Below, piece after piece: positions 1-64,000 of a DNA stretch of 64,000 nt; positions within the stretch are counted from its first letter, which is position 1; each line of letters starts with the position of its first letter. The notes under the pieces are model-generated. The model searched no databases and was not told the origin of the DNA. It was given only the letters and a program-made list of their open reading frames with translations. The stretch comes from Archaeoglobus sp. JdFR-37 (GTDB lineage Archaea > Halobacteriota > Archaeoglobi > Archaeoglobales > Archaeoglobaceae). Both the position numbers and the translations under genes were made by a program. The DNA is taken from NCBI GenBank assembly GCA_002010215.1, contig MTMY01000047.1:1-64000 (forward strand). The letters are read 5' to 3'.

Positions 1-108
1 GAAGTTTCATCGCCGGTGAAGGTGAAGTACAGGCTTACAGAGAAAGGAAGGGATCTTGCCAGGGTTGTGGAGGAGGTAAGAACGTGGGGTGAGAGATGGA
101 GAGAGTGA
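1..108 (+). CDS. HxlR-family winged-helix regulator, 3' end only (truncated by window)
   Basis: Frame 1 reads EVSSPVKVKYRLTEKGRDLARVVEEVRTWGERWRE*, matching the HxlR C-terminal P.V.Y.LT.KG..L...W pattern. Confidence 0.7.
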   Translation, partial: EVSSPVKVKYRLTEKGRDLARVVEEVRTWGERWRE

Positions 109-124
109 GATGAGAAGTGAGATG

Positions 125-590
125 TTAAATTATTGCGTATTTGTACATTTTCATTTTTGTAATGCTACCATCACTTGTAAACTCTGATTTGGACAGGACT
201 ACGTATTTACCGGTAATTTCCTGAATTATTGAAGCTACAGCTATTGCATAAGGACAAAAAGCCTTTTCAGGTTTGAGGATATCATGAATTCCAGATTTTG
301 CTAATTTACATTTGCCCACTTTTAGTTCAAAAACATCGTCACCAATTTTTGTAAAATCTACATCCTCTATGCGACCTCTAACTATAAAAATGTTTAATAG
401 TTTCATGACATTACTTTCGAGATTTATCTACTGAATATCCAAATTTACCTAAAAACTGTGGGATTTGTTTGGCTGCAAGAATTAACGCACTTCTATTTGG
501 AGCATTAATGGAACTTCCTAAGGCATAAAGTCTCGAATGTAGGAAAAATATCGCTTCACTCTCTAATGAATTTACACTTTCCGCATCCAT
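125..590 (-). pseudogene. Frameshifted hypothetical gene, possibly a V4R-like small-ligand-binding domain
   Basis: ATG at 590 opens MDAESVNSLESEAIFFLHSRLY...GYSVDKSRK*; a 1-nt shift near 420 continues NLESNV into ORF 125..406 (GKCKLA...FCPYA). Span 466 nt = 3n+1. Confidence 0.5.
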
Positions 591-775
591 AATCAGTTGA
601 GCTATACATCTTATATAAAATATTTATCTAGGGACTATTTTCTATCAAAATCGACAATATTTCAGATCAAACTTTTTAAGTTATTGAAACTACCGTCTCT
701 CTTTTCGCCTCAGTTCCGAAAAAGATTATAATACTCTGATCAGCTAATTTTCGCTACTCTAGCATCTCTCCGTCT

Positions 776-1234
776 TTATGGGTGCAGACTTTCGATCATT
801 TTTGTATGCTTCTTTTCCCATTCTAATAATTTTGAAATAACTTCCATCACCTTTTCCATTTTACTGCCCTTATCTTCTTCATTCAGAGTCTCCATTTCTC
901 TGAGAATGTCTTTATAAAGGTCTCTAGCCATCTCCTCCACTTTTCTCAAAACATAAAGTCTTTCGTGGCCGAATAGGTCTTCAATATCGTATTCTTTGAG
1001 ACTCCTCTGAGTTTGTGGATCCTCTCCAAGAAAAAGTAGGAGATCCTCAAGGATAAGTCTGTGTAATTCTGATTCTTTGTATATCTGGAAAATTACGCTT
1101 TTTTTCTTTTTATCTTCTTCTGCGAGGTACGTTCTGAACATTACGTTTGCCTCATTCGCCTCTACTTCGATAGCTCTCTTCAGGAGTTGAACTATGAGTT
1201 TGCTCTTCAACTCAGCATCGTTCATCAAACTCAC
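776..1234 (-). CDS. Ferritin-like/rubrerythrin-type four-helix protein
   Basis: Two E...ExxH units (EVEA...ESELH; EEMA...EKKH). Confidence 0.65.
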   Translation of the reverse strand: MSLMNDAELKSKLIVQLLKRAIEVEANEANVMFRTYLAEEDKKKKSVIFQIYKESELHRLILEDLLLFLGEDPQTQRSLKEYDIEDLFGHERLYVLRKVEEMARDLYKDILREMETLNEEDKGSKMEKVMEVISKLLEWEKKHTKMIESLHP

Positions 1235-1247
1235 GCTAGATACCCCC

Positions 1248-2301
1248 TCATAAATAAAAATATAAGAAATTAATTAAATTGAGTCTAAAATTTTTGCCAG
1301 TACTTCGGATATTTGGCTCATCAAGAAAACAGAGTGGTCTGTGAGAGTGTCTGAGCTTCATCCTCACTCTCGCTTTGAGAGGAAGAAGAATATCATGATG
1401 CTGCAGGCATCTGACAGTCTCACCAGACGGCAGGAGAATCGTGTAGAGGTGGTGCACTCCCTGAAACACTCTCTCCACAATCACTCCTTCTCCATCCTTA
1501 TTTTCTTCAATATCAATGAAATCTGGTCTAATCAGAACTTTAACAATATCTCCCTCTGAGAATGATCCTTCAGCCCCAAATTCACCCAGAATTGTGACAA
1601 TTACTCCGTTCTCAACTCTCCCTTCAATAAAGTCTGCAATGCCAACAAACTGTGCTACGAAAGTAGTTGCAGGCATGTGAAAAACCGCCTCAGGAGTGCC
1701 GACCTGCTTAAGCCTGCCCTCTCTCATAACACCTGTCCTGTCTGCCATGAATAAACCCCCCTCCTGATCATGGGTGACGAAGATTGCCGTGATTCCAGCT
1801 TCCGAAAGCATCTTTCTGATATCTGTCCTTATCTTCTTCCTGAGATCGACGTCGAGGTTTGAAAACGGCTCATCCAGAAGAATTACCTCCGGCTCAGAAG
1901 CAAGAGAACGGGCAATAGCAACCCTCTGCTGCTGCCCGCTTGAAAGCTCGTGTGGGTACCGTTCCTCCATTCCGGAAAGCCCAACAAGTTCCAAGGATTC
2001 TCTGATTCTCCTCCTCACTTCATTCTTTCCGAGGTTTCTCAGTCCAAACGCCACGTTTTCATAGACAGTCATGTGGGGAAAGAGTGCGTAATCCTGAAAG
2101 ACTATGTCAACCTTCCTCTTCTCAGGCGGTACCCAGATGCTTTTTCCTGCAACAGACATGGTACCTATCTCAACCTTCCCGCTATCTGGCTTTTCAAGCC
2201 CGGCAATCAGTTTTAGCGTTGTTGTCTTGCCACAGCTAGAGGGGCCGAGAAGACAGAATATCTCCCCTTCTCTTTCATCTCGACTATCTGCACTGCAGCA
2301 C
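1248..2301 (-). pseudogene. Decayed Fe3+/polyamine-type ABC transporter ATPase (FbpC/PotA-like)
   Basis: VFQDYALFPHM, LSSGQQQR, LLDEPFSNLD and a TOBE tail in ORF 1248..2159; Walker A (EGEIFCLLGPSSCGKTT) lies upstream in a different frame, with a shift near 2220. Confidence 0.8.
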
Positions 2302-2328
2302 TCCTCACCTTAACACCCCCTTTGAAAT

Positions 2329-2370
2329 TTAGGGAAACCTAATAATTTAAAAATTTTTCGGACAACCTAA
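2329..2370. promoter_or_regulatory. Two DtxR/IdeR-like boxes flanking a TATA-like element upstream of the iron ABC ATPase
   Basis: TTAGG-GAAA-CCTAA (2329-2342) and TTCGG-ACAA-CCTAA (2357-2370), with TTTAAAAA between them. Confidence 0.6.
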
Positions 2371-2443
2371 TAAAGATAACAGCTCTTTATTGATTATTTA
2401 ATAAATATTAAAAATATTAACGAAATAATTAATAAATAAAAAA

Positions 2444-2923
2444 CTAAATAACAACGATCCTTCCAACCATCTGATTCTTGTGGTATTTGCACACAAGGTC
2501 GTAGCTTCCAGCCTCATTGAACTTGACAAGTATTGATTTACCTGGACCTAGTGGCTCATCGACCAGCGGCTCATCGTGGCCAGATTCGAAAATTGTAACG
2601 GTATGTGTGCCCTCTTCGTTCCTAAACTCAATAATCTGTCCTTCTTTCACCTCAATGTTTGCTGGAGAAAACTCAAAGTTCTTGAGAGTTACTGTAACAG
2701 CTGGCTCACCTTCATCAACAACCACAGCCTCTTCATGAGCCTCAGCCCCTTCTTCATGGTCTTCTTCAGCTTTTTCAGGTGTGCTTACCGGTGTGCTGGC
2801 CGGAGTACTTACTGGTGTACTAATTTCCTTAACCTCTGGTTTGGACTGCTGAGCACATCCTGCTACAAGAACTGCCAGAACCAGCAGTGCTACCAGAATG
2901 TATACTTTCCTCATATCTACCAC
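2444..2923 (-). CDS. Type-1 blue-copper (halocyanin/plastocyanin-like) lipoprotein
   Basis: Lipobox LVAGC, Pro/Thr/Glu/His linker, ligands H (GTHTV) and C-x2-H-x3-M (CKYHKNQM). Confidence 0.8.
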   Translation of the reverse strand: MVDMRKVYILVALLVLAVLVAGCAQQSKPEVKEISTPVSTPASTPVSTPEKAEEDHEEGAEAHEEAVVVDEGEPAVTVTLKNFEFSPANIEVKEGQIIEFRNEEGTHTVTIFESGHDEPLVDEPLGPGKSILVKFNEAGSYDLVCKYHKNQMVGRIVVI

Positions 2924-2944
2924 CTCCTTTTATTTATCTCTTAT

Positions 2945-3412
2945 TCATCTCACCTCAAAAAACACCGAATCACCCAATACGGGCTGAGAAGGACCTTCAC
3001 CCACCATAGGGATGACGGTGTATCTGCCTTCGGGAGCGTCCTTACCTACATAAACTTCAAATGTTGCCTTCTGATTTTCTCCAATCACCCCTTCTTTAAC
3101 CGCGTAGATCTCCCCTTTAGGTGTGTAAATGACAATTTTTGCATAGAATCCAGAGTAGTCCATTTTCATTCCGGGAGCAAGGGCGTACACGGTTATCGAT
3201 AGCTTGGATGGCTTAGTGATGACGTTCTGGCTAACCAGTGCTGTAGGCTCCAACATATCTACCATCATCTGGCGCATTTCCTTCATGCGTTCTGTATTCT
3301 CATTTATTGGTTCATTTGTTATAGCCGTGTATCCCGATGTAATAGCCCAACTCGCTAGTATTAACACAAAAAACAAAATAGGGGGGAATTTTAAGACTTT
3401 ACCGAATCCCAT
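2945..3412 (-). CDS. Exported/membrane-anchored hypothetical protein with Met-rich segment and beta-rich domain
   Basis: N-terminal hydrophobic helix; RMKEMRQMMVDML; co-oriented within the operon. Confidence 0.6.
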   Translation of the reverse strand: MGFGKVLKFPPILFFVLILASWAITSGYTAITNEPINENTERMKEMRQMMVDMLEPTALVSQNVITKPSKLSITVYALAPGMKMDYSGFYAKIVIYTPKGEIYAVKEGVIGENQKATFEVYVGKDAPEGRYTVIPMVGEGPSQPVLGDSVFFEVR

Positions 3413-3414
3413 TT

Positions 3415-3822
3415 TTATTCACCCTCCACAATTATAACCCCTTTCATGAAATTATGCATGGGGCTGCACATTATCGTACACTTGAATACGTAAACACCTT
3501 CCTTATCCGCAACAAATTCAAAAGCCTTCTTTTCTCCAGGCTTTATTTCCCCAAGATCCACCCCTAGACTTTTTATTGTGAAGCCGTGGGTTACATCCAT
3601 CCCTTCTACAACAATCCTGACCTTTTCTCCTTTTTTCACCTTTATTACGCTGGGTTCAAAACCTCCTGCTTCTTTTACTTGTGCTCTGATAACAATGGTT
3701 TTGGGTTCTTTCTTCTCAGGATTAAGCACATCATCCCACATCGGAAGGAAAATGGCTGTTACTGATAGAACCACCAGCATTAAAGCCAAACCCTCAAACA
3801 ATACAATACCCTTCCTAGACAT
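3415..3822 (-). CDS. Membrane-anchored CuA-type cupredoxin (cytochrome c oxidase subunit II/NosZ C-domain-like)
   Basis: One TM helix, DVTHGF, and C-x3-C-x3-H-x2-M (CTIMCSPMHNFM). Confidence 0.8.
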   Translation of the reverse strand: MSRKGIVLFEGLALMLVVLSVTAIFLPMWDDVLNPEKKEPKTIVIRAQVKEAGGFEPSVIKVKKGEKVRIVVEGMDVTHGFTIKSLGVDLGEIKPGEKKAFEFVADKEGVYVFKCTIMCSPMHNFMKGVIIVEGE

Positions 3823-3831
3823 TTTTTCACC

Positions 3832-5856
3832 TCATCCTGCAACTATCCAAACGAATACCAGTCCAGCCATTGTATGGAGAATACCCATGACCAAAGTCGC
3901 TCTAAAGGCTTTAGCATGGTCGTTGAGGAGTTCCCTGGCTATATTATATGTGGTATTTATAGCTAGGGCCAATCCTATCAGCAACAGTGGTGCCTGAAGG
4001 TACGGCAATACTTCCGGACTGATTGGGTTCCACTCAAATTTCGTGCCAAATATGTTCCAGCCCCACCCTAGAGGATCAGAAAACGCAGTTATTGGGTAAG
4101 CCCAGTTCACCAGAATGAGTGAGAATGCAAAAGCGAGCCACAGGAACAATCCGTAGGGGACCAGTGCGTAACTGAAGGAAAGGAATAGTTGCCTCGTTGA
4201 TATGCCATTTTCACCTGCTAATTTCTTGGCAAGCCATGAGAATCCGTAAAATACTGCCGGATAACCCACAAGTGCAACCCCTGCTACTATTAATGCCCAT
4301 TTGAACCAGTTGTTTAGACCTTCCAGTGATGGTGTTAACAGACCAATTGTCGCCAGGTTGGCACCGTATATTATCCCCATGTTTCCCCAATCCTTAATCC
4401 AGAAGTAAGGGCCGAAGAAAACTAATTCGTAGAACACTGCCAATGTAAATCTTATGAAACCCATCCATGCTTCATCAAACTTATTCTTTGCTTTCGCAGC
4501 AATCTTGGCCAAATCTTGGCCAATCATTCTTAATTTAAGAGTCATGTTGTCGAGAGGGCAGGATCTAAGACATTCGTAGCACTGCCCACAGTAGGTATTC
4601 TCGTTGTGTCCACCAGGATATATCTTCCAAGGACACCCGTAACCGGTTGGGCTACCTCTTATGCACTCTTTTGGTCGATGTTTGTCACATACAGACTTGT
4701 CTCTACTTCTTACAGCAAAAATTGAAGCATTAGAGTGGTAACCTATGTATCCATTAGCCGGGCATATGCTTCTGCAGAAGTTTCTCTGGGGGTCAAATAT
4801 GATATGGGTAAACAAAGGTATGGCTATCAGCAATGCAAACAACAAACCAGTCACTACCGGTCTTGTAACAAGCCATGGCACGATAAGGGATATGCCAAGG
4901 AAGCTCAAGGCAGATACCCACATGTTATTAAGGCTTTTAGGCCACTTTTTACCCAAAGATGTCCACTTTCTTGGATTGTGAACACTGTATATTCTTCTTC
5001 TAGCAATCCACTCTCCGAATGCTGGAAGAGGACAGATAGTACACCAAGTTCTACTTCCAAATAAGATTAGAAACTCAACTGCCGCAAACCAGAGTATCCA
5101 CACGACGGCTATGGAGAAATTCTTGTTGCCTGTCGGGTTTCCAAAAAATCCGGCAGCTAATACTACCATGAAGATTAGGAGATTGGGTAAAATGAGGGTA
5201 AAGTGTGCTCCCCTCCACTGTAGGAACCTCTTGAGAATTGGTCCTATGACTCTTACCTTCAGCAGATCTAGATCTTTATCTAGGGAGACTCCAAGCATTC
5301 TGTTTTCTGGTGCTCGTGAAGTGTATAGGAGTGTTAAACCTGCAATAGTAAATGTTGAAGCCATTAGTATGTAAAAGAAGATGTTGGGTTTGACAATAAT
5401 ATCAGAGACCATAAATGGGTGTAGGGGGCCGCATGTTACAGAACATCGAAGCTTGATTTTTCCCGGTTTGTTGAAGGTTATCGGGCCGACTTCAACAATT
5501 TTTCCTGGTTCAATAACTATTCTATTGTCCCCAACTGCAGTAGGAGTGTATCCATCGATATAAAAGCCATGTGTGACATCTCCACTTATGACTCTAAATA
5601 CAATCCTGTCTCCCTCTTCGACTTCTAGAACACTTGGTTCTGATCCTTCAGGATATACTATTATTTTTGAACCGTCTTGAATTGCTTTTATTGCAAACCC
5701 AAACTGATATGCTTTGACAAATACTATCTTTGCATCCCCGTGGTCGTGAGGGTCGTTGAGCCACTCTTTTTCGCTAACAACATGGGCATTAACTGGGATG
5801 CCTAGAAGAAAGGCCAGTAAAATTGCTGAAATTATTACTAATATCTTACTACTCAT
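3832..5856 (-). CDS. CuA-type cupredoxin fused to a polytopic 4Fe-4S membrane protein (NosR/NapH/FixG-like)
   Basis: Signal peptide, DVTHGF + CSVTCGPLHPFM; many TM helices; C-x3-CP motifs (WCTICP, FCRSICP); ferredoxin motif CGQCYECLRSCP. Confidence 0.8.
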   Translation of the reverse strand: MSSKILVIISAILLAFLLGIPVNAHVVSEKEWLNDPHDHGDAKIVFVKAYQFGFAIKAIQDGSKIIVYPEGSEPSVLEVEEGDRIVFRVISGDVTHGFYIDGYTPTAVGDNRIVIEPGKIVEVGPITFNKPGKIKLRCSVTCGPLHPFMVSDIIVKPNIFFYILMASTFTIAGLTLLYTSRAPENRMLGVSLDKDLDLLKVRVIGPILKRFLQWRGAHFTLILPNLLIFMVVLAAGFFGNPTGNKNFSIAVVWILWFAAVEFLILFGSRTWCTICPLPAFGEWIARRRIYSVHNPRKWTSLGKKWPKSLNNMWVSALSFLGISLIVPWLVTRPVVTGLLFALLIAIPLFTHIIFDPQRNFCRSICPANGYIGYHSNASIFAVRSRDKSVCDKHRPKECIRGSPTGYGCPWKIYPGGHNENTYCGQCYECLRSCPLDNMTLKLRMIGQDLAKIAAKAKNKFDEAWMGFIRFTLAVFYELVFFGPYFWIKDWGNMGIIYGANLATIGLLTPSLEGLNNWFKWALIVAGVALVGYPAVFYGFSWLAKKLAGENGISTRQLFLSFSYALVPYGLFLWLAFAFSLILVNWAYPITAFSDPLGWGWNIFGTKFEWNPISPEVLPYLQAPLLLIGLALAINTTYNIARELLNDHAKAFRATLVMGILHTMAGLVFVWIVAG

Positions 5857-6274
5857 TTGATCCCTCCTTTAAAGTTTTATATTTCTTCCAAATTGTATCA
5901 GAGATTCTACTAAGGAGTTCAGAATAGGTTGGGTCAAGACCATCTGGATCTTTATCATCATTCCTCATTTCATCCAATTCGTCCCAGATAAACGAGGCTA
6001 GATTTTTACCTACCTCATACAGCTCGTTAGCCTCATCCACCTCTGAGGTATGCCTTCTGCCGGTAAGAGAAAGAACAGAATACAGAAGGATTGAACCACA
6101 ATAGGCTGCCTCACTTCTTTTATCAAGCCCTTCTTTTCTGGCTTTATAGATGTATTCTAGGACGTCAAGAGCGGGTTTAATGGCATCATCTCTGGAAAGA
6201 TCGTTTTTTCTGCTCCAGTACCATTTGTAAATGGCACTAGTTAGCTTCTGGATAGCTTCACTTTCCCCACCCAT
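5849..6274 (-). CDS. Hypothetical soluble helical protein, first gene of the copper/Fe-S operon
   Basis: 141-aa ORF with purine-rich RBS; its 3' end overlaps the start of the 674-aa gene. Confidence 0.6.
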   Translation of the reverse strand: MGGESEAIQKLTSAIYKWYWSRKNDLSRDDAIKPALDVLEYIYKARKEGLDKRSEAAYCGSILLYSVLSLTGRRHTSEVDEANELYEVGKNLASFIWDELDEMRNDDKDPDGLDPTYSELLSRISDTIWKKYKTLKEGSNE

Positions 6275-6330
6275 TTGTTTAACCCCCTAATCCGCCAATC
6301 CAGTCTCAGGGTATCCTTGCTTGACACAAC

Positions 6331-6366
6331 ATTTAAACAGGTACAATGATTCTCATTTTGTGAGAA
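6331..6366 (-). promoter_or_regulatory. TATA-like box plus TTCTCA-N5-TGAGAA operator of the copper/Fe-S operon
   Basis: ATTTAA (6331-6336), 13 nt, TTCTCA-TTTTG-TGAGAA (6350-6366). Confidence 0.65.
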
Positions 6367-6369
6367 CAA

Positions 6370-6894
6370 CTATCTCTTGCGATAGAATGTGTACATAATA
6401 AAAAAGATGGCTGCTAACATCAGTGCTAAAGCAATTAATCCATAATCCGATTTTGTTTTATTAGATGGGAAGAAATTTGGCTTCACATCGATGTAAAATC
6501 TATCCCCATATTGCTTTCCCTCATACTGAAACGTGTATAAAATAAAATATCTTCCTTCTTTGTCAAAGGTGTAGTTCAGTTCATAATGTCCCTTATGAGG
6601 GTTTTTTTGTAGTAAAAAGGTAGCGTAACTGCTATCTCTAGAAATTACAAGCGTAAGGTTGTTAACATCAATTGCCTCGAAGCTACTAGCATTCTGAAAA
6701 TGGAATACAATATTTACCACTTCTTCTGAAAGAGGAGAGTCTGGTTTTATTTCAGTAGTTATTAATACTCCATTTATTTTATCTGAATAATAAGTTGCTG
6801 CTAAAAGATTCATGTATATGCTTAATACAGAAATGTTTAATAATAATAGTAATAAAATAAAGGAAGTAATAGGAAGCCTTCTTGTAATTCTCAT
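6370..6894 (-). CDS. YtkA/FixH-like exported Ig-fold protein with C-terminal membrane anchor
   Basis: N- and C-terminal TM helices; KGHYELNYTFDKEGRYFI resembles the YtkA G.Y....F...G.Y pattern. Confidence 0.55.
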   Translation of the reverse strand: MRITRRLPITSFILLLLLLNISVLSIYMNLLAATYYSDKINGVLITTEIKPDSPLSEEVVNIVFHFQNASSFEAIDVNNLTLVISRDSSYATFLLQKNPHKGHYELNYTFDKEGRYFILYTFQYEGKQYGDRFYIDVKPNFFPSNKTKSDYGLIALALMLAAIFFIMYTFYRKR

Positions 6895-6918
6895 ATTATG
6901 TTAATGACTTTTTGTTAT

Positions 6919-6975
6919 ATTTAACATATGGTGACAATTCTCATAGTATGAGAATTAAACGACACATTTAATAAA
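6919..6975. promoter_or_regulatory. Divergent promoter with central perfect palindromic operator
   Basis: AATTCTCATA-G-TATGAGAATT (6936-6956); TATA-like boxes at 6919-6924 (minus) and 6968-6975 (plus), each 13 nt from the TTCTCA-N5-TGAGAA core. Confidence 0.7.
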
Positions 6976-7002
6976 AAATGGGGGGAAGAAGGTAAATCAT
7001 CC

Positions 7003-7350
7003 ATGAATGATAGAAAAAAGAGATATCTTAAGTACCTGTGTAACGAGCACTCAAATAAGATTTTGGTATCGCTGATGGAGAAAGAATTATCTGCAAATGA
7101 GATAAGCAAAGAGTGTAACATTCCCCTCCAGACAGTTTACAGAATCCTGAAGCAGCTGGAGAACGATGGGCTCATCAGAGTGAGCAGAATGAAGCTTGAT
7201 GAACAGGGCCATCACTTCAAAATATTTAAGGCTAATGTAATTCGAATTCTAGTAATGGTGGATGGGAATGGGGTTGAAATTAGGCTGTTTGAAGAAGATA
7301 AGGCAGAACGTCTCGCATCATTATGGAAGAGTCTTAAGGAGGTGAAATGA
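7003..7350 (+). CDS. ArsR/TrmB-like winged-helix transcriptional regulator
   Basis: SANEISKECNIPLQTVYRILKQLENDGLI HTH. Confidence 0.8.
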   Translation: MNDRKKRYLKYLCNEHSNKILVSLMEKELSANEISKECNIPLQTVYRILKQLENDGLIRVSRMKLDEQGHHFKIFKANVIRILVMVDGNGVEIRLFEEDKAERLASLWKSLKEVK

Positions 7351-7632
7351 GTGACCCATACAATTCTGCATGTAGTGGTTTTTACGTTTAAGATAATTGG
7401 TTTTGTTATAAGTATGTATATAGCATTATTAAGTTATCGCTCTTATATTAAGAAAGCAGATAGGTCCATGCTGTTTCTCGGTGCTGGATTTGCGGTAGTT
7501 TCTTTTGCCATTATAATCGAAGGAATAATTTACGAAGTGTTACTGTTAAGTTTAGAAATTGCTCACACACTCCAGAATGTTCTCTTCACAATAGGGATGA
7601 TACTAATATATTTATCACTAAGAGAAAATTGA
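7351..7632 (+). CDS. Small three-TM membrane protein coupled to the wHTH regulator
   Basis: Hydrophobic 93 aa; GTG start abuts the TGA of the regulator. Confidence 0.65.
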   Translation: MTHTILHVVVFTFKIIGFVISMYIALLSYRSYIKKADRSMLFLGAGFAVVSFAIIIEGIIYEVLLLSLEIAHTLQNVLFTIGMILIYLSLREN

Positions 7633-7777
7633 CAATTCTCAATCTTCCCATTTTGTCTGCTAGATGCAAGGAAAGAGGATAATGTGTAAAATTAAAGGAT
7701 AAAATTAAAGGAATTAAATAACCATAAATAACTAAGTTAGAGAATATATATCTCTTCTCTAAGGTTTTATTTCAAAA

Positions 7778-9916
7778 TTAGTGTAGAATTCTCATAGCAT
7801 TAAATACAGCTATCAGAGTAACACCGATGTCTGCAAATACTGCCTCCCACATGGTTGCCACCCCAAGAGACCCCAGAATGATGAAGAAACCCTTAACGGT
7901 CAGAGCAAACCCTATGTTCTGCCAGACTATATGCTGGGTTCGCCTTGCTATTCTGATGGATTTTGGTACTTTTGATGGCATATCGTCCATTATAACAACA
8001 TCTGCCACCTCTATTGCAGCTTCACTTCCAAGCCCACCCATGGCTATTCCAACGTCTGCTCTCGCAATAACGGGGGCATCATTTATTCCATCTCCAGCAA
8101 AGGCAACTCTACCGTTTCTACCTTTAAGCCCCTCTACAACCCTCACTTTATCTTCAGGCAGGAGTTCAGCATAGTATTCATCCACTTCAAGCTTATCTGC
8201 CACCTTCTCTGCAATCTCCCTGCTATCTCCTGTAACCATGACAACCCTACAGCCAAGCCTTTTCAGCTCATCCACTGCTTTCCTCGCATCCTCTTTCAGC
8301 TGATCCGCCACAATAATGTAGCCTGCATAAATTCCATTTACTGCAACATGAACAATAGTCCCTTCAACATCACATGAATCGTGCTCTATGTCCATTTCAT
8401 GCATCAGGGCATCGTTACCCACAATTATTGAATAGCCATTGATCTCTGCTCTTACGCCTCTGCCAGATATCTCTTCGTAGCTTTTGACCGAGTAATTTGG
8501 GTAACTTTTAACTGAACTGTCAACCTCTCCAGAATCACCTTCTCTCCAACTTATCTCGTCCTTCTCGTAAGCCTCCACTATTGATCTGGCGATGGGATGG
8601 TTGGAGTGCATTTCCGCAAGAGCGGCGTATCTAAGCACATCCTCCTGGCTAAATCCGTTCTTCGCCACTACCTCTGCAACCCTGAAATTTCCCTTGGTAA
8701 GCGTCCCTGTCTTATCGAAGGCGACGATTCCAGCTGAACTGAGAACGTCGATGAAATTCGCTCCTTTTACAAGTATCCCTTCCCTTGCTGCCTTCCCAAT
8801 TGATGCAAAGTAGCTCAGGGGAACTGAGAGGACGAGAGCACAGGGGCAAGAGATAACAAGCAGAACTAAAGCTCGATAAATCCAGGGTGTAAAAGGTTCA
8901 CCAAGCATTACAGGTGGGATTAACGCAACAGAAGAAGCAAGAGCTATGACCGCGGGGGTATAATAGCGGGCGAAGCGGGTTATGAACTTCTCCGCCATCG
9001 CTTTTCTGCTGCCTGCTTCTTCCACAAGCTGGAGGATTCTTGAGACTGTTGAGTCGCTGAATGGCTTTGTCACTCTCACCGTGATCAGACCACCCATGTT
9101 CACCATGCCTGAAAGAACTTCATCTCCTTCAGCAACACTTCTCGGTTCTGATTCTCCTGTTAAAGCGGATGTATCGACCGCTGAGGAGCCTTCAATGACC
9201 ATTCCGTCAAGAGGTATTTTCTCTCCTGGCCTTACAACAATGATGTCTCCAACCTTCACTTCTTCCGGCTTGACTTTGATGATGTCTCCATCAACCCTGA
9301 GATTTGCGTAGGTGGGCTTTATTTCCAGCAATGCCTTTATCGACCTACGGGATTTCCCTACTGCCAAATCCTGGAAGAACTCCCCAATTCTGAAGAAGAG
9401 CATCACACCGACAGCCTCAGGCATCTCATGAATTGCAATGGCTCCAATCGTCGCAATACTCATCAGGAAGTTCTCGTCAAATATGGCTCCTTTTGTGATG
9501 TTTCTGCCAGCTTTCCAGAGTATTCTCCAACCGGCAATCAGATAAGCTGAAAAGAACAGGCTATATTCGGCTAAGGGTAGAGAGTGAAGAGTCTCACCTA
9601 AGAATATTCCAGTTAAAAATAAGGCTGAAGATGCAATAATTGAGATCAGATCTTTTTTAGGGTCCTCTCCATCTTCTCTACCTTTATCGACATGAAAACC
9701 ACCAAAGTCATCGTGCTCAACCTCCACCTCTGGCTCAACTTTTTTGATGGTTTCCACAACTTTATCAATATCTTCAGCATCCACAACAAGCTCAGAGGTG
9801 GAGAAGTTTACAGCAGCAAATTTTACTCCTTCCTGTTTTTTCAACTCTTCCTCAATCTTGACCGCACAGGTTGCACAATCAAGACCCTTCAGCTTGTACC
9901 TCTTTATTCCCTTCAC
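7778..9916 (-). CDS. cadA: Heavy-metal (Zn/Cd) translocating P1B-type ATPase
   Basis: HMA domain GLDCATC, TGES, SCPCAL, DKTGTLT, GDGINDAP. Confidence 0.92.
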   Translation of the reverse strand: MKGIKRYKLKGLDCATCAVKIEEELKKQEGVKFAAVNFSTSELVVDAEDIDKVVETIKKVEPEVEVEHDDFGGFHVDKGREDGEDPKKDLISIIASSALFLTGIFLGETLHSLPLAEYSLFFSAYLIAGWRILWKAGRNITKGAIFDENFLMSIATIGAIAIHEMPEAVGVMLFFRIGEFFQDLAVGKSRRSIKALLEIKPTYANLRVDGDIIKVKPEEVKVGDIIVVRPGEKIPLDGMVIEGSSAVDTSALTGESEPRSVAEGDEVLSGMVNMGGLITVRVTKPFSDSTVSRILQLVEEAGSRKAMAEKFITRFARYYTPAVIALASSVALIPPVMLGEPFTPWIYRALVLLVISCPCALVLSVPLSYFASIGKAAREGILVKGANFIDVLSSAGIVAFDKTGTLTKGNFRVAEVVAKNGFSQEDVLRYAALAEMHSNHPIARSIVEAYEKDEISWREGDSGEVDSSVKSYPNYSVKSYEEISGRGVRAEINGYSIIVGNDALMHEMDIEHDSCDVEGTIVHVAVNGIYAGYIIVADQLKEDARKAVDELKRLGCRVVMVTGDSREIAEKVADKLEVDEYYAELLPEDKVRVVEGLKGRNGRVAFAGDGINDAPVIARADVGIAMGGLGSEAAIEVADVVIMDDMPSKVPKSIRIARRTQHIVWQNIGFALTVKGFFIILGSLGVATMWEAVFADIGVTLIAVFNAMRILH

Positions 9917-9922
9917 TTACTC

Positions 9923-10306
9923 TCACCTGGTTTCACGTTCCTCTCCAATATGCTCCAGAGCTATGTCAAGAATAGCAGCCACATGTTCATCGTCGAGACT
10001 GTAATAAACATTTCTGCCCTTCCTCCTGTATTTCACCAGCTTTTTGTCCCTCAAAACTCTGAGCTGATGAGATACTGCTGAGACGGATAAGCCTGTAATT
10101 GTGGAAATATCGCAGGTGCAGAGTTCATGCCTGGACAAAGCGAGAAGTATCTTGATGCGAGAAGAATCGCCGAATGCCTCTAGAAATTCCGCCAGTTCCA
10201 CTATACGCTCATCTGATGGCAGGCTTGAGGTTACTGTCTCTAGATATTCCCCTGTGCTTCCTCCTTTGCACACTGGTACTCTCTCACTTTTCTCACTTTT
10301 TTCCAT
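9923..10306 (-). CDS. ArsR/SmtB (CadC-like) metal-sensing repressor
   Basis: ELCTCDI, SAVSHQLRVLR, YYSLDDEHV; likely start is the ATG at 10306. Confidence 0.88.
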   Translation of the reverse strand: MEKSEKSERVPVCKGGSTGEYLETVTSSLPSDERIVELAEFLEAFGDSSRIKILLALSRHELCTCDISTITGLSVSAVSHQLRVLRDKKLVKYRRKGRNVYYSLDDEHVAAILDIALEHIGEERETR

Positions 10307-10328
10307 ATTTGAACAATTGCTCAAATAT
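10305..10328. promoter_or_regulatory. SmtB/CadC-type operator overlapping the repressor start codon
   Basis: ATATTTGAACAATTGCTCAAATAT, a 24-nt palindrome with one mismatched pair, just downstream of a minus-strand TTATATA box. Confidence 0.75.
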
Positions 10329-10445
10329 AGTATATAATGGTTTCGGGAGTGAAGTCGTCAATTTGATGAAGCTCGGGGGTGGCAGAGGAGCAGGGTGGGT
10401 GGGATTAAAAAATAGTGACTGTTTAGAAGTTACAGTAGCAATCCC

Positions 10446-11435
<990 letters not shown>

Positions 11436-11468
11436 TCAAGTCATTTTTGGATTCTAATCGCTCTTGAA

Positions 11469-11633
11469 TTATCTCTTGAATTCTGTATATCCGCACTTGC
11501 CGCAGCTTCTTCTATCCTTGTGCTCAGCCAAGAAGACACCTTCGCCACATCTTGGACAGAACTTCTTTTTCCTCACAACGGTGTCTCCCTTTATCTCGTA
11601 GAATGAAGAGACCTTAACCTCCGACTTGCCCAT
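11469..11633 (-). CDS. rps27ae: 30S ribosomal protein S27ae (not in ORF track)
   Basis: [54 protein letters not shown]; follows rps24e. Confidence 0.95.
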
Positions 11634-11963
11634 TTACGCTCCCCCCTCACTTTCTTGCCCTTCAGATTCAGCGGATTCAGTAGATTCGAAATTCCTTTTG
11701 ATGATATAGTCTTCTTCTACTGCCCTCAGGTCTTCAGGAGTCTCGTAGATCCTTGCATAACAGTATGCTTCGCTCTTCCCGAATTCGGGCTTGATCCACT
11801 CTATAACAATTCTGTCCGCATCCACTGCAAAAAGACCTGAAAGCTTCTGCCTCACAGCCTGTCTTGAAGGAGTTACTCCTTCCTCTTCATATTTCAACCT
11901 GAAATAGACCTCTTTTCTTTTCAGCAACGGGTTATCCTTCTCTTTCTCAACGAGGATCTCCAT
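11634..11963 (-). CDS. rps24e: 30S ribosomal protein S24e
   Basis: NPLLKRKEV, TPSR, FG...YARIY. Confidence 0.95.
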   Translation of the reverse strand: MEILVEKEKDNPLLKRKEVYFRLKYEEEGVTPSRQAVRQKLSGLFAVDADRIVIEWIKPEFGKSEAYCYARIYETPEDLRAVEEDYIIKRNFESTESAESEGQESEGGA

Positions 11964-11967
11964 TCAA

Positions 11968-12549
11968 TCACCTCCCAGCATGGGTTCTGATTATGTTTAT
12001 AATTTCTTCCCCTCTCTCTCCTTTTTCCATCTTCTGCAAAACATCCAGTATTAGAAGCTTTTTGTCACGGGTGATTTCGAGGGCGATTACACCCCTGCCC
12101 GGCATCCCGTAAAGTATTACAGAATTTTCGGGCAGGATTGCGATGAGAGGCATGGTTGCAAGGTCTTCCTCTCCTCTCACAAAAATCTTTACTCTCTCCC
12201 CTCTTTCAGCAGTACTAACAGCTTCAACCAGCCCCTCAACCAGTTCCAGGCTTATGACAGCTTGGGGATTGGACACTTCAATTTCAGCATAATTTTCTGT
12301 TAGTGAATTTATCTTTTCCAGAAACTCTTGGTCGACTTCTTCTCTTTTGGTTTTCGCGTCGAAGATTACGATGTCTGGTTCAATGCTTGCCTTCAACGCA
12401 AAATAGCTCACAACATCTCCGACACATGCTATCAGCCTGGCCTCCTTCACTTCCTCAATCTGTTTGTAAAGTTCCTCCCCGCTCCCCTCGTAAAGCTTTC
12501 CATGGGGTTTTCCAAAATATTCTCTAAGCGATTCAGGAAGCTTTATCAA
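11968..12549 (-). CDS. GTP-dependent dephospho-CoA kinase (DUF359)
   Basis: VGDVVS, D.KTKR, GEEDL, YGMPG; conserved position between spt4 and rps24e. Confidence 0.85.
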   Translation of the reverse strand: MIKLPESLREYFGKPHGKLYEGSGEELYKQIEEVKEARLIACVGDVVSYFALKASIEPDIVIFDAKTKREEVDQEFLEKINSLTENYAEIEVSNPQAVISLELVEGLVEAVSTAERGERVKIFVRGEEDLATMPLIAILPENSVILYGMPGRGVIALEITRDKKLLILDVLQKMEKGERGEEIINIIRTHAGR

Positions 12550-12550
12550 A

Positions 12551-12739
12551 TCAGCCCACCCTCAGTGCGTATTTGCCGGGATACTTCACTCCAAGCTTTT
12601 GAGCTATCTGGCTTTTCTCGGGATCAACAATGACGATGTATCCGTACCACTCCTTGGTAAGCTCGCTGCTTCCGCAAACCCGGCAAATGGTTGCATCCAT
12701 ATTTATATACTTGCACTTTCTGCATGCCAGCTCAGTCAT
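12551..12739 (-). CDS. spt4: Transcription elongation factor Spt4 (RpoE'')
   Basis: ACRKC...CRVCGS...W.G..VIVDPEKS.IA...PGKYAL. Confidence 0.93.
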   Translation of the reverse strand: MTELACRKCKYINMDATICRVCGSSELTKEWYGYIVIVDPEKSQIAQKLGVKYPGKYALRVG

Positions 12740-13314
12740 TGAGTGGCCTCCTCCTTGACCTTCTTAATCTCCTCCTCAAGCCACTTGATTGCACCAAGCC
12801 AGGGCTGGCGCATAGTCAGACCAATCTTGCTTCTCTCAGGCTCTCTCTCCTTTAGACTTAAAGCCACAATTCTGGCCCTGACAGCATCTCCCTCTTCAAG
12901 CACCTTCTTCGTCTCTTTGCCCACCAACCTCTTGCCCTTCTCGTCATAGACCATGTAATCATCTGTAATCTGGCTCATGTGGAGAAGCGCGTCCAGCGGG
13001 CCAATGGAAACAAAAGCTCCGAATTCTACGATTTCCACAACTTCACCTTCAATAACCTCTTGAAGAAGGGGCTTGAAGGTTATTGCAGAAAAAACCACAT
13101 CAAAGTAAATGGCTCCATCACCCTCGATTATCCTGCCCTCACCAATCTCGTCTATACTCTCAATTCCCACTATCATTCCATACTCTCTGTCCAGTTTTCC
13201 TTCAAACTGCTCCCAGAGCAGATCATTTATCACTTCATTCAGGTCTTCTCCCAGCCTCGTAGGAGGTACCCTCACCGTATCTCGTACCCTCATCCTCGCA
13301 TACATGAGCATCAC
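12736..13314 (-). CDS. rpoE1: RNA polymerase subunit E' (Rpo7)
   Basis: VRVPP, GDGA, S1 domain FGAFV..GP.DALLHMSQI, KIGLTMRQP.LG. Confidence 0.95.
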   Translation of the reverse strand: MMLMYARMRVRDTVRVPPTRLGEDLNEVINDLLWEQFEGKLDREYGMIVGIESIDEIGEGRIIEGDGAIYFDVVFSAITFKPLLQEVIEGEVVEIVEFGAFVSIGPLDALLHMSQITDDYMVYDEKGKRLVGKETKKVLEEGDAVRARIVALSLKEREPERSKIGLTMRQPWLGAIKWLEEEIKKVKEEATQ

Positions 13315-13416
13315 CAGAAGAATGCATGAGGAGACGGAGAGCTGGCAATATAAATTTAACCTTCATTTAACCATTCCGGTACGAAATTTTATATTGACAC
13401 CTATCCAACATCTATC

Positions 13417-14205
13417 ATGGAAGACTATTTCATTTCTGACGGGTTGAGGCTGAGATATCTGGATGTGGGAGACGAATCAAAGGGTGACCCCGTCATACTG
13501 GTTCACGGGCTTGGAGAGAGGATTGAGGGTTGGAAGTTTCAGATTGAGGAATTCTCAAAACATTTCAGGGTTCTAGCTCTGGATTTGCGTGGATTTGGTG
13601 AATCGGAAATTCCGGCAGAATTCATCGGAGCTGAGGACTTTGCCAGAGATATTTTCAACCTGATGGAACATGCGGAGATAAAGCAAGCTCATCTCCTTGG
13701 CCTTTCCATGGGCGGTATTGCATGTCTCGCATTCTATAAGCTTTATCCTGAGAAAGTCAAATCCTTCATTCTCGCCGATACAACCGCTTACTTTCCTGAA
13801 GAGTTTCAGGGGGCTCTTGCAGAAAGGCTCAGGTTGATGGATGAGATGGGGATGGAGGGGATAGCAGCAGCAATAGCAGAACTTTCGATTCACAAAGACG
13901 ATCCTGAGCTCAAAAAGCTTGTTAGAGACATTATCGCCCAGAATGATCTGAACTTTTACAGAAAAGTTACAGTGGAGCTTGCCAAAGCCGATTACAGGGA
14001 TTTGCTTCCAAGAATAAACGTTCCAACCCTTGTGATTGTTGGGGAATTCGATGTCACAACACCTCCTGAACTATCCAGATACCTGGCCGAAAAGATTCCT
14101 GGAGCAGAGCTGAAAATAGTAGCCAATTCCGCCCATCTGGCAAAACTGGAAAATCCGGAGGAATTTAACACCCACATACTTGATTTCTTGAAGAGGGTGG
14201 CGTGA
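13417..14205 (+). CDS. Alpha/beta hydrolase (PcaD-like)
   Basis: VHGLG, DLRGFG, GLSMGG, D and H catalytic positions. Confidence 0.85.
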   Translation: MEDYFISDGLRLRYLDVGDESKGDPVILVHGLGERIEGWKFQIEEFSKHFRVLALDLRGFGESEIPAEFIGAEDFARDIFNLMEHAEIKQAHLLGLSMGGIACLAFYKLYPEKVKSFILADTTAYFPEEFQGALAERLRLMDEMGMEGIAAAIAELSIHKDDPELKKLVRDIIAQNDLNFYRKVTVELAKADYRDLLPRINVPTLVIVGEFDVTTPPELSRYLAEKIPGAELKIVANSAHLAKLENPEEFNTHILDFLKRVA

Positions 14206-14349
14206 GTTGTGCTGAGTTTGGAAGTGTGCCTGAAACTGTATCTGGTTCTCCGATTCTAAGACTGTATGAATAATCCCGTACTAAAATCCTTAAGCAGAAC
14301 TCAAATCCCAAGCAAACCCTTATAATCTCCTATTCAGATTTTTAGTTGG

Positions 14350-15876
14350 ATGGAGCCAGTTGAGTCAGTGGAGAAATACAGACCGCTGTGGGTGGAAAAA
14401 TACAGACCGCAGACGCTGAAGGATGTTGTTGCAGATAAGACCATCATCGAAAAGGTGACTGCTTGGGCCAAGAAATGGCAGAGTGGTGGAATCCAGAAAC
14501 CTCTCCTCTTTGGTGGCCCGCCGGGGATTGGGAAGACAAGCTTGGCTTTAGCTCTAGCAAACACCTTTGGTTGGGAAGCTGTGGAGCTCAACGCCAGTGA
14601 TCAGCGGAACTGGCAGATAATAAACAGAATAGTTGGAGAAGGAGCCTTTAATCAGACTATAAGCGATGAGGGTGAATTTCTGTCAACTGAAGCCGGGAAG
14701 TTGAAGCTGATAATTCTAGATGAGGTGGATAACATCCACAAAAAGGAGGATGCCGGAGGTGAAGGGGCTCTTATCCGACTGCTCAAAAAAAGGCCAAGAC
14801 AGCCCATCATTCTGATAGCAAACGACCCCTATGCTCTTTCTCCAGAGCTCAGAAATTTGTGCGACATGGTGAACTTCAAGAGACTGGATATAAGAAGGAT
14901 TGTTAAGGTTTTGGAGAAAATATGTTCTGCTGAGGGAGTAAAGGCCGATAAGAAGGTGCTGGAGGCAATTGTCAGAAATGCTGGCGGAGATTTAAGAGCA
15001 GCAATAAACGATTTGCAGGCCATAGCTGAGGGAAGAGAAGAGATAAAGATAGATGATGTGGTGATTGCAAAAAGAACCCAGGAGAGTGATGTTTTCAAGG
15101 TTATGCAGAAAATTTTCAAGACCTATTCTACGGCAGTTCACAATGAAGCCATGCTTTTGGACGAATCGCCAGACGACCTGATAATGTGGGTTGATGAGAA
15201 CCTTCCCAGAGAATACATAGGGGAAGATCTGCTAATGGGCTACAAAGTCCTCTCCAGGGCAGATATATTTCTTGGCAGGGTTAGAAGGAGGCAGTTCTAC
15301 AGGATGTGGAAGTATGCAAGCTATCTGATGACTGTAGGTGTTCAGCAGAGTAAGCGGGAAATCAGGAAGGGTTTTACGCGATACCAGCGCCCGTCTACTT
15401 GGCAGATGCTGTTCAGGACTAGATCTATGAGGGAGAGACTGAAAAGCATCCTTACTAAAATCTCCCGTTACTCGCACCTTTCTACCAAGAAAGCATATTC
15501 TGAGATGTATTTCCTTTTGAGAAAACTTATTTCTGAAGCTGAAATACCTGTTGCCGCATCTATTTCAGCTTTTTACGATTTTTCTGAAGAAGATCTTGTT
15601 TTTATGACCGGTGATGAAAAGAGGGCAAAGGAGATAGCAGAATACATTGCGAAGTATGGTCTACACAGGGTGGAGGATGAGAGCTTCTTGTCAACTTTCG
15701 ATAGGAAGGTCGAAGCTGTGGAGGGTGTGGAGGAGGAACTCGAGAGATTTGAAAAGAAAGAAGATGATGAAGAGATGGAAGAAGCTGTTGAACTCAAACA
15801 GGAAGACTCAAAAACCAGAAAAAGAGCCAAAAAAGGCAAGACGAAAGATGCCACTCTGGATACATTCTTCAGTTGA
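14350..15876 (+). CDS. rfcL: Replication factor C large subunit
   Basis: WVEKYRP, GPPGIGKT, ELNASD, LDEVD, GDLRAAINDLQ, C-terminal PIP-like TLDTFF. Confidence 0.95.
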   Translation: MEPVESVEKYRPLWVEKYRPQTLKDVVADKTIIEKVTAWAKKWQSGGIQKPLLFGGPPGIGKTSLALALANTFGWEAVELNASDQRNWQIINRIVGEGAFNQTISDEGEFLSTEAGKLKLIILDEVDNIHKKEDAGGEGALIRLLKKRPRQPIILIANDPYALSPELRNLCDMVNFKRLDIRRIVKVLEKICSAEGVKADKKVLEAIVRNAGGDLRAAINDLQAIAEGREEIKIDDVVIAKRTQESDVFKVMQKIFKTYSTAVHNEAMLLDESPDDLIMWVDENLPREYIGEDLLMGYKVLSRADIFLGRVRRRQFYRMWKYASYLMTVGVQQSKREIRKGFTRYQRPSTWQMLFRTRSMRERLKSILTKISRYSHLSTKKAYSEMYFLLRKLISEAEIPVAASISAFYDFSEEDLVFMTGDEKRAKEIAEYIAKYGLHRVEDESFLSTFDRKVEAVEGVEEELERFEKKEDDEEMEEAVELKQEDSKTRKRAKKGKTKDATLDTFFS

Positions 15877-15927
15877 CTGTATTAATGCAGAGTTTGGTGA
15901 ACTGGGAGGGGATCGTGAGGGATTGAA

Positions 15928-17259
15928 TTGAGCGTGGCTGAGATGGATAAAGCAGACAAGGTGGATGAGAGGGAAAAAAGGGTGGGAATCCAAACTTTCA
16001 TAACTTCTACCCCCGGAATCAATGGTACAATAAAGATAGATCCCTCAGATTTTCACGTGGAGGAAGTAACAAAGCTTAACTTTGCAGATAATGGAAGGTA
16101 TGTCGTTATCAGGGTCAGAAAATACAATTGGGATACTCTCAATTTTGTTAGAGTTCTTTCTAACGCCCTCGGCATAAGCCAGAAGAGGATTGGATATGCT
16201 GGCACCAAGGATAAGAAGGCTGAAACTGTTCAGTATTTCACAATTTACGGTGGTAAAGACCTTCGGAACGTCAAAGCCATTGAAGAGAGGTTAAATAATA
16301 TCAAAATCAAGGATAGCGAAATCGAGGTTCTGGGAGAAAGCAACTCCCACCTTCAGCTTGGTCACCTCATCGGAAACAATTTCAGAATTAAAGTGAGAGG
16401 AATTGGTGATGGAGACAGCATCTCAGCCACCACTGAGGAGCTCACAGAAAAGGGGATTCCGAACTTTTTTGGACTCCAGAGGTTTGGAACCATCAGGTAC
16501 ATTACCCACCAGGTGGGAAAGCTGATACTGTTGGGCGATTTTAAAGAAGCGTTATGGACATACGTTGCCAAGCCTTTTGAGGGTGAGAGAGAGGAGGTTA
16601 GGCAAGTAAGGGGGGAGCTCTGGGAGAGCAGGGATGTAAAGCTTGGTTTGAGAGAACTCCCGAAATATCTGAGGTATGAACGCCTGATGCTTCAGAAGCT
16701 GAGGGAGGGAAAGAGTGAGGAGGAAGCATTGCTGAGCTTGCCAAAGAATCTCAAGATGATGTTCATACATGCCTATCAATCTTACCTTTTTAACAAACTT
16801 CTCAGTCTTCGCATCCAGGAATTTGGAACCCTCAGACACGTTGAAAAAGGGGATTTTGTCGATTTCTTCATGAGGGCTCAAGGATATCTTGTAAACAGGG
16901 AGGATTATACGGAGGTTACCGGGCTCAACTTGAAGAGGATAAGGTTTCTGGTTTCTGAAAGGAGGGCATTTCTCTGTCTTCCATTGCCGGGATACGAAAC
17001 AGAACTGTCTGGATGGTCAGGTGAGAAACTCAAAGAAATTCTTGAAGAAGAGCAGGTTGAGCTTGGGAATTTTAAGAACAAATATGATGAGTTCTCCTCC
17101 AGAGGAAGTTATAGGTGTGCAGAAATACCCTTTGACTTTAGTGTGTTCTCCTTTATACTTAACGAGCTTAACAATCACGCGGAATTCAGCTTTTTCCTGC
17201 CAAAGGGCTGTTACGCCACAGTCTTTCTGAGAGAATATGTGAAGGAGCCACTGGTCTAG
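15928..17259 (+). CDS. truD: tRNA pseudouridine(13) synthase
   Basis: DFHVEE, GYAGTKDK, GNNF, NFFGLQRFG, LPKGCYAT. Confidence 0.93.
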   Translation: MSVAEMDKADKVDEREKRVGIQTFITSTPGINGTIKIDPSDFHVEEVTKLNFADNGRYVVIRVRKYNWDTLNFVRVLSNALGISQKRIGYAGTKDKKAETVQYFTIYGGKDLRNVKAIEERLNNIKIKDSEIEVLGESNSHLQLGHLIGNNFRIKVRGIGDGDSISATTEELTEKGIPNFFGLQRFGTIRYITHQVGKLILLGDFKEALWTYVAKPFEGEREEVRQVRGELWESRDVKLGLRELPKYLRYERLMLQKLREGKSEEEALLSLPKNLKMMFIHAYQSYLFNKLLSLRIQEFGTLRHVEKGDFVDFFMRAQGYLVNREDYTEVTGLNLKRIRFLVSERRAFLCLPLPGYETELSGWSGEKLKEILEEEQVELGNFKNKYDEFSSRGSYRCAEIPFDFSVFSFILNELNNHAEFSFFLPKGCYATVFLREYVKEPLV

Positions 17260-17301
17260 CTTTGGCGGCAGGGTTATATTCTGAACATACTGACTTTATT
17301 C

Positions 17302-17357
17302 GGGCGATGATGAAAGGACCCCGCTGAATTGTGATGAGGGTTTTGAGTTCTGAGCCC
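17302..17357 (+). ncRNA. Box C/D 2'-O-methylation guide sRNA
   Basis: GGGC...GCCC terminal stem; C box ATGATGA 17307-17313, D' CTGA 17324-17327, C' GTGATGA 17331-17337, D CTGA 17350-17353. Confidence 0.85.
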
Positions 17358-17401
17358 TATTTACAAAAATTATTATATATCACGCCACTCTAGCATTACT
17401 T

Positions 17402-17782
17402 ATGAATGAGAAGCAAAGGCTAATGCTTGGCATAGCCGTTATAGGCTTCGTTATACTTGTTTTGGCATCATTTATGGGTAACCTCACACCTTACAAGAGC
17501 GTATCAGAGGTTGTTGCGGCAGGAAAAATGGAAAACGTTCAGGTTAATGGAACAATCGTTCCTGGTTCAACGGTTTATTATTCTGAAAACAACACCCGAA
17601 TTTTTGAGCTAACAGACGGAAAGGCCAAGATGAAGGTTGTTTTTACTGGAGCACTGACGAACTATCAGGAGGGGATTCCGGCAGTTGTCAGGGGTAGCTA
17701 CAAGAATGGAGCATTCTACGCCGAGGAAGTGCTGTTGAAGTGTCCCAGCAAGTATCAGACCATTGAGGAAGAGGGAGAGTAA
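17402..17782 (+). CDS. ccmE: Cytochrome c maturation heme chaperone CcmE (CxxxY variant)
   Basis: N-terminal TM helix, OB-fold, LLKCPSKY. Confidence 0.88.
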   Translation: MNEKQRLMLGIAVIGFVILVLASFMGNLTPYKSVSEVVAAGKMENVQVNGTIVPGSTVYYSENNTRIFELTDGKAKMKVVFTGALTNYQEGIPAVVRGSYKNGAFYAEEVLLKCPSKYQTIEEEGE

Positions 17783-19744
17783 TTGGACCCGGGATATTTT
17801 CTTCTGATCCTGTCTTTACTAAGTTCAGCTTATGCAACATATGCCTTTTATTCGGGAGTGAAGAGTAGAAGAAAGCATTTGCTTGCAAGAGCTGAAAGCA
17901 CCGTTTACATTTATACTGCCCTTCTGACTCTTGCATACATTCTTCTAACATATTATTTCCTTGCCAGAGATTTTGGTCTACTCTACGTTTACAGCTATTC
18001 TGACAGGCATCTCTCAACCCTCTACACTATAAGTGCTGTGTGGGCTGGAAGAGAGGGGTCATTACTTTTGTGGGCACTGTATCTGGCAGTAATTAATTCT
18101 GCTATACTCAGGTTTGAGAAAAAGGATGCTGTAACGGCTTTTAGCCTCTCAATATCCTCTTTTGTAGTTTTATTCTTCAACATTCTTCTTCTGACACTGT
18201 CAAACCCCTTTAAACGCCTTGAATTTACACCACCTGATGGGATCGGCTTGAACCCACTACTCAGAACTCCTGAAATGGCACTCCACCCGCCGACCATCTT
18301 TTTGGGCTATGCGGCGACAACCATACCCTTCGCTTTGGTAATCTCGGCCGTGTACTTCAAAGAAGGTTGGTTGAAGAGAGCAAGGTTCTGGATTCTCTTT
18401 TCATGGCTTTTTCTGAGCATCGGCATCTTTCTTGGAGCTTGGTGGGCTTACAAAACGCTGGGATGGGGAGGTTACTGGGCCTGGGACCCGGTTGAGAATG
18501 CCTCGCTGCTGCCCTGGCTCACAGTTTCTGCATTGATCCATGGCATAATGGTGGAGGAAAGGCGAAAAGGACTGGGAGCGTGGAATTACTTTTTGGCCAT
18601 CATTTCATTTGGTCTCGTAATACTTGCAACTTTCATAACTAGAAGTGGAATCATAAGTAGCGTTCACGCCTTTGGGGAGAATCCAGAGGGATGGATGTAC
18701 TTGCTCCTCATCGTTCTTTCAACGGCAGTAGGTTTAGTTCTCTATAATTCCAGAAAAGAGCTGTTTCGCGACTCTCTCGATCTCTCGTTTAATAGGGAGA
18801 CAACAATCTTTGCCAACATCATGCTTCTGCTTCTATCAACCTTCACAATACTGCTGGGAACTCTTGCACCCTTACTTGGAGAGGACGTTCAAATCACTAG
18901 ACAGTATTATGACAGGATAGAGATACCGCTTGGAACAGCCTTGGTGATTCTGTTGGGCATCTGCGCTGCCATAAACTGGAGATCAGACAGAGATACTTTC
19001 TTAAAATCCAGTAGAGTTGCAGTTGCTGGTGGAGTCATCGCATTCATAGCGGTCTTTGCAACTACTAAGTTAATTGTAGCATCGCTGGGGGCAGCAATCT
19101 TTGCTTTCTCACTTCTTACACACATTCAGAACTTGAAAATTTCAGATACGCGAAATCCAAGGAAGTTTGGAGGATATATTACTCACATTGGGATAATCAT
19201 TCTTTTCCTTGGGGTGATGGGTTCTTGGATTTATGAGGAGAGTTACAAAAATGTGGCATTGGAACTTAACCAGCCAAAAAATGTTGGGGGATATACTCTG
19301 CTGTATAGAGACAACCAGATGGTGGATGAGCACGACAAGCTGGTTGTTACTGCTGTTGTGGAAGTTTACCGTGGAGATGAGCTGGTGGGAGTATGTAAGC
19401 CCCACTTGAAAGTGTATAAGCTCAACAGGCAGGACAGGGTTGTGAGTTCTGTAGAAATTCTCTCAAAGCCAACCCATGACATCTATATTGCCGCATCTGG
19501 GTTTTCGGAAGACCTCAAGAAAGTTTTTATAGAGCTTTATGTGGTTCCACTCATCAGTTTTGTCTGGGTAGGTTCTGTTGTTATGATGGCTGGCGGGACA
19601 TACGCTGTTTTCAGTAAGATGAGCATTACTGGGATAAATATTGCTGGAGAGGATAGAGAGGGGAGAGAGATTGGTATCGATGTAAGCAAAGATGGAAAGA
19701 CTAGTGGAAGAAAAAGCCGGAAAAAGAAGGGCAAAAAGAAATAA
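17783..19744 (+). CDS. ccmF: Cytochrome c synthetase CcmF
   Basis: GLNPLL, HPP, WGGYWAWDPVENASLLPW, SVHAF. Confidence 0.93.
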   Translation: MDPGYFLLILSLLSSAYATYAFYSGVKSRRKHLLARAESTVYIYTALLTLAYILLTYYFLARDFGLLYVYSYSDRHLSTLYTISAVWAGREGSLLLWALYLAVINSAILRFEKKDAVTAFSLSISSFVVLFFNILLLTLSNPFKRLEFTPPDGIGLNPLLRTPEMALHPPTIFLGYAATTIPFALVISAVYFKEGWLKRARFWILFSWLFLSIGIFLGAWWAYKTLGWGGYWAWDPVENASLLPWLTVSALIHGIMVEERRKGLGAWNYFLAIISFGLVILATFITRSGIISSVHAFGENPEGWMYLLLIVLSTAVGLVLYNSRKELFRDSLDLSFNRETTIFANIMLLLLSTFTILLGTLAPLLGEDVQITRQYYDRIEIPLGTALVILLGICAAINWRSDRDTFLKSSRVAVAGGVIAFIAVFATTKLIVASLGAAIFAFSLLTHIQNLKISDTRNPRKFGGYITHIGIIILFLGVMGSWIYEESYKNVALELNQPKNVGGYTLLYRDNQMVDEHDKLVVTAVVEVYRGDELVGVCKPHLKVYKLNRQDRVVSSVEILSKPTHDIYIAASGFSEDLKKVFIELYVVPLISFVWVGSVVMMAGGTYAVFSKMSITGINIAGEDREGREIGIDVSKDGKTSGRKSRKKKGKKK

Positions 19745-19837
19745 CTAAACTCCAAAAATCATCCTCAAAGAGCCTTTAAGGCGATAAAAACTTTAAAGCG
19801 GTAAAAACGTAAAAAGAAAAATGGAAACCTCACCTAT

Positions 19838-20638
19838 TTAGAGGCTCACTTCCTCGATTATTTTGTTCATCTCCTCTGCCTTCTCTTTTAGAATGTCTAG
19901 GGCTTTTCTCATGACCGTTCTCATGGGCATCTGCCCAATGCCTTCTACCATAAAAAGGAACTTTCCCGTCTCTTCATCAATTTTTATAGCATCCAGTGGG
20001 CACTCTTTTACACACTCATAGCAGAGCGAGCACTCAATTACTTTTGCAGGAATAGCTTTTCCATTTTCCATCTCAAAAACATTTCTGGGGCAGACTTCAA
20101 TACACTTCTCGCATCCGTCGCAATCCTCAACTACTATTTCTGGGACGATTCTGTAAGCACACACTGAGACCGGCTGAAACTTCGAATGCTCCCTTCCGGT
20201 TCCCAGCCTAGCTATTGCTTCGATCATAAGCTGCTGCCCCTCGTAAAGCTGGACTACTGGGATGTTATTGTAGACAGGGGTTGTTTCAGGGTCATCGGAA
20301 ACGAAGTCTCCCGAATATACCATTTTAGGCCCTTCAACGTTTAATCTCAGACTTACTTGGCAGCTCGGGCACCCCTCGCCCCCGCATACACATTTATCCT
20401 GCATGTTGAACCTTTCAAGATCAGTCTTGAGGGGCACAAGTCCGATTCTGTGGGCAATAATCTCATCGTAAAGCAGAGATGTGTTCATGTATATGTCTAC
20501 ATAGTCCACTGCCATTGTTGGAACCAGACTTTTCATTGCTCTCCGCCATGAGTTGGCAAAGGCCGGGTTCGCCTCGGTGAGGATGAACCTGACTTTGAGG
20601 TCGTCCTCGTCGATAAACTCAACTTTCATCTCAAACAC
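19838..20638 (-). CDS. rpoD: RNA polymerase subunit D (Rpo3) with ferredoxin-like domain
   Basis: DEIIAHRIGLVPL, G.GREHSKFQP, two CxxCxxCxxxCP motifs. Confidence 0.95.
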   Translation of the reverse strand: MFEMKVEFIDEDDLKVRFILTEANPAFANSWRRAMKSLVPTMAVDYVDIYMNTSLLYDEIIAHRIGLVPLKTDLERFNMQDKCVCGGEGCPSCQVSLRLNVEGPKMVYSGDFVSDDPETTPVYNNIPVVQLYEGQQLMIEAIARLGTGREHSKFQPVSVCAYRIVPEIVVEDCDGCEKCIEVCPRNVFEMENGKAIPAKVIECSLCYECVKECPLDAIKIDEETGKFLFMVEGIGQMPMRTVMRKALDILKEKAEEMNKIIEEVSL

Positions 20639-20652
20639 CGCTAAAAAAGGGA

Positions 20653-21051
20653 TTAAACCCTTCTACCCCTCTTCCCACCTGGTGGGCGGGTACCATCATG
20701 GGGTATAGGTGTTACGTCTTCGATCCTCCCAATTTTCAGGCCAGCTCTGGCAAGAGCCCTGATGGCTGCCTGAGCTCCGGGGCCAGGAGTGGTATGTTTG
20801 TTGCCTCCGGGAGCTCTGACTTTTATATGCACACCCTCAATTCCCTTGTCCTTAGCCTTCTCAGCAGCTCTCAGGGCAGCCTGCATGGCTGTGTAGGGGT
20901 TACCCTCATCCCTGTCCGCCTTAACGATCATTCCGCCGCTTACTCTTGCTATCGTCTCGCTGCCGGTAATATCGGTAATCGTAATTATAGTATTGTTATA
21001 TGAAGAAAATATATGGGCTATTCCCCAGATACCCTTCTTCTTTTCAGCCAT
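20653..21051 (-). CDS. rps11: 30S ribosomal protein S11
   Basis: [30 protein letters not shown]. Confidence 0.97.
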
Positions 21052-21052
21052 A

Positions 21053-21580
21053 CTACTCAGCCTCCATCAAACCCTTTGATGCGAAGGATGAGGTTCTGTA
21101 ATATCCGATCTTGCTCTCCTCATCCTTCTCGACAATGTAACTGGGTGCGGTTATTCTCCTTCCATCCACGGCGATGTGACCATGTACTATCATCTGTCTG
21201 GCCTGCTTTATCGTCCTCGCCAGACCCTGCCTGTACACCAGCGTCTGCAATCGCCTCTCAAGGAAGTCCTCCACGCTTAGGTTCAGGATGTCGTCAAGTG
21301 TGGCATTTTCTTCTAGCACGCCCATTCTGTTAAGTCTCCTAATGACCTGCTGTGCCTTTGCTTTCGCATATTCTCCTTCTTTGCCCGGCAGATCTATTTT
21401 GGCCAGCAAGTCTCTGGCAACTCCCCTATACTTCCTGAGGATATTCTGAAATCTCCAGAGTTCTCTTTTATTTCTCAACCCGTACTTTACAACAATCTGG
21501 ATTTCCTTCTCCAGTCTCAGCTTATCCCAAGGACGGGTTGGTGTGACGTATTTCTTTCTGTGTCTCTTTGGATCACCCAT
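21053..21580 (-). CDS. rps4: 30S ribosomal protein S4
   Basis: [31 protein letters not shown]. Confidence 0.97.
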
Positions 21581-21605
21581 AAATAATCACCCTAACATTT
21601 CTACA

Positions 21606-22049
21606 TTATTTCTTCCTTCTGATAACTCCAACTGTAACTCCTTTTCTCCCAGTGGAGCGTGTGCGCTGACCTCTCACTTTCTTGCCTTTAGCATGCCTTA
21701 TACCTCTATAGGCTTTCATTCTTATCAATGTTTCCACATCAACCATTCTTGCAAAGTCAACGTCTTTGCTCAGCAAATGGAGATTCTGTCCGGTATGGGG
21801 GTCTTTTCTCCTGTTCAACATCCATGGTGGAAGCGTCTCGATTTCCTCCTCCACGAACTTCTTTATCTTTTCAATCGTCTCATTGTCCAGCTCTCCAAGT
21901 TTCGCTCGTCCATCAATGCCTAACTGGTTTACCACAGCCCTCGCCATTCTTGTTCCTATACCCTTGATTCCTGTTAGCGCAAACATTACACTCTTCTTTC
22001 CATCAAGATCAGTATCCGCTATACGAACTATGTGTCTGAACTCTGCCAT
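21606..22049 (-). CDS. rps13: 30S ribosomal protein S13
   Basis: ALTGIKGIG, YRGIRH, VRGQRTRSTGR. Confidence 0.97.
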   Translation of the reverse strand: MAEFRHIVRIADTDLDGKKSVMFALTGIKGIGTRMARAVVNQLGIDGRAKLGELDNETIEKIKKFVEEEIETLPPWMLNRRKDPHTGQNLHLLSKDVDFARMVDVETLIRMKAYRGIRHAKGKKVRGQRTRSTGRKGVTVGVIRRKK

Positions 22050-22094
22050 GGCAATCGCCTAAGCACAGCCATAGGAAAAGGATATTTAAAGATT

Positions 22095-22625
22095 ATGTCT
22101 ATGGAAGGTATGCTCTTCTGCGGCATAGACGTGGGAAAGCGTTGTGCTGCTGCCGTGCTCGGAGAAAATCTGGTTTATGTTGGGGAGCTTGAGGAGGCTA
22201 TGAAATTCAGCTTCAAGGTAGCCGGAATTGACGCTCCACTCACCTCTGCCACAAAGTTGAGAGATTGCGATAAAGAGCTTCTGAAAATGGGAATAAAACT
22301 CTTCCCACCAGGATGGAGGGGAATGCAGATAATTGCTAAGGAGGGTATGAAGATTGCTGAAAATCTCCGCAGAATTGGGGTTGAGGTTTATGAGGTCTAT
22401 CCTTATGCAACTAGAAAAATACTATCTATTGCCCCAAATGCCAAAAAAAGTACAGCAGAGGGAAGAAGAGAAATCACAGAGGCTATAAAAAAATTCATCG
22501 ATTTGTCAGAGGATTTAAACCATCATGAGCTTGATGCAGTGATAGCAGCATTAACGGTTAAACTACTCAAAGAGGGGAAAGCGAGAACTGTTGGGAAAGA
22601 ATGTTCAATTGTTGTCCCCATCTAA
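22095..22625 (+). CDS. DUF429 family RNase H-fold protein
   Basis: GIDVG, IDAPL, RDCD, EVYP, HELDAVIAAL; start moved to 22095. Confidence 0.75.
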   Translation: MSMEGMLFCGIDVGKRCAAAVLGENLVYVGELEEAMKFSFKVAGIDAPLTSATKLRDCDKELLKMGIKLFPPGWRGMQIIAKEGMKIAENLRRIGVEVYEVYPYATRKILSIAPNAKKSTAEGRREITEAIKKFIDLSEDLNHHELDAVIAALTVKLLKEGKARTVGKECSIVVPI

Positions 22626-22874
22626 CCTTTCCAGTTCTTCAACATTCATCTTGGGTTTTCTCTTCCAGATTGCGTAATCTTTAGCCGCAACAATAACTGG
22701 GCAGTAAGGGGGACACGCTCCGTTTAAAAGTACTCTATTTGAAAAGCAAACATCTAGGTTTGTACATGAGATCATCCTAACAGATCTCTGGTTGACATTT
22801 ACAATAACTTTGGCAACCATTCTCTTGGAAGAAACCATAAGGTTAACGGCGTTATCGAGGCCATCAATATCCAT
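22605..22874 (-). CDS. Small Cys-containing hypothetical protein
   Basis: SCTNLDVC...GACPPYCP; RBS-like GGGG before the ATG at 22874. Confidence 0.5.
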   Translation of the reverse strand: MDIDGLDNAVNLMVSSKRMVAKVIVNVNQRSVRMISCTNLDVCFSNRVLLNGACPPYCPVIVAAKDYAIWKRKPKMNVEELERLDGDNN

Positions 22875-23004
22875 ATTTAACCCCCGATAATAATTACTAT
22901 TATCACCATATTTAAATTTTACCATCATGATGAAATATAGTAACGGATGAAACTATTGTTTGAGGACGGATTAAAAATTAGGTTAAGATAGAAATTACAG
23001 AAGT

Positions 23005-23694
23005 TTAATCAGAAATCTCAAAAACCTCTCCGGGTTTAAGAACAGCTACTTTCGTAGGTAGAGTCTCCTCCACTGCCTTCTTGAATTCTTCAGGATTCTG
23101 CTCTATGACGGGGAAAGTATTGTAGTGCATTGGTATAGCATATTTCGGCTTTACGAGTTCAACGGCTTTAACAGCTCCTTTTATGCCCATTGTGTACCAG
23201 TCTCCGATAGGTACCAGCATCACATCGGGCTTATGCAACTCTCCTATGAGCTGCATATCCAGAAAGACATCGGTGTCGCCGCAGTGGTAAACCTTTACTC
23301 CATCAAGCTCCACAATAACTCCAGTTGCAGTACCTGAGCTGATTATTTCATCATCTTCCTCCACATCTGCTGAATGCAAAGCATGAACCATTGTTACGCC
23401 AACTCCGGAAACTCTTGCTGTACCGCCCATGTTCATTCCCACAGTTTCCACACCTTTTCTGGCAATTATTCTGGAAAGCTCATGGATGCAGACTATAGGT
23501 GCATCATTGTTTCTGGCAATCTCAACTGCATCGCCAAGATGATCTCCATGGCCATGGGTAACAACAACCACATCTGCCTTGACATCTGCAGGTTTCAAAG
23601 GTGATAACGGATTGCCTGTCAGAAATGGGTCGATAACCACCGTTTTGCTTCCCTCAAGAATAAATGCTGCGTGTCCCAACCATCTGATTTTCAA
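23005..23694 (-). CDS. Metallo-beta-lactamase-fold hydrolase (UPF0173)
   Basis: WLGHAAF, THGHGDHLGD, YHCGDT, PMHYNTF. Confidence 0.9.
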   Translation of the reverse strand: MKIRWLGHAAFILEGSKTVVIDPFLTGNPLSPLKPADVKADVVVVTHGHGDHLGDAVEIARNNDAPIVCIHELSRIIARKGVETVGMNMGGTARVSGVGVTMVHALHSADVEEDDEIISSGTATGVIVELDGVKVYHCGDTDVFLDMQLIGELHKPDVMLVPIGDWYTMGIKGAVKAVELVKPKYAIPMHYNTFPVIEQNPEEFKKAVEETLPTKVAVLKPGEVFEISD

Positions 23695-23762
23695 AATATC
23701 ACCTCCCCCTCAATTTACATGCTTTCGAAAATTAAATATTTTTTTACCAATGCCTCACTTTT

Positions 23763-23876
23763 ATGGCAGAGAAAAAAGCAGTGTGCGGAGTATGTGGCCA
23801 CGAATGGGATGTGTGGGAAGTTAGCCAGTCAAAACTTTGCTGTCCAAAATGCGGGGCGGAACTTAAGGGAGACTGA
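23763..23876 (+). CDS. 37-aa zinc-finger microprotein (CxxC...CPxCG), not in ORF track
   Basis: MAEKKAVCGVCGHEWDVWEVSQSKLCCPKCGAELKGD*; fills an intergenic gap. Confidence 0.65.
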   Translation: MAEKKAVCGVCGHEWDVWEVSQSKLCCPKCGAELKGD

Positions 23877-23888
23877 TGGACCTCAAAG

Positions 23889-25154
23889 CTAATGAAAGAT
23901 GTGCTTTTTTTCCACATTCATCCTGACCAAAGGCTTGGAAAGGTGTCTTCTGGCTGAAGGAGGAACCTCATAGAACCCCTCTTCCAACTCCCTTTCAACC
24001 TTTCTTTTTACCTTGCTGTAGGTCTTTGTTTTGCATTTTCTACATCTGAAACCCTGACCTTTCCCAGCAGACTCCATTCTTTTGCCGCAAACACTGCATG
24101 TAGGGTTTTCCTCAACATAGACTTCTCCAAGCCTCACCACGTTGATTTTTTCAAGGTTCAGGGTTTCATTCTTCATTGAACCAAACACCTCAACTTCGTC
24201 ACCAATCTCCAGCATTCTGATAATTCTCCTGAATTGCTTCGTAGGCTCGAAAGCAGCACAAGTAACATCGCCAAAAATGGTTTCGATGACGAAGAACACA
24301 TGTCCACCCTCAATATCGTAAGGCCTTTCGACTACTTTCCCTCGAAGTTTATAAGACTGGTGGTCTTTCAGTTCTGAAACCTCTTCTTGGGGGATTATAT
24401 GCATATCTGTTCCTTGGTTTGTTATGAAAATCATGTCGTCAGCTTTCTCCTCTGTGACGATGAGGGATGTAGCTTTTCTGATGGCTTCAATGCTGTCTCC
24501 TCGAATACCGTAAAGGACAGGATCAGGTGAATTTGGAACGGCAACGACAACATCGTTCACCCTATCAACAGTGTCCCAGGTAAGCGGATAAGTTTCATCA
24601 TCTGCCCTGAAAAAGCTGTCTCTGTCGTACTCTCTTTTCTTCCCAAATCTCTCTGGCTTTCTGTAAACCAGAAGTTCGAAGGTGTAGTCATGGAGTTCCA
24701 GCCCTACGGCTGCGAGACTCCCGATAAGCCCCCTACCAGATTTATACTTGAGGTGAGGTAACAGATACTTGCCAATTATGAAGAAGGCCTCATCCACTGT
24801 TATCACGTTTCTGACTGCCTTCATGGCGAAGACCGAGAGGGTATCGAGAACTTCATCTCTCTCAGCATCAACAAAAACCGCTCCGGGATCAGCTTCATCC
24901 ATCTCTGCCAGCTCAAGGATTTTCTCATTTACAACATCAATAACTCTTCTTGGATTTTCAGTTTCAATCATAAATGATACTGCTCCATTACCCCTGGTTT
25001 TGTAGGGGATGGTGGGGTTTAGCCTGATAAGCCTTGGAAAGCCGATAAGCCTGTCGCCAAGCTCCTCGAGCTCCCTTATTATCTGGAGGGCCAAGTAGGT
25101 TGTGCACATACCTTTTGCCGAATCCGTGTCGTCAATTCCAACCCAGAGCCTCAC
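23889..25154 (-). CDS. tiaS: tRNA(Ile2) agmatidine synthetase
   Basis: GIDDTDS..GMCTTY, RLNP.IPYKTRGNGA, GGHVF, AFEPT, zinc ribbon, RRHLSKP. Confidence 0.95.
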   Translation of the reverse strand: MRLWVGIDDTDSAKGMCTTYLALQIIRELEELGDRLIGFPRLIRLNPTIPYKTRGNGAVSFMIETENPRRVIDVVNEKILELAEMDEADPGAVFVDAERDEVLDTLSVFAMKAVRNVITVDEAFFIIGKYLLPHLKYKSGRGLIGSLAAVGLELHDYTFELLVYRKPERFGKKREYDRDSFFRADDETYPLTWDTVDRVNDVVVAVPNSPDPVLYGIRGDSIEAIRKATSLIVTEEKADDMIFITNQGTDMHIIPQEEVSELKDHQSYKLRGKVVERPYDIEGGHVFFVIETIFGDVTCAAFEPTKQFRRIIRMLEIGDEVEVFGSMKNETLNLEKINVVRLGEVYVEENPTCSVCGKRMESAGKGQGFRCRKCKTKTYSKVKRKVERELEEGFYEVPPSARRHLSKPLVRMNVEKKHIFH

Positions 25155-25289
25155 TTTCAGTCACTTGGCATATTGGTTATTTAAAATTCAGCCTTGCACT
25201 CATTTACATTCAGCACCATTTTGCTACACTTCTCTCATTACTTTCACTCCAGTCGCAACTCCCTTAAAATTTGGGAGCTAATTGGTGGT

Positions 25290-25817
25290 ATGAAATTTTA
25301 TGCAAGTTCAGTTTTTGAGTGTATGAGGAAGGTCTATTATCAAATTAAGTTTCCCAAGCTGGTGTACTTTCCACAAGAGCTAAGAGAGAGGGGTTTGAAA
25401 GCTGAACTCAGAGCAAAAGAGGAACTCAAACATCTGAAGCTGACAAGGGGACGGAAAATAAAAATCAGATTCCAGGAGTTCTCGATAATCTGTCTGCCTG
25501 ATTACATTGACTGGCGTAAAAGACTTGTAGTAGAGGTAAAGTCTGTTCAGAATGTGAGAAACCTAGCAAAGACTTGGATAGGGCAGATAAATCTCTACAT
25601 GCTTGCGTTATCCTATGAAAAAGGTATTTTGGTTCAGGTGGACGATTCTGGAATTCTAGACATTTCAGAGTTCTATTTCGATGAAAATATGGCACAAGAA
25701 TGCATAGCCTATTTTGAGAGGCTCAATGAATTCATTAAGAATGATAAGCTGCCTGAACTGCCGGATGTACCTTGCAGTGGATACTGCAGTTTTTCAAAAA
25801 TCTGCGGAAATCCATAA
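25290..25817 (+). CDS. Solo Cas4-like PD-(D/E)xK nuclease
   Basis: ECMRKVYY, PD...VVEVKS, QINLY, C-terminal CSGYC...C; start moved to 25290. Confidence 0.7.
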   Translation: MKFYASSVFECMRKVYYQIKFPKLVYFPQELRERGLKAELRAKEELKHLKLTRGRKIKIRFQEFSIICLPDYIDWRKRLVVEVKSVQNVRNLAKTWIGQINLYMLALSYEKGILVQVDDSGILDISEFYFDENMAQECIAYFERLNEFIKNDKLPELPDVPCSGYCSFSKICGNP

Positions 25818-25857
25818 GTTTTTAATGTTTAAAAACAAACAATGCCTTGTGGTTTCC

Positions 25858-27780
25858 ATGAGGGTGATTTACCCGCCAGAGGACTTTGTAAAAAAAGCCA
25901 ACGTGAGAGACCCGGCAATTTATTCCAGAACTGCTGAAGACTGGAAGGGGTTCTGGGAAGACTTTGCCAGAGAACTCCACTGGTATGAGCCATGGGATGT
26001 GTTTCTTGACGAATCAAAAGCTCCTTACTACCGATTCTTCGTAAACGGAAAGATAAATGTTGCATACAACTGCATTGATAGGCATCTTGAGGGGAAGAGA
26101 ACGAAAGCTGCGGTGATATGGGAGGGTGAAGATGGAGCTCAGAGAGTTTTGACGTATCAGGACCTCTACAGAGAAGTATGCCGTTTATCAAATGCTCTAA
26201 AGGAGCTTGGGGTTGAGAAGGGTGACAGAGTGGCAATTTTCATGCCAAATGTTCCAGAAACGATCATAGCCATGCTTGCATGTGCTAGAATAGGAGCAGT
26301 CCACGTGGTTGTTTTTGAGGGTTTCAGTGCCAGAGCCCTTGCTTTCAGGTTGAAAGACTCTCATGCCAATTTTATAATCACGTGTGACGGTTATTACAGG
26401 CGAGGCGAGATCCACAGGCTGAAAGATAAGGTTGATGAGGCCTTAAAGGGTTATCAGGGTGTCAAGAGAGTGATAGTGGTTAAGAGGCTCGGAATCGAAA
26501 TAAGCATGCTTCCCGACAGGGACTTCTGGTGGGATAATGTTGTAAAGGGGCAGAAGGCTAGATGCGAGCCTGAGATAATGGATGCCAATGACCCGCTCTT
26601 CATAATGTACACCAGCGGAGCCATAGCAGAGCCGAAAGGCGTTGTGCATTCCACTGGCGGTTTTCTGGTGCATGTATATGCCACAACAAAGATGGTTCTG
26701 GATTTGAAAGATAACGATGTTTTCTGGTGCACGGCAGAACCCGGATGGATAACTGGCCATAGCTATGTTGTTTACGGCCCTCTTTCCAATGGCGGAACGG
26801 TTTTAATCTATGAAGGCGCTCCAGACTACCCGCACCCCTGCAGAGTGTATGAGATAATAGAGAAGTATGGGGTGAGTGTTTTCTATACTGTCCCGACTCT
26901 TATAAGAATGCTCTCAGCATGCAAGGATGAGGAGATTGAGAAATATGATCTGTCTTCTCTACGCCTCCTCGGAAGCGTTGGTGAGCCTATAGAGCCAGAC
27001 ACTTGGCTGTGGTTCTATAGAAAGGTGGGGAAGGAGAGGTGCCCCATCGTTGACACATGGTGGCAGACCGAGACTGGTGGGCATGTCATATCTCCGCTCC
27101 CCGCTCTTACCCCAATGAAGCCCGGCTCCGTTACAAAACCCCTTCCCGGTTTTCTGGTGGACATAGTTGATGATGGGGGCAAGCCCACAAAACCCTTCCA
27201 AATAGGCAATCTGGTTATAAAAAGACCTTTTCCCGGAATTTTCCTGAACCTCCACGCTGACCCAAGGCACTACGTCAAGCTCTACTGGAGCAGATACGGT
27301 AAGAAGGTTTACTACACAGGTGATGCTGCTTATAGGGATGACGACGGCTACATCTGGGTTATTGGAAGGGTTGACGATGTCCTGAACATAAGCGGGCATA
27401 GAGTTTCGACAGTTGAAGTGGAGCACGTCATCATGGAGCTTGATGAGGTTAAGGAATGTGCAGTCATCGGAATTCCTGATAGAGTTAGGGGATTTGCCAT
27501 CGGAGTCTTTGCCATCATAAGGGGGGAGAACTACGAAGAGGTGGCTAAGACCATACAGGAGAAAGTGAAGGAGTCAATAGGATCATTTGCAAAGCCATCT
27601 CTCATCGTCTTCACACCTGATCTACCAAGAACTGAAGGGAGAAAGGTTGTAAAGAGGGCTTTGAGCGAGTTCATGAACGGCAGGGATGTGGAGATTTCCA
27701 CACTAACAAATCCCGAAATACTCAGAAAAATAAAGGAAACAATAAAGCGTGACTCCAGAGGAGTCTACGTGGTTAAATAA
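25858..27780 (+). CDS. Acetate/short-chain acyl-CoA ligase (AMP-forming) with divergent motifs
   Basis: N.AYNCIDRH, GWITGHSY..YGPL, GSVGEPI, DTWWQTETG, GRVDDVLNISGHR; start moved to 25858. Confidence 0.85.
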   Translation: MRVIYPPEDFVKKANVRDPAIYSRTAEDWKGFWEDFARELHWYEPWDVFLDESKAPYYRFFVNGKINVAYNCIDRHLEGKRTKAAVIWEGEDGAQRVLTYQDLYREVCRLSNALKELGVEKGDRVAIFMPNVPETIIAMLACARIGAVHVVVFEGFSARALAFRLKDSHANFIITCDGYYRRGEIHRLKDKVDEALKGYQGVKRVIVVKRLGIEISMLPDRDFWWDNVVKGQKARCEPEIMDANDPLFIMYTSGAIAEPKGVVHSTGGFLVHVYATTKMVLDLKDNDVFWCTAEPGWITGHSYVVYGPLSNGGTVLIYEGAPDYPHPCRVYEIIEKYGVSVFYTVPTLIRMLSACKDEEIEKYDLSSLRLLGSVGEPIEPDTWLWFYRKVGKERCPIVDTWWQTETGGHVISPLPALTPMKPGSVTKPLPGFLVDIVDDGGKPTKPFQIGNLVIKRPFPGIFLNLHADPRHYVKLYWSRYGKKVYYTGDAAYRDDDGYIWVIGRVDDVLNISGHRVSTVEVEHVIMELDEVKECAVIGIPDRVRGFAIGVFAIIRGENYEEVAKTIQEKVKESIGSFAKPSLIVFTPDLPRTEGRKVVKRALSEFMNGRDVEISTLTNPEILRKIKETIKRDSRGVYVVK

Positions 27781-27818
27781 ATGAAAGGACAAGGGATAAA
27801 CTTCTAGTTAAAGGTAAA

Positions 27819-28394
27819 ATGACTTGGAGACTCTTTGAGAAGCTGGCAGAACGCTATGATGGATGGTATGATAGAAATCAAGAAAAATATGCAGTGGAAG
27901 TAGAGTGTTTAAGAGGAATTTTCAGAAATAAGGGTATTTCGCTGGAAGTGGGAGTTGGTACCGGCAGGTTTGCAGAATTCTGTCACGTGGGCATTGATGC
28001 TTCGCTGGCTGCTCTCAAAATTGCCAGAAAGAGAGTTCAGGTTGTGGTAAGGGGCGATGCTTGCAATCTGCCATTTAAAGAGCAGAGTTTTGATTCAGTG
28101 CTTTTTATATTCACCCTCTGTTTCCTAGAATCCCCGGAAAAAGCCCTGAAAGAGGCATGGAGGGTGTTGAAGAAAGATGGAGCGGTTTATGTGCTTGCAA
28201 TCCCTCTTGATTCCCCTCTTGGTCAGAAATATTCGAAGACGGACAGTCTGTTTTACAGAGCTGCCAGATTCTTTACATTTGAAGAGCTAAAGTCAATGCT
28301 TGAGCGAAACGGATTCCGGATTGATGAAGTAAAGTGTGGTTTTATAGAGCTATCGGACAGAGACCTGATATGCATTTCGGCCTCAAAGGATTGA
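27819..28394 (+). CDS. Class I SAM-dependent methyltransferase
   Basis: LEVGVGTGRF, GDACNLPF...FD, RVLKKDG. Confidence 0.85.
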   Translation: MTWRLFEKLAERYDGWYDRNQEKYAVEVECLRGIFRNKGISLEVGVGTGRFAEFCHVGIDASLAALKIARKRVQVVVRGDACNLPFKEQSFDSVLFIFTLCFLESPEKALKEAWRVLKKDGAVYVLAIPLDSPLGQKYSKTDSLFYRAARFFTFEELKSMLERNGFRIDEVKCGFIELSDRDLICISASKD

Positions 28395-28420
28395 GCTTAA
28401 ACTCTTAAACTCCTAACACC

Positions 28421-29395
28421 CTAAACTCCAACCTTCAGCAAATTTCTGATGCTGTAAAGGACATCGGTTTCCTCAACACCTTCCATGCTTTCTACCCTCT
28501 TCTGGATCTGCTCAATTGGCTCTTTTGATGTGGCATGCACCATGAAGTACAGGGGATAATTCCAGTTTTCGGGAACCTGTCTCTCAACGAGGTGCGTTAT
28601 CTCTGGAACATCCTTCAACAGTTTGAAGGCCAGCTCTTCAGGCTCGGTAGTTTTAACAACCACCATCCCGTTCTCTTTAAAGCCAGCCCTTTCACCGCTG
28701 AGCACTGCATTAAACCCTCTGGCCACACCTTTCCGTATCATTTCTTCCACTAATTCAACGATTTCAGACTCAGACATCTCAAATTCCTTGGAAAGAGATG
28801 AGAAGGGTTTTTCGGAAACAGGGAAGTTGCTTTCCAGTTTTCTCAGCAGCTCCGCATTCACGCCGAGCTCGTCCACCTTTGGAATGCTTTCTGGTTCCAG
28901 CCCTTTCTCGCTCCAAGACACACCTTTGTAGAGGTGGTATTTGACGTCCATCTTATAGACCCTCTTGCTGGGTAAAACAACGTAATCTTTAACGCCACAG
29001 CTTCTCATCAGTTCATCAATCTTTGAAACCAACGCATCATCGTCTGGAGCCTTGATGGTGTACCAGACAGTGTAGCGTGGATGACTCCTCCAGAAGTTGT
29101 GTTTAACCCTCAAACCGTTAATTTTTCTTGCTACCTCTTCAATGCGGTCTTCTTCTACAGCAGCACCTACAAGAGCTGCCCTGCTAATTTCTCTGAATGC
29201 TTTGTAATTCAGGTGAACGCCAATCCTGAGGATTATCCCTTGATTCAGCATCTCTATCGTGCTGGAGATGACGTCTTGAACACTCCTTCCCAGCCTCTCG
29301 GCAACTTCCACAAAAGGATCCTCGTTAAGAGGGAACGAGTATTGTAGCTCCATCAAAAGTTCTTTGTCAATCACGCCATCCATCATACCATCCAT
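28421..29395 (-). CDS. Siroheme decarboxylase, fused AhbA-AhbB (NirDL/GH-like)
   Basis: Two tandem Lrp/AsnC-like repeats (LQ..FP...PF; HN..R; W.Y.LYFMVH), downstream of precorrin-2 dehydrogenase. Confidence 0.8.
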   Translation of the reverse strand: MDGMMDGVIDKELLMELQYSFPLNEDPFVEVAERLGRSVQDVISSTIEMLNQGIILRIGVHLNYKAFREISRAALVGAAVEEDRIEEVARKINGLRVKHNFWRSHPRYTVWYTIKAPDDDALVSKIDELMRSCGVKDYVVLPSKRVYKMDVKYHLYKGVSWSEKGLEPESIPKVDELGVNAELLRKLESNFPVSEKPFSSLSKEFEMSESEIVELVEEMIRKGVARGFNAVLSGERAGFKENGMVVVKTTEPEELAFKLLKDVPEITHLVERQVPENWNYPLYFMVHATSKEPIEQIQKRVESMEGVEETDVLYSIRNLLKVGV

Positions 29396-29404
29396 TACAT
29401 CACC

Positions 29405-30106
29405 TCAAAACTGAATTTTAACGAGACTTTCGTCTATCTCCCTTTCTCCACTCACGTATTCTTCTACGAGCTTCTCTGCTAGTTTTCGAGCCTCATTCAC
29501 CTTGCCTTTATTTACCAGATTCCTGAATTCTTCATCCGCACTTATAACAAAATAGAGCTTCATTCTGAGCTGAACGGGGACATCCTTGCTTTTCATGTAC
29601 TTTTTGAGATAATGCATAGCCTCAAGTAGATACAATGATTCGCTATCTTCCTTCAGCGTCTCCATAAATAGGTCTCTTACTCGCCTTGCAACGACACCAC
29701 TCTTCCCCTCTGTCGTTACGGCAAATCTTATGCCATTTACCTCTCCCTCAAAGGGCACAACAACCTCTGTCCTCTCAGCATCATTTGCTAGGTTAACGAG
29801 GGCTTTGTACTTCCTTGCCAGCTTGATTACAGTATCGTTTATCTTCAAATCCCCTATTGCCACCGTTACAAGATCACACCATGATATGAGATTCTCAAGA
29901 AGATTTCTGTTGAAGGCATCACCTTTAATTAATTCCACATTCTCGTCTTTAGACAGCTTAATAAGCTCCTTTGAGAACTCAAGACTCAAGACTCTGATTT
30001 CAGCTCCAGCTTCACGGAACTTTTTGGCTCTGGCAGTACCAACTCCACCACCGCCGATTATGAGAACCTTTTTTCCACTGAATTCGATGTATAGAGGTAT
30101 TCTCAT
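29405..30106 (-). CDS. Precorrin-2 dehydrogenase/sirohydrochlorin ferrochelatase (SirC/Met8-like)
   Basis: KVLIIGGGGVG..RA, VN.AND, AVTTEGKS. Confidence 0.85.
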   Translation of the reverse strand: MRIPLYIEFSGKKVLIIGGGGVGTARAKKFREAGAEIRVLSLEFSKELIKLSKDENVELIKGDAFNRNLLENLISWCDLVTVAIGDLKINDTVIKLARKYKALVNLANDAERTEVVVPFEGEVNGIRFAVTTEGKSGVVARRVRDLFMETLKEDSESLYLLEAMHYLKKYMKSKDVPVQLRMKLYFVISADEEFRNLVNKGKVNEARKLAEKLVEEYVSGEREIDESLVKIQF

Positions 30107-30183
30107 TAGATCACCTAAATGAGGAAGAAGAGGATGGATAAAAATTTTAGCCCTGAAGGCAGTCTGAAGGTTAGCCCTGAAAT

Positions 30184-30981
30184 TTAGTCCTGAAGAAATT
30201 CAAAAGCCTGTTCAGCTGTAGCATTCTCGTGTACTATCATGGAAATTGCCTTTGTCATCCTGACAGGATCTGGAGCCTGAAAGATATTTCTTCCTATAGC
30301 TACACCCTTGGCTCCAGCTTCCATGGCCATCTCCACTGTCTTCAAAATCTCCATCTCGCCCTTCATCTTTGGTCCGCCGGCGATGACAACAGGCACCGGG
30401 CAACCTTCCGTCACCCTTTTGAAGCTCTCAACACTGCCTGTGAAATTTGTTTTGACTATGTCTGCACCAAGCTCTGCTCCAACTCTTGCTGCTAAAGCTA
30501 CAGCTTTTTCATCGAACTGGTTTATCCCGTTACCTCTGGGATACATCATGGCAAGAAGGGGCATCCCCCACTCCATGCAGACCTTGCTCACCTTACCAAG
30601 CTTTTCCAGCTGCCTTGCCTCGGTATCGCTCCCGATATTTATGTGGATGCTGACTGCATCAGCTCCGAGCTTTATGGCTTCTTCAACATCGCACACCAGC
30701 ACCTTCTCGTTTGGGTCGGGGGCAAGTGATGTTGAGCCGCTAAGGTGTACGATGAGTCCAACATCCTTACCATATCCTCTGTGGCCGAAGGGAACGATTC
30801 CCTTATGCACAACAACCGCATTTGCTCCACCTTCTGCAACTGCGTTGATAGTCTTTGGCAAATCAACAATCCCTTCGATTGGCCCCATGCTAAGGCCGTG
30901 ATCCATGGGGACAATTACTGTATTCCCGCTTTCTCTGTTGACAATCCTTTCAATTCGTATCCTTTTTCCAACTACACCCAT
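30184..30981 (-). CDS. 2-amino-3,7-dideoxy-D-threo-hept-6-ulosonate synthase (class I DhnA-type aldolase)
   Basis: [40 protein letters not shown]; start moved to 30981. Confidence 0.85.
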
Positions 30982-31349
30982 GTCATCACCTTGCAAGTGT
31001 GTCACAAAGTAGCAATATAAAAAGATTTTGGTCGACATCTTGCTATGGGTTACATAAATCATTTCCTTTGCTGGATCGAATTCTGACATGGATTTCCTAA
31101 GCAGGAAAAAATTTAGGGAAAAACAGTTGATGTCTTGGCATGGAAGTCAGGCTAACGCAAGATAGCAGCTCAATGCAATACGAAACAAATTCTTATCATT
31201 TTCCAGTTATTGCTTTTTCAGGACAAAGTAATATATTGATTCGAGATACCATATAGGTGTTGAAGCATCGAAAAGTTTAAAAATACCTCCCTCTTATCCT
31301 CAATCAGCCTTACTTTGGCTTTTCTAAAAATAATGAGAAGTGAAGAGGC

Positions 31350-31988
31350 ATGATGCAGGAGAAGATATATAAAGGAACCACAACGGTGGGTTTGATCTGT
31401 AAGGACGGAGTAGTGCTGGCTACGGAAAAGAGAGCTACGATGGGTAGCTTTATAGCCAGCAGAAGGGCAAAGAAGATTTTTCAGATAGCTGACAGGGTAG
31501 CCATGACAACAGCCGGGAGCGTTGGCGATGCCCAGTTCTTGGCTAGGTTGATAGCAGTGGAGGCAAGTCTGTATGAGATAAGAAAAGAGGAGAAACCAAC
31601 AATAAAGGCAATAGCCACCATGGTGTCAAACCTCCTTAATTCAGTCAGGTACTTTCCTTACTTTGTCCAGCTACTCATTGGAGGAGTTGACAGCAGAGGA
31701 CCCAGTGTTTATTCTCTTGACCTGATCGGAGGAGCAATAGAGGAGCACGAAGTTGTTGCGACTGGTAGCGGCTCTCCAACAGCTTACGGAGTGCTAGAGG
31801 ACAGGTACTCTCCGGATCTAACTACTGATGAAGGAATCAAGCTGGCTGTCAGAGCTGTGTATTCTGCCATGCGGAGAGATTCTGCATCAGGTGACGGAAT
31901 AGATGTGGTTAAGATAACTGAAAAAGAGTATGTTCAGCTCACTCCCGAAGAGATCGAGGAGATCATATCTCAATTTTCCAGAAAGTAA
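31350..31988 (+). CDS. psmB: Proteasome beta subunit
   Basis: Short propeptide then [26 protein letters not shown]. Confidence 0.95.
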
Positions 31989-32038
31989 AATCCCAATTTC
32001 ATTTAATTTAGAAAAAGATAGATACAAAGGTAGATATA

Positions 32039-33943
32039 ATGTCTATTGATAAATTACTCAGAGAGCTTAGGGAAAAAATAGAGCAGGCAGTGCCCAAGAA
32101 CATCAAGATCAAGAACATCGAGTTCGAAGGGCCTATGCTCATAATCTATGTGCAAAATCCGCAGGAGTTAGCAGAGAGTGGCGATGTGGTGAAAAAACTT
32201 GCTAAAGATCTCAGGAAGAGAATAATAATACGTCCGGACCCCAAGAGTCTGAAGCCTCCGCAGGAGGCCATGGAAATTATAAAGAAGATTGTGCCTGAAG
32301 ATGCCCAGATTACCAATTTCTTCTTCGATGAAGAGAATGGCGAGGTAATAATCGAGGCAGAAAAACCAGGGATAGTCATTGGAAAGCAAGGTGTAACCCT
32401 TAGAGAGATAATGAAGGCTGTTGGATGGAGCCCCAGAGTAGTCAGAACTCCATCAATCCGATCCAAGACCATAGAGAACATCAGGCAGTTTCTTCTTGCG
32501 TCAAGAGATGAACGTAAGGAGATAATGAAGAGGATAGGTGTTAGAATTCATCGAGGTATTATTCATGAGGATAAATGGGTCAGAGTAACTTTCCTTGGCG
32601 GATCGAGAGAAGTAGGGAGGAGTTGCTATCTCCTGCAGACTCCTGAGAGTAGAATACTCATCGATTGCGGAGTAAATGTGAGTAACATAAGTCAGCCACC
32701 CTATTTGTATATTCCTGAGGTGCAACCCTTAGACTCAATTGATGCTGTTGTCATCACCCATGCTCACCTTGATCACTGTGGACTTGTTCCGCTCCTCTAC
32801 AAATATGGCTATAAGGGTCCAATTTACCTAACACCGCCCACAAGGGACTTGATGGTCCTCCTTCAGCTTGACTTTATTGAAGTTGCAGGAAGAGAAGGCA
32901 GTGTGCCCTACGAATCAGCTACAATCCGTGAGGCTCTCAGACATACAATAACTCTTGACTATGGGGTTGTAACTGACATAGCTCCCGATATACGGCTTAC
33001 ATTCTACAATGCTGGTCACATTCTGGGTTCAGCCATCGCCCACTTCCACATCGGTGAGGGGCTTTACAATATAGCCTTTACCGGCGACTTCAAGTTTGAG
33101 AAGACTCGCCTCTTTGACAGAGCTGAAACAAGATTCCCCAGACTTGAAGCCCTGATAATGGAGGCCACCTATGGCGGGAGTGAGGACTTCCAGCCTTCAA
33201 GGAAAGAGGCAGAGGAGAAACTCATACAGGTTATAACCGATACCATAAACAGGGGAGGTAAGGTTCTAATTCCCACCTTTGCAGTGGGAAGAAGTCAGGA
33301 AGTCATGATCGTGCTGGAAGAGGCTATTAGGAGTGAAAAGCTTCCTGAGGTTCCGGTTTATCTTGACGGCATGATTTATGAAGCAACAGCCATTCACACA
33401 GCCTATCCTGAGTATTTGAATGCGAGTCTCAGAGATCTAATTTTCCATCATGGAATCAACCCCTTCATAAGCGATAGCTTCGTCAGGGTCGACTCGCCCT
33501 CAAAGAGGAGCGAGGTAATTGAAGACACCAGCCCGTCTATAATTCTGGCAACATCAGGTATGCTCAACGGCGGGCCGGTTATGGAATACTTCAGGACTCT
33601 CGCCCCCGATGAGAGGAATACAATCGTTTTCGTTGGCTATCAGGCTGAAGGAACGCTGGGCAGAAGGATTCAGAAGGGCTGGAAAGAGGTACCATTCCCG
33701 GTAAACGGGAAGAGGGAGGTCATCACGGTCAACATGAGCGTCGAGACGGTTGACGGCTTTTCAGGCCACTCTGACAGAAGACAGCTCATGAATTATGTTA
33801 GATCTCTCACCTCAAAGCCGGATAAGGTTATAACCATCCACGGTGACGAGAACAAGTGCATTGAGCTCGCCAGCGGGATATACAAGACCTACCGCATAGA
33901 AACGCGAGCCCCCATGAATCTGGAGACGGTGAGATTTGTATGA
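32039..33943 (+). CDS. Beta-CASP ribonuclease aCPSF1 / termination factor FttA
   Basis: N-terminal KH domains, EVGRSC, HAHLDH, AGHILGS, FSGHSD; follows psmB. Confidence 0.95.
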   Translation: MSIDKLLRELREKIEQAVPKNIKIKNIEFEGPMLIIYVQNPQELAESGDVVKKLAKDLRKRIIIRPDPKSLKPPQEAMEIIKKIVPEDAQITNFFFDEENGEVIIEAEKPGIVIGKQGVTLREIMKAVGWSPRVVRTPSIRSKTIENIRQFLLASRDERKEIMKRIGVRIHRGIIHEDKWVRVTFLGGSREVGRSCYLLQTPESRILIDCGVNVSNISQPPYLYIPEVQPLDSIDAVVITHAHLDHCGLVPLLYKYGYKGPIYLTPPTRDLMVLLQLDFIEVAGREGSVPYESATIREALRHTITLDYGVVTDIAPDIRLTFYNAGHILGSAIAHFHIGEGLYNIAFTGDFKFEKTRLFDRAETRFPRLEALIMEATYGGSEDFQPSRKEAEEKLIQVITDTINRGGKVLIPTFAVGRSQEVMIVLEEAIRSEKLPEVPVYLDGMIYEATAIHTAYPEYLNASLRDLIFHHGINPFISDSFVRVDSPSKRSEVIEDTSPSIILATSGMLNGGPVMEYFRTLAPDERNTIVFVGYQAEGTLGRRIQKGWKEVPFPVNGKREVITVNMSVETVDGFSGHSDRRQLMNYVRSLTSKPDKVITIHGDENKCIELASGIYKTYRIETRAPMNLETVRFV

Positions 33944-34416
33944 TTCTGAGTATCGTGGGCACTTCAGACAGCGGGAAAACAACGCTGATAACGAGGATTG
34001 TCCCGATACTGAAAAAGAAGGGCTTGAAAGTAGTAGTGGTGAAACACCACGCCCATGGGGATTTCGAGATAGATAAGGAGGGAAAGGATTCATGGAAGAT
34101 TTACAACAGCGGGGCGGACATACTCATCTCCTCTCCAGTAAAAATGGCATTTATCAGGCGTGCAGAGAATGACAATCTGGACTGGATTTACGAGAGATAT
34201 CTTAAAGATGATTACGATATAGTTCTGACGGAGGGCTTCAGCAGAGCCGGAAAGGACAGGATAGTTGTGGTGGATAAGGCAGAGAAGGTGGAACATTTCA
34301 AGCACGGCAGAATTCTGGCAGTTGTATGTGACGAGCCTATAGATGGTTACCCAACTTTCAGGCGTGATGATGTCGAGGAGATAGCCGAGTTTATATACAG
34401 GCTTGTCAGGGAATAA
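33940..34416 (+). CDS. mobB: Molybdopterin-guanine dinucleotide biosynthesis protein B
   Basis: GTSDSGKTTLI, VKHH...D.EGKDS, EGF. Confidence 0.88.
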   Translation: MILSIVGTSDSGKTTLITRIVPILKKKGLKVVVVKHHAHGDFEIDKEGKDSWKIYNSGADILISSPVKMAFIRRAENDNLDWIYERYLKDDYDIVLTEGFSRAGKDRIVVVDKAEKVEHFKHGRILAVVCDEPIDGYPTFRRDDVEEIAEFIYRLVRE

Positions 34417-34463
34417 AATATATATTTCCGCATCTATCAGTTCTATCGGCTTATCAACCCCAA

Positions 34464-34537
34464 GCCGCCGTAGCTCAGCTGGTCGGAGCGGGTGACTCGT
34501 AATCACCAGGTCGCGGGTTCGAATCCCGCCGGCGGCT
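34464..34537 (+). tRNA. tRNA-Thr (CGT), intronless, CCA not encoded
   Basis: Acceptor stem GCCGCCG/CGGCGGC, anticodon arm GGTGA-CTCGTAA-TCACC, T loop GGTTCGAATCC. Confidence 0.96.
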
Positions 34538-34645
34538 TGTATTATCTTATTTTAGGGATTGGAGAGGTATTTTTTGTGTTTTATTTATAATTTTCAGCCT
34601 CTATTGATTAAGAAGAACTTGAGACAACTACAACCATATTATTAG

Positions 34646-36145
34646 TCATCGGAGCTCCAAAAACTTAATCAACTCTTCTTTTAGTTCAGTTCTCTTCTGC
34701 TGAACTTCTGATTCCTCCTCAAGCAATTTGACAAACTCCTTCACGAGCCCGTCCAGAACTCTCCCCCAGATCTTGAAATAATCGTGCTTCAGGTGAATTG
34801 TAGTAACGCCAGTGGTGCTTTTCTTTCCCATCTTGACCAAATCAGGCTCCAGGACATGCAGAATATCATAAATGAGGGTTTGAAGCAGTATCTCATCCAT
34901 CTTGATAAAGCAAGCATCAGCGGTCCTTGCAGCAAACTCTCCAAACTTCTCCCTTAACTTCTGTTTAGCAAGCTCTGTCAGAGTCTCTATTCTGTTCTCA
35001 GCTTCATCAAAGAGCCTGTCTACATCTTCTTCTCTGATAATTTTCTCAGACTCAAACAGCGAACCAAGTAAGTCATGAGTCAGTATTGGATTCTGCCTGT
35101 ACATCTGCACAAGGTATACCAACGTTTGAGCTGGGAAGAAAGAGAGCTTGATTCCACCAGTCATGTGCCTGAACTGCAGAGCGTATTTTTCAATCTCATC
35201 GGGAAAGTCTGGGCCGACAACGACCATGTAGCGGACATAATCTCTGTAAACTCCCAACAGCTTCTCCTTAACCAAATCGATGCAGTAGGTTTTGAGCCTG
35301 ATCAAGTAATCAGGATTCCTGACTATGTAATCGTAGACTCCGCTTGCAGCAGTTTTACACTCCACAACCGTGATGTATGGTGGGGTTGCATGCGTCCCGA
35401 TTACCAAGAGATCCCACCCAGCCCCTGAAGTTCTGGTAATGGTATCAAACTCCAGTAGCTGGAAAGCCTGCTCCGTGAGGTCTTCAAAAACTTTCTCAGG
35501 TGGACTGTTGTATTTTTCTCTGGCAACTCTCGTATTCTGCCTCGAAATCTCAATGTAATCCTCAACAATCCGCTTCAAAGATCCTTCTATGTCCCTCCCG
35601 ACTGGTGTTAAAACTCCTTCTTCTTTCTTCCGCTCTTCTACGAGGTTCAGCAGAACATCCAGAACTTTACCTGTAATATGATTCAGACCCTCTGGATCCA
35701 CCAATCCTTGATAGACAACCTCGGCCAGAACAGCTGGATAGTGTTTGCAGAAGGGATAGCGCCCCTTCTTAACTTGGTAAACGTAATCAGCACATTTCTC
35801 ATCGCAAGAGTATGAGAAGTCATCCTTGCCAAGGTTAGAAATCTTAACTCTGTAGCCTGAAACATCCGCTATTATCATGTCCTCGCTGAAGTGCTCGATG
35901 CTGACTTTTTTCAGCAGAAAATGATCTCTTGCATCGTTAACCTTGGCTATCAGCTTATGTTCGATAAAAGAGCTTACGAGGTCTTCGAGCTCCTCTAAAC
36001 TCAAATCGCAAGTTTTTGCAATGTATTCGGCCAATTTGGCCTGACTTAGCCCAGAATAACCCTTAATTCCATGATTTTTACAGATTTCAATCAAATCATT
36101 TTTCGTCAGCTTTTTGAGAAGTGCAACTTTTTTCTTGATGGACAC
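34646..36145 (-). CDS. Putative nuclease: HeH/Rho-N DNA-binding + SWIM-like Zn finger + PD-(D/E)xK domain
   Basis: LTKNDLIEICKNHGIKGYSGLSQAKL; CDEKC...FCKH; FEDL...GWDLL...VVECKT. Confidence 0.65.
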   Translation of the reverse strand: MSIKKKVALLKKLTKNDLIEICKNHGIKGYSGLSQAKLAEYIAKTCDLSLEELEDLVSSFIEHKLIAKVNDARDHFLLKKVSIEHFSEDMIIADVSGYRVKISNLGKDDFSYSCDEKCADYVYQVKKGRYPFCKHYPAVLAEVVYQGLVDPEGLNHITGKVLDVLLNLVEERKKEEGVLTPVGRDIEGSLKRIVEDYIEISRQNTRVAREKYNSPPEKVFEDLTEQAFQLLEFDTITRTSGAGWDLLVIGTHATPPYITVVECKTAASGVYDYIVRNPDYLIRLKTYCIDLVKEKLLGVYRDYVRYMVVVGPDFPDEIEKYALQFRHMTGGIKLSFFPAQTLVYLVQMYRQNPILTHDLLGSLFESEKIIREEDVDRLFDEAENRIETLTELAKQKLREKFGEFAARTADACFIKMDEILLQTLIYDILHVLEPDLVKMGKKSTTGVTTIHLKHDYFKIWGRVLDGLVKEFVKLLEEESEVQQKRTELKEELIKFLELR

Positions 36146-36574
36146 AGAAAAATTGTTAAATTCAAAAAATAAAACTTTAACGATTCACAACACTACAATC
36201 TTATCCCCCACGGCTTTACGAATGTCTTACCATTGTCAGGAGGATAAAAGCTCTTGAGGTTGAATTTTATCTTGACAAGAAAATCAAGAGCCAAAAAACA
36301 TTTAGTTTTTGCGAGCTGATTGTTACAAAATAATTTATGAAATCCACTTTGACATCCAATAAATTTGGATTCTGAGAATAGATAGGATGTGGGGGGAGAG
36401 CCTATAAGAGAATTTGAGATTATCAGAACTTCTCTCCAATCTTCATCGCAAGTCCCCCACCCATTTCTTTTGCCAAAAACCCATCAATTGTTCAGACCTA
36501 TGGAATCTTATAAAGTCAATCCGCAACATCCAACCACCCTTAAAGCTTTATTATCTGAAGTCAAAAACAACCCT

Positions 36575-36796
36575 ATGAAAGGAATTTCACACCCTACAAA
36601 AATTAAGGTGCTGGAAACCCTCAAGGCCAATGAAGTTAGCATGGAGAAACTCTCAAAGCTAACCAGAATCCCAGCTGTGATGCTCAAGGGAGTGGTGGCT
36701 GAACTCAAAGCGGATGGCTATATCGAGGAGAAAGAAGGAGTGCTGAAAATTACGGATAGTGGAATTGAGGCAATTAACAGCCTTAAAGAATTCTGA
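36575..36796 (+). CDS. Small winged-helix protein
   Basis: KIKVLETL...LSKLTRIP...ELKADGYIEEKEGVLKITDSG; start moved to 36575. Confidence 0.65.
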   Translation: MKGISHPTKIKVLETLKANEVSMEKLSKLTRIPAVMLKGVVAELKADGYIEEKEGVLKITDSGIEAINSLKEF

Positions 36797-36807
36797 CAAT
36801 TCTGAGC

Positions 36808-37953
36808 ATGCTGAAGGAGTACGAAATCTCTGGTGAGAAAGTCTTCCTCATAAGGAATTTTGTTGAGGTCAGAATTCCCAAAGGCCATTATGAAAAGCTC
36901 ATTAGAAGGCATCCTAAGGAATACATTATCTCTCTGGCCGAACCTCGAAGAGTTCTGAGCCATGTCACCAAAAGGAATCTTGTTTTTGTAACAAAAGAAA
37001 GTGGAATTCCTCTTCTTGGTCATGCAGCCTTCGGACTTATTGACAGAGGAACGAACCTGATTCAGGTCAGGCCAGTTACTGGCTGCAACCTCAACTGCAT
37101 TTTCTGTAGTGTTGATGAGGGCAGAGAATCCAAGACGAGAGTAACCGATTATGTGGTAGAGCCGGATTACCTCGCTGCAGAGCTTGCTGAGCTTGCAGCA
37201 TTCAAAGGAAAAGGTGTTGAGGCACACATTGATGGGCAGGGGGAACCCTTAATTTATCCCTACATGGAAGAGCTGCTTTCTGCTATTTCTGAAATAAAGG
37301 AGATAGATGTTGTTTCAATCCAGACAAATGGTGTTGTGCTGAATGAGGAAAAAATTGAGATGCTGGAGAAGTATGTTACGAGAATAAACCTTTCGATAAG
37401 CACTCTCAATGCAGAAAAGGCTGAAAAGCTCTACGGGGTAAGATACCCTCTGGAGAAAGTTATGGAGAATGCCAGAATGATCGCCGAAAGCAAAATGGAC
37501 CTTCTGATTGCTCCGGTATGGGTTCCGGGTTTCAATGATGAGGAGATGGAGAGAATAATCCAGTTTGCTCTGGATATTGGTGCTGGGAAGAGACATCCGC
37601 CCCTTGGCATCCAGAAATACATTCCATACAAGACTGGGAGGAAGCTGAAGAAGGTGATATCCTTCCGGGATTTTTATGCGACTCTCAAAAAGTGGGAAGA
37701 AGAGTATGGTGTAAAGCTCGTCCTGAACCCAAAGGACTTTGGAATGGGGAAGAGGGAGCGTTATCCAAGTCCCATAAGGAAGGGTGAAGTTTACCGCAGT
37801 AGAATTCTGGCAGAGGGCAGAATGAGGGGTGAGATGATCGCTGCTGTTAAGGGAAGGGCTGTGACTGTTTTGACGAACAAAGGCATTGGAGAGGGTGTTA
37901 AATTCAGGATAATCCGGGATAAGGATGGTATTTACCTGGCTGAAGAGTTATAA
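36808..37953 (+). CDS. Radical SAM protein with C-terminal TRAM-like domain
   Basis: GCNLNCIFCSVD, DGQGEP, QTNG. Confidence 0.85.
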   Translation: MLKEYEISGEKVFLIRNFVEVRIPKGHYEKLIRRHPKEYIISLAEPRRVLSHVTKRNLVFVTKESGIPLLGHAAFGLIDRGTNLIQVRPVTGCNLNCIFCSVDEGRESKTRVTDYVVEPDYLAAELAELAAFKGKGVEAHIDGQGEPLIYPYMEELLSAISEIKEIDVVSIQTNGVVLNEEKIEMLEKYVTRINLSISTLNAEKAEKLYGVRYPLEKVMENARMIAESKMDLLIAPVWVPGFNDEEMERIIQFALDIGAGKRHPPLGIQKYIPYKTGRKLKKVISFRDFYATLKKWEEEYGVKLVLNPKDFGMGKRERYPSPIRKGEVYRSRILAEGRMRGEMIAAVKGRAVTVLTNKGIGEGVKFRIIRDKDGIYLAEEL

Positions 37954-38000
37954 GGCGTAATGGGTGTAAAAGCGCGTAAAGGTACGGAGAGGTGTAAGGC

Positions 38001-38603
38001 TTGGAGGGCAAAGAAAGCAGAACATCAAAGCTGAAACACCTTGAATTTAAGGAGAAATTCCGAAGACGATTGGTGAAAGGAGAGAAGAAAGCCACAGTAC
38101 GGCTTTATACTTCACTTGAAGAAGGAGACAGAGTTTTGATTCATTGCGGGGGCGAGATACTGGGAGAAGGCATAATCGAGGAGGTTAAGCAGAAAACTCT
38201 GGATGAGCTGACAGAAGAGGATGCGAAGGCCGATGGCTTCAAATCCCTGGAAGAATTGCTTGGAGAAATTAGGCGTCTTTATGGAGATGTGGATAGGGTT
38301 CTCATTATACGCTTTTCCATGAAACCCTTCAGTCATGGAAAAAATCCTCATAACTTCTATTATGGTCAGGTAGACTTGAGAGAGATTGCAAAGCTTGGCC
38401 TCAAAAACCTTCAGCTTGAAGAGAAAGATAGGCAAATTCTTCAGCTCTTTCTGGAGACTGGCAGCATCATCAAAGCTGCAAAAAGACTGGGTGGGCTGAG
38501 AAAAAGGGGAATGATAAGGGAAGTGCTCAGGAAATGCTACAGAGAGCTGGTGATGAAGGGGATGGTGGATGACAAGCAGTTCAAAGAAAATGAAGAAAAA
38601 TGA
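38001..38603 (+). CDS. ASCH-domain protein with C-terminal HTH-like extension
   Basis: GEKKATVR, LDELTEEDAKADGF...L..LY; GSIIKAAKRLG. Confidence 0.75.
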   Translation: MEGKESRTSKLKHLEFKEKFRRRLVKGEKKATVRLYTSLEEGDRVLIHCGGEILGEGIIEEVKQKTLDELTEEDAKADGFKSLEELLGEIRRLYGDVDRVLIIRFSMKPFSHGKNPHNFYYGQVDLREIAKLGLKNLQLEEKDRQILQLFLETGSIIKAAKRLGGLRKRGMIREVLRKCYRELVMKGMVDDKQFKENEEK

Positions 38604-38637
38604 AAAAGTTTAAGACTGTTCATCTCTCACGCATAGC

Positions 38638-39291
38638 ATGAACCTGATTCTTCTCGGTGCTCCGGGAGCCGGAAAAGGGACGCAGGCCAAAAAAATCGTT
38701 GAGAAGTACGGAATTCCTCAGATTTCCACTGGAGACATGCTCAGGGAGGCTGTTGCTAAGGGTACTGAGCTTGGGAGGAAGGCGAAGGAATATATGGACA
38801 AGGGCGAACTCGTGCCGGATGAAGTGGTTATTGGGATAGTTAAGGAGAGGCTCAGCCAACCTGATTGTGAAAAGGGCTTCATTCTGGATGGTTTTCCAAG
38901 AACTCTTAAACAGGCAGAGGCTCTTGATATCATGCTTGAAGATCTGGGAAAGAAAATAGATGCCGTAATAAATGTTGATGTTCCTGAAGAGGAAATAATC
39001 AAGAGGATAGTTTATCGTAGAACCTGCAGAAACTGCGGGGCTGTCTACAACCTCATCTACAACCCACCGAAAGAGGATATGAAGTGTGACAAGTGCGGAG
39101 GAGAACTCTATCAGAGGGATGATGACAAGGAAGAGACGGTAAAAGCTAGGCTAAAGGTTTACAGAGAGCAGACAGAACCCCTGATTAACTATTATACCCA
39201 GAAAGGAATTTTATACAATGTTGATGGTACCAAAAACATTGATGAAGTATTCTCTGAGGTGGAGAAAATACTTTCAGCCATCACAGGCTGA
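38638..39291 (+). CDS. adk: Adenylate kinase (bacterial-type, Zn-lid)
   Basis: [34 protein letters not shown] lid. Confidence 0.95.
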
Positions 39292-40000
39292 TAACTTCCT
39301 GTGAAACACCTTTTTTCTCCTTTTTCATCCACTCGATAATTTTCTCAACTACAACTCTTTCCTGCCTGAGGAAATGGCTTCCATTTCTCACCTCAAGAAA
39401 TGTCTTTGGCTCGCTGGCTTTTTCGAAGAGCATTATCCCGTTCTCAAAGGGTACCACGTCATCTGATGTGCCGTGAACTATCAGAATTGGACATCTAACT
39501 TCCGAAATTCGCCTGATGGGTTCAAATTCTTTCATTTCATGCCTGAGCATTTTTTCAAAGCTTTCGAAATCGCTTAAACCCCTTAGAATCTCCTTGCTTT
39601 TTGCGTTCTCATAGATATTTTTGGCGTTTCTTATAGTATCAGCACAGCAAGGGGATGATGCTATCACCAAAGACTCAACGTTTTCTACCTCTGCTGCAAC
39701 GTTTGCAGCCACAACACCGCCCATGCTAAAGCCCACCAGATTAACGCTATTGAACTCACTGCATATGTTTTTGAGGTCCTCCACCCAGTTTTTTATAGAA
39801 AATTCACCATCGCTGAATCCAGTCCCAGAAAAATCGAATATCAGAGAATTTATCCCATTTAAAGCAAAAAATAGAGCCAGATCATTATAGCCTTTTTCAA
39901 CAACACTTCCTCTCTCAAAAGGCAAGCCATGACATAGTATAGTTATGTTCTCTATATGGAGTCTTGCGTAGTTTCTTCCTATTTTTGTGTCGAAGTGCAT
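39281..40000 (-). CDS. Alpha/beta hydrolase
   Basis: [22 protein letters not shown]. Confidence 0.8.
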
Positions 40001-40016
40001 GTTTATTTATCTGAGT

Positions 40017-40385
40017 TTATTTCAGACCAACGAGCTCCTCCAGCTCCACAAGATCCTTTTCGACCCTTTTTATCTCATCTCTCTTCTTGGCGACGAGCTC
40101 CGCCACTATCTCCTTCAAATCCAGAGTAAGTTTGTAACTCTTGAGAGGTCTCCCTTTCCCCTTCTTCTTGAGTTCCCTCTCTTTTACCCATCCCCATTCT
40201 TTCAACTCTTTCATTGCTAGGCTAACTTCTGGTTGCCTGAGATTAGCAGCTCTTTCAATATCTCTTGAAATAGCTTCACCTGCTTTAGCGAGAAAAACTA
40301 CTACTTTTGCTATATTTCTGTTAAGCCCAGTTTCAGCAAGAAGATCAACCACTCTCTCCTCTCTATCGGTAAGCTCCTCAACCAT
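40017..40385 (-). CDS. Winged-helix transcriptional regulator
   Basis: SRDIERAANLRQPEVSLAMKEL, KGKGRP..Y; start moved to 40385. Confidence 0.8.
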   Translation of the reverse strand: MVEELTDREERVVDLLAETGLNRNIAKVVVFLAKAGEAISRDIERAANLRQPEVSLAMKELKEWGWVKERELKKKGKGRPLKSYKLTLDLKEIVAELVAKKRDEIKRVEKDLVELEELVGLK

Positions 40386-40664
40386 ATAATGACACCCCTG
40401 CAGATAGAAGTTATACAAAAAACTATATAAATATTTTTCCATTTACCTTTTAGTCTAATAGAAATGCCCTGAAATAAAACAAATATAAATGGCTTTAAAT
40501 AGCTTACTCGGTAATGTTAACTCCTACAACTGTTATTTAAGTATCACATCCATTAATTATCCGGAAGTTAATTTCGGAATTTATGGAATCTGTCGGGGAT
40601 TTTGGAGTATGACCACCTATTACATTTCCAAAGTTTTTTAATCTAATCAAAGCAAGAAATTCCA

Positions 40665-41330
40665 ATGAGGATTGTGTTATCTTTAGGTGGGTCTATGCTT
40701 ATACGAAATGCCTCTGGTGAGAGCCTGAGAAAGTATGCAGAGATTCTCAAAATGCTATCGGAGCAGCATGAACTCTTTGTCGTAACAGGTGGTGGAAGAA
40801 CTGCCAGAGAATATATTGGAATTGCCAGAGAGCTTGGAGCAGATGAAACTTTCTGTGATTATATTGGAATAGCCATCACCCGTATAAACGCCATGCTCCT
40901 AGCTGCAGCTCTGCGAAATGCTCCTAGAACGATACCCCAGGATTTTAGAGAAGCTCTGGAGCTATCGAGGAATTACAAGGTTGTAGTGATGGGAGGAACG
41001 TTTCCGGGACACACCACTGATGCAACTGCAGCACTGCTTGCAGAGTTTGTGTCAGCTGACATGCTTTTGATTGCCACTTCAGTGGATGGTGTATATTCAG
41101 ATGACCCTCAGAAGGATCATAAGGCGGTTAAATACGAGAGACTCAAACCATCCGAACTCGTCCAGATAGTTTCGAAAATAGTTTCGAAGGCTGGTAGCAG
41201 TAGTGTAGTAGATTTGCTTGCTGCGAAAATAATTGAGAGGAGTGGCATAAGAACCATTGTTTTCTACGGCACCCCTGAAAATATAGAGAAGGCCGTCAGG
41301 TTTGAAACGGGAACAGTGATCGAAAAATAA
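40665..41330 (+). CDS. pyrH: UMP kinase
   Basis: SLGGS, VTGGGRTAR, PGHTTDA, VDGVY..DP. Confidence 0.93.
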   Translation: MRIVLSLGGSMLIRNASGESLRKYAEILKMLSEQHELFVVTGGGRTAREYIGIARELGADETFCDYIGIAITRINAMLLAAALRNAPRTIPQDFREALELSRNYKVVVMGGTFPGHTTDATAALLAEFVSADMLLIATSVDGVYSDDPQKDHKAVKYERLKPSELVQIVSKIVSKAGSSSVVDLLAAKIIERSGIRTIVFYGTPENIEKAVRFETGTVIEK

Positions 41331-41334
41331 AGGC

Positions 41335-41907
41335 TCAACCCGCTCTCTGCCAGAAATAGACCATCCTGTGTATTGTTGTGATAACTCCAAGAGCAAAGAG
41401 AATTGCAAGGGTTTCGAAAATCAACCCAGTGAGCAGACCAACCATGATGAGGAAGAGTCTGGTGTCTCTGCTTCCAATGCCTACCTTAACGCTGACACCC
41501 TCAGCTTCTGCCATGGCCCTAGTTATGCTGACTCCAAAAGAAGCAGTTAGTGCAAGCATTCCTATGAGCCAGAGGTCAGGATTTACTGAAACTAGGCCTA
41601 TTATCAGGGCAGCGTCAACGAATCTATCCAGAACCCTGTCTAGATATGCCCCTCTTCTCGTAGTTTTCCCCGTTAGCCTTGCTAGGTCACCATCAGTGCA
41701 GTCCAAAATTTGTGAAATAAAGATGGTGGCAACTGCCTCGTAAAACCTGCCATAAAAGATTAAAAAGGCAGGAATTATGCCGATGATACTTGCAAAGATG
41801 GTTAAATGGTTTGGATTCAGGTCGAATCTTGATAAGAATCGTGCAAGAGGCTTTGAGAACCGTCTGTAAACTTTTTCCGTCAGCAAATACTCTAAATTGC
41901 CTCCCAT
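41335..41907 (-). CDS. CDP-alcohol phosphatidyltransferase (archaetidylinositol-phosphate synthase-like)
   Basis: PNHLT, DCTDGDLAR...GAYLDRVLDRFVD. Confidence 0.85.
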   Translation of the reverse strand: MGGNLEYLLTEKVYRRFSKPLARFLSRFDLNPNHLTIFASIIGIIPAFLIFYGRFYEAVATIFISQILDCTDGDLARLTGKTTRRGAYLDRVLDRFVDAALIIGLVSVNPDLWLIGMLALTASFGVSITRAMAEAEGVSVKVGIGSRDTRLFLIMVGLLTGLIFETLAILFALGVITTIHRMVYFWQRAG

Positions 41908-41962
41908 TAATCACCTCACCTCGCAATAAACTTTTTAAAAAAGTGGTTCTATAAGCTTTTCC

Positions 41963-42706
41963 ATGAAAGCTGTGATACTAGCGGCCGGAGCTGGCACCAG
42001 ACTGGGTAAGTATACTGAAGAGCTGCCGAAAACATTGGTGGATGTTGGAGGCTTCCCAATCCTTGCCCATACCCTGAACAGCATCATAGAATGCGGAATT
42101 ACGGACATTATGATTGTGACTGGTTACGAAGCTGGAAAGGTTGAGAAATTCGTGGAGGGTATGGATATTGACGCTGAGTACGATGTTGAGTACATCTACA
42201 ACAAGAAATATGGCGAGACCAACAACATATACAGCATATATCTGACGAGAGATATACTGGAAGGTGAATCATTCGTTCTTATCAACTCTGATGTATTATT
42301 TCATCCCGATATCCTGAAAGGGTTGGTCAACTCACCTAAAAGAGGTGTGATACTTTCTGTTGACTTCACCGTTGAGATTGCTGAAGAGGAAATGAAGGTG
42401 AAGGTAGAAGGGGATAGAATAGTTGCCATTTCAAAAGAGATACCGCCAGAGGAGGCGGATGGGGAGTACATCGGGATAACCAGAATAGATGCTATCGGTA
42501 GCACAGAATTCTTCGATGCAGTAAGCAAAACACTGAGGGACGAGGGATACAATGTGTTCTATGAAGCGGCATTTCAGAGGATGATTGTGGAAGGCGAATA
42601 TGTCACCTTTGAAGACACTGGAGGATTGCCGTGGATAGAAATCGATACACCTGAAGACCTCCATATAGCGAGAAAAGTCGTTGCCCCCAAAATATTGGGG
42701 GGATAA
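41963..42706 (+). CDS. Sugar-phosphate/phosphocholine cytidylyltransferase-family NTP transferase
   Basis: ILAAGAGTRL...PK.L, TNNIYS, WIEIDTPEDL. Confidence 0.8.
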   Translation: MKAVILAAGAGTRLGKYTEELPKTLVDVGGFPILAHTLNSIIECGITDIMIVTGYEAGKVEKFVEGMDIDAEYDVEYIYNKKYGETNNIYSIYLTRDILEGESFVLINSDVLFHPDILKGLVNSPKRGVILSVDFTVEIAEEEMKVKVEGDRIVAISKEIPPEEADGEYIGITRIDAIGSTEFFDAVSKTLRDEGYNVFYEAAFQRMIVEGEYVTFEDTGGLPWIEIDTPEDLHIARKVVAPKILGG

Positions 42707-42725
42707 AGGGGATAGGTAAATAGCA

Positions 42726-43631
42726 TTACATGTGGGAGTATCCTCTAAACTCTACCTCCTTTAAACCATTTTCTGTCTCCAGATATACTCCTTCTCCTTT
42801 TATAACCTCTCCAATCACAAATCCGTGACTACAGTCGTCGGAAGTATAAACAAGCTCATAATCTCCTCCAGCGTACAGATAGAGCTCAAGGGCTTTTTCA
42901 TAATCTACAAAGTCGGTGAGATGCTGGAGGTTCAACAACTCCTCGTAAATGATAATCCCCACACTGCTTTTCTTTGCAATGAGATTCAGGCTGATGGCTA
43001 GACTATCGCTTATATCAGTCATGGCTGATGCGTGCTGGGCCAGCTCTACCCCTTCTCCCACTCTAGGTTCCGGTGTGAAAAGAGACTCAGGATATGCAAG
43101 TTCTCCACGCTCAGCACCTGAAAAGAGCTGTTCCAGACTCAATTGGGCTTTTCCGAGCTCTCCAGTAAGACATACTTTCTCCCCCGGCAGAGCACCTTTC
43201 TGGGTTACAAATCTCTTTGCAACCCCTACAGCGAAGCCAGCAATGCTGAGCTCATCTCCAAAATCTGTGTCCCCCCCGACCACTGCGACTCTGTATTTAT
43301 CCGCCAGTTTTTTCATACCTTCCAGTATCTTTTTGTAAAATTCATCGTCAATTCCATCTCTGATGGTTATTGTGTAGAGGAAATAGCGTGGTTCAGCTCC
43401 GCTACCGGCTAGATCGCTGAGGTTTACAGCCAGACTCAGGTGACCAATCTCTTCAGGTTTTATACTAGGGGGAAAATCCGCCTTTTCATGGAGGTTGTCA
43501 GCTGTTAATACTACATTCTCACTCCCGAGTCTCACAACAGCGCAATCGTCGTCTCCAGCACCAACAAGCACATCGTTCCACTCCACTCTGAATATCTGTG
43601 AAGCAATATCGATGAGTCTGAACTCTCTCAT
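42726..43631 (-). CDS. thiL: Thiamine-monophosphate kinase
   Basis: GDDDCA, VNLSDLAG.GA.P, GGDT, DISDSL, GGDYEL. Confidence 0.92.
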   Translation of the reverse strand: MREFRLIDIASQIFRVEWNDVLVGAGDDDCAVVRLGSENVVLTADNLHEKADFPPSIKPEEIGHLSLAVNLSDLAGSGAEPRYFLYTITIRDGIDDEFYKKILEGMKKLADKYRVAVVGGDTDFGDELSIAGFAVGVAKRFVTQKGALPGEKVCLTGELGKAQLSLEQLFSGAERGELAYPESLFTPEPRVGEGVELAQHASAMTDISDSLAISLNLIAKKSSVGIIIYEELLNLQHLTDFVDYEKALELYLYAGGDYELVYTSDDCSHGFVIGEVIKGEGVYLETENGLKEVEFRGYSHM

Positions 43632-43736
43632 TGGAAAAAGTAGGGGAGGGTAATTGATATGCTTTTGCCAATGTTGTCTAATGTTACTTAATAAGTCTTT
43701 AAGTCTTAAAGCGATGGAGTTGAAGCGGGGTCAGTC

Positions 43737-44135
43737 TTAATGAGCCTCTGCAGGTATATGAGCTGCCCTCTCCTTCAGGGAGTCCACCATCTCGCTTAGT
43801 TTTTCATACCATGCTTCAAGCTCTTTTATAAGCTTAATTCTCAATTCTTCCAGCGGGACAGGATAGTATATGTACCTGTACCCACCATTCTTCAGAATGC
43901 GGTACTTTCTCTCAACTAGACTTTTCTCCATGAGTGTTTGCAGAGTTCGGTAAACTCCGCTTTTATCTCTGCCTATGTATTCAGAAAGTCTACCAACATC
44001 AATCCCCGGATGTTTTTGGAGGGCAAGATAAACATCGATTTCTGAGGCCGTGAGCTTCAAGACGCACTTCAATATGTGCTGAAAGGTTAAATCCAGCTCA
44101 AAACCATCTTCTGGCTTATCCATTTTTGACACCAT
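43737..44135 (-). CDS. TrmB-like winged-helix regulator
   Basis: LTASEIDVY..L, GRDKSGVYRTLQTL, GGYRYIY. Confidence 0.8.
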   Translation of the reverse strand: MVSKMDKPEDGFELDLTFQHILKCVLKLTASEIDVYLALQKHPGIDVGRLSEYIGRDKSGVYRTLQTLMEKSLVERKYRILKNGGYRYIYYPVPLEELRIKLIKELEAWYEKLSEMVDSLKERAAHIPAEAH

Positions 44136-44249
44136 ACACCATTCTTGATAACATAATATGTTTTTCGAATACTTAACTTTTACTGAACCATATTCGAACT
44201 TAAAGTGTCAATTTCAGGACAGTATTGGATGGAATGGATTTCTGACAGG

Positions 44250-44912
44250 TTAAATTTGAGGGGAGAACATTCTTTCGTACTCACAAAGTACCTTTCCGGT
44301 GACATACAGACTGGTGAGGGGTTCACGAGATATAGAAACGAATTCGGCGTCGAATTCTTTCAAAATATGGAGGGTTTCCTTCTCAAAATTGCCATGAGGG
44401 TAGGCACCTATGCACACCACAATGTCCTTTTTGAGGGATTCATCCAGTTTTGGATCACCCTTTTCATCCATAACTACTATCTGACAATTTAGACTGGTTA
44501 GAAGGTCTGAAAGAGTGATGTCTGTAATCTCAATAAGCTTCTTTCCTCCCGAACTGATGCATCTATTCTCAAACAAATCTTCCATCAACCCTATAAAACG
44601 GTTGTAGTTTCTTGGCAACCTCGTCTCCCTGTTGATCCAGATAATTTTTCCATGAAATGTGTGGACATGGATGCTCAGCTCTTTTATGGGAGAGTCAAGG
44701 GCTAAAAGAAGGCATGTATGGATTATGTCAGGTCTGCCTCTCTTTTCTGCTTTGTACAGCCTCCTCATAGCGGCATGATGCCTAGAGTCATCTAGGATAA
44801 TTCCAGAGGGGTTCTTTTTCCGTCTTCTGGCATCCGAAATAACTGCAGAATGCCGAAATATTTCGGGCGGGATGAGCTCAAGAGAGGATTCGAGGAAAAT
44901 GAGATGGAGCAT
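44250..44912 (-). CDS. nep1: 16S rRNA pseudouridine N1-methyltransferase Nep1
   Basis: ESSLEL.P, RGRPDIIH, RLPRNYNRF.GL, IGAYPHG. Confidence 0.92.
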   Translation of the reverse strand: MLHLIFLESSLELIPPEIFRHSAVISDARRRKKNPSGIILDDSRHHAAMRRLYKAEKRGRPDIIHTCLLLALDSPIKELSIHVHTFHGKIIWINRETRLPRNYNRFIGLMEDLFENRCISSGGKKLIEITDITLSDLLTSLNCQIVVMDEKGDPKLDESLKKDIVVCIGAYPHGNFEKETLHILKEFDAEFVSISREPLTSLYVTGKVLCEYERMFSPQI

Positions 44913-44927
44913 ATTTAGAAGGCATGT

Positions 44928-45242
44928 TTATGCATGCTGTTCTACCTCCAGCACATCGAACTCGATATAGCCCAAATCCATTATCTTGTGCTTCCTTATC
45001 ACGTCCATGGGAATTTCCCAGTGGTGGGGGTGATGAGCATCGCTTTCAAATTCAACAACTCTCCCGGCTTCATCAACAACCCTCATTTTGGGGTCATAAA
45101 CTCTGAGCAACCTGACCTTTATTTTCTCCCCGCCCTTTATTTCGAGCCCCTCCAGAACTTCCTCTGGTGGAATTATGAAGCAGATATCTCCTTCATACCT
45201 TATTCTTTCAAGCACTCTAGTGGATGCACCCATTGCACTCAT
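44928..45242 (-). CDS. Hypothetical protein, possibly a duplicated AbrB-like fold
   Basis: Two IP......L.I..G-type repeats separated by HHPHH. Confidence 0.5.
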   Translation of the reverse strand: MSAMGASTRVLERIRYEGDICFIIPPEEVLEGLEIKGGEKIKVRLLRVYDPKMRVVDEAGRVVEFESDAHHPHHWEIPMDVIRKHKIMDLGYIEFDVLEVEQHA

Positions 45243-45330
45243 GAAAATTTCTCAACGCGGCAAGTTTTAACTCTTTTCTTTTGGGGGCAATTTCATGAAC
45301 CGGTAGGATTATTTTACCGTAAATCGGATT

Positions 45331-45531
45331 ATGAATATGGAAAGCCATGTGAAGTGGGGCTTGGGATTCATATTTCTCGGAATTGCCATAACCTTTGTGT
45401 CATTAGGCCTACACCTCTTCATCGCTACACCTTTTCTCACCATTATATACTCGGTTTCTCTGATTTTAATCGGTATTGCCCTTATTATGTTTGGAAAAAG
45501 GGAGCGTAAAATTGAGGAGGTGGTAAAGTGA
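45331..45531 (+). CDS. Small two-TM membrane protein
   Basis: Hydrophobic 66 aa; its 3' end carries the RBS of the next gene. Confidence 0.55.
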   Translation: MNMESHVKWGLGFIFLGIAITFVSLGLHLFIATPFLTIIYSVSLILIGIALIMFGKRERKIEEVVK

Positions 45532-45875
45532 GTGGGGTAAATAGAATGAATGGAATGATTGTGACGAACACCGAAGCTGTTCCAGAATATGATGTGGAAG
45601 ATATTCTGGGCATTGTTTTTGGCAACACTGTCAGAGCCAGGCACATCGGAAAGGATATACTTGCCGGACTGAAAAACGTTGTTGGTGGGGAAATAGAGGA
45701 GTATACAGAGATGCTGGCAGATGCCAGAAAAGAGGCGTTGAACAGGATGATTAACGAGGCGAAAAAGCTTGGTGCTGATGCCGTGGTGAATGTGAGATTT
45801 ACGACCTCTCAAACAATGGCCGGTGCGGCGGAATTACTGGCTTATGGCACTGCAGTGAAGCTTAGAAAGGTCTGA
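45528..45875 (+). CDS. YbjQ/UPF0145 family protein
   Basis: GKDILAGLKNVVGGEI..Y, A..LGADAVV.VRF, YGTAVK. Confidence 0.9.
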   Translation: MSGVNRMNGMIVTNTEAVPEYDVEDILGIVFGNTVRARHIGKDILAGLKNVVGGEIEEYTEMLADARKEALNRMINEAKKLGADAVVNVRFTTSQTMAGAAELLAYGTAVKLRKV

Positions 45876-46080
45876 AGTTTAGATCAGTGTCTTTTTTACT
45901 CTTCATCTCCTTTAATCTACTTCCCTTTATCCCCTTTTACCTAGGTTATTTAATCAAGATTTCAATCAAGAGCTAATGAACGAAGTTGCTTCAGGATGCC
46001 ATATTGCTACTGTAGCTACATTGCTACTATAACATCTCCTCGATGCTAAACTTTTTTATTCTCTCTATCATCCATCACTC

Positions 46081-46812
46081 GTGAAATCACTCAGGGCTGC
46101 TATGTCTTTCTTCTCCACTCTGCCTGCTGGAGAAGGTTATGAAGAATATGACGCATTGAGAAGGAATTTGCATGTCATTCCTGTAGCTGGAACGATAATT
46201 GGGATTCTGATTGCTTCAATCACCGTTTCCATATCACTTTTCGCTCCCAAACTGACTTTTCTTGGCGTTATAGTTTATCTGGCCTTTGAGGGGATAAACC
46301 ATGTTGATGGGCTGGCGGATGTTGGGGATGCTATTTTTGCTCCCAGACATAGGAGAAAGGAGGTTCTGAAAGATGTTCGGGTTGGTGCCGGTGGAGTTGT
46401 GTTTGTTGTGTTGTATCTCTTTCTGCTCTTCGAATCTTTCAGAACTTTCAAGAGCTCAACAGATCTGCTGAGTGCAATTATCCTTTCTCAGACCTCTGCC
46501 AAGTTCAGCATGCTGCTTCTTATCACAACGTCAAAGCCACTCTGGGAGGGTATGGCCTCCAACATAATGGAATTCGCAAACACATCACACCTCATCAGGG
46601 GTTTTCTGTTCCTTGTTGCTGTCTATGCATCTTTTGCCGTTCTGAGTGGGGATATAGTCGTCATCTTTGTTCACTTTGTCGTCTCCCTCTTCGCAACACT
46701 ATTTATAAGAAACGCTGCCCACCATCTTTTTGGAGGTGTCAGCGGAGATGTTTTTGGTGCTTCCAACTGTATTGTGTTCGCATTGGGTATGCTTGTCTTT
46801 GTAGCGGGGTGA
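46081..46812 (+). CDS. cobS: Adenosylcobinamide-GDP ribazoletransferase
   Basis: HVDGLADVGD, LKD..VGAGG, FGGVSGDVFGA. Confidence 0.9.
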   Translation: MKSLRAAMSFFSTLPAGEGYEEYDALRRNLHVIPVAGTIIGILIASITVSISLFAPKLTFLGVIVYLAFEGINHVDGLADVGDAIFAPRHRRKEVLKDVRVGAGGVVFVVLYLFLLFESFRTFKSSTDLLSAIILSQTSAKFSMLLLITTSKPLWEGMASNIMEFANTSHLIRGFLFLVAVYASFAVLSGDIVVIFVHFVVSLFATLFIRNAAHHLFGGVSGDVFGASNCIVFALGMLVFVAG

Positions 46813-46834
46813 TTCGTGCTCAGTAGGCGGTTGG

Positions 46835-47386
46835 GTGATTATAATGGGAAATTCATTGAAGGCTCTGCTCATGTGCGGTGGCAGGGGGAAGAGACTTGGA
46901 ATGGGCGAAAAACCTCTTGTGAAGATAAAGGGTAAGCCTCTTATTGATTATGCTCTTGATACCTTGTCTGTCTGTGAAGAGGTAATATGTGTTGCATCAC
47001 CTTTGACACCTGAAACCGCAGCTTACCTCTCTTCTCAGGGTCTTGAAGTATTCATGGCTCCCGGAGATGGGTTCATAGAAGACATGCGTTTGGCCATCGA
47101 GACATTATCCATTACGGAACCTGTAGTAGTCATGTCCTCTGATGTAGTGTTGCTAGAAAGTATTTTAGAGGACGTTATTTCCTTCTACTATTCCTGTGAA
47201 AGTGAAGCTGTAGCTCTTTATTCAAACGGGGAATCTGGGGAGAAACCTGTCGGGATAAACATACTGGATGGATTTTTCATCGACAGGGAACAATCCCAAT
47301 CAATCTTTTATATCTCGGAGAATGAGTATGTGAATGTTAATACTCCCGATGATTTGAAAAGGGCAGAGATGATGCTGGATGGATGA
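46835..47386 (+). CDS. cobY: Adenosylcobinamide-phosphate guanylyltransferase
   Basis: [25 protein letters not shown]; follows cobS. Confidence 0.82.
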
Positions 47387-48035
47387 GGAGAAAATCTATG
47401 AGGAAAAGCGGAGGAGAATGGTTGAAAGGCTTGTTGCAGAGCTAAATCTAAGTCAGAAGGTTGCTAAGGCAATGCTCAAGGTTCCACGACACCTTTTCGT
47501 CCCCTTCCCATACAGGAAGGAGGCATACATTGATACTCCTTTGCCTATTGGCTCTGGCCAAACCATCAGCGCCCCCCACATGGTGGCCATAATGTGTGAG
47601 CTACTCAAGCTGGAAAAGGGTATGAAGGTTTTGGAGGTGGGGACTGGCAGAGGTTACCATGCTGCGGTGGTTGCGGAGATTGTTGGGGAGATGGGAATGG
47701 TAGTTTCAGTTGAGAGGGTTCCAGAGCTGGCAGAGGAAGCAAGAAAAATTCTGGAAGAACTGGGCTACAGAAACGTGATGGTGGTTGTTGGGGATGGCAG
47801 CGAGGGTTATGAGCCCGAAGCGCCTTACGACAGGATTTATGTTACTGCTGCCGCCCCCGATATTCCGAAACCCCTGATAGAGCAGCTCAAGATAGGGGGT
47901 AGAATTGTGATACCAGTAGGCTATGATATGCAGTACCTCTACGTTGTGGAGAAGCAGGAAGATGGAATAAGAAAGGATATATGGGGAGCTGTAAGATTCG
48001 TACCTTTAGTTGGAAAATACGGGTTTCAGGATTGA
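47379..48035 (+). CDS. pcm: Protein-L-isoaspartate O-methyltransferase
   Basis: [37 protein letters not shown]. Confidence 0.95.
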
Positions 48036-48087
48036 TGCAAGGTTGACGGTTCGGGATTTGGTTGCGAATCCGGGGGTCAGGTAATAG

Positions 48088-48588
48088 CTATCCTCTGATC
48101 TCCAGCTTTTCCGGGTTGTGGATGATGGTGAGACAGAGGGCAATTAATCTGTCGAAATGTGGTAGCTCTTCATCGCATTGGAAACAACCCTCTTTTCCGT
48201 CAATAAATAGCTTTAATGTCTCTATCTCGATTCTGTAAGTCTTGCCTCTTGATTTTAATGTGATATAGCCATTCTCCGGCCTTGGTAGCAACCCAAGATC
48301 AACTAATTCTCTGAAAAGCAGCTCTGCTTTACCCTCTGGTGAGGCAAAATAGAGGGACAGAATCTCTTCTTCGGTTACACCTATCTGATTTAGCCACTCA
48401 TCACCTTTTATTCTGCAATCCCTGAACAGAATATCCAATTTAGTCAGCTTGTCCCGACTAAGCAACCTGTATAAGGGTATTATTCTTTTGTAGCCATCAG
48501 TTTCCTGAAGGCAAATGTATACTTCTTCCGTAGGGTACCCTCGAAGGTTTACACATCTAATTTCCATGGTCTCCATGGTCGTATCCAT
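48088..48588 (-). CDS. Hypothetical protein downstream of a ubiquitin-like gene
   Basis: 166-aa ORF starting 9 nt after the Ubl stop; contains GCFQC. Confidence 0.6.
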   Translation of the reverse strand: MDTTMETMEIRCVNLRGYPTEEVYICLQETDGYKRIIPLYRLLSRDKLTKLDILFRDCRIKGDEWLNQIGVTEEEILSLYFASPEGKAELLFRELVDLGLLPRPENGYITLKSRGKTYRIEIETLKLFIDGKEGCFQCDEELPHFDRLIALCLTIIHNPEKLEIRG

Positions 48589-48597
48589 GGGAACCCT

Positions 48598-48801
48598 TCA
48601 GCCACCTTTTATGGCCGGGATCAGGAGAACCTTGTCCGAATCCTTAACCTTGCTCACGTCATCGAGTCTTATGCTTCTTCCTTCCTCTGTAACTGCGATT
48701 CCTCCTTTCGTCAGGTGTCTCAGGATTTCCTCAACAGCGGTTGCGTGAGGCACCTCCACCTCGGTATGTCCTCCACTGCCCAGCCTCTTAAGGAGGACCA
48801 T
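48598..48801 (-). CDS. Ubiquitin-like beta-grasp protein (SAMP/MoaD/ThiS-like)
   Basis: 67 aa ending VKDSDKVLLIPAIKGG. Confidence 0.8.
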   Translation of the reverse strand: MVLLKRLGSGGHTEVEVPHATAVEEILRHLTKGGIAVTEEGRSIRLDDVSKVKDSDKVLLIPAIKGG

Positions 48802-48881
48802 ATAGAGTAGTTGGAAGAACAGGATAAAAAATTAACGGTAAATCGTGATAATTTTGGATGAAAAATATTCATTGGGTGATA

Positions 48882-49292
48882 TTAAAGAAGTTCCACTTCT
48901 AGCTCTTCTATGCCGTTTCTGTAGATGAATGCTTTTATTCCATCAATTCCCACAATCACCCAAGGCATCCCTGTCTGTTTCAAGCCTTCCAAATCGAAGG
49001 CTGAAGGCCTTGCGTTGCCGGTTGGATGGGTGTGGAAGACAGCAACAACATCCATACCTTTCTTTTCAGCATCCATCCAGGCTTTATACAGGCCTTCAGG
49101 ACTCATCTCAAAAAGAAAGGGACTCTCTGCGATATTTTCAATTTCAACAACCTCTTTAACGGTTATAACGTCATCTACTCTGGTTCCAATCAAGACTCCA
49201 CATCTCTCGTGAGTATGTAGCATCGAGATTTCTTCTTTCTCGTCTCGTATGGGTACGAATCCCCTCAGACTGGCGGGAATCCTGATTTTCAT
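48882..49292 (-). CDS. JAB/MPN+ (JAMM) metalloprotease, desampylase-like
   Basis: ERCGVLIG...FHTHP.....PS..D. Confidence 0.88.
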   Translation of the reverse strand: MKIRIPASLRGFVPIRDEKEEISMLHTHERCGVLIGTRVDDVITVKEVVEIENIAESPFLFEMSPEGLYKAWMDAEKKGMDVVAVFHTHPTGNARPSAFDLEGLKQTGMPWVIVGIDGIKAFIYRNGIEELEVELL

Positions 49293-49475
49293 TGAACCAC
49301 CCTTAGATTTCTCTTAGGATTTGCATCCATAATTTAACTTTGGGTTTCAAATTTTTTTAACCTACCTGTTTAAGTACACATTTGGTGTTCATTTGAGATA
49401 CAAAAAATTTCATATTTTGGTTCCCTAATATAACTCCCACCGATAATCTTATTTTCCCGCTGCTTAATCAGCTTC

Positions 49476-50252
49476 ATGCTCACTTTCATCGGAATGGGCC
49501 TGTATGACGAAAAGGACATCTCTATTAAGGGATACGAGAAGGTAAAGGAGGCTGATGAGGTTTACATTGAATTTTACACCTCCAAACTGGTTGGAACTAC
49601 GAGAGAGAGACTTGAGGAGTTTTTCGGAAGAGAAATTGTGGAGCTGAGAAGAGAGGACCTTGAGGACAGAAGCAGGGAGCTGGTGGAAAAAGCTAGACAT
49701 AAAGATATTGTGCTCTTGATTCCGGGGGATGTTGCAGTTGCAACCACCCATTCCTCCATAATGCTGGAGGCAAGGCAGAAGGGTGTGGATATACAGCTCA
49801 TACATGGTGCTAGCATAGTTTCTGCTGTATGCGGGCTTACAGGACTTCACAACTATAGATTCGGGAAATCTGCTACTGTTGCATATCCCTATGGTAAAAC
49901 AGTCTCTAGGACTCCCATTAGAGTCATACTTGATAACTGGAGTATCAACGCCCACACGCTGCTTTACCTTGACCTGCACCCTGAGCCAATGACCATTGCA
50001 AAGGCTGTGGAAATCCTGAAAAAAGCCGATGATGATAAAATGCTGAAAGATGCGTATGCTGTGGGCCTTGCCAGAGCTGGCAGCGAGAAACCTGTAGTCA
50101 GATGTGACAGGCTTTATGAGTTGCCTGAACATGATTTTGGTGACCCCCTCTACATAATGGTAGTGCTGGCTAAAAAGCTCCATATAACTGAGTATGAATT
50201 TCTCTCAGCCTTTGCTAATGCTCCTCATGAACTCTCACTTTCGGTGGAGTAG
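49476..50252 (+). CDS. dph5: Diphthine synthase
   Basis: FIGMGLYDEKDIS, EFYTS, GD...ATTH, GLHNYRFGKS, HTLLYLD. Confidence 0.93.
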   Translation: MLTFIGMGLYDEKDISIKGYEKVKEADEVYIEFYTSKLVGTTRERLEEFFGREIVELRREDLEDRSRELVEKARHKDIVLLIPGDVAVATTHSSIMLEARQKGVDIQLIHGASIVSAVCGLTGLHNYRFGKSATVAYPYGKTVSRTPIRVILDNWSINAHTLLYLDLHPEPMTIAKAVEILKKADDDKMLKDAYAVGLARAGSEKPVVRCDRLYELPEHDFGDPLYIMVVLAKKLHITEYEFLSAFANAPHELSLSVE

Positions 50253-50266
50253 AAACTGTTTTTAAC

Positions 50267-51817
50267 ATGGCACGAGAGGGATTCAAAATGAAAGGCGTCG
50301 TGGGAAGAATCTATGGTGAGGCATCGTCAACTGAGTTCACTTTTTTCATTTTTAATCCTCGGGAAGTGAAGAGAACAGATTACGTGAAGGTATGGAACGA
50401 CATCGATGGCTGGGTTGTTGCCCAGGTGGTGGATGTAAAGGCAACTTCTGAAAGCGTGGCAGAGGGAAGGAATGTTGAGAAAGAGGTTTACATAGGGAAA
50501 GCAGTTGTCATAGGGAAGAGAGATGAAAATGGGGTTTTGAGAACTCCCAAGACTCCGTTTGTTCCAGGTGAAAATGTTTTCAAGGCTGAAGAGGAGCTGA
50601 TAATCGACGTGCTGGGTCTAGAAAGGGAGGGAGTATATATCGGGCTGCTGGAGGACCATGACATCAAGGTCAGGCTGGATACGAACTCTCTGGTCCAGAA
50701 ACACTGCTGTATTCTGGCTAAGACTGGAAGTGGAAAGAGCTACACCGCAGGCGTCATCATGGAGGAGCTGATGGAAAAGGATGTCCCACTTCTGATTATA
50801 GACCCACATGGTGAGTACGCCACCATGAAGGAACCCAACCGAAATAGAGATGAGCTGGAGAAGATGGAACTGTTCGGAATAAAACCGAAAGGTTATGGCG
50901 ATAAAATCAGGATTTACGTTCCACCAAACTCTCCTTTCACAGACAGAGCAGACGGCGTGTTGAAGCTCGATGGTAAAAACCTATCTGCTGAGGAGATATT
51001 TGAGCTGACGGGTCTGAACAACTCATCTGCCCAAGCACTTCTATATCAGGCCATCAAGAATCTGAAGGGCACGGATTACACAATCGAGGATATAATCTCT
51101 GAAGTGGAGGGGATAAAGCACAACGCCAAATGGACACTACTGGGGGCTTTGGAGAAGATCGTTGAAAGCGGACTTTTTGACAGCGATGCCACACCTCTGG
51201 ACATTCTCCTCAGAAGAGGTAGAGCTGTTGTTCTTGACATGCGAGGAGTGCCACCTGAGCATCAGCAACTCATCGTTTCAAGAATCTGCGGAAGGCTTTT
51301 TGAGATGAGAAAGCGAAATGAAGTGCCAGCAGGCATGATTGTCATTGAGGAGGCCCACAATTTCATTCCAGAAAGGGGGTTTGGAAAGGCAATATCCACA
51401 CCAGTTCTCAGGACAATAGCCAGCGAAGGCAGAAAATTCGGGCTTGGCCTGATGGTGATAAGCCAGAGGCCTGCTAGGGTGGATAAGAACGTGATAAGTC
51501 AGTGCAACACTCAGATTATTATGAGGGTTACAAATCCCAACGATATAAATGCTGTGAAAAAGGGTGTAGAGGGGCTCACTTCTGAAATGGTAGATGAGAT
51601 AAAAAGACTCCCACCTGGAACTGCGATGGTTGTATCTCCTGAGCTGGAAAAGCCGATAATTGTCAGAGTTAGAGTGAGGAAGAGTATGCACAGCCAAGCG
51701 GTTGGAGTTGTTGAAAAGACTTCCAAGCTGGGGAAACTGGAGAAGCGAAAGGGAAAATCTGAGAGAGGGGAAAAGGGGGATAGTAGGAGTATATTCAGGA
51801 AGATGTTTGGCGGTTGA
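50267..51817 (+). CDS. HerA/FtsK-family ATPase with N-terminal HAS-barrel-like region
   Basis: HCCILAKTGSGKS, DPHGEY, IEEAHNF, EGRKFG, SQRP. Confidence 0.85.
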   Translation: MAREGFKMKGVVGRIYGEASSTEFTFFIFNPREVKRTDYVKVWNDIDGWVVAQVVDVKATSESVAEGRNVEKEVYIGKAVVIGKRDENGVLRTPKTPFVPGENVFKAEEELIIDVLGLEREGVYIGLLEDHDIKVRLDTNSLVQKHCCILAKTGSGKSYTAGVIMEELMEKDVPLLIIDPHGEYATMKEPNRNRDELEKMELFGIKPKGYGDKIRIYVPPNSPFTDRADGVLKLDGKNLSAEEIFELTGLNNSSAQALLYQAIKNLKGTDYTIEDIISEVEGIKHNAKWTLLGALEKIVESGLFDSDATPLDILLRRGRAVVLDMRGVPPEHQQLIVSRICGRLFEMRKRNEVPAGMIVIEEAHNFIPERGFGKAISTPVLRTIASEGRKFGLGLMVISQRPARVDKNVISQCNTQIIMRVTNPNDINAVKKGVEGLTSEMVDEIKRLPPGTAMVVSPELEKPIIVRVRVRKSMHSQAVGVVEKTSKLGKLEKRKGKSERGEKGDSRSIFRKMFGG

Positions 51818-51843
51818 GCGGCGATAGTTCAACGGTGATACAT

Positions 51844-52185
51844 ATGCCCGACTATTTGGTTGTGCTGCAGGGTGCATGGGTTGTTAAAAAGGCTAGGAGC
51901 ATTGATGATGCAATGAACATAGCGGTTGCAGAGGCAGGAAAACGCCTCAATCCCGATCTGGACTTTGTAGAAATTGACGTTGGATCGGTTGAATGCCCGA
52001 AATGTGGTGAACCTTTTAAAAGTGCTTTTATGGTAGCTAAAATGGCTCTTGTAGGACTGATATTCGAAATGAAGGTTTTCAATGCGGATAGTGAAGAGCA
52101 TGCGGCCAGAATAGCCAAGTATGAGATAGGAAAACGGCTGCAGAGGATACCTCTAGAGGTAATTGATGTGGTGAAGCTTGGCTGA
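51844..52185 (+). CDS. DUF555/UPF0212 protein
   Basis: DDAMNIAVAEAGKRLN, CPKCGE, ALVGL, EHAARIAK..IG. Confidence 0.8.
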   Translation: MPDYLVVLQGAWVVKKARSIDDAMNIAVAEAGKRLNPDLDFVEIDVGSVECPKCGEPFKSAFMVAKMALVGLIFEMKVFNADSEEHAARIAKYEIGKRLQRIPLEVIDVVKLG

Positions 52186-52388
52186 TTTAAGAACTGAATA
52201 GGTGGGGCACCTGCCTAGTACTGTTAAACATGTTAAATACTGTTTAATGAAGTTCAGGGCTGTGTGGGCAGGCATAAAGGTTGGTGTTAGACCAATCTTT
52301 GAAATCTTGGATACTTTGTAGATACTCCGAATTAAGTTGAGCTTACTTTTTGACAATTTTTTTATCCTGAATTCCTGAATTCTTTACA

Positions 52389-53039
52389 ATGCTCAGGGTC
52401 AGCGATCTAACGTCTTATCTCGTCTGCCCACGTCTCTGCTACTTCTGTCTGAGATTCGGTGAAGATATTGTTACAGAGAAGAGGGCTGCTAAGGAAATTT
52501 ATCTGGTTATAAGAAAGGGTTTCGGAATTGACTGGGCTGAAAGGAGATATATTGAGCCATATTGAGAGATTGAGATTTTTGAGAAAGCAAAATTTCAAGT
52601 TATCCCCAGAGCTTGAATCCATCAATTCCATTGAATGGGAGTTTCTCTGATGTCAGACAAGCTCAATCTTTCAGGGATTGTGGATGAGATCGTGGAAAAA
52701 GAAGGCAGGCTGAACTCACTGATAATCTCGCTGAAAGCTCTGGATAACGGCATCTGGTATGTGGACAGGATCAAGCTTGCGTCGCTGAAAATCATTGGGA
52801 GGGATGTAAGTTTCGACTTTGATGGGGGCTTTGTTTACTACTGTTACGATGGAAAGCTCTGTCATGTAGAAATCACTAGAAATGACATCTACAGCATTTT
52901 CAGGATTGTTGAAAAAGTTAGAAGGCTGGAAAAAGGATTTGTCCCCGAGAAAATTCATGGAAATTATTGCAGAGTATGCAGTTTCAGAGAGAGGTGTGAT
53001 ATGCAGCCATCTACCTTTGCAGCCCGCTTTCTTTTATAA
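52389..53039 (+). pseudogene. Decayed Cas4/Dna2-like protein
   Basis: MLRVSDLTSYLVCPRLCYF...YIEPY* then two frame changes (FKLSPELESINSIEW; VSLMSDKLNLSGIVD) to a C-terminal CRVCSFRERC. Confidence 0.75.
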
Positions 53040-53526
53040 AATGTGCTACCTTGCTCTCACAAACCTTGCAGTATGTGGCAGGCTTAATGTCAGTCTCTTT
53101 AACGTTTGAAGAGAAACGCATTACGCAATTGTTGGTGCAGTGGGTCAGACCAAGGAGATGTCCAACTTCGTGGAAAACCTCTTTGAGAACTCTAGTATAC
53201 AGCCCATCCCCCACAAGTCTGAAGGTTGATATTAGAGCTGCTCTGCCATTGAGTTCAGCCAAACCAAAGATGTATGAGGAGTTTTTGTGATAGATGTCCT
53301 CGTGGAGTATGCCCAGTCCTTTGAAGTATCCTTTGTCCTGAACTATTTTTTTGACTTCTATCAGGAGGGGTTTGGCGTAGACCTGATTTCTGAGAGGGTT
53401 GTGGAAGCTTGAAGGCATTTCTGCTCTTATCACATCCACTCTGAACGTGAAAAAATCCTCCAGAATCCCTCTGGCAAATTCTGCCACTTTTACAGAATTA
53501 TTAAAAGAAATAACTGCAAACTTCAT
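53011..53526 (-). CDS. Archaemetzincin Zn protease
   Basis: HEVGHLLGLTHC...CVM.FS...D.K...YC..C. Confidence 0.9.
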   Translation of the reverse strand: MKFAVISFNNSVKVAEFARGILEDFFTFRVDVIRAEMPSSFHNPLRNQVYAKPLLIEVKKIVQDKGYFKGLGILHEDIYHKNSSYIFGLAELNGRAALISTFRLVGDGLYTRVLKEVFHEVGHLLGLTHCTNNCVMRFSSNVKETDIKPATYCKVCESKVAHFIKESGLQR

Positions 53527-53527
53527 C

Positions 53528-54697
53528 TCAGAACAAGGGCTCTATGTCTTCATCGAAGAGGGATATGGTTCTCTCTATCCTCTCCCTCTCCGCAACCTCA
53601 ACCTCATCCTTGGCTTCAGCAGCAAGCCTCTGCAATTCCCTGACTCTGGGAACATCGGTGACATTTGCCAGAACTACGAGAGCTGCTACATGCTTCGTCC
53701 TTCTGGTTGGGTAATCTCCAGCCCTCACTTCAACACCGGCAATCTGCTCTTCGAGCCAGAGCTTTGCTTTTTCTATCCCTTTCCTGTCTAGATGTTCAGG
53801 TGGGCCAGCTACAAGCACTAACGCCCTCTCAGCACTCTGGATGTTACATGGGATGGTTAGCCTTCCGAGGGCAGCCCTTCTCACCAGAGAAGCTATTTTC
53901 ATTGACCTGTCTTCTTCGCCTATGACTTCGTCTGATGATCTCTTCCTGAAAAGGCTGAAAAGTCCACCCCTCTTCTTCTCTTCAGCCACCGACGTTGCAT
54001 AGCCAATGGATGTGATGCCGCCACCTTTGAGAGTGTTAATAACTTCAGAGCTGTCCACAACCATCTCTGCAACCATACCTTCCTCCACCGGCTCACCAGC
54101 TCTGGCCAGAACCGTCAGACGCCGTACGATCTCTTCATTTATCCTAGCAAAGCTCTCTCTCAAACTTAATCCTTCAAACTTCCAGGCTCCATTATCCACG
54201 AGAATGAGATTGTCAACGTATTTCAGCATGGTTATCATGCTTCTCGCAGCGTTAAGGGAGTAGAGCTTCCCCTCTTCAGGTGCGGGCAGAACGCCTATTG
54301 CGTAAACGGGTTCTGAATACATCTCACTCAGATATTTTGCGAGAACGGGAGCACCACCACTTCCGGTACCACCACCCAAACCTGAGATTATCAGGAATGC
54401 ATCAATCTCATGAGTCCCCCTTTCGTCAATAGCGTTGAGAATTGTTTCTATCTCTTCCTGAGCCACTTTTGCACCGAGTTTGTTATCTGTGCCGACCCCA
54501 TGACCCTTTACTGTTGTCTGGCCGATGAGAATTCTGTCCTTCATCGGCACATTCTTTAAACCCATGAGGTCTGTTCTTGCAGTGTTAATGGCAAGTACTT
54601 TCATGTCTGTCCGATATCCTCGCATCTTCTCGTTTTCTATGAAGAGATCAAGGATTTTACCGCCAGCCTGACCGAATCCGATGATGAAGAACCTCAT
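53528..54697 (-). CDS. cetZ: Tubulin/FtsZ-family cell-shape protein CetZ
   Basis: IGFGQAGGKI, VKGHGVG.DN, GLGGGTGSGG, RLT.PC; start moved to 54697. Confidence 0.88.
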   Translation of the reverse strand: MRFFIIGFGQAGGKILDLFIENEKMRGYRTDMKVLAINTARTDLMGLKNVPMKDRILIGQTTVKGHGVGTDNKLGAKVAQEEIETILNAIDERGTHEIDAFLIISGLGGGTGSGGAPVLAKYLSEMYSEPVYAIGVLPAPEEGKLYSLNAARSMITMLKYVDNLILVDNGAWKFEGLSLRESFARINEEIVRRLTVLARAGEPVEEGMVAEMVVDSSEVINTLKGGGITSIGYATSVAEEKKRGGLFSLFRKRSSDEVIGEEDRSMKIASLVRRAALGRLTIPCNIQSAERALVLVAGPPEHLDRKGIEKAKLWLEEQIAGVEVRAGDYPTRRTKHVAALVVLANVTDVPRVRELQRLAAEAKDEVEVAERERIERTISLFDEDIEPLF

Positions 54698-54827
54698 GAT
54701 TCCACCTTTCAAAATCCACAACTGGGCTTTTTAATTTAAGTCTTTCCATTGCACTTCTACCGCTTTTTTATGTAGGATAAAAGTGACGTGATAAGTTATA
54801 TATTTTCCTTATCGCAAATTACGTTTC

Positions 54828-55190
54828 ATGGCCGACGCAATCACAAGAGAAGAGCTGAAAAAACTTCTGGGAAAAGAGGATGTTGTTATAGTGGATGTCA
54901 GACTGCCCGAGTATTATGCCAAGGAACACATTCCTGGGGCAATAAACATCCCTCTGGAGGAACTTGACAAGAATTTGGATAAACTGGACAAGGATAAACT
55001 GGTTGTTGTTTATTGTGCATCCTTTGACTGCCGCCTGAGCCCGGTTGCATACAGGAAGTTAAAGAGGTTGGGTTACCAGGTTGTGGACTATGAGGGTGGC
55101 ATGATGGACTGGAAGGAGAAATATCCTGTTGAGTCAGCAGAGTTTGCAGATGCTGCGGAGGCCGGAGAACTAGGTGGAAAAGATGAGTAA
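54828..55190 (+). CDS. Rhodanese-domain protein
   Basis: VDVR...Y..EHIPGAINIP, VVYCAS, YEGGM..W. Confidence 0.88.
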   Translation: MADAITREELKKLLGKEDVVIVDVRLPEYYAKEHIPGAINIPLEELDKNLDKLDKDKLVVVYCASFDCRLSPVAYRKLKRLGYQVVDYEGGMMDWKEKYPVESAEFADAAEAGELGGKDE

Positions 55191-56198
55191 AGGTGACAAA
55201 ATTGGTGGAGTTAGCAAGACTAAAGTTGGTGAAAAGACTGAAATTTAAGATGTCATAATTGTTGGCGGAGGCGTTGCCGGCTTGTCTGCTGGGATGTATA
55301 CGGTGAGACTTGGCCTGAAATCAGCCGTCATTGGTAAAGATATTGGAGGAATGATAACTCTAACCCAGTATATCGAAAACTGGCCGGGTTTCAAGAGAAT
55401 TAACACTTTCGAGCTCACAGACATGCTGGAAGACCATGCTTCCAGTTATGGCGTCAAGATTATTGAGAAGGAGGTTACGAGCATATCAATCGAAAGAAAC
55501 AGGTTCAGGTGCGTCGTTGGAGATGATCGCTCTTCTCCTATGCTGTTATAATTGCAACAGGGACAGAGAGAAGAAAGCTAAAGGTGAAAGGATATGACAG
55601 ATTTGAGAACAGAAATATCCACTACTGCGCCTTCTGTGATGGACCTAACTATCAGGGCAAAAGAATGGCAGTTATCGGAGGAGGAAATGCTGCGGTTGTT
55701 GAGGCCATGGTTCTTGCCGGGTATGCGGAAAAGGTTTACATCATAAGCAGGTCAGAACTCCATGCTGAGCCTGCAAATCTCAAGAAGCTGAAAAATCTGG
55801 AAAATATCGAAGTTCTCAACGGATATAACGTTTTAGCCTTCGAAGGTGGGGACAGGCTAGAAAGGATAAAGCTAGACAAGGAGTATGATGGAGAGAATAC
55901 TCTTGAAGTCGATGGCGTATTCATTTCCCTCGGTGGTGTTCCCAATTCGAAGCTTGCAGTAAAATTAGGCGTCAAAATAAACGAAAAGGGAGAGATTGTG
56001 GTAAATGAGGCCATGAAAACCAACATCCCTGGAGTTTTTGCTTCTGGCGATGTTGTGGCCAACCCCTTCAAGCAGGCAATAATCTCATCGACCCAGGGGG
56101 TTATGGCAGCATATTCAGCATATCGCTTCATTACGGGCAAACCTGTCTATACTTGTAATCATAGAACCCTATGCAGAACCAATGGTTGCAGATGCTGA
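55183..56198 (+). pseudogene. Disrupted thioredoxin reductase (TrxB-like)
   Basis: In-frame TAA at 55246-55248 before DVIIVGGGVAG; frameshift near 55530 before AVIIATG; YCAFCDG, GGGNAA and GVFASGD retained. Confidence 0.8.
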
Positions 56199-56500
56199 GG
56201 ATGTGAAGGAAGCACCGGAGAGAAAGGCTCTTATAATAGACGTCAGGGAAAGAGAGGAGTACGAAAAAGCCCACATCCCAACAGCAATTTTTGGGGAGAT
56301 AAAACGGCTTGAAGAGCTGGAGGACATTCTGAAGAATGTTGAGGAAATTTAATGTGTATTCAAAAGATTATAATTGTTCGGCCAGCACCTTAGCAGCAAA
56401 AAAGCTTGTTGAGATGGGTTTTTGCAACGTTTATGATTTCCAAGGCTCTTTCAAGGAGTGGATGGAGAAGGGCTACGAAATCGAAAAATCTCATCCATAG
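56182..56500 (+). pseudogene. Frameshifted second rhodanese domain
   Basis: IIDVREREEYEKAHIPTA...EEI* then, after a 1-nt shift, VYSKDYNCSASTLAAKKLVEMGFCNVYDFQGSFKEW. Confidence 0.7.
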
Positions 56501-57455
56501 CGTAATCCTCAAAGCTCCTCTCTCCCAGAACAATCTGGAATTCCTGGGGTGTCAACACCGGGACATGGAAAGCTTCGGCATCATCGTAGCTGATGCGGGG
56601 GCAGGCAGTGTTCACAAGAAAGTCAGCTCTGAAATTGTAAATCTTCTCAGCAGAAATTTCATCAGTTAAAATTACAAAACAGCTCAGTCCCTTCTCTTTA
56701 GCCCTCCTCTTAAGCTCCAGAGCCAGCCTCTCTCTTTTCTGCCCAGGTTTTGTGCTTACAATGATTCCGCACTTTCTGCCATCCATTGCTTTTACTATTG
56801 CAGCCATTCTCTTTCTTATGAATCTCTCCACATTAACTTCCTCAAATTCATTGCTCAACGGAGAAAGGCGGTAAACCTTCTTTCCAGTATATATGGCAGC
56901 TCCAATAGGGTGAAACAATCCATCACCAACGAATAATACAGCATCAGCCTTCACATCCTGTAGGGCGGTATAATTGCAGCCCAGCACCTCCCCTGGATAC
57001 TTCAGCTCTTTTCCGGTTTTAAGCTCCACTTCATAGCCTTTCTTCTCCAGCACAGCTTTAACTTCTTGGAGCTTCCAGGCGTACTGGGCAGTTGCTATCA
57101 GAGCAATACTTTTCTCAGGAATTTTGACTTGGTAAAAGGGCTCAAGTGGATAGTCCACTTGGTAGGGTACATAGATCACCCTATCAATTCTCAGGATTGG
57201 GGTGTGGGCGAAGTGAAGCAGGTAATCGCAGTGGTCGAGGAGCTCCAAGTCCATATCGCAAGCTCCATAACTCCCCTTACCCGATACAATGACCTCGAAT
57301 CCCTCTTTCTCAAAAATTTCGGTTAGTTCGGCAGCATAGAACTTCAGGCCATCAGGAAGCTGAACCCCAACTTTTCTGGCATTAACTTTCCTGAGCTGGG
57401 AAAAAATGGATGAAAAATCGATTCTATCTAAAATCCTATCTGAGATGGTCGACAA
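56451..57455 (-). CDS. dph2: Diphthamide biosynthesis enzyme Dph2
   Basis: QLPDGLK, YGACD, GEVLGCN, GDGLFH, STKPGQ, TACPRI. Confidence 0.92.
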   Translation of the reverse strand: MSTISDRILDRIDFSSIFSQLRKVNARKVGVQLPDGLKFYAAELTEIFEKEGFEVIVSGKGSYGACDMDLELLDHCDYLLHFAHTPILRIDRVIYVPYQVDYPLEPFYQVKIPEKSIALIATAQYAWKLQEVKAVLEKKGYEVELKTGKELKYPGEVLGCNYTALQDVKADAVLFVGDGLFHPIGAAIYTGKKVYRLSPLSNEFEEVNVERFIRKRMAAIVKAMDGRKCGIIVSTKPGQKRERLALELKRRAKEKGLSCFVILTDEISAEKIYNFRADFLVNTACPRISYDDAEAFHVPVLTPQEFQIVLGERSFEDYAMDEIFRFRSPSPSTP

Positions 57456-58002
57456 CTCTGACCCCTTCAGGACTCACGTCGATCTTCACCAGACTCTTAA
57501 CTTTCATACCCATTTTTCTGAGCTTTTCTGCCCCATCTCCCTTCTCTATTACTGCCACAAAATCTCTGACTTCAGCTCCTGCCTTTTCAAGGGCTTTCAG
57601 CGTTGCCATGGCTGTTCCACCTGTAGAAATCACGTCATCAACGAGAATGACTCTGTCACCCTTCTCGATCCCGTTGATGTAGAGCTTCCCTTTGGAATAG
57701 CCCGTTTCTTGATCCACAACTATCTCATTTGGCATGTTGTAGGCCCTTTTTCTCACAACCACTATAGGCAGGTTTACTGATAGGCTTAAACCCACTGCTA
57801 TGGGTATGCCCATGGCCTCCACTGTCACTATCTTGTCCACATCCAGATCTGCTATCCTTATTATTCCTGAAACGACTTCTCTGACGATATCTGGATCAAG
57901 CTCGGGCACACCATCGGTAAGGGGGTGAATAAAATAGGGGTAGTCCCCCTTCATTATAACTGGGGCGTTTTCCAGACTTTCTACCAGCTTTTTCAGTATC
58001 AT
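57436..58002 (-). CDS. Purine phosphoribosyltransferase (archaeal HGPRT/APRT-like)
   Basis: YPYFIHPLTDGVP, EAMGIP, VDDVISTGGT. Confidence 0.88.
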   Translation of the reverse strand: MILKKLVESLENAPVIMKGDYPYFIHPLTDGVPELDPDIVREVVSGIIRIADLDVDKIVTVEAMGIPIAVGLSLSVNLPIVVVRKRAYNMPNEIVVDQETGYSKGKLYINGIEKGDRVILVDDVISTGGTAMATLKALEKAGAEVRDFVAVIEKGDGAEKLRKMGMKVKSLVKIDVSPEGVRVVDHLR

Positions 58003-58036
58003 TCCCGTATCAACCTCTACTTCATCTCTTCCTGTA

Positions 58037-60277
58037 TCAATCTCTGAGCCTCTCCAGCATTATCCTTCTCTCAGTTCTCGCCACTGTCTCCTTTATCAGC
58101 TGAACAGCATCAGGATTAGCTGAAACACTGTCTATGCCCATCTCAACAAGCTTCTCCACGAACTTTGGATAGCTGCCTGCCTGACCGCATATAGATGTCT
58201 TAACTCCGTGCTCCTTGCAAATCTTTATGACCCTCTCAATGAGCTTGAAGACTGCTGGGTGCTCTTCGTCGTAGAGATATGCGACATTCTCATTGTTCCT
58301 GTCAACAGCCAGGGTGTATTGCGTTAGGTCATTGGTTCCGAAGGAGATGAAGGTTATGCCCTCTTTCACTATGTCCTCGATAACCAGTGCTGCTGCAGGT
58401 GTTTCCACCATCACACCGAAATCGATTTTTGAAAGTGACAAACCCTCCTCAAGGATGATTTCCTTGGCCCTTCTAACCTCATCTGGATGGGTTACCAGAG
58501 GCAGCATGATGCCAACGTTGGTATAGCCCTCTTCAACCAGCTTCTTTATTGCCCTTATCTCAGCTCTGAAGTGCTCGTGCTCTATCAGATCCCTCCGTAT
58601 CCCCCTGAAACCCAGCATGGGATTTGCTTCGATGGGCTCATCTTCTCCACCTTCCATGGCTCTGAACTCATCTGTTGGGGCATCCAGCGTTCGAATCCAC
58701 ACCATTTTGGGATAGAATGCTTGGACGACCTTCCTCATCTCTCTGTAGAGCATGTCGATGTATTTGTCCATCTCTCCGTCCTTTATGTACTTCATGGGGT
58801 GCTTTTCGAAGCCTAGGACCATGTGCTCAATCCTGAAAAGCCCAACACCATCAGCTCCGGTAGCAGCGGCTCTTGGAGCCGCATCGGGTATAGATATGTT
58901 AACCTTAACCTCTGTTGCCGTAATAATGGGTGCAGAAGCAACCGGAGTTACCTCTACCTTCTTTTCTTCCTTCACCTCACCCTTGTAGATCACTCCCTTT
59001 TCGCCGTCAACCGTAACAATCATCCCGTCCTTCAGAACCTTTGTGGCCTCCTTTGTTCCAACAACTGCCGGAACGCCGAGCTCTCTGCTCACAATGGCTG
59101 CATGGCAGGTCATGCCTCCTTCATCAGTCACTATTGCAGCGGCTCTTTTCATGGCTGGCACCATGTCAGGAGTGGTCATGGTTGTTACCAGTATGTCCCC
59201 CTCTTCAACCTTGTTAATCTCAGCCTCGCTCATTATCACTTTCACCTTACCAATGCCCACGCCTGGCGAGGCTGCCAGACCTTTGAGAATAATCTCACCA
59301 CCTTCCAAGGCAGCTTCTTCCTCTTTCTTCTCTCTGATGGTTGTAACAGCCCTAGACTGGAGAATGTAAATCTTTCCCTTCTCAATGGCCCACTCAACAT
59401 CTTGGGGATGCCCGTAATGCTCCTCAATAATCTCTCCAAAGTTGACGAGCTGTTCAATCTCTTCATCACTCAAAACCCTTTCAAAAGACTTCTCCCCCAG
59501 CTCAACTTCCACAGTCTTGCCATCTTTTCGAGTCAGCATCTTCTTTTTCTCACCAATCTTTAAATCCACTAGCTTTCTGTTTACCCTGTCATAGGTGTAT
59601 GTGTCAGGAGTTACCATACCGCTGACTATTGCCTCACCAAGCCCGAAAACCGCTTCGATTATGCAGAGCTTCTCCCCTGTTACTGGATGAGATGTGAACA
59701 TTACCCCACTCTTCTCACTATTCACCATTTTCTGTACCACAACAGCGATGCTGACGTCTTCATGCCTGAAGCCCTTCTGAACTCTGTAGTATATTGCTCT
59801 GGGTGTGTAAAGGCTGCTCCAGCACTTTTTCACGTTCTCAACTACGTCATCTTCTCCTTTAACATTCAAAAACGTCTCCTGTTGACCCGCAAAGCTCGCA
59901 TCTGGCAAATCCTCTGCTGTAGCAGAACTCCTTACAGCCACGAAAACCTCTTCGCCCTCTTCCTCGCACAGTTTTTTGTATGCCTTTCTAATTTCCTCCT
60001 CAATTTTTTCTGGCATCTCGCTGGATTCTATAAGTTCTCTAATCTTCTTAGATACTTCATTCAGTTTGTTTGTGTCCTCTACATCTATGCGGAGTAAGTC
60101 CATAATCTGGTATTTTATTCCAGTTGCCTCAAGAAATTCCATAAAAGTGCGGCTATCAACGATAAACCCATTTGGAACAGGAATTTCGTTCCTAATCAGC
60201 TCACCAAGGTTTGCCCCCTTCCCTCCTACGAGAGCTACATCATCCTTACCTACTTCGTTCAGCCACAATACGACCAT
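58037..60277 (-). CDS. ppsA: Phosphoenolpyruvate synthase
   Basis: GGKGANLGE, VRSSATAED...SFAGQ, GGMTCHAAIVSRELG, SFGTNDLTQ; start moved to 60277. Confidence 0.95.
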   Translation of the reverse strand: MVVLWLNEVGKDDVALVGGKGANLGELIRNEIPVPNGFIVDSRTFMEFLEATGIKYQIMDLLRIDVEDTNKLNEVSKKIRELIESSEMPEKIEEEIRKAYKKLCEEEGEEVFVAVRSSATAEDLPDASFAGQQETFLNVKGEDDVVENVKKCWSSLYTPRAIYYRVQKGFRHEDVSIAVVVQKMVNSEKSGVMFTSHPVTGEKLCIIEAVFGLGEAIVSGMVTPDTYTYDRVNRKLVDLKIGEKKKMLTRKDGKTVEVELGEKSFERVLSDEEIEQLVNFGEIIEEHYGHPQDVEWAIEKGKIYILQSRAVTTIREKKEEEAALEGGEIILKGLAASPGVGIGKVKVIMSEAEINKVEEGDILVTTMTTPDMVPAMKRAAAIVTDEGGMTCHAAIVSRELGVPAVVGTKEATKVLKDGMIVTVDGEKGVIYKGEVKEEKKVEVTPVASAPIITATEVKVNISIPDAAPRAAATGADGVGLFRIEHMVLGFEKHPMKYIKDGEMDKYIDMLYREMRKVVQAFYPKMVWIRTLDAPTDEFRAMEGGEDEPIEANPMLGFRGIRRDLIEHEHFRAEIRAIKKLVEEGYTNVGIMLPLVTHPDEVRRAKEIILEEGLSLSKIDFGVMVETPAAALVIEDIVKEGITFISFGTNDLTQYTLAVDRNNENVAYLYDEEHPAVFKLIERVIKICKEHGVKTSICGQAGSYPKFVEKLVEMGIDSVSANPDAVQLIKETVARTERRIMLERLRD

Positions 60278-60380
60278 AAGAACCACCTGATTGATGCGTA
60301 AAGTTTGAAACTTAAAAGATTTTTGTCGAAGTAGGTCGGGAAGCAAAAATTTATAATCCGCCATCTTCTCGCTCTTTCCA

Positions 60381-61964
60381 ATGAGAGTCCTCGTTGCCGA
60401 CTCTATCGCAAAGGAAGCCATTGGAATGATGGAAAGAGCAGGGCTTAAGGTAGATGTCAGGTCTGGAGTGACTACAGAGGACCTTCTTGAGATTATAGGA
60501 GATTACGATGCTCTGGTTGTCAGAAGCAAGCCGAAGGTTACAAGAGAAGTCATTGAGAGGGCAGAAAGGCTCAAGATAATTGGCAGAGCTGGTGTTGGTG
60601 TTGACAACATAGATGTGGAGGCTGCAACCCAGAAGGGTATAGTAGTTGTGAATGCTCCAGGAGGCAATACTGTATCAACTGCTGAGCACACTTTGGCAAT
60701 GATGCTTGCCGTTGCAAGAAAAATACCCCAGGCCGACAAAAGCGTCAAAGAAGGGAAGTGGGAGAGAAAGAAATACATGGGAATGGAGCTGAGGGGAAAG
60801 ACTCTTGGCATCGTTGGGCTTGGAAGGATAGGCTTCGAAGTTGCGAAGAGGGCAAAGGGCTTTGAGATGAACGTCATCGCCTTTGACCCCTACATATCAG
60901 AGGCGAGGGCAAGAGAGGCCGGAGTCAAGCTTGTCAGCCTTGAAGAACTCCTGAAAAATTCTGATTTTATCACGATACACGTTCCAAAAACTAAGGAAAC
61001 TGAGAATCTCATCTCTAGAAAAGAGTTTGAGATTATAAAAGATGGTGCTTATCTGATAAACTGTGCAAGAGGCGGAATAGTTGATGAAACTGCCCTTTAT
61101 GAGGCGCTTGTGAATGGGAAAATTAGTGGGGCAGCCTTGGATGTTTATGAAAAAGAACCCCCGTCCCCCGATACCCCCCTCCTGAAGCTTGAGAATGTGA
61201 TAACGACACCTCATATCGGTGCATCCACTAGAGAAGCTCAGATAAGCGTTGGATTAATCATAGCTGAGGATATAATTAACATGGCGAAAGGTCTACCAGT
61301 TAAGAATGCCGTCAATCTTCCGAGCCTTGAACCGGCTGAATTTGAGTTCATAATGCCTTATATAACTCTGGCTGAAAAGATTGGTAAAATTGCAGCAGCG
61401 AAGCTTGGTGGCATGTTCACCAAGGTCAGAATTACATACAGAGGAAGGATTGCAGATAAGAATACGGAGTATGTAACAAGAGCCCTCCTTAAGGGATTGC
61501 TGGAACACATTCTGGGTCAGAACATAAATCTGGTTTCGGCGATGCCCATAGCAAGAGAGAGAGGAATATTGGTGGAGGAGGCAAGGAGTGAAACTTCCGA
61601 GACATATGAAAGCATTCTTGAAGTTACTGTGGAGGGAGGGGACAGCATAACCATCGCTGGTACCTGCTTTGGTAAGGATGACTACCGCATAATAAGGATA
61701 GATAAGTACAAGGTGGATTTCGTGCCCAAAGGGCATTATGTTATATCTCTCCATGAAGACAAGCCCGGAGTTATAGGCAGGGTAGGGACACTCTTCGGCC
61801 AGTACAGCATAAACATTGCAGGGATGATAGTAGGAAGGTACGGGGACAAACCTGGAGGAGTTCAGCTGATGCTTCTGCTTGTGGATGATCCACCCACGGA
61901 AGAGGTGTTAGATAAGATGACGAAACTGGACGGCATAATCGATGCCGTCTATATATATCTCTAA
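60381..61964 (+). CDS. serA: D-3-phosphoglycerate dehydrogenase with ACT domain
   Basis: RAGVGVDNID, GLGRIG, NCARGG, TPHIGAST, DKPGVIG. Confidence 0.95.
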   Translation: MRVLVADSIAKEAIGMMERAGLKVDVRSGVTTEDLLEIIGDYDALVVRSKPKVTREVIERAERLKIIGRAGVGVDNIDVEAATQKGIVVVNAPGGNTVSTAEHTLAMMLAVARKIPQADKSVKEGKWERKKYMGMELRGKTLGIVGLGRIGFEVAKRAKGFEMNVIAFDPYISEARAREAGVKLVSLEELLKNSDFITIHVPKTKETENLISRKEFEIIKDGAYLINCARGGIVDETALYEALVNGKISGAALDVYEKEPPSPDTPLLKLENVITTPHIGASTREAQISVGLIIAEDIINMAKGLPVKNAVNLPSLEPAEFEFIMPYITLAEKIGKIAAAKLGGMFTKVRITYRGRIADKNTEYVTRALLKGLLEHILGQNINLVSAMPIARERGILVEEARSETSETYESILEVTVEGGDSITIAGTCFGKDDYRIIRIDKYKVDFVPKGHYVISLHEDKPGVIGRVGTLFGQYSINIAGMIVGRYGDKPGGVQLMLLLVDDPPTEEVLDKMTKLDGIIDAVYIYL

Positions 61965-61973
61965 ACTGCGGTT

Positions 61974-63134
61974 TTGAGCATGGAACCTTTTTTATCCCTT
62001 CTAATTTCTGTTGTTGTAATCCTCGTCCTTATCCGGAAAATCAAAATTGGTTATTCCGTTCTCATCGGTACAGTTTTGCTCTCAGTCCTCACTCTCGGGA
62101 GTAAAGGGATTTACGAGATCTTCAAGTCGTTTCTAGACATTTCCAATGCAGAAATTGTTGCTATCGTCATCCTCGCATTCGCCCTAGCCCAATCAATGGA
62201 AAAGATGGGTATGCTGAAGGGGGTTTCATCTTCTCTATCTCCACTCTCTGGAGTGGAAGTAGCACTGATACCTCTTCTGATAGGTCTGCTTCCAATGCCT
62301 GGAGGTGCTCTAGTTTCAGCGGTGATGATTTCGAGCCTCGCATCCAGGTATCAAATCGACCCTGAAAGAATGACCTTCATAAACTACTGGTTCAGGCACA
62401 TCTGGGTGACTGTATGGCCATTGTATCCCAATGTCATAATTGCTTCAGCAGTAATGGATACTGACTTCCGCCATATTATTGGAGCGACTTATCCTATAGC
62501 GCTTGCTGCCATCATATCTGCTATCCCATTCTCGAGAGGATTGTTTAGAAAACCTAGTAAGCCAGATTTGCATGAGCTGGTGGTCTCTTTCTCACCCATA
62601 ATTCTTGTCGCAGCTCTTGCCCTGCTTTTCAAGATGAGCCTTCTGCTTTCGCTGCTTATAGCCATCCTGCTGCTTTTTGCAATAAAAAGGGAGTTTAAAG
62701 CCATACCTGAAGTCTTCAAACGCTCCGTTGATCTGGAAATCCTAGTTCTGGTTTTTGCTGTGTTGGCGTATAGAGATCTGATAATCATTTCAGGAGCTGC
62801 CGAGGATTTCCTGAATGCCGTGGTCTCTGCTGGCATCTCATCTTACGCTGCAGCCTTCTTGCTCTCTTTCTTTGTAGCTTTTTCTACAGGGATCGAGATG
62901 TCATATACTTCAATAGCTCTTCCACTTCTTACTCCTTTCACCGGAACTGGAGATATAAACCAGAATTTTGTTCTGCTAATTTTTGCTGCTGGTTTTGCAG
63001 GTGTGATGCTCTCCCCACTTCACCTCTGTATTGTGCTATCTGCAAAGCACTTCAATGCTAATCTTAGAAAGGTTTACCACTACCTAATCCCAGCTTCAAT
63101 CATCATGCTGCTGCTGGTTTTTGCTTTTCTCTGA
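61974..63134 (+). CDS. DUF401 family membrane protein
   Basis: GLLPMPGGALVSA, NYWFRH, WPLYP, LSPLHLC. Confidence 0.8.
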   Translation: MSMEPFLSLLISVVVILVLIRKIKIGYSVLIGTVLLSVLTLGSKGIYEIFKSFLDISNAEIVAIVILAFALAQSMEKMGMLKGVSSSLSPLSGVEVALIPLLIGLLPMPGGALVSAVMISSLASRYQIDPERMTFINYWFRHIWVTVWPLYPNVIIASAVMDTDFRHIIGATYPIALAAIISAIPFSRGLFRKPSKPDLHELVVSFSPIILVAALALLFKMSLLLSLLIAILLLFAIKREFKAIPEVFKRSVDLEILVLVFAVLAYRDLIIISGAAEDFLNAVVSAGISSYAAAFLLSFFVAFSTGIEMSYTSIALPLLTPFTGTGDINQNFVLLIFAAGFAGVMLSPLHLCIVLSAKHFNANLRKVYHYLIPASIIMLLLVFAFL

Positions 63135-64000
63135 GGTTGTTGTTAAACCTTTCTGTAAACACTAGAAAAGCGGGAACGATAGTCAATGCAGCAATCAAGC
63201 TGAAAACTATTGCAAGAACGCTCACAACCCCAAAATTAGCCATGATGGGGAAAGGTGAGACCAGCATGGCTGCAAAGCCGCCTGCCATAGTAAGGCCAGA
63301 GGTGAGGATGGCCTTGCCTATGTTCTCCACCGTAACTTCAACAGCCTTTTCTGGCGATAACCCTTTTCTGCGCTCTTCAAGGTACCTCTCCATGACATGA
63401 ATGGAGAAATCTATGCCCAGACCAATTGTAAGAGAGTTTAGGGATGCAGATATGAGGGTCCTCTCTATTCCGAACAGATACATAACTCCGCCTGTGACGG
63501 CTATAACTGTTGTGATCGGCAGCAGTGGAACTACAGCTTTGGAAATACTTCGATAGACCACGAGAAGCAAGAGGAAAACCAGAATGAAGCTGGCAATTGT
63601 CATCCTGTTCTGCCCGTTCACTATCAGGTCTGCCACAAACATCTTTAAAACTACATCTCCTGTGAGATAGTACCCATATCCTGCTCCGTAGAAGTCAATT
63701 TCTTCTTTGACTCGATCGTAGAGCTCTCTGAATTCTAGCCAGTCCATGGGTGCAACGGTGAAATAGATTGCCATGGTGCTTCCCGCCACGTACCTTTTGA
63801 CGTTATCTTCAGGCACAAGTTCCATGAATTTATAGAATTCCTCCTCATTCTCTGGCTGTTTTCCGAATCTAAAAAAGAGAGTAGTCAGATCTGCATAATC
63901 AGTTATTCTAGGTTCTGAAGAGGTGACATATTTTGCAAGGTTATTTATTTCATTTACCGTATCAAAATTCACTCCATCCGTCTCAAAAACGGCTATGATT
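63103..64000 (-). CDS. RND/MMPL-family membrane protein, C-terminal part (start outside window)
   Basis: GLGIDFSIH...RY.EE, GKAILTSGLT..GF, FG; frame is open to the window edge. Confidence 0.85.
   Translation of the reverse strand, partial: IIAVFETDGVNFDTVNEINNLAKYVTSSEPRITDYADLTTLFFRFGKQPENEEEFYKFMELVPEDNVKRYVAGSTMAIYFTVAPMDWLEFRELYDRVKEEIDFYGAGYGYYLTGDVVLKMFVADLIVNGQNRMTIASFILVFLLLLVVYRSISKAVVPLLPITTVIAVTGGVMYLFGIERTLISASLNSLTIGLGIDFSIHVMERYLEERRKGLSPEKAVEVTVENIGKAILTSGLTMAGGFAAMLVSPFPIMANFGVVSVLAIVFSLIAALTIVPAFLVFTERFNNNLREKQKPAAA

Follow-up and report, generated by a model that had tools for sequence, protein, structure and literature searches.

Which enzyme does a set of copper proteins serve when none is encoded beside it? 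This question is raised by a five-gene run on the minus strand (6274 to 2444) of the window, which is the whole 64,000-nucleotide stretch of Archaeoglobus sp. JdFR-37 DNA analysed here. A sequence-only reading had described the run as a candidate undescribed copper-based membrane module with its own regulator, possibly serving an unlinked terminal enzyme. All of the open reading frames it claimed are present, the two CuA ligand sets and the type-1 set are complete, and the window indeed has no oxidase subunit I, nosZ, nirK, or multicopper oxidase.

Organization of the locus

The five genes are separated by -8, 9, 2, and 21 bp, and a YtkA-like gene lies 95 bp upstream of the run. The features are as follows.

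2444..2923, minus strand: 159-aa type-1 (blue) copper lipoprotein (Copper-bind, E 3e-9), last operon gene
2945..3412, minus strand: 155-aa FPP-anchored Ig/MG2-like protein, from homologue alignment
3415..3822, minus strand: 135-aa membrane-anchored second CuA cupredoxin (COX2, E 5e-10)
3832..5856, minus strand: 674-aa CuA/NapH-like fusion (Fer4_5, CoxB, and NapH matches)
5849..6274, minus strand: 141-aa soluble five-helix protein, family unassigned, first operon gene
6350..6366, no strand: operator palindrome upstream of the 141-aa gene, followed after 12 bp by a minus-strand TTTAAA box
6370..6894, minus strand: 174-aa membrane-tethered YtkA-like protein, H65 and PHKGHY conserved
6888..6904, no strand: possible degenerate, weaker operator copy over the YtkA-like start codon (score 16.5 versus 24–28 for strong sites)
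6938..6954, no strand: operator palindrome common to both divergent promoters, with TATA-like boxes following after 13 bp (YtkA-like gene) and 12 bp (regulator)
7003..7350, plus strand: 115-aa winged-helix (wHTH) regulator with conserved Cys/His
7351..7632, plus strand: 93-aa DUF7521 small membrane protein (PF24365, E 2e-13)

The genome containing the window (G000) is 1.97 Mb long and 94.5% complete. In its six-frame scan, the pattern C-x3-C-x3-H-x2-M is confined to the 674-aa and 135-aa genes. A sigma-70 promoter and terminator scan, whose model is unsuited to archaea, gave chance-level hits only.

Architecture of the CuA/NapH-like fusion

The 674-aa protein is composed of a signal peptide, an outward CuA cupredoxin domain (residues 25–157), an anchor helix, and a NapH/NosR-like domain with nine transmembrane helices, as judged from the AF2 helices and the family hydropathy. 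The CuA ligands are H96, C138, C142, H146, and M149; all five are kept in 69 of the 79 rows in which these positions are filled, the family alignment having 106 rows in all. The AF2 model has a pLDDT of 94, and its CuA domain matches that of ba3 with a Z of 12.2 and an rmsd of 2.9 over 105 residues. A fold search with the entire model returned cupredoxins only, among them an unspecific match to FtrB (Z 10.1). A search with the whole protein is no proof of a new membrane fold, and the structures searched include no solved structure of this membrane part.

The membrane domain carries two cytoplasmic Cys-Pro motifs, namely C272-x2-C275-P (CX2CP), the spacing of which is invariant across the family, and C361-x3-C365-P (CX3CP). 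Two [4Fe-4S] motifs are found in an inside loop, and the sets C390/H393/C398/C433 and C408/C423/C426/C429 would each ligate one cluster. His393 stands in for one Cys ligand, and His occupies this position in 83 of 104 rows. The Fe-S loops are the most conserved part of the family. The positive-inside rule places every conserved Cys loop in the cytoplasm; hence the putative clusters face inward and do not belong to the outer-face wire in which the sequence-only reading had included them. We call the module heme-free, as that reading did, because its membrane helices have no invariant His. Neither a flavin- or heme-binding motif nor a quinol site was identified in the module. The NapH family score is 26 bits against cut-offs of 213–234, and the locus has no napG-like gene.

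The other proteins of the operon

The 135-aa protein bears THGF...CTIMCSPMHNFM, and among NCBIfam families it best matches the CuA domain of NosZ (E 1e-17). Its CuA ligands are kept in 14 of 18 rows and lost in four, all from Archaeoglobaceae copies adjacent to Mo enzymes. The 155-aa protein had been read as a Met-rich exported protein, but homologue alignment instead reveals an invariant FPP membrane anchor followed by an outward Ig/MG2-like domain; a Met stretch occurs in four of nine aligned Ig-type homologues. MG2 was matched on a homologue with an E of 2e-5 and is no more than a lead (score 0.87, the family being assigned to 10% of members). In loci L007 and L008, a third cupredoxin domain is attached to this anchor in place of the Ig/MG2-like one. 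The lipoprotein has a cupredoxin family match and a His-Cys-His-Met site (H107/C145/H148/M152), which is invariant in five of five orthologues. Of the order's 94 genomes, 4 have a close orthologue, which in every case closes the operon.

The 141-aa protein has no Pfam or NCBIfam match and is limited to the archaeal clade of the module. Its homologue lies directly upstream of the fusion gene in 12 other loci and is fused to a His-bearing membrane domain in four further ones. Identity of that domain as a cytochrome b was not accepted (Ni_hydr_CYTB, E 0.92, one of three only). For the AF2 model (pLDDT 89), the best fold match is Cas11d-like (Z 10–11, rmsd 2.6–3.2 over 124–129 residues), but these values are within the range of common helical bundles and the likeness was set aside. 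Foldseek gave nothing at E≤0.001, and an atlas search gave no usable match.

The YtkA-like gene is present where it had been reported, but its YtkA match is weak (E 0.05, 14.6 bits, below the cut-off of 25.9). The G001 orthologue scores better (E 8.5e-5, 23.6 bits) and is still below the cut-off. Three His are invariant in three of three rows, and no Met is conserved. CtaK/YtkA proteins have a role in CuA loading (PMC9145763), and the YtkA-like protein is probably a CuA loading factor.

A dedicated operator and a candidate activator

The palindrome TTCTCA-N5-TGAGAA has only two exact copies in 1.97 Mb, both within the locus. The operator is conserved in four genomes and also accompanies the YtkA-like and DUF63 genes where these are unlinked; in G038, the YtkA-like gene is unlinked yet retains it. 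DUF63 is near-universal in the order, and its resident single-copy gene acquired the operator in G000 and G001, which gives a first functional lead for DUF63. A strict TATA-like pattern stands at a gap of 12–13 bp in 10 of 12 promoters, and the other two have TTTAAG at a gap of 12; the background of the pattern at that gap is 2% genome-wide and 16% in local intergenic DNA. Such placement is the geometry of an activator. TFB-RF1 (PF1088) of Pyrococcus furiosus is an activator that binds a palindrome upstream of BRE/TATA (PMC5937170). Both sites have a 5-bp spacer and immediately precede BRE/TATA, at roughly -47 to -70 relative to the start codon. The likeness comes from site placement, whereas the half-site (TTCTCA here, TCTG there) and the targets differ.

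The wHTH protein, with invariant C13-N-x-H16, C38, and H70-H71, is probably the activator of the operon. Its gene is translationally coupled to that of the DUF7521 protein, a possible sensor, for which matches stronger than E 1e-12 are limited to G000, G001, G037, and G038 among the 94 genomes. The regulator claimed by the sequence-only reading is joined by what appears to be a dedicated operator, and this regulon is what is new in this copy. In G037, a NicO-type transporter flanks the regulator.

In G000, no operator was found before the nar, nor, and contig C40 Mo operons or both octaheme genes (best scores -4.4 to 0.1 versus 22–28), nor before the genes for CopA, CopB, a third P1B pump, ZntA/ArsR, and NicO (≤1.9). 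The Archaeoglobaceae loci tested, L041, L046, and L061, also gave none. Palindromes with a 4-bp spacer (three exact) were discarded as all lie inside open reading frames, and G038 sites on contig C27, some 420 bp away from a CopD-like gene, and on contig C33 were not taken as regulon members since the TATA spacing is missing. Other pattern matches in G001, G015, G032, G037, and G038 are mostly within open reading frames.

Comparison with known systems

The core of the module is not undescribed. It has been noticed in Methanoperedens (nar operon), A. fulgidus, and F. placidus (beside nosZ) and never studied biochemically; here it comes with an added blue-copper protein and an apparent gene switch. 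The "HCO II-NapH-HCO II" trio MPEBLZ_02039-02041 of the Ca. Methanoperedens nar operon (PMC4683180, PMC13079737) has the same order of CuA, NapH-like protein with five extra C-terminal helices (nine transmembrane helices), and CuA; the link to MPEBLZ_02040 is one of architecture and gene order, not of sequence alignment. Its layout alpha-beta-NarJ-EbdC/Orf7-CuA-NapH-CuA also occurs in the homologous loci L137 and L139. In contrast, the present locus has the first CuA fused, no adjoining narGH/Orf7, and four extra genes plus the regulator pair. A. fulgidus AF0141-AF0144 was named a "nitrate reductase-like respiratory complex" (PMC4543118), and its AF0142-AF0144 is likewise an orphan CuA-polyferredoxin(nine-helix)-CuA operon. 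Protein P0059, which its source assigns to A. fulgidus, shares 44% identity with the 674-aa protein over 96% of the latter's length. In the similar Archaeoglobaceae loci L041, L045, L046, L058, L059, and L061, genes for the 141-aa, FPP-anchored, blue-copper, and YtkA-like proteins are missing. The passages searched in papers on A. fulgidus methoxydotrophy and on A. neptunius do not mention the module genes.

In NapH and NosR, the membrane module delivers electrons to a periplasmic reductase (PMC5928378). The fusion shares the membrane core with two Cys-Pro motifs with NapH, NosH, the NosR C-terminal module, and RdhC, and the two cytoplasmic [4Fe-4S] motifs with NapH and NosR. It differs from NapH/NosH in having CX2CP rather than CX3CP as the first motif and five extra helices, and its outward domain is CuA, with the fold and ligands of heme-copper oxidase subunit II, rather than FMN (NosR/RdhC) or NapG. 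CcoG, which contains two [4Fe-4S] clusters, is able to reduce Cu(II) (PMC7558416). CcoG/FixG is likewise a Fer4_5-type membrane polyferredoxin with two clusters, but the present protein has an N-terminal CuA, no cbb3 context, and no fused Ig domain, and the Pfam and NCBIfam scans of the locus list no CcoG match.

Homologous loci and possible partner enzymes

The CuA-NapH-like-CuA unit is widespread and has been proposed to supply electrons to the nitrate and N2O reductases of archaea. An outward-facing redox enzyme is found in 21 of the 57 loci of at least 9 kb, which are not independent, and no terminal enzyme in the other 36. Type II Mo enzymes adjoin the module in L010, L012, L042-44, L047, L060, L072, L111, L112, L127, L137, and L139; nosZ/nosD in L047, L068, L125, and L141; NapA-like enzymes in L084, L095, L100, and L122; a CuA-cd1 protein in L011; and multicopper oxidases in L128-130. 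SCO1 accompanies the module in L007, L008, and L064, and a TlpA-like protein with DsbD in deltaproteobacterial-type loci. Location of homologues inside known nos or cox operons had been regarded as evidence against a new module; homologues are often nar/nos accessories, which counts in part against it, but many are orphans. In a sister lineage of four Archaeoglobaceae copies, both CuA sites are lost while the module is kept in Mo-enzyme operons, a built-in control for the role of the copper sites.

Within the order, the module occurs in 15 of 94 genomes. A type II Mo alpha subunit (E<1e-130) is found in 10 of these 15 versus 6 of the 79 others, and either this subunit or narG in 12 versus 8, kinship inflating both contrasts. 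Three of the 15 have neither, and one of them, the single-contig G032, also has no NosZ or COX1-family match. Full NosZ occurs in 2 of the 15. All four genomes with the blue-copper gene have narG, which only nine of the 94 possess.

A search of the 94.5% complete G000 detected no full gene for NosZ, NirK, a multicopper oxidase, cd1, or SCO1, and neither nosD nor nosL. The one COX1-family gene lies outside the window, about 81 kb away on the same contig. It is NorB-like and adjoins NorC-like, CtaB, and narGHJI genes; hence no cognate O2-reducing subunit I was found. A tie to Nor or oxidase alone was dropped as 8 of the 15 module genomes have no COX1-family match (E 1e-5). The locus contains no Mo enzyme, and tblastn gave no EbdC/Orf7 match in G000. 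Contig C40 encodes a Tat-type II Mo enzyme of the AF0176-like nitrate/chlorine-oxyanion reductase family, whose alpha subunit shares 87% identity with the one that immediately follows the module in G015. Neither this enzyme, which has its own NrfD anchor, nor NarGHI, which uses quinol directly, needs the module. A Rieske protein gene is present, so the idea of a stand-in for a missing bc complex was dropped.

Proposed function and alternatives

We consider that the module is probably a heme-free conduit from quinol via two CuA centers and blue copper to an unlinked outward-facing reductase. Menaquinol is the quinol of Archaeoglobi. In the scheme we infer, with a predicted topology and putative metal binding, quinol use, direction, carrier order, partner, activation, and signal, the NapH-like domain would draw electrons out of the quinol pool, handing them to the fused outward CuA, from which they would pass to the membrane-anchored second CuA and to the blue-copper lipoprotein. 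The copper carriers would deliver them to a high-potential outer-face reductase encoded elsewhere, most likely the C40 enzyme and/or NorCB. The YtkA-like protein would load CuA, and the wHTH protein, perhaps with DUF7521 as sensor, would switch on the operon, its own gene, the YtkA-like gene, and unlinked DUF63. This reading is favoured by the different outward-facing enzymes adjoining the homologues, the enrichment of type II Mo alpha/narG in module genomes (inflated by kinship), the identity between the C40 and G015 alpha subunits, the NapH/NosR precedent, the CuA assembly factors (SCO1, TlpA-like/DsbD, and YtkA-like) traveling with the module, narG in every blue-copper genome, and the joint 5- to 19-fold induction of A. 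fulgidus AF0141-0144 with CO plus sulfate. Against it stand the lack of an operator before the nar, nor, C40 Mo, and octaheme genes, the self-sufficiency of the C40 enzyme and NarGHI, the Rieske protein, the many long loci without a terminal enzyme and the three genomes without narG or type II Mo enzyme, and an A. fulgidus induction that accompanied sulfate, not N-oxide. It also leaves the Fe-S role unexplained, because Fe-S and CuA are on opposite faces with no heme between them. The present copy makes the unit testable apart from any terminal enzyme, as its operator is defined and candidates exist for an activator-sensor pair and a CuA chaperone; the signal of that pair would reveal the purpose of the orphan form.

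The inward clusters suit a cytoplasmic-entry or bifurcating device, in which the [4Fe-4S] pair exchanges electrons with ferredoxin, the membrane domain couples to quinone, and CuA is a high-potential sink. Hocking's model runs from Fd to menaquinone, and a variant splits quinol electrons between the two faces. The cytoplasmic and highly conserved Fe-S loops, a His that could tune one cluster, the A. fulgidus induction with its authors' model, and survival of the module after loss of both CuA sites speak for it. We hold it unlikely, as it is theoretical throughout, shows no flavin or heme motif, and finds no recurring ferredoxin or donor enzyme among neighbor clusters. Slightly less probable is copper handling, i.e., a CcoG-like cupric reductase with cupredoxin buffers in a metal island, an option of the sequence-only reading. 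Cu(II) reduction by CcoG, the orphan Archaeoglobaceae copies beside CopA/CopB/ZntA pumps, a P1B ATPase in 7 of the 57 long loci, and the regulator's Cys/His and NicO-type neighbor agree with it. It is disfavoured by the pump genes without operator and by the CuA-less copies in Mo-enzyme operons; in addition, the adjacent ZntA scores as Cd/Zn type with its own ArsR, and AF0152, which we take to be CopB, is absent from the selected A. fulgidus table. An equally doubtful extension of the conduit is a free-standing, separately switched, heme-free hub that would split quinol electrons between the outward copper chain and the inward His-tuned [4Fe-4S] pair, a copper counterpart of bc1 serving any outward-facing reductase, with the 141-aa protein as cytoplasmic subunit and DUF63 as assembly factor for copper membrane proteins.

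Electrons could also run inward, from an external donor such as Fe(II) or a Mo dehydrogenase through the outer copper sites to quinone, in the manner of FtrB/FtrD during iron uptake. Type II Mo enzymes whose heme b subunit is EbdC-like can work in both directions, the G061 copy has an FTR1 permease 7 kb away, and FtrB is among the unspecific fold matches. However, CuA-to-menaquinone transfer is uphill, the best-documented neighbors (NosZ and Methanoperedens Nar) are reductases, and the G000 locus has no FtrA/FtrC, which makes this direction improbable. We give very little credence to a stranded passenger that arrived without its partner and has no current role. The patchy spread, a membrane domain that groups with a Hydrothermarchaeum copy and not the same-genus one (SH-aLRT 99, quick tree), and a locus GC of 0.34–0.44 versus 0.448 for the genome would fit such an origin, but all frames and ligands are intact, and the operator has been kept in four genomes and gained by the DUF63 gene in two of them.

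Architecture of the operon

The core of the locus is a trio of CuA, NapH-like, and CuA domains, carried here by two genes of a five-gene run. The sequence-only reading had placed seven open reading frames at correct coordinates. The features of the locus are:

2444..2923, minus strand, 159-aa blue-copper lipoprotein
2945..3412, minus strand, 155-aa FPP-anchored protein
3415..3822, minus strand, 135-aa CuA protein
3832..5856, minus strand, 674-aa CuA-NapH-like fusion
5849..6274, minus strand, 141-aa protein
6370..6894, minus strand, YtkA-like gene
7003..7350, plus strand, 115-aa wHTH regulator
7351..7632, plus strand, DUF7521 gene

The intergenic gaps of the run are -8, 9, 2, and 21 bp. The operon is real and intact, and is probably functional. 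The AF2 model of the 674-aa fusion (pLDDT 94, input of 106 homologues) predicts a signal helix, a cupredoxin (25-157), an anchor helix, and then nine helices. Fold and profile searches gave ba3 oxidase subunit II and NosZ as the best matches of its CuA domain, and nothing matched beyond this domain. Eleven cysteines of the family are 92-100% conserved. At position 393, 83 of the 104 rows carry His and the other 21 carry Cys. The mean number of Lys and Arg per loop swings between 0.4-1.3 and 2.1-6.2, and this alternation places the CuA domain outside and both Cys-bearing loops inside. The Fe-S clusters are hence predicted at the inner face, contrary to the outer-face wire that had been proposed from the sequence, whereas the proposal that the wire is heme-free holds, as no membrane His is conserved above 43%.

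The 135-aa protein is a CuA protein with one helix, and the 159-aa lipoprotein has a type-1 copper site. The FPP anchor of the 155-aa protein is invariant; it carries an Ig-like domain in this operon, and in two other loci (L007 and L008) a third cupredoxin takes that place. The 141-aa protein, with no family assigned, is modelled as a five-helix bundle. A genome scan found the CuA motif C-x3-C-x3-H-x2-M in the 674-aa and 135-aa genes only.

Next to the locus (7778-10324) is a P1B ATPase of Cd/Zn type, accompanied by an ArsR/SmtB regulator of its own. The same arrangement is seen in the same-genus genome G001, and similar pumps lie beside the module in G006, G032, and G069. Downstream on the minus strand (125-2303) are a Fe3+/polyamine-type ABC ATPase (351-aa frame) and two ORFs without Pfam match, one of 152 aa, ferritin-like on visual inspection, and one of 93 aa.

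Operator and regulon

Alignment of the divergent promoter of the host genome (G000) with those of G001 and G038 revealed the palindrome TTCTCA-N5-TGAGAA. Its exact form occurs at two sites in G000 (window 6350 and 6938; 0.17 expected). When spacers of 2-9 were tried, matches other than for 5 were obtained for 4 only (three, all intra-ORF). A one-mismatch palindrome is located 59 bp 5' of the sole DUF63 gene of G000:

C6:44358-45161 (L162), DUF63 gene

A matrix trained on eight sites, DUF63 sites excluded, was applied to 1923 G000 upstream windows. The top four precede the regulator (27.9), YtkA-like (27.9), 141-aa (24.6), and DUF63 (22.8) genes, and the next scores 14.5. The DUF63 upstream region of G001 scores 22.2; none of the 30 further DUF63 upstream regions that were fetched exceeds 3.1, and that of G037 is among them despite the regulator in that genome. 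The DUF63 family is present in 92 of the order's 94 genomes. G038 has an additional DUF63 copy within the operon, and its unlinked YtkA-like gene has an operator site at -58. In 12 promoters of four genomes (10 strict, two with TTTAAG), the palindrome ends 12-13 bp from a TATA-like box, the placement reported for the activator TFB-RF1 (PMC5937170). No operator was found in G000 before the CopA, CopB, ZntA, nar, nor, C40 Mo-enzyme operon, or octaheme genes, nor before the module in eight tested relatives whose locus shows no regulator pair (best score 5.7). A regulon of palindrome-bearing genes is well supported, and from co-occurrence and autoregulatory position we infer that the wHTH protein binds the palindrome.

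Relatives and their neighbourhoods

The claim that the module is undescribed does not survive, as excerpts of PMC4683180 and PMC4543118 already contain the core trio. The former (repeated in PMC13079737) describes HCO II-NapH(9 TM)-HCO II in the Methanoperedens nar operon; the latter describes AF0141-AF0144, induced 14.1-, 8.6-, 5-, and 19.4-fold, respectively, on CO plus sulfate, and the same genes beside nosZ in F. placidus. Neither module biochemistry nor this operator appears in the excerpts of these three sources or of PMC9012536, PMC5928378, PMC7558416, PMC9145763, PMC8322695, PMC8359953, and PMC5937170; as the literature searches were aimed at subjects other than DUF7521, DUF63, and the palindrome, an earlier description in print is possible. 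The core module had been noticed before, and the window operon is a variant of it, new in its fused, five-gene, orphan form, its blue-copper terminus, and its regulon.

A protein search (7999 candidates scored) yielded 122 archaeal and bacterial homologues at E<=1e-20. Neighbours were clustered for 105 loci (L001-L013, L041-L047, L058-L142; duplicates L039 and L040 excluded). Module partners depend on clade and comprise type II Mo enzymes, nos genes, NapA-like enzymes, a CuA-cd1 protein, multicopper oxidases, multiheme cytochromes, and metal pumps. Among the 57 loci spanning 9 kb or more, some of them near-duplicates, 21 have a terminal enzyme and 36 have none. Two loci (L137, L139) show the order alpha-beta-NarJ-EbdC-CuA-NapH-CuA. 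In G015, the trio is flanked by a divergent nosZ cluster on one side and on the other by a Mo operon; the alpha subunit of this operon shares 87% identity with the C40 enzyme of G000. A quick membrane-domain tree (103 rows) puts G000 within a 27-row archaeal clade, partnered with a Hydrothermarchaeum copy.

Several neighbourhoods have individual features. Directly 5' of the module, a Thermofilaceae locus (L011:1442-3211, plus strand) encodes a 589-aa protein with an N-terminal CuA cupredoxin and a cd1 (NirS-like) beta-propeller (Pfam E 4e-99), no CXXCH being flagged, and a Nitrososphaerales locus (L009:6315-7568) has a 417-aa lactonase-type beta-propeller immediately 5'. A recurrent operon combines CuA, a pentaheme cytochrome, an unknown protein, DsbD, a TlpA-like protein, and a CuA-NapH fusion, with or without a multicopper oxidase (L075, L087, L093, L098, L102, L103, L130, L133, L136).

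Within the order, 15 of 94 genomes have the module. A type II Mo alpha subunit (E<1e-130) occurs in 10 of these 15 and in six of the other 79; the Fisher values for co-occurrence are small, yet overstate the association because related genomes are not independent. Of the module genomes, six have narG, two have NosZ, and eight have no COX1-family match. In G001, a full-length subunit I of a heme-copper oxidase (L056:5630-7778, contig C1; COX1 E 4e-94) is encoded along with a CuA subunit II of its own, which is unexpected for Archaeoglobaceae; similar matches occur in G081 and G082. The COX1-family gene of G066 (L057:2159-4268), apparently split across two frames, may be qNor-like, judging by its length.

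Proposed electron path and candidate reductases

The host genome assembly is 1.97 Mb and 94.5% complete. Family searches of it, extending the search for nosZ and nirK suggested by the sequence-only reading, found no full nosZ, no nirK, multicopper oxidase, cd1, or SCO1, and no NrfA above cut-off. The parallel search for coxA did find one COX1-family gene, but it is NorB-like. Redox genes elsewhere in the genome are:

C3:88.5-90.2 kb, NorB-like gene, sole COX1-family member, beside NorC-like cytochrome, CtaB, NarK, and narGHJI
C40, Tat-type II Mo enzyme operon with NrfD-type anchor
C42, Rieske gene

We favour, as the probable account, a heme-free conduit feeding an unlinked outward-facing reductase. 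Quinol would reduce the membrane domain of the 674-aa protein, from which electrons would pass to the first CuA, the second CuA, and the blue copper, and then to a reductase encoded elsewhere, for which the C40 Mo enzyme and NorCB are candidates. Three points weaken this account: the operator is shared with no candidate reductase, both Mo enzymes (C40 and NarGHI) already have their own quinol anchors, and an outward path gives the inner Fe-S pair no obvious role. A ferredoxin-linked or bifurcating device is unlikely, a conduit running inward very unlikely, and a stranded passenger highly improbable.

CcoG-like copper handling, itself quite unlikely, is opposed by a lineage (G009, G012, G021 contig C15, G106) in which both CuA sites are degenerate. 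The fusion CuA is of HDCND/HDCNE type and the second CuA protein has lost ligands, the substitutions being Asp, Asn, or Glu; an EbdC-type gene and a Mo alpha subunit lie immediately 5'. In this lineage, the homologue of the 141-aa protein is joined to a membrane domain in which four His are invariant (3/3 rows) and which may be a replacement based on heme b or another metal:

L043:10370-11530, fusion of 141-aa homologue and four-His membrane domain
L044:2657-3772, same fusion
L060:2445-3608, same fusion
L042:7215-8531, same fusion

As the module is kept there without canonical copper sites, electron transfer fits better than copper handling.

The nitrate/NO cluster of G000 (C3:87000-101600; L014, L051) contains cytochrome c, CtaB, NorB/NorC-like, hemerythrin, DsrE-like, NarK, and narIJHG genes, together with a diheme cytochrome c and a formate/nitrite transporter; no NirS, NirK, or NrfA was found anywhere in the genome. 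A candidate nitrite enzyme is the HAO-like octaheme at C7:22217-23728. Contig C42 (1-7564; L163) encodes six multiheme cytochromes, an Fe-S protein, and an NrfD-like protein, with the Rieske protein at the contig end.

Follow-up and report, generated by a model that had tools for sequence, protein, structure and literature searches.

The Fusion Gene and Its Operon

The window, by which we mean the whole 64,000-nt stretch analysed from Archaeoglobus sp. JdFR-37 (MTMY01000047.1:1-64000), contains on its minus strand the 674-aa reading frame (3832..5856) that an earlier, sequence-only reading had pointed out. Its product, P0001, is a CuA–NapH-like–five-helix fusion protein encoded in a tight five-gene run, all on the minus strand, that specifies a 141-aa protein of unknown family, P0001, a second CuA protein, a 155-aa membrane-anchored protein, and a cupredoxin lipoprotein; no terminal enzyme or acceptor is encoded in this operon. 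The gene for the 141-aa protein (5849..6274) overlaps the start of P0001; homologues are present upstream in related archaeal loci, and an Atlas search with this neighbour returned nothing. The second CuA protein (3415..3822; 135 aa) is membrane-anchored and carries H79, C115, C119, H123, and M126; this protein and the fused head of P0001 both present a full CuA ligand set, as in the CuA–NapH-like–CuA module described below. The 155-aa protein (2945..3412) has a Met-rich linker and is conserved downstream in seven related archaeal loci; the Atlas search yielded leads below 0.9 only, one of which (score 0.87) suggests that it is possibly Ig/MG2-like. The cupredoxin lipoprotein (2444..2923) presents type-1-like ligands (H107, C145, H148, and M152), making it a candidate mobile carrier.

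The run is preceded by a minus-strand gene (6370..6894) for a 174-aa exported, C-terminally anchored protein that is weakly YtkA-like (E = 0.053) and whose same-genus orthologue gave a YtkA-like match (E = 8.5e-5) that stayed below the cut-off; this protein is a possible CuA assembly factor, judging from that similarity. Next come a divergent winged-helix regulator and a DUF7521 membrane protein (7003..7632, plus strand), a pair that also adjoins the module in three other loci (L071, L102, and L103), and, beside the operon, a P1B ATPase with an ArsR-like repressor (7778-10324, minus strand), a pair also found near the module in L103 and L105. The ATPase carries what we take to be a Zn/Cd-type signature. 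On the other side of the operon, the Walker A motif of an ABC ATPase (window 1248-2310, minus strand) lies 5′ of the first in-frame start codon; the gene is probably damaged at its 5′ end, and no permease or binding-protein gene was found alongside it. CcmE- and CcmF-like cytochrome c maturation genes were read by eye from the ORF list at window 17402-19744 (plus strand).

The CuA Head of P0001

A homologue search (7993 candidates scored) identified 125 P0001 homologues, with Archaeoglobaceae names among the close ones; P0059, from A. fulgidus according to its source, is 44% identical to P0001 and fused in the same way. As had been claimed, P0001 starts with a predicted signal peptide (residues 1-24; 5785..5856, minus strand, as for all P0001 features below), recognised by its hydrophobicity as an N-terminal helix that closes with an A|H cleavage-like site; cleavage there would leave His25 at the N-terminus. 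The His patch PHDHGD noticed earlier is present at residues 36-41 (5734..5751) but is not a general feature, being limited to the nearest relatives; an H-x-H-G patch was found within the first 70 residues of 5 of 120 proteins. His as the predicted first residue, followed by H-D-H (window 5734-5784), is conserved in the nearest subclade only. By analogy with the Cu site of CopC, the N-terminal His and the H-D-H of P0001 might form an extra Cu site.

The head proper is a CuA cupredoxin domain (residues ~42-157; 5386..5733), predicted to lie outside, in which H96 is followed by C138-x3-C142-x3-H146-x2-M149. The full CuA ligand set previously reported is thus present, and the head matches CuA domains both in sequence (Thermus ba3 CuA domains, E values from 1.8e-11 to 1e-8) and in predicted fold (Z = 12.5 and rmsd 3.3 over 104 aligned residues, against the CuA domains of oxidase subunit II and NosZ). 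All five side-chain ligands are retained in 64 of 74 aligned heads and altered in the other 10; with 125 homologues and this level of retention, the motif set of P0001 is far beyond chance.

Iron–Sulfur Motifs, Membrane Helices, and Predicted Topology

Downstream of the head, a linker helix and four NapH-like membrane helices (residues 159-353; 4798..5382) match Fer4_5 (E = 1.1e-5) and score far under the cut-offs of the curated NapH/MauN models (26.2/234 and 26.4/213 bits, score/cut-off). They are followed by a ferredoxin-type domain (residues 390-434; 4555..4689) and by five extra C-terminal membrane helices (residues 460-673; 3838..4479) that are absent from NapH and NosR and agree with a description in the accessible text of PMC4683180. 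The count of about ten transmembrane helices proposed earlier was confirmed, with ten helices after the signal helix (the linker helix and nine from residue 215 onward), as was the CxxCxxCxxxCP ferredoxin motif (residues 423-434). An alignment of 98 rows required corrections to the remaining motifs. Two C-x3-CP motifs had been described; the second, C361-x3-C365-P (4759..4776), is correct, but the first is C272-x2-C275-P (5029..5043; 97 of 98 aligned proteins), and both are predicted to lie inside. The sequence-only reading had also overlooked a second, irregular cluster motif, C390-x2-H393-x4-C398-x9-C408-P. Among the 96 rows with a residue at position 393, 78 have His and 18 Cys, and position 426 is Cys in 90 rows, Asp in 7, and Glu in 1; we infer that these are exchanges typical of cluster ligands, and the ferredoxin domain likely holds two [4Fe-4S] clusters, one of them ligated by His393.

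Lys and Arg residues per loop alternate along the membrane part (8, 9, 17, 3, and 3 versus 1, 1, 2, and 1), with 9 and 17 in the Cys-bearing loops and one or two in the outer loops; the helices of an AlphaFold model (pLDDT 93.7, pTM 0.92) agree with this pattern. CuA is thus predicted outside and all Fe–S-type Cys motifs inside. The proposal that P0001 connects Fe–S to copper across the membrane would have been undermined by placement of both on one side; positive-inside counts and helix pattern predict opposite sides.

No conserved membrane His pair was found in the 98-row alignment, where the best-conserved membrane His is present in 38 rows. No haem b is therefore expected, which rules out a haem b wire and implies that an intermediate such as quinone is needed between Fe–S and CuA. 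Hole hopping along Trp and Tyr was ruled out as well, CuA being too weak an oxidant. Invariant aromatic and polar residues in the outer membrane half (N246, W253, W256, Y476, W573, and D594) suggest a quinone pocket. For residues 199-674, there was no clear match among solved structures, and a relative may exist beyond these match lists: Foldseek returned nothing at E 0.001 for the membrane part, a PDB profile search matched ferredoxin motifs alone, and the best VIA match (Z = 8.8, rmsd 4.0, 124 aligned residues) was an unrelated helical protein, in a search that barely covered the NapH-like half.

Distribution of the Module and Its Fused and Split Forms

The architecture had been presented as unusual; it is in fact widespread, and its split form has been published. 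Besides the 125 homologues, a GTDB scan (best 80 of at least 565 relatives, giving 79 loci) provided 82 membrane-domain copies after one fragment ORF was dropped. All 82 of these copies are coupled to CuA, 23 by fusion and 59 through a CuA gene at most 1.3 kb upstream, and 63 are followed by a downstream cupredoxin. Because the GTDB ranking favours CuA, the coupling test was repeated with membrane-only queries. In the class to which the window belongs, the module occurs in 15 of 96 genomes, with 13 fused and 3 split copies; each of these 16 archaeal copies comes with a cupredoxin head, whose ligands are altered in 4. In Chloroflexota, 31 of 251 genomes matched and 30 loci were taken, comprising 12 close copies (one from the centre genome) and 18 distant ones; CuA is fused or upstream in 11 of the close copies, the twelfth being cut by a contig end, and no cupredoxin lies within 1.5 kb of any of the 18 distant ones.

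In a quick IQ-TREE tree (94 rows; 5 short rows excluded), the fused or split state changed 8 times, 7 of these changes being forced by supported branches, compared with 28.5 changes for shuffled labels. The module is thus conserved while its fused form recurs; having arisen or been split several times, the fusion is ordinary in itself. On sequence grounds, P0001 is a member of this widespread CuA–NapH-like–CuA module, with a function that is predicted from sequence. In one locus (L110:8106-9976, genome G001), one base is missing from the linker as compared to three fused relatives, which splits the head from the membrane domain; this split may be either real or a sequencing error.

A ligand-altered subfamily (L104:5200-7272, L106:8352-10373, L107:3605-5584, and L108:3769-5736, with their downstream cupredoxins) presents H-D-C-N-D/E in the head and a second domain without Cys, and is located after an EB_dh-type molybdoenzyme operon; its site may bind a harder metal or be metal-free. 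A CuA-less sister family (L129-L144) has the same nine-helix Fe–S protein beside YtkA-like, SCO, and other assembly-type genes, in loci that resemble fixGH-type clusters.

Flavoprotein Inserts and Other Fusions

Eighteen relatives (17 of 23 longer ones, plus P0114) carry a Fer4_20 plus Pyr_redox_2 flavoprotein within the ferredoxin domain, inserted between the equivalents of C390/H393 and C398; we take this insert to be an NAD(P)H-type flavoprotein of the GltD/SudA type. P0001 itself has no such insert. Four of these relatives (P0123, P0124, P0127, and P0131) combine it with a CuA head, three of them also having a thioredoxin-like domain, so that single natural chains span NAD(P)H-type flavoprotein, Fe–S, membrane, and CuA domains. 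Two metagenome contigs contain ORFs with both CuA head and insert (L147:910-2448 and L148:4292-7540, each cut at a contig end; identities of 98% and 75% to P0123 were reported for the pair); the other loci of the metagenome scan presented a flavoprotein match only, apart from one with the C-terminal part. In L148, a plain copy and a flavoprotein-bearing copy flank one regulator pair.

Related genes also occur next to the module: the triad of L071 has an FrhB-type gene between its CuA gene and its membrane gene, and GltD-type genes lie directly downstream in L011 and L033. Other fusions include P0122, in which an EB_dh haem-b domain (a molybdoenzyme subunit type), CuA, and the membrane domain form one chain; CuA–cytochrome c fusions, which are frequent downstream; YtkA fused in two relatives; and one distant relative, P0143, with cNMP and sigma-54 activator domains.

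Gene Neighbourhoods and the Host Genome

Among the 79 loci (best 80 of at least 565 relatives), nosZ was found in 4, a large molybdoenzyme in 5 (one distant), rdhA/B in 4, and multihaem cytochromes in 7. Counted by type, 18 of these loci have respiratory genes, 21 copper-handling genes (P1B ATPases, HMA, YHS, CopCD, and small multicopper oxidases), 2 both, and 42 neither, many loci being short; for the 41 loci of at least 15 kb, the corresponding numbers are 11 respiratory, 16 copper-handling, and 15 neither. In the window's class, copper-handling genes are present in 5 of 16 loci, this window among them. In four loci (L030, which has three copies, L016, L076, and L082), the fused form directly follows rdhA/rdhB-like genes, a frequent site of rdhC, and cytochrome c3 and cupredoxin genes lie upstream. 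A PCYCGC-family lipoprotein (PF13798), a candidate CuA copper chaperone, is encoded just upstream of the CuA gene in 44 of the 79 loci from the best 80 of at least 565 relatives (e.g., L045:9399-9845).

PF04205, the NosR-type FMN head, was found in none of the 96 class genomes, and both nosZ-bearing genomes of the class have the module. Neither haem-copper subunit I nor nosZ was found in 8 of the 15 module-bearing class genomes. Oxidase-like haem-copper subunit I genes (E values from 1e-64 to 1e-96) occur in three genomes of this anaerobic class (G054:C1:41875-43215, G044:C27, and G043:C137), one of them in the window's genus.

In the host genome (1.97 Mb, 94.5% complete), the contig with P0001 also has a NorBC-like pair, together with narK and narGHJI genes assigned by eye; the pair (G000:C3:87000-98000, L005) comes with a UbiA/CtaB-type gene and a cytochrome c and adjoins the narK and narGHJI-like genes. 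The sole COX1-family gene of the genome lies 83 kb from P0001 and is paired with a cytochrome c. The genome also has many multihaem cytochromes, and its Rieske and cytochrome b genes rule out the module as its only quinol outlet. Searches of this 94.5% complete genome found no nosZ, no NirS or multicopper/NirK families, and no full GltD-type flavoprotein, and BLAST found neither SCO nor PCYCGC among its ORFs.

Relation to Known Systems

In A. fulgidus, AF0141-AF0144 were called a "nitrate reductase-like respiratory complex" by Hocking et al. (2015; PMC4543118), whose accessible text proposes that its inner [4Fe-4S] domains accept ferredoxin electrons, notes the complex next to nosZ in Ferroglobus, and, in the supplement, reports a 5- to 19.4-fold increase for these genes with CO and sulfate. 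AF0142-44 share with the P0001 locus the order CuA, nine-TM NapH homologue, CuA; in that account, the genes are separate and uncharacterised, whereas P0001 and P0059 are fused. Arshad et al. (2015; PMC4683180) described HCO II–NapH–HCO II within a nar operon of Methanoperedens, which resembles the P0001 module in its NapH core with five added helices, its two flanking CuA proteins, and, as far as the accessible text goes, the lack of NapG. These genes are split and lie in a narGH operon, unlike the fused P0001 with its operon without a terminal enzyme; the same source reports high transcription of the module, at levels matching those of the nar enzyme genes, and its location within nar operons that have no membrane anchor of the usual kind. 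Another paper, again in its accessible part, mentions the module clustered with cooS (PMC13079737).

The sequence-only reading had seen a NosR-like layout with the FMN domain replaced. CuA does occupy the place of the FMN domain as described for NosR (PMC5928378, accessible text), but P0001 is not a NosR member: the outer FMN motif [S/T]G[A/S]TX[S/T] is absent and PF04205 gave no match. NosR and RdhC (PceC) share with P0001 an outer redox domain, a membrane module with paired Cys-Pro motifs, and (in NosR) two inner [4Fe-4S] clusters; that source states that the paired Cys motifs have yet to be assigned a function. P0001 relatives also occupy equivalent positions, beside nosZ and after rdhAB. 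The differences are CuA instead of covalent FMN, the likely His-ligated cluster, and the five extra helices; where NosR has two CX3CP and two [4Fe-4S] motifs, P0001 has one CX3CP and one CX2CP, the latter in first position, and one canonical and one irregular cluster motif. NosR is encoded with nosZ, which was not found in the 94.5% complete P0001 genome.

NapH/MauN and the NapH–NapG polyferredoxin fusion (PMC5449189, as accessible) resemble P0001 in the four-helix core, inner clusters, and fused or partnered outer carrier. However, the outer carrier of P0001 is a Sec-type N-terminal copper domain, as opposed to the Tat-exported Fe–S domain of the NapG type; NapH/MauN have four helices and P0001 ten, and no NapG/MauM polyferredoxin partner was found among the neighbouring ORFs scanned.

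P0001 gave no CcoG model match at E 0.1 and has no ccoNOQP context. Presumably, CcoG/FixG/RdxA share with it the paired Cys-Pro motifs and two clusters, and copper-handling neighbours are common to both; in P0001, five helices replace the outer domain at the C-terminus, and CuA is carried in addition. Haem-copper oxidase subunit II and the NosZ CuA domain have the fold and all five side-chain ligands in common with the P0001 head, but P0001 has neither a catalytic subunit I nor a CuZ propeller, whether fused to it or next to it. Identity with oxidase subunit II was ruled out by the CoxB score (30.1 bits, cut-off 147.7) and by the lack of an adjacent subunit I. Judged by these comparisons, P0001 appears to work like NosR, RdhC, and NapH, yet fails membership of each.

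Predicted Electron Transfer

P0001 could well be a CuA-headed member of the NapH/NosR/RdhC membrane iron–sulfur family that acts as an outward electron conduit, a reading to which we give about as much weight as to everything else taken together; when readings are combined, export of electrons to CuA is fairly probable. Electrons from a donor in the cytoplasm would enter at the predicted inner Fe–S clusters, cross the bilayer by way of a membrane intermediate, probably in a quinone pocket, and leave through the predicted outer CuA for the second CuA and then the cupredoxin lipoprotein. From these copper proteins they would reach an external acceptor, for which the best candidates are multihaem cytochromes and the cytochrome-c-dependent NO reductase encoded on this contig. 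As donor, this archaeon may use ferredoxin or F420H2, since a full GltD-type flavoprotein was not found in the genome. Metal binding is presumed from the ligands, and an outward direction from general knowledge of potentials, CuA (about +250 mV) having a much higher potential than quinol or ferredoxin. Efficient tunnelling spans about half the width of a bilayer, here a crossing of about 30 Å, so that a bridging cofactor would be required. Of the single-chain Fe–S-to-Cu conduit originally proposed, the placement on opposite sides and the flavoprotein/CuA fusions speak for the idea; a direct Fe–S-to-Cu wire gains no support, as the membrane part offers no conserved His for haem and an intermediate is therefore needed.

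An NAD(P)H-type flavoprotein on the inner Fe–S domain of a CuA-bearing chain supports a through-membrane conduit. The CuA coupling, the FrhB-type gene of L071, the EB_dh and CuA–cytochrome c fusions, and the nosZ, molybdoenzyme, rdhA, and multihaem cytochrome contexts also count for it, molybdoenzymes and RdhA needing electrons and no copper, as does the combination of PF04205-free class genomes with a module in both nosZ-bearing ones. The published expression in Methanoperedens and A. fulgidus and the clustering with cooS point in this direction as well. Against it count the missing His pair for a crossing of ~30 Å; the operon without a terminal enzyme and the 42 of 79 loci without markers, many of them short; the finding that respiratory genes (18 of 79) are no more frequent nearby than copper-handling ones (21 of 79), all from the best 80 of at least 565 relatives; the Rieske and cytochrome b genes, with which the module is not needed as sole quinol outlet; and the absence of the flavoprotein insert from P0001 itself. 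The 8 of 15 class genomes without subunit I or nosZ argue against a simple respiratory role, and CuA at +250 mV is a poor fit as RdhA donor.

By analogy with NapH-type quinol dehydrogenases, quinol oxidised near the outer face might instead reduce CuA directly, with CuA replacing the NapG or NosR flavin domain and the inner Fe–S being structural, regulatory, or a side input. NapH segments are proposed to oxidise quinol and hand electrons to NapG (accessible text of PMC5928378 and PMC5449189), the location in nar operons without the usual anchor (PMC4683180) fits such a role, as do the six invariant residues of the outer half, and no long transmembrane jump would be required. We nevertheless consider this unlikely, as it leaves unexplained the 18 insert-bearing relatives and the near-invariant cluster ligands.

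A CcoG-like role, in which P0001 would reduce Cu(II) to Cu(I) so as to supply copper, assemble cuproproteins, or confer resistance, the CuA proteins being its outer redox hands and not respiratory links, is improbable to the same degree. This analogy is based on CcoG being a cupric reductase (PMC8456105, as accessible). It draws on YtkA-like genes beside the CuA-less sister group (15 of 18 loci, with an HMM partly seeded from them; five Pfam-confirmed and six loci close kin), the two YtkA fusions, and copper-handling genes in 21 of 79 loci (best 80 of at least 565) and 5 of 16 class loci; these nearby copper genes may, however, serve the module's own CuA sites only. Copper reduction also leaves the EB_dh fusion unexplained, as well as the occurrence of the module in operons of the narGH, rdhAB, and EB_dh types; copies beside a molybdoenzyme retain the membrane domain and have lost CuA ligands, the P1B ATPase adjoining the operon has, in our reading of its motif, the Zn/Cd-type signature, and several module genomes lack another large cuproenzyme among those searched.

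Less probable still is an inward or sensing role, in which P0001 would take electrons from outer dehydrogenases or signal the outer redox or copper state to a regulator. The degenerate copies after EB_dh-type molybdoenzyme genes, possibly dehydrogenases, the two-component systems flanking many loci, and the regulatory domains of P0143 point that way; transfer from CuA to quinone or Fe–S would, however, be uphill by at least 300 mV and against the membrane potential, and P0001 has no output domain for sensing. Transcript levels in Methanoperedens that equal those of nar enzyme genes (PMC4683180, accessible text) also argue against such a role. A bifurcation of quinol electrons, in which CuA would be the high-potential arm, is very improbable.

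More speculatively, and with clearly less than even probability, the family might be a plug-in wire without haem that leads across the membrane from NAD(P)H, F420H2, or ferredoxin in the cytoplasm to an outer CuA, feeding N2O, nitrate, organohalide, and multihaem reductases interchangeably. The module may also be the missing electron donor of NosZ in archaea without NosR and of nitrate reductases that lack an anchor, as in Methanoperedens. A fused, likely heat-stable P0001 with coloured CuA on one face would offer a one-protein assay for electron crossing, the flavoprotein-bearing relatives a still more direct one, and the purple CuA readout would, if the reading is true, open the mechanism of NosR, NapH, and RdhC to test in one polypeptide. 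While the split form was published previously (Hocking 2015, PMC4543118; Arshad 2015, PMC4683180; accessible text), no description of the fused form or of flavoprotein insertion was found in the literature searched; subscription papers and supplements (Arshad 2015; Buttet 2018, Fig. S1) might mention them. New here are the 18 flavoprotein-insert relatives, four of them with a CuA head, and the CuA–EB_dh fusion.
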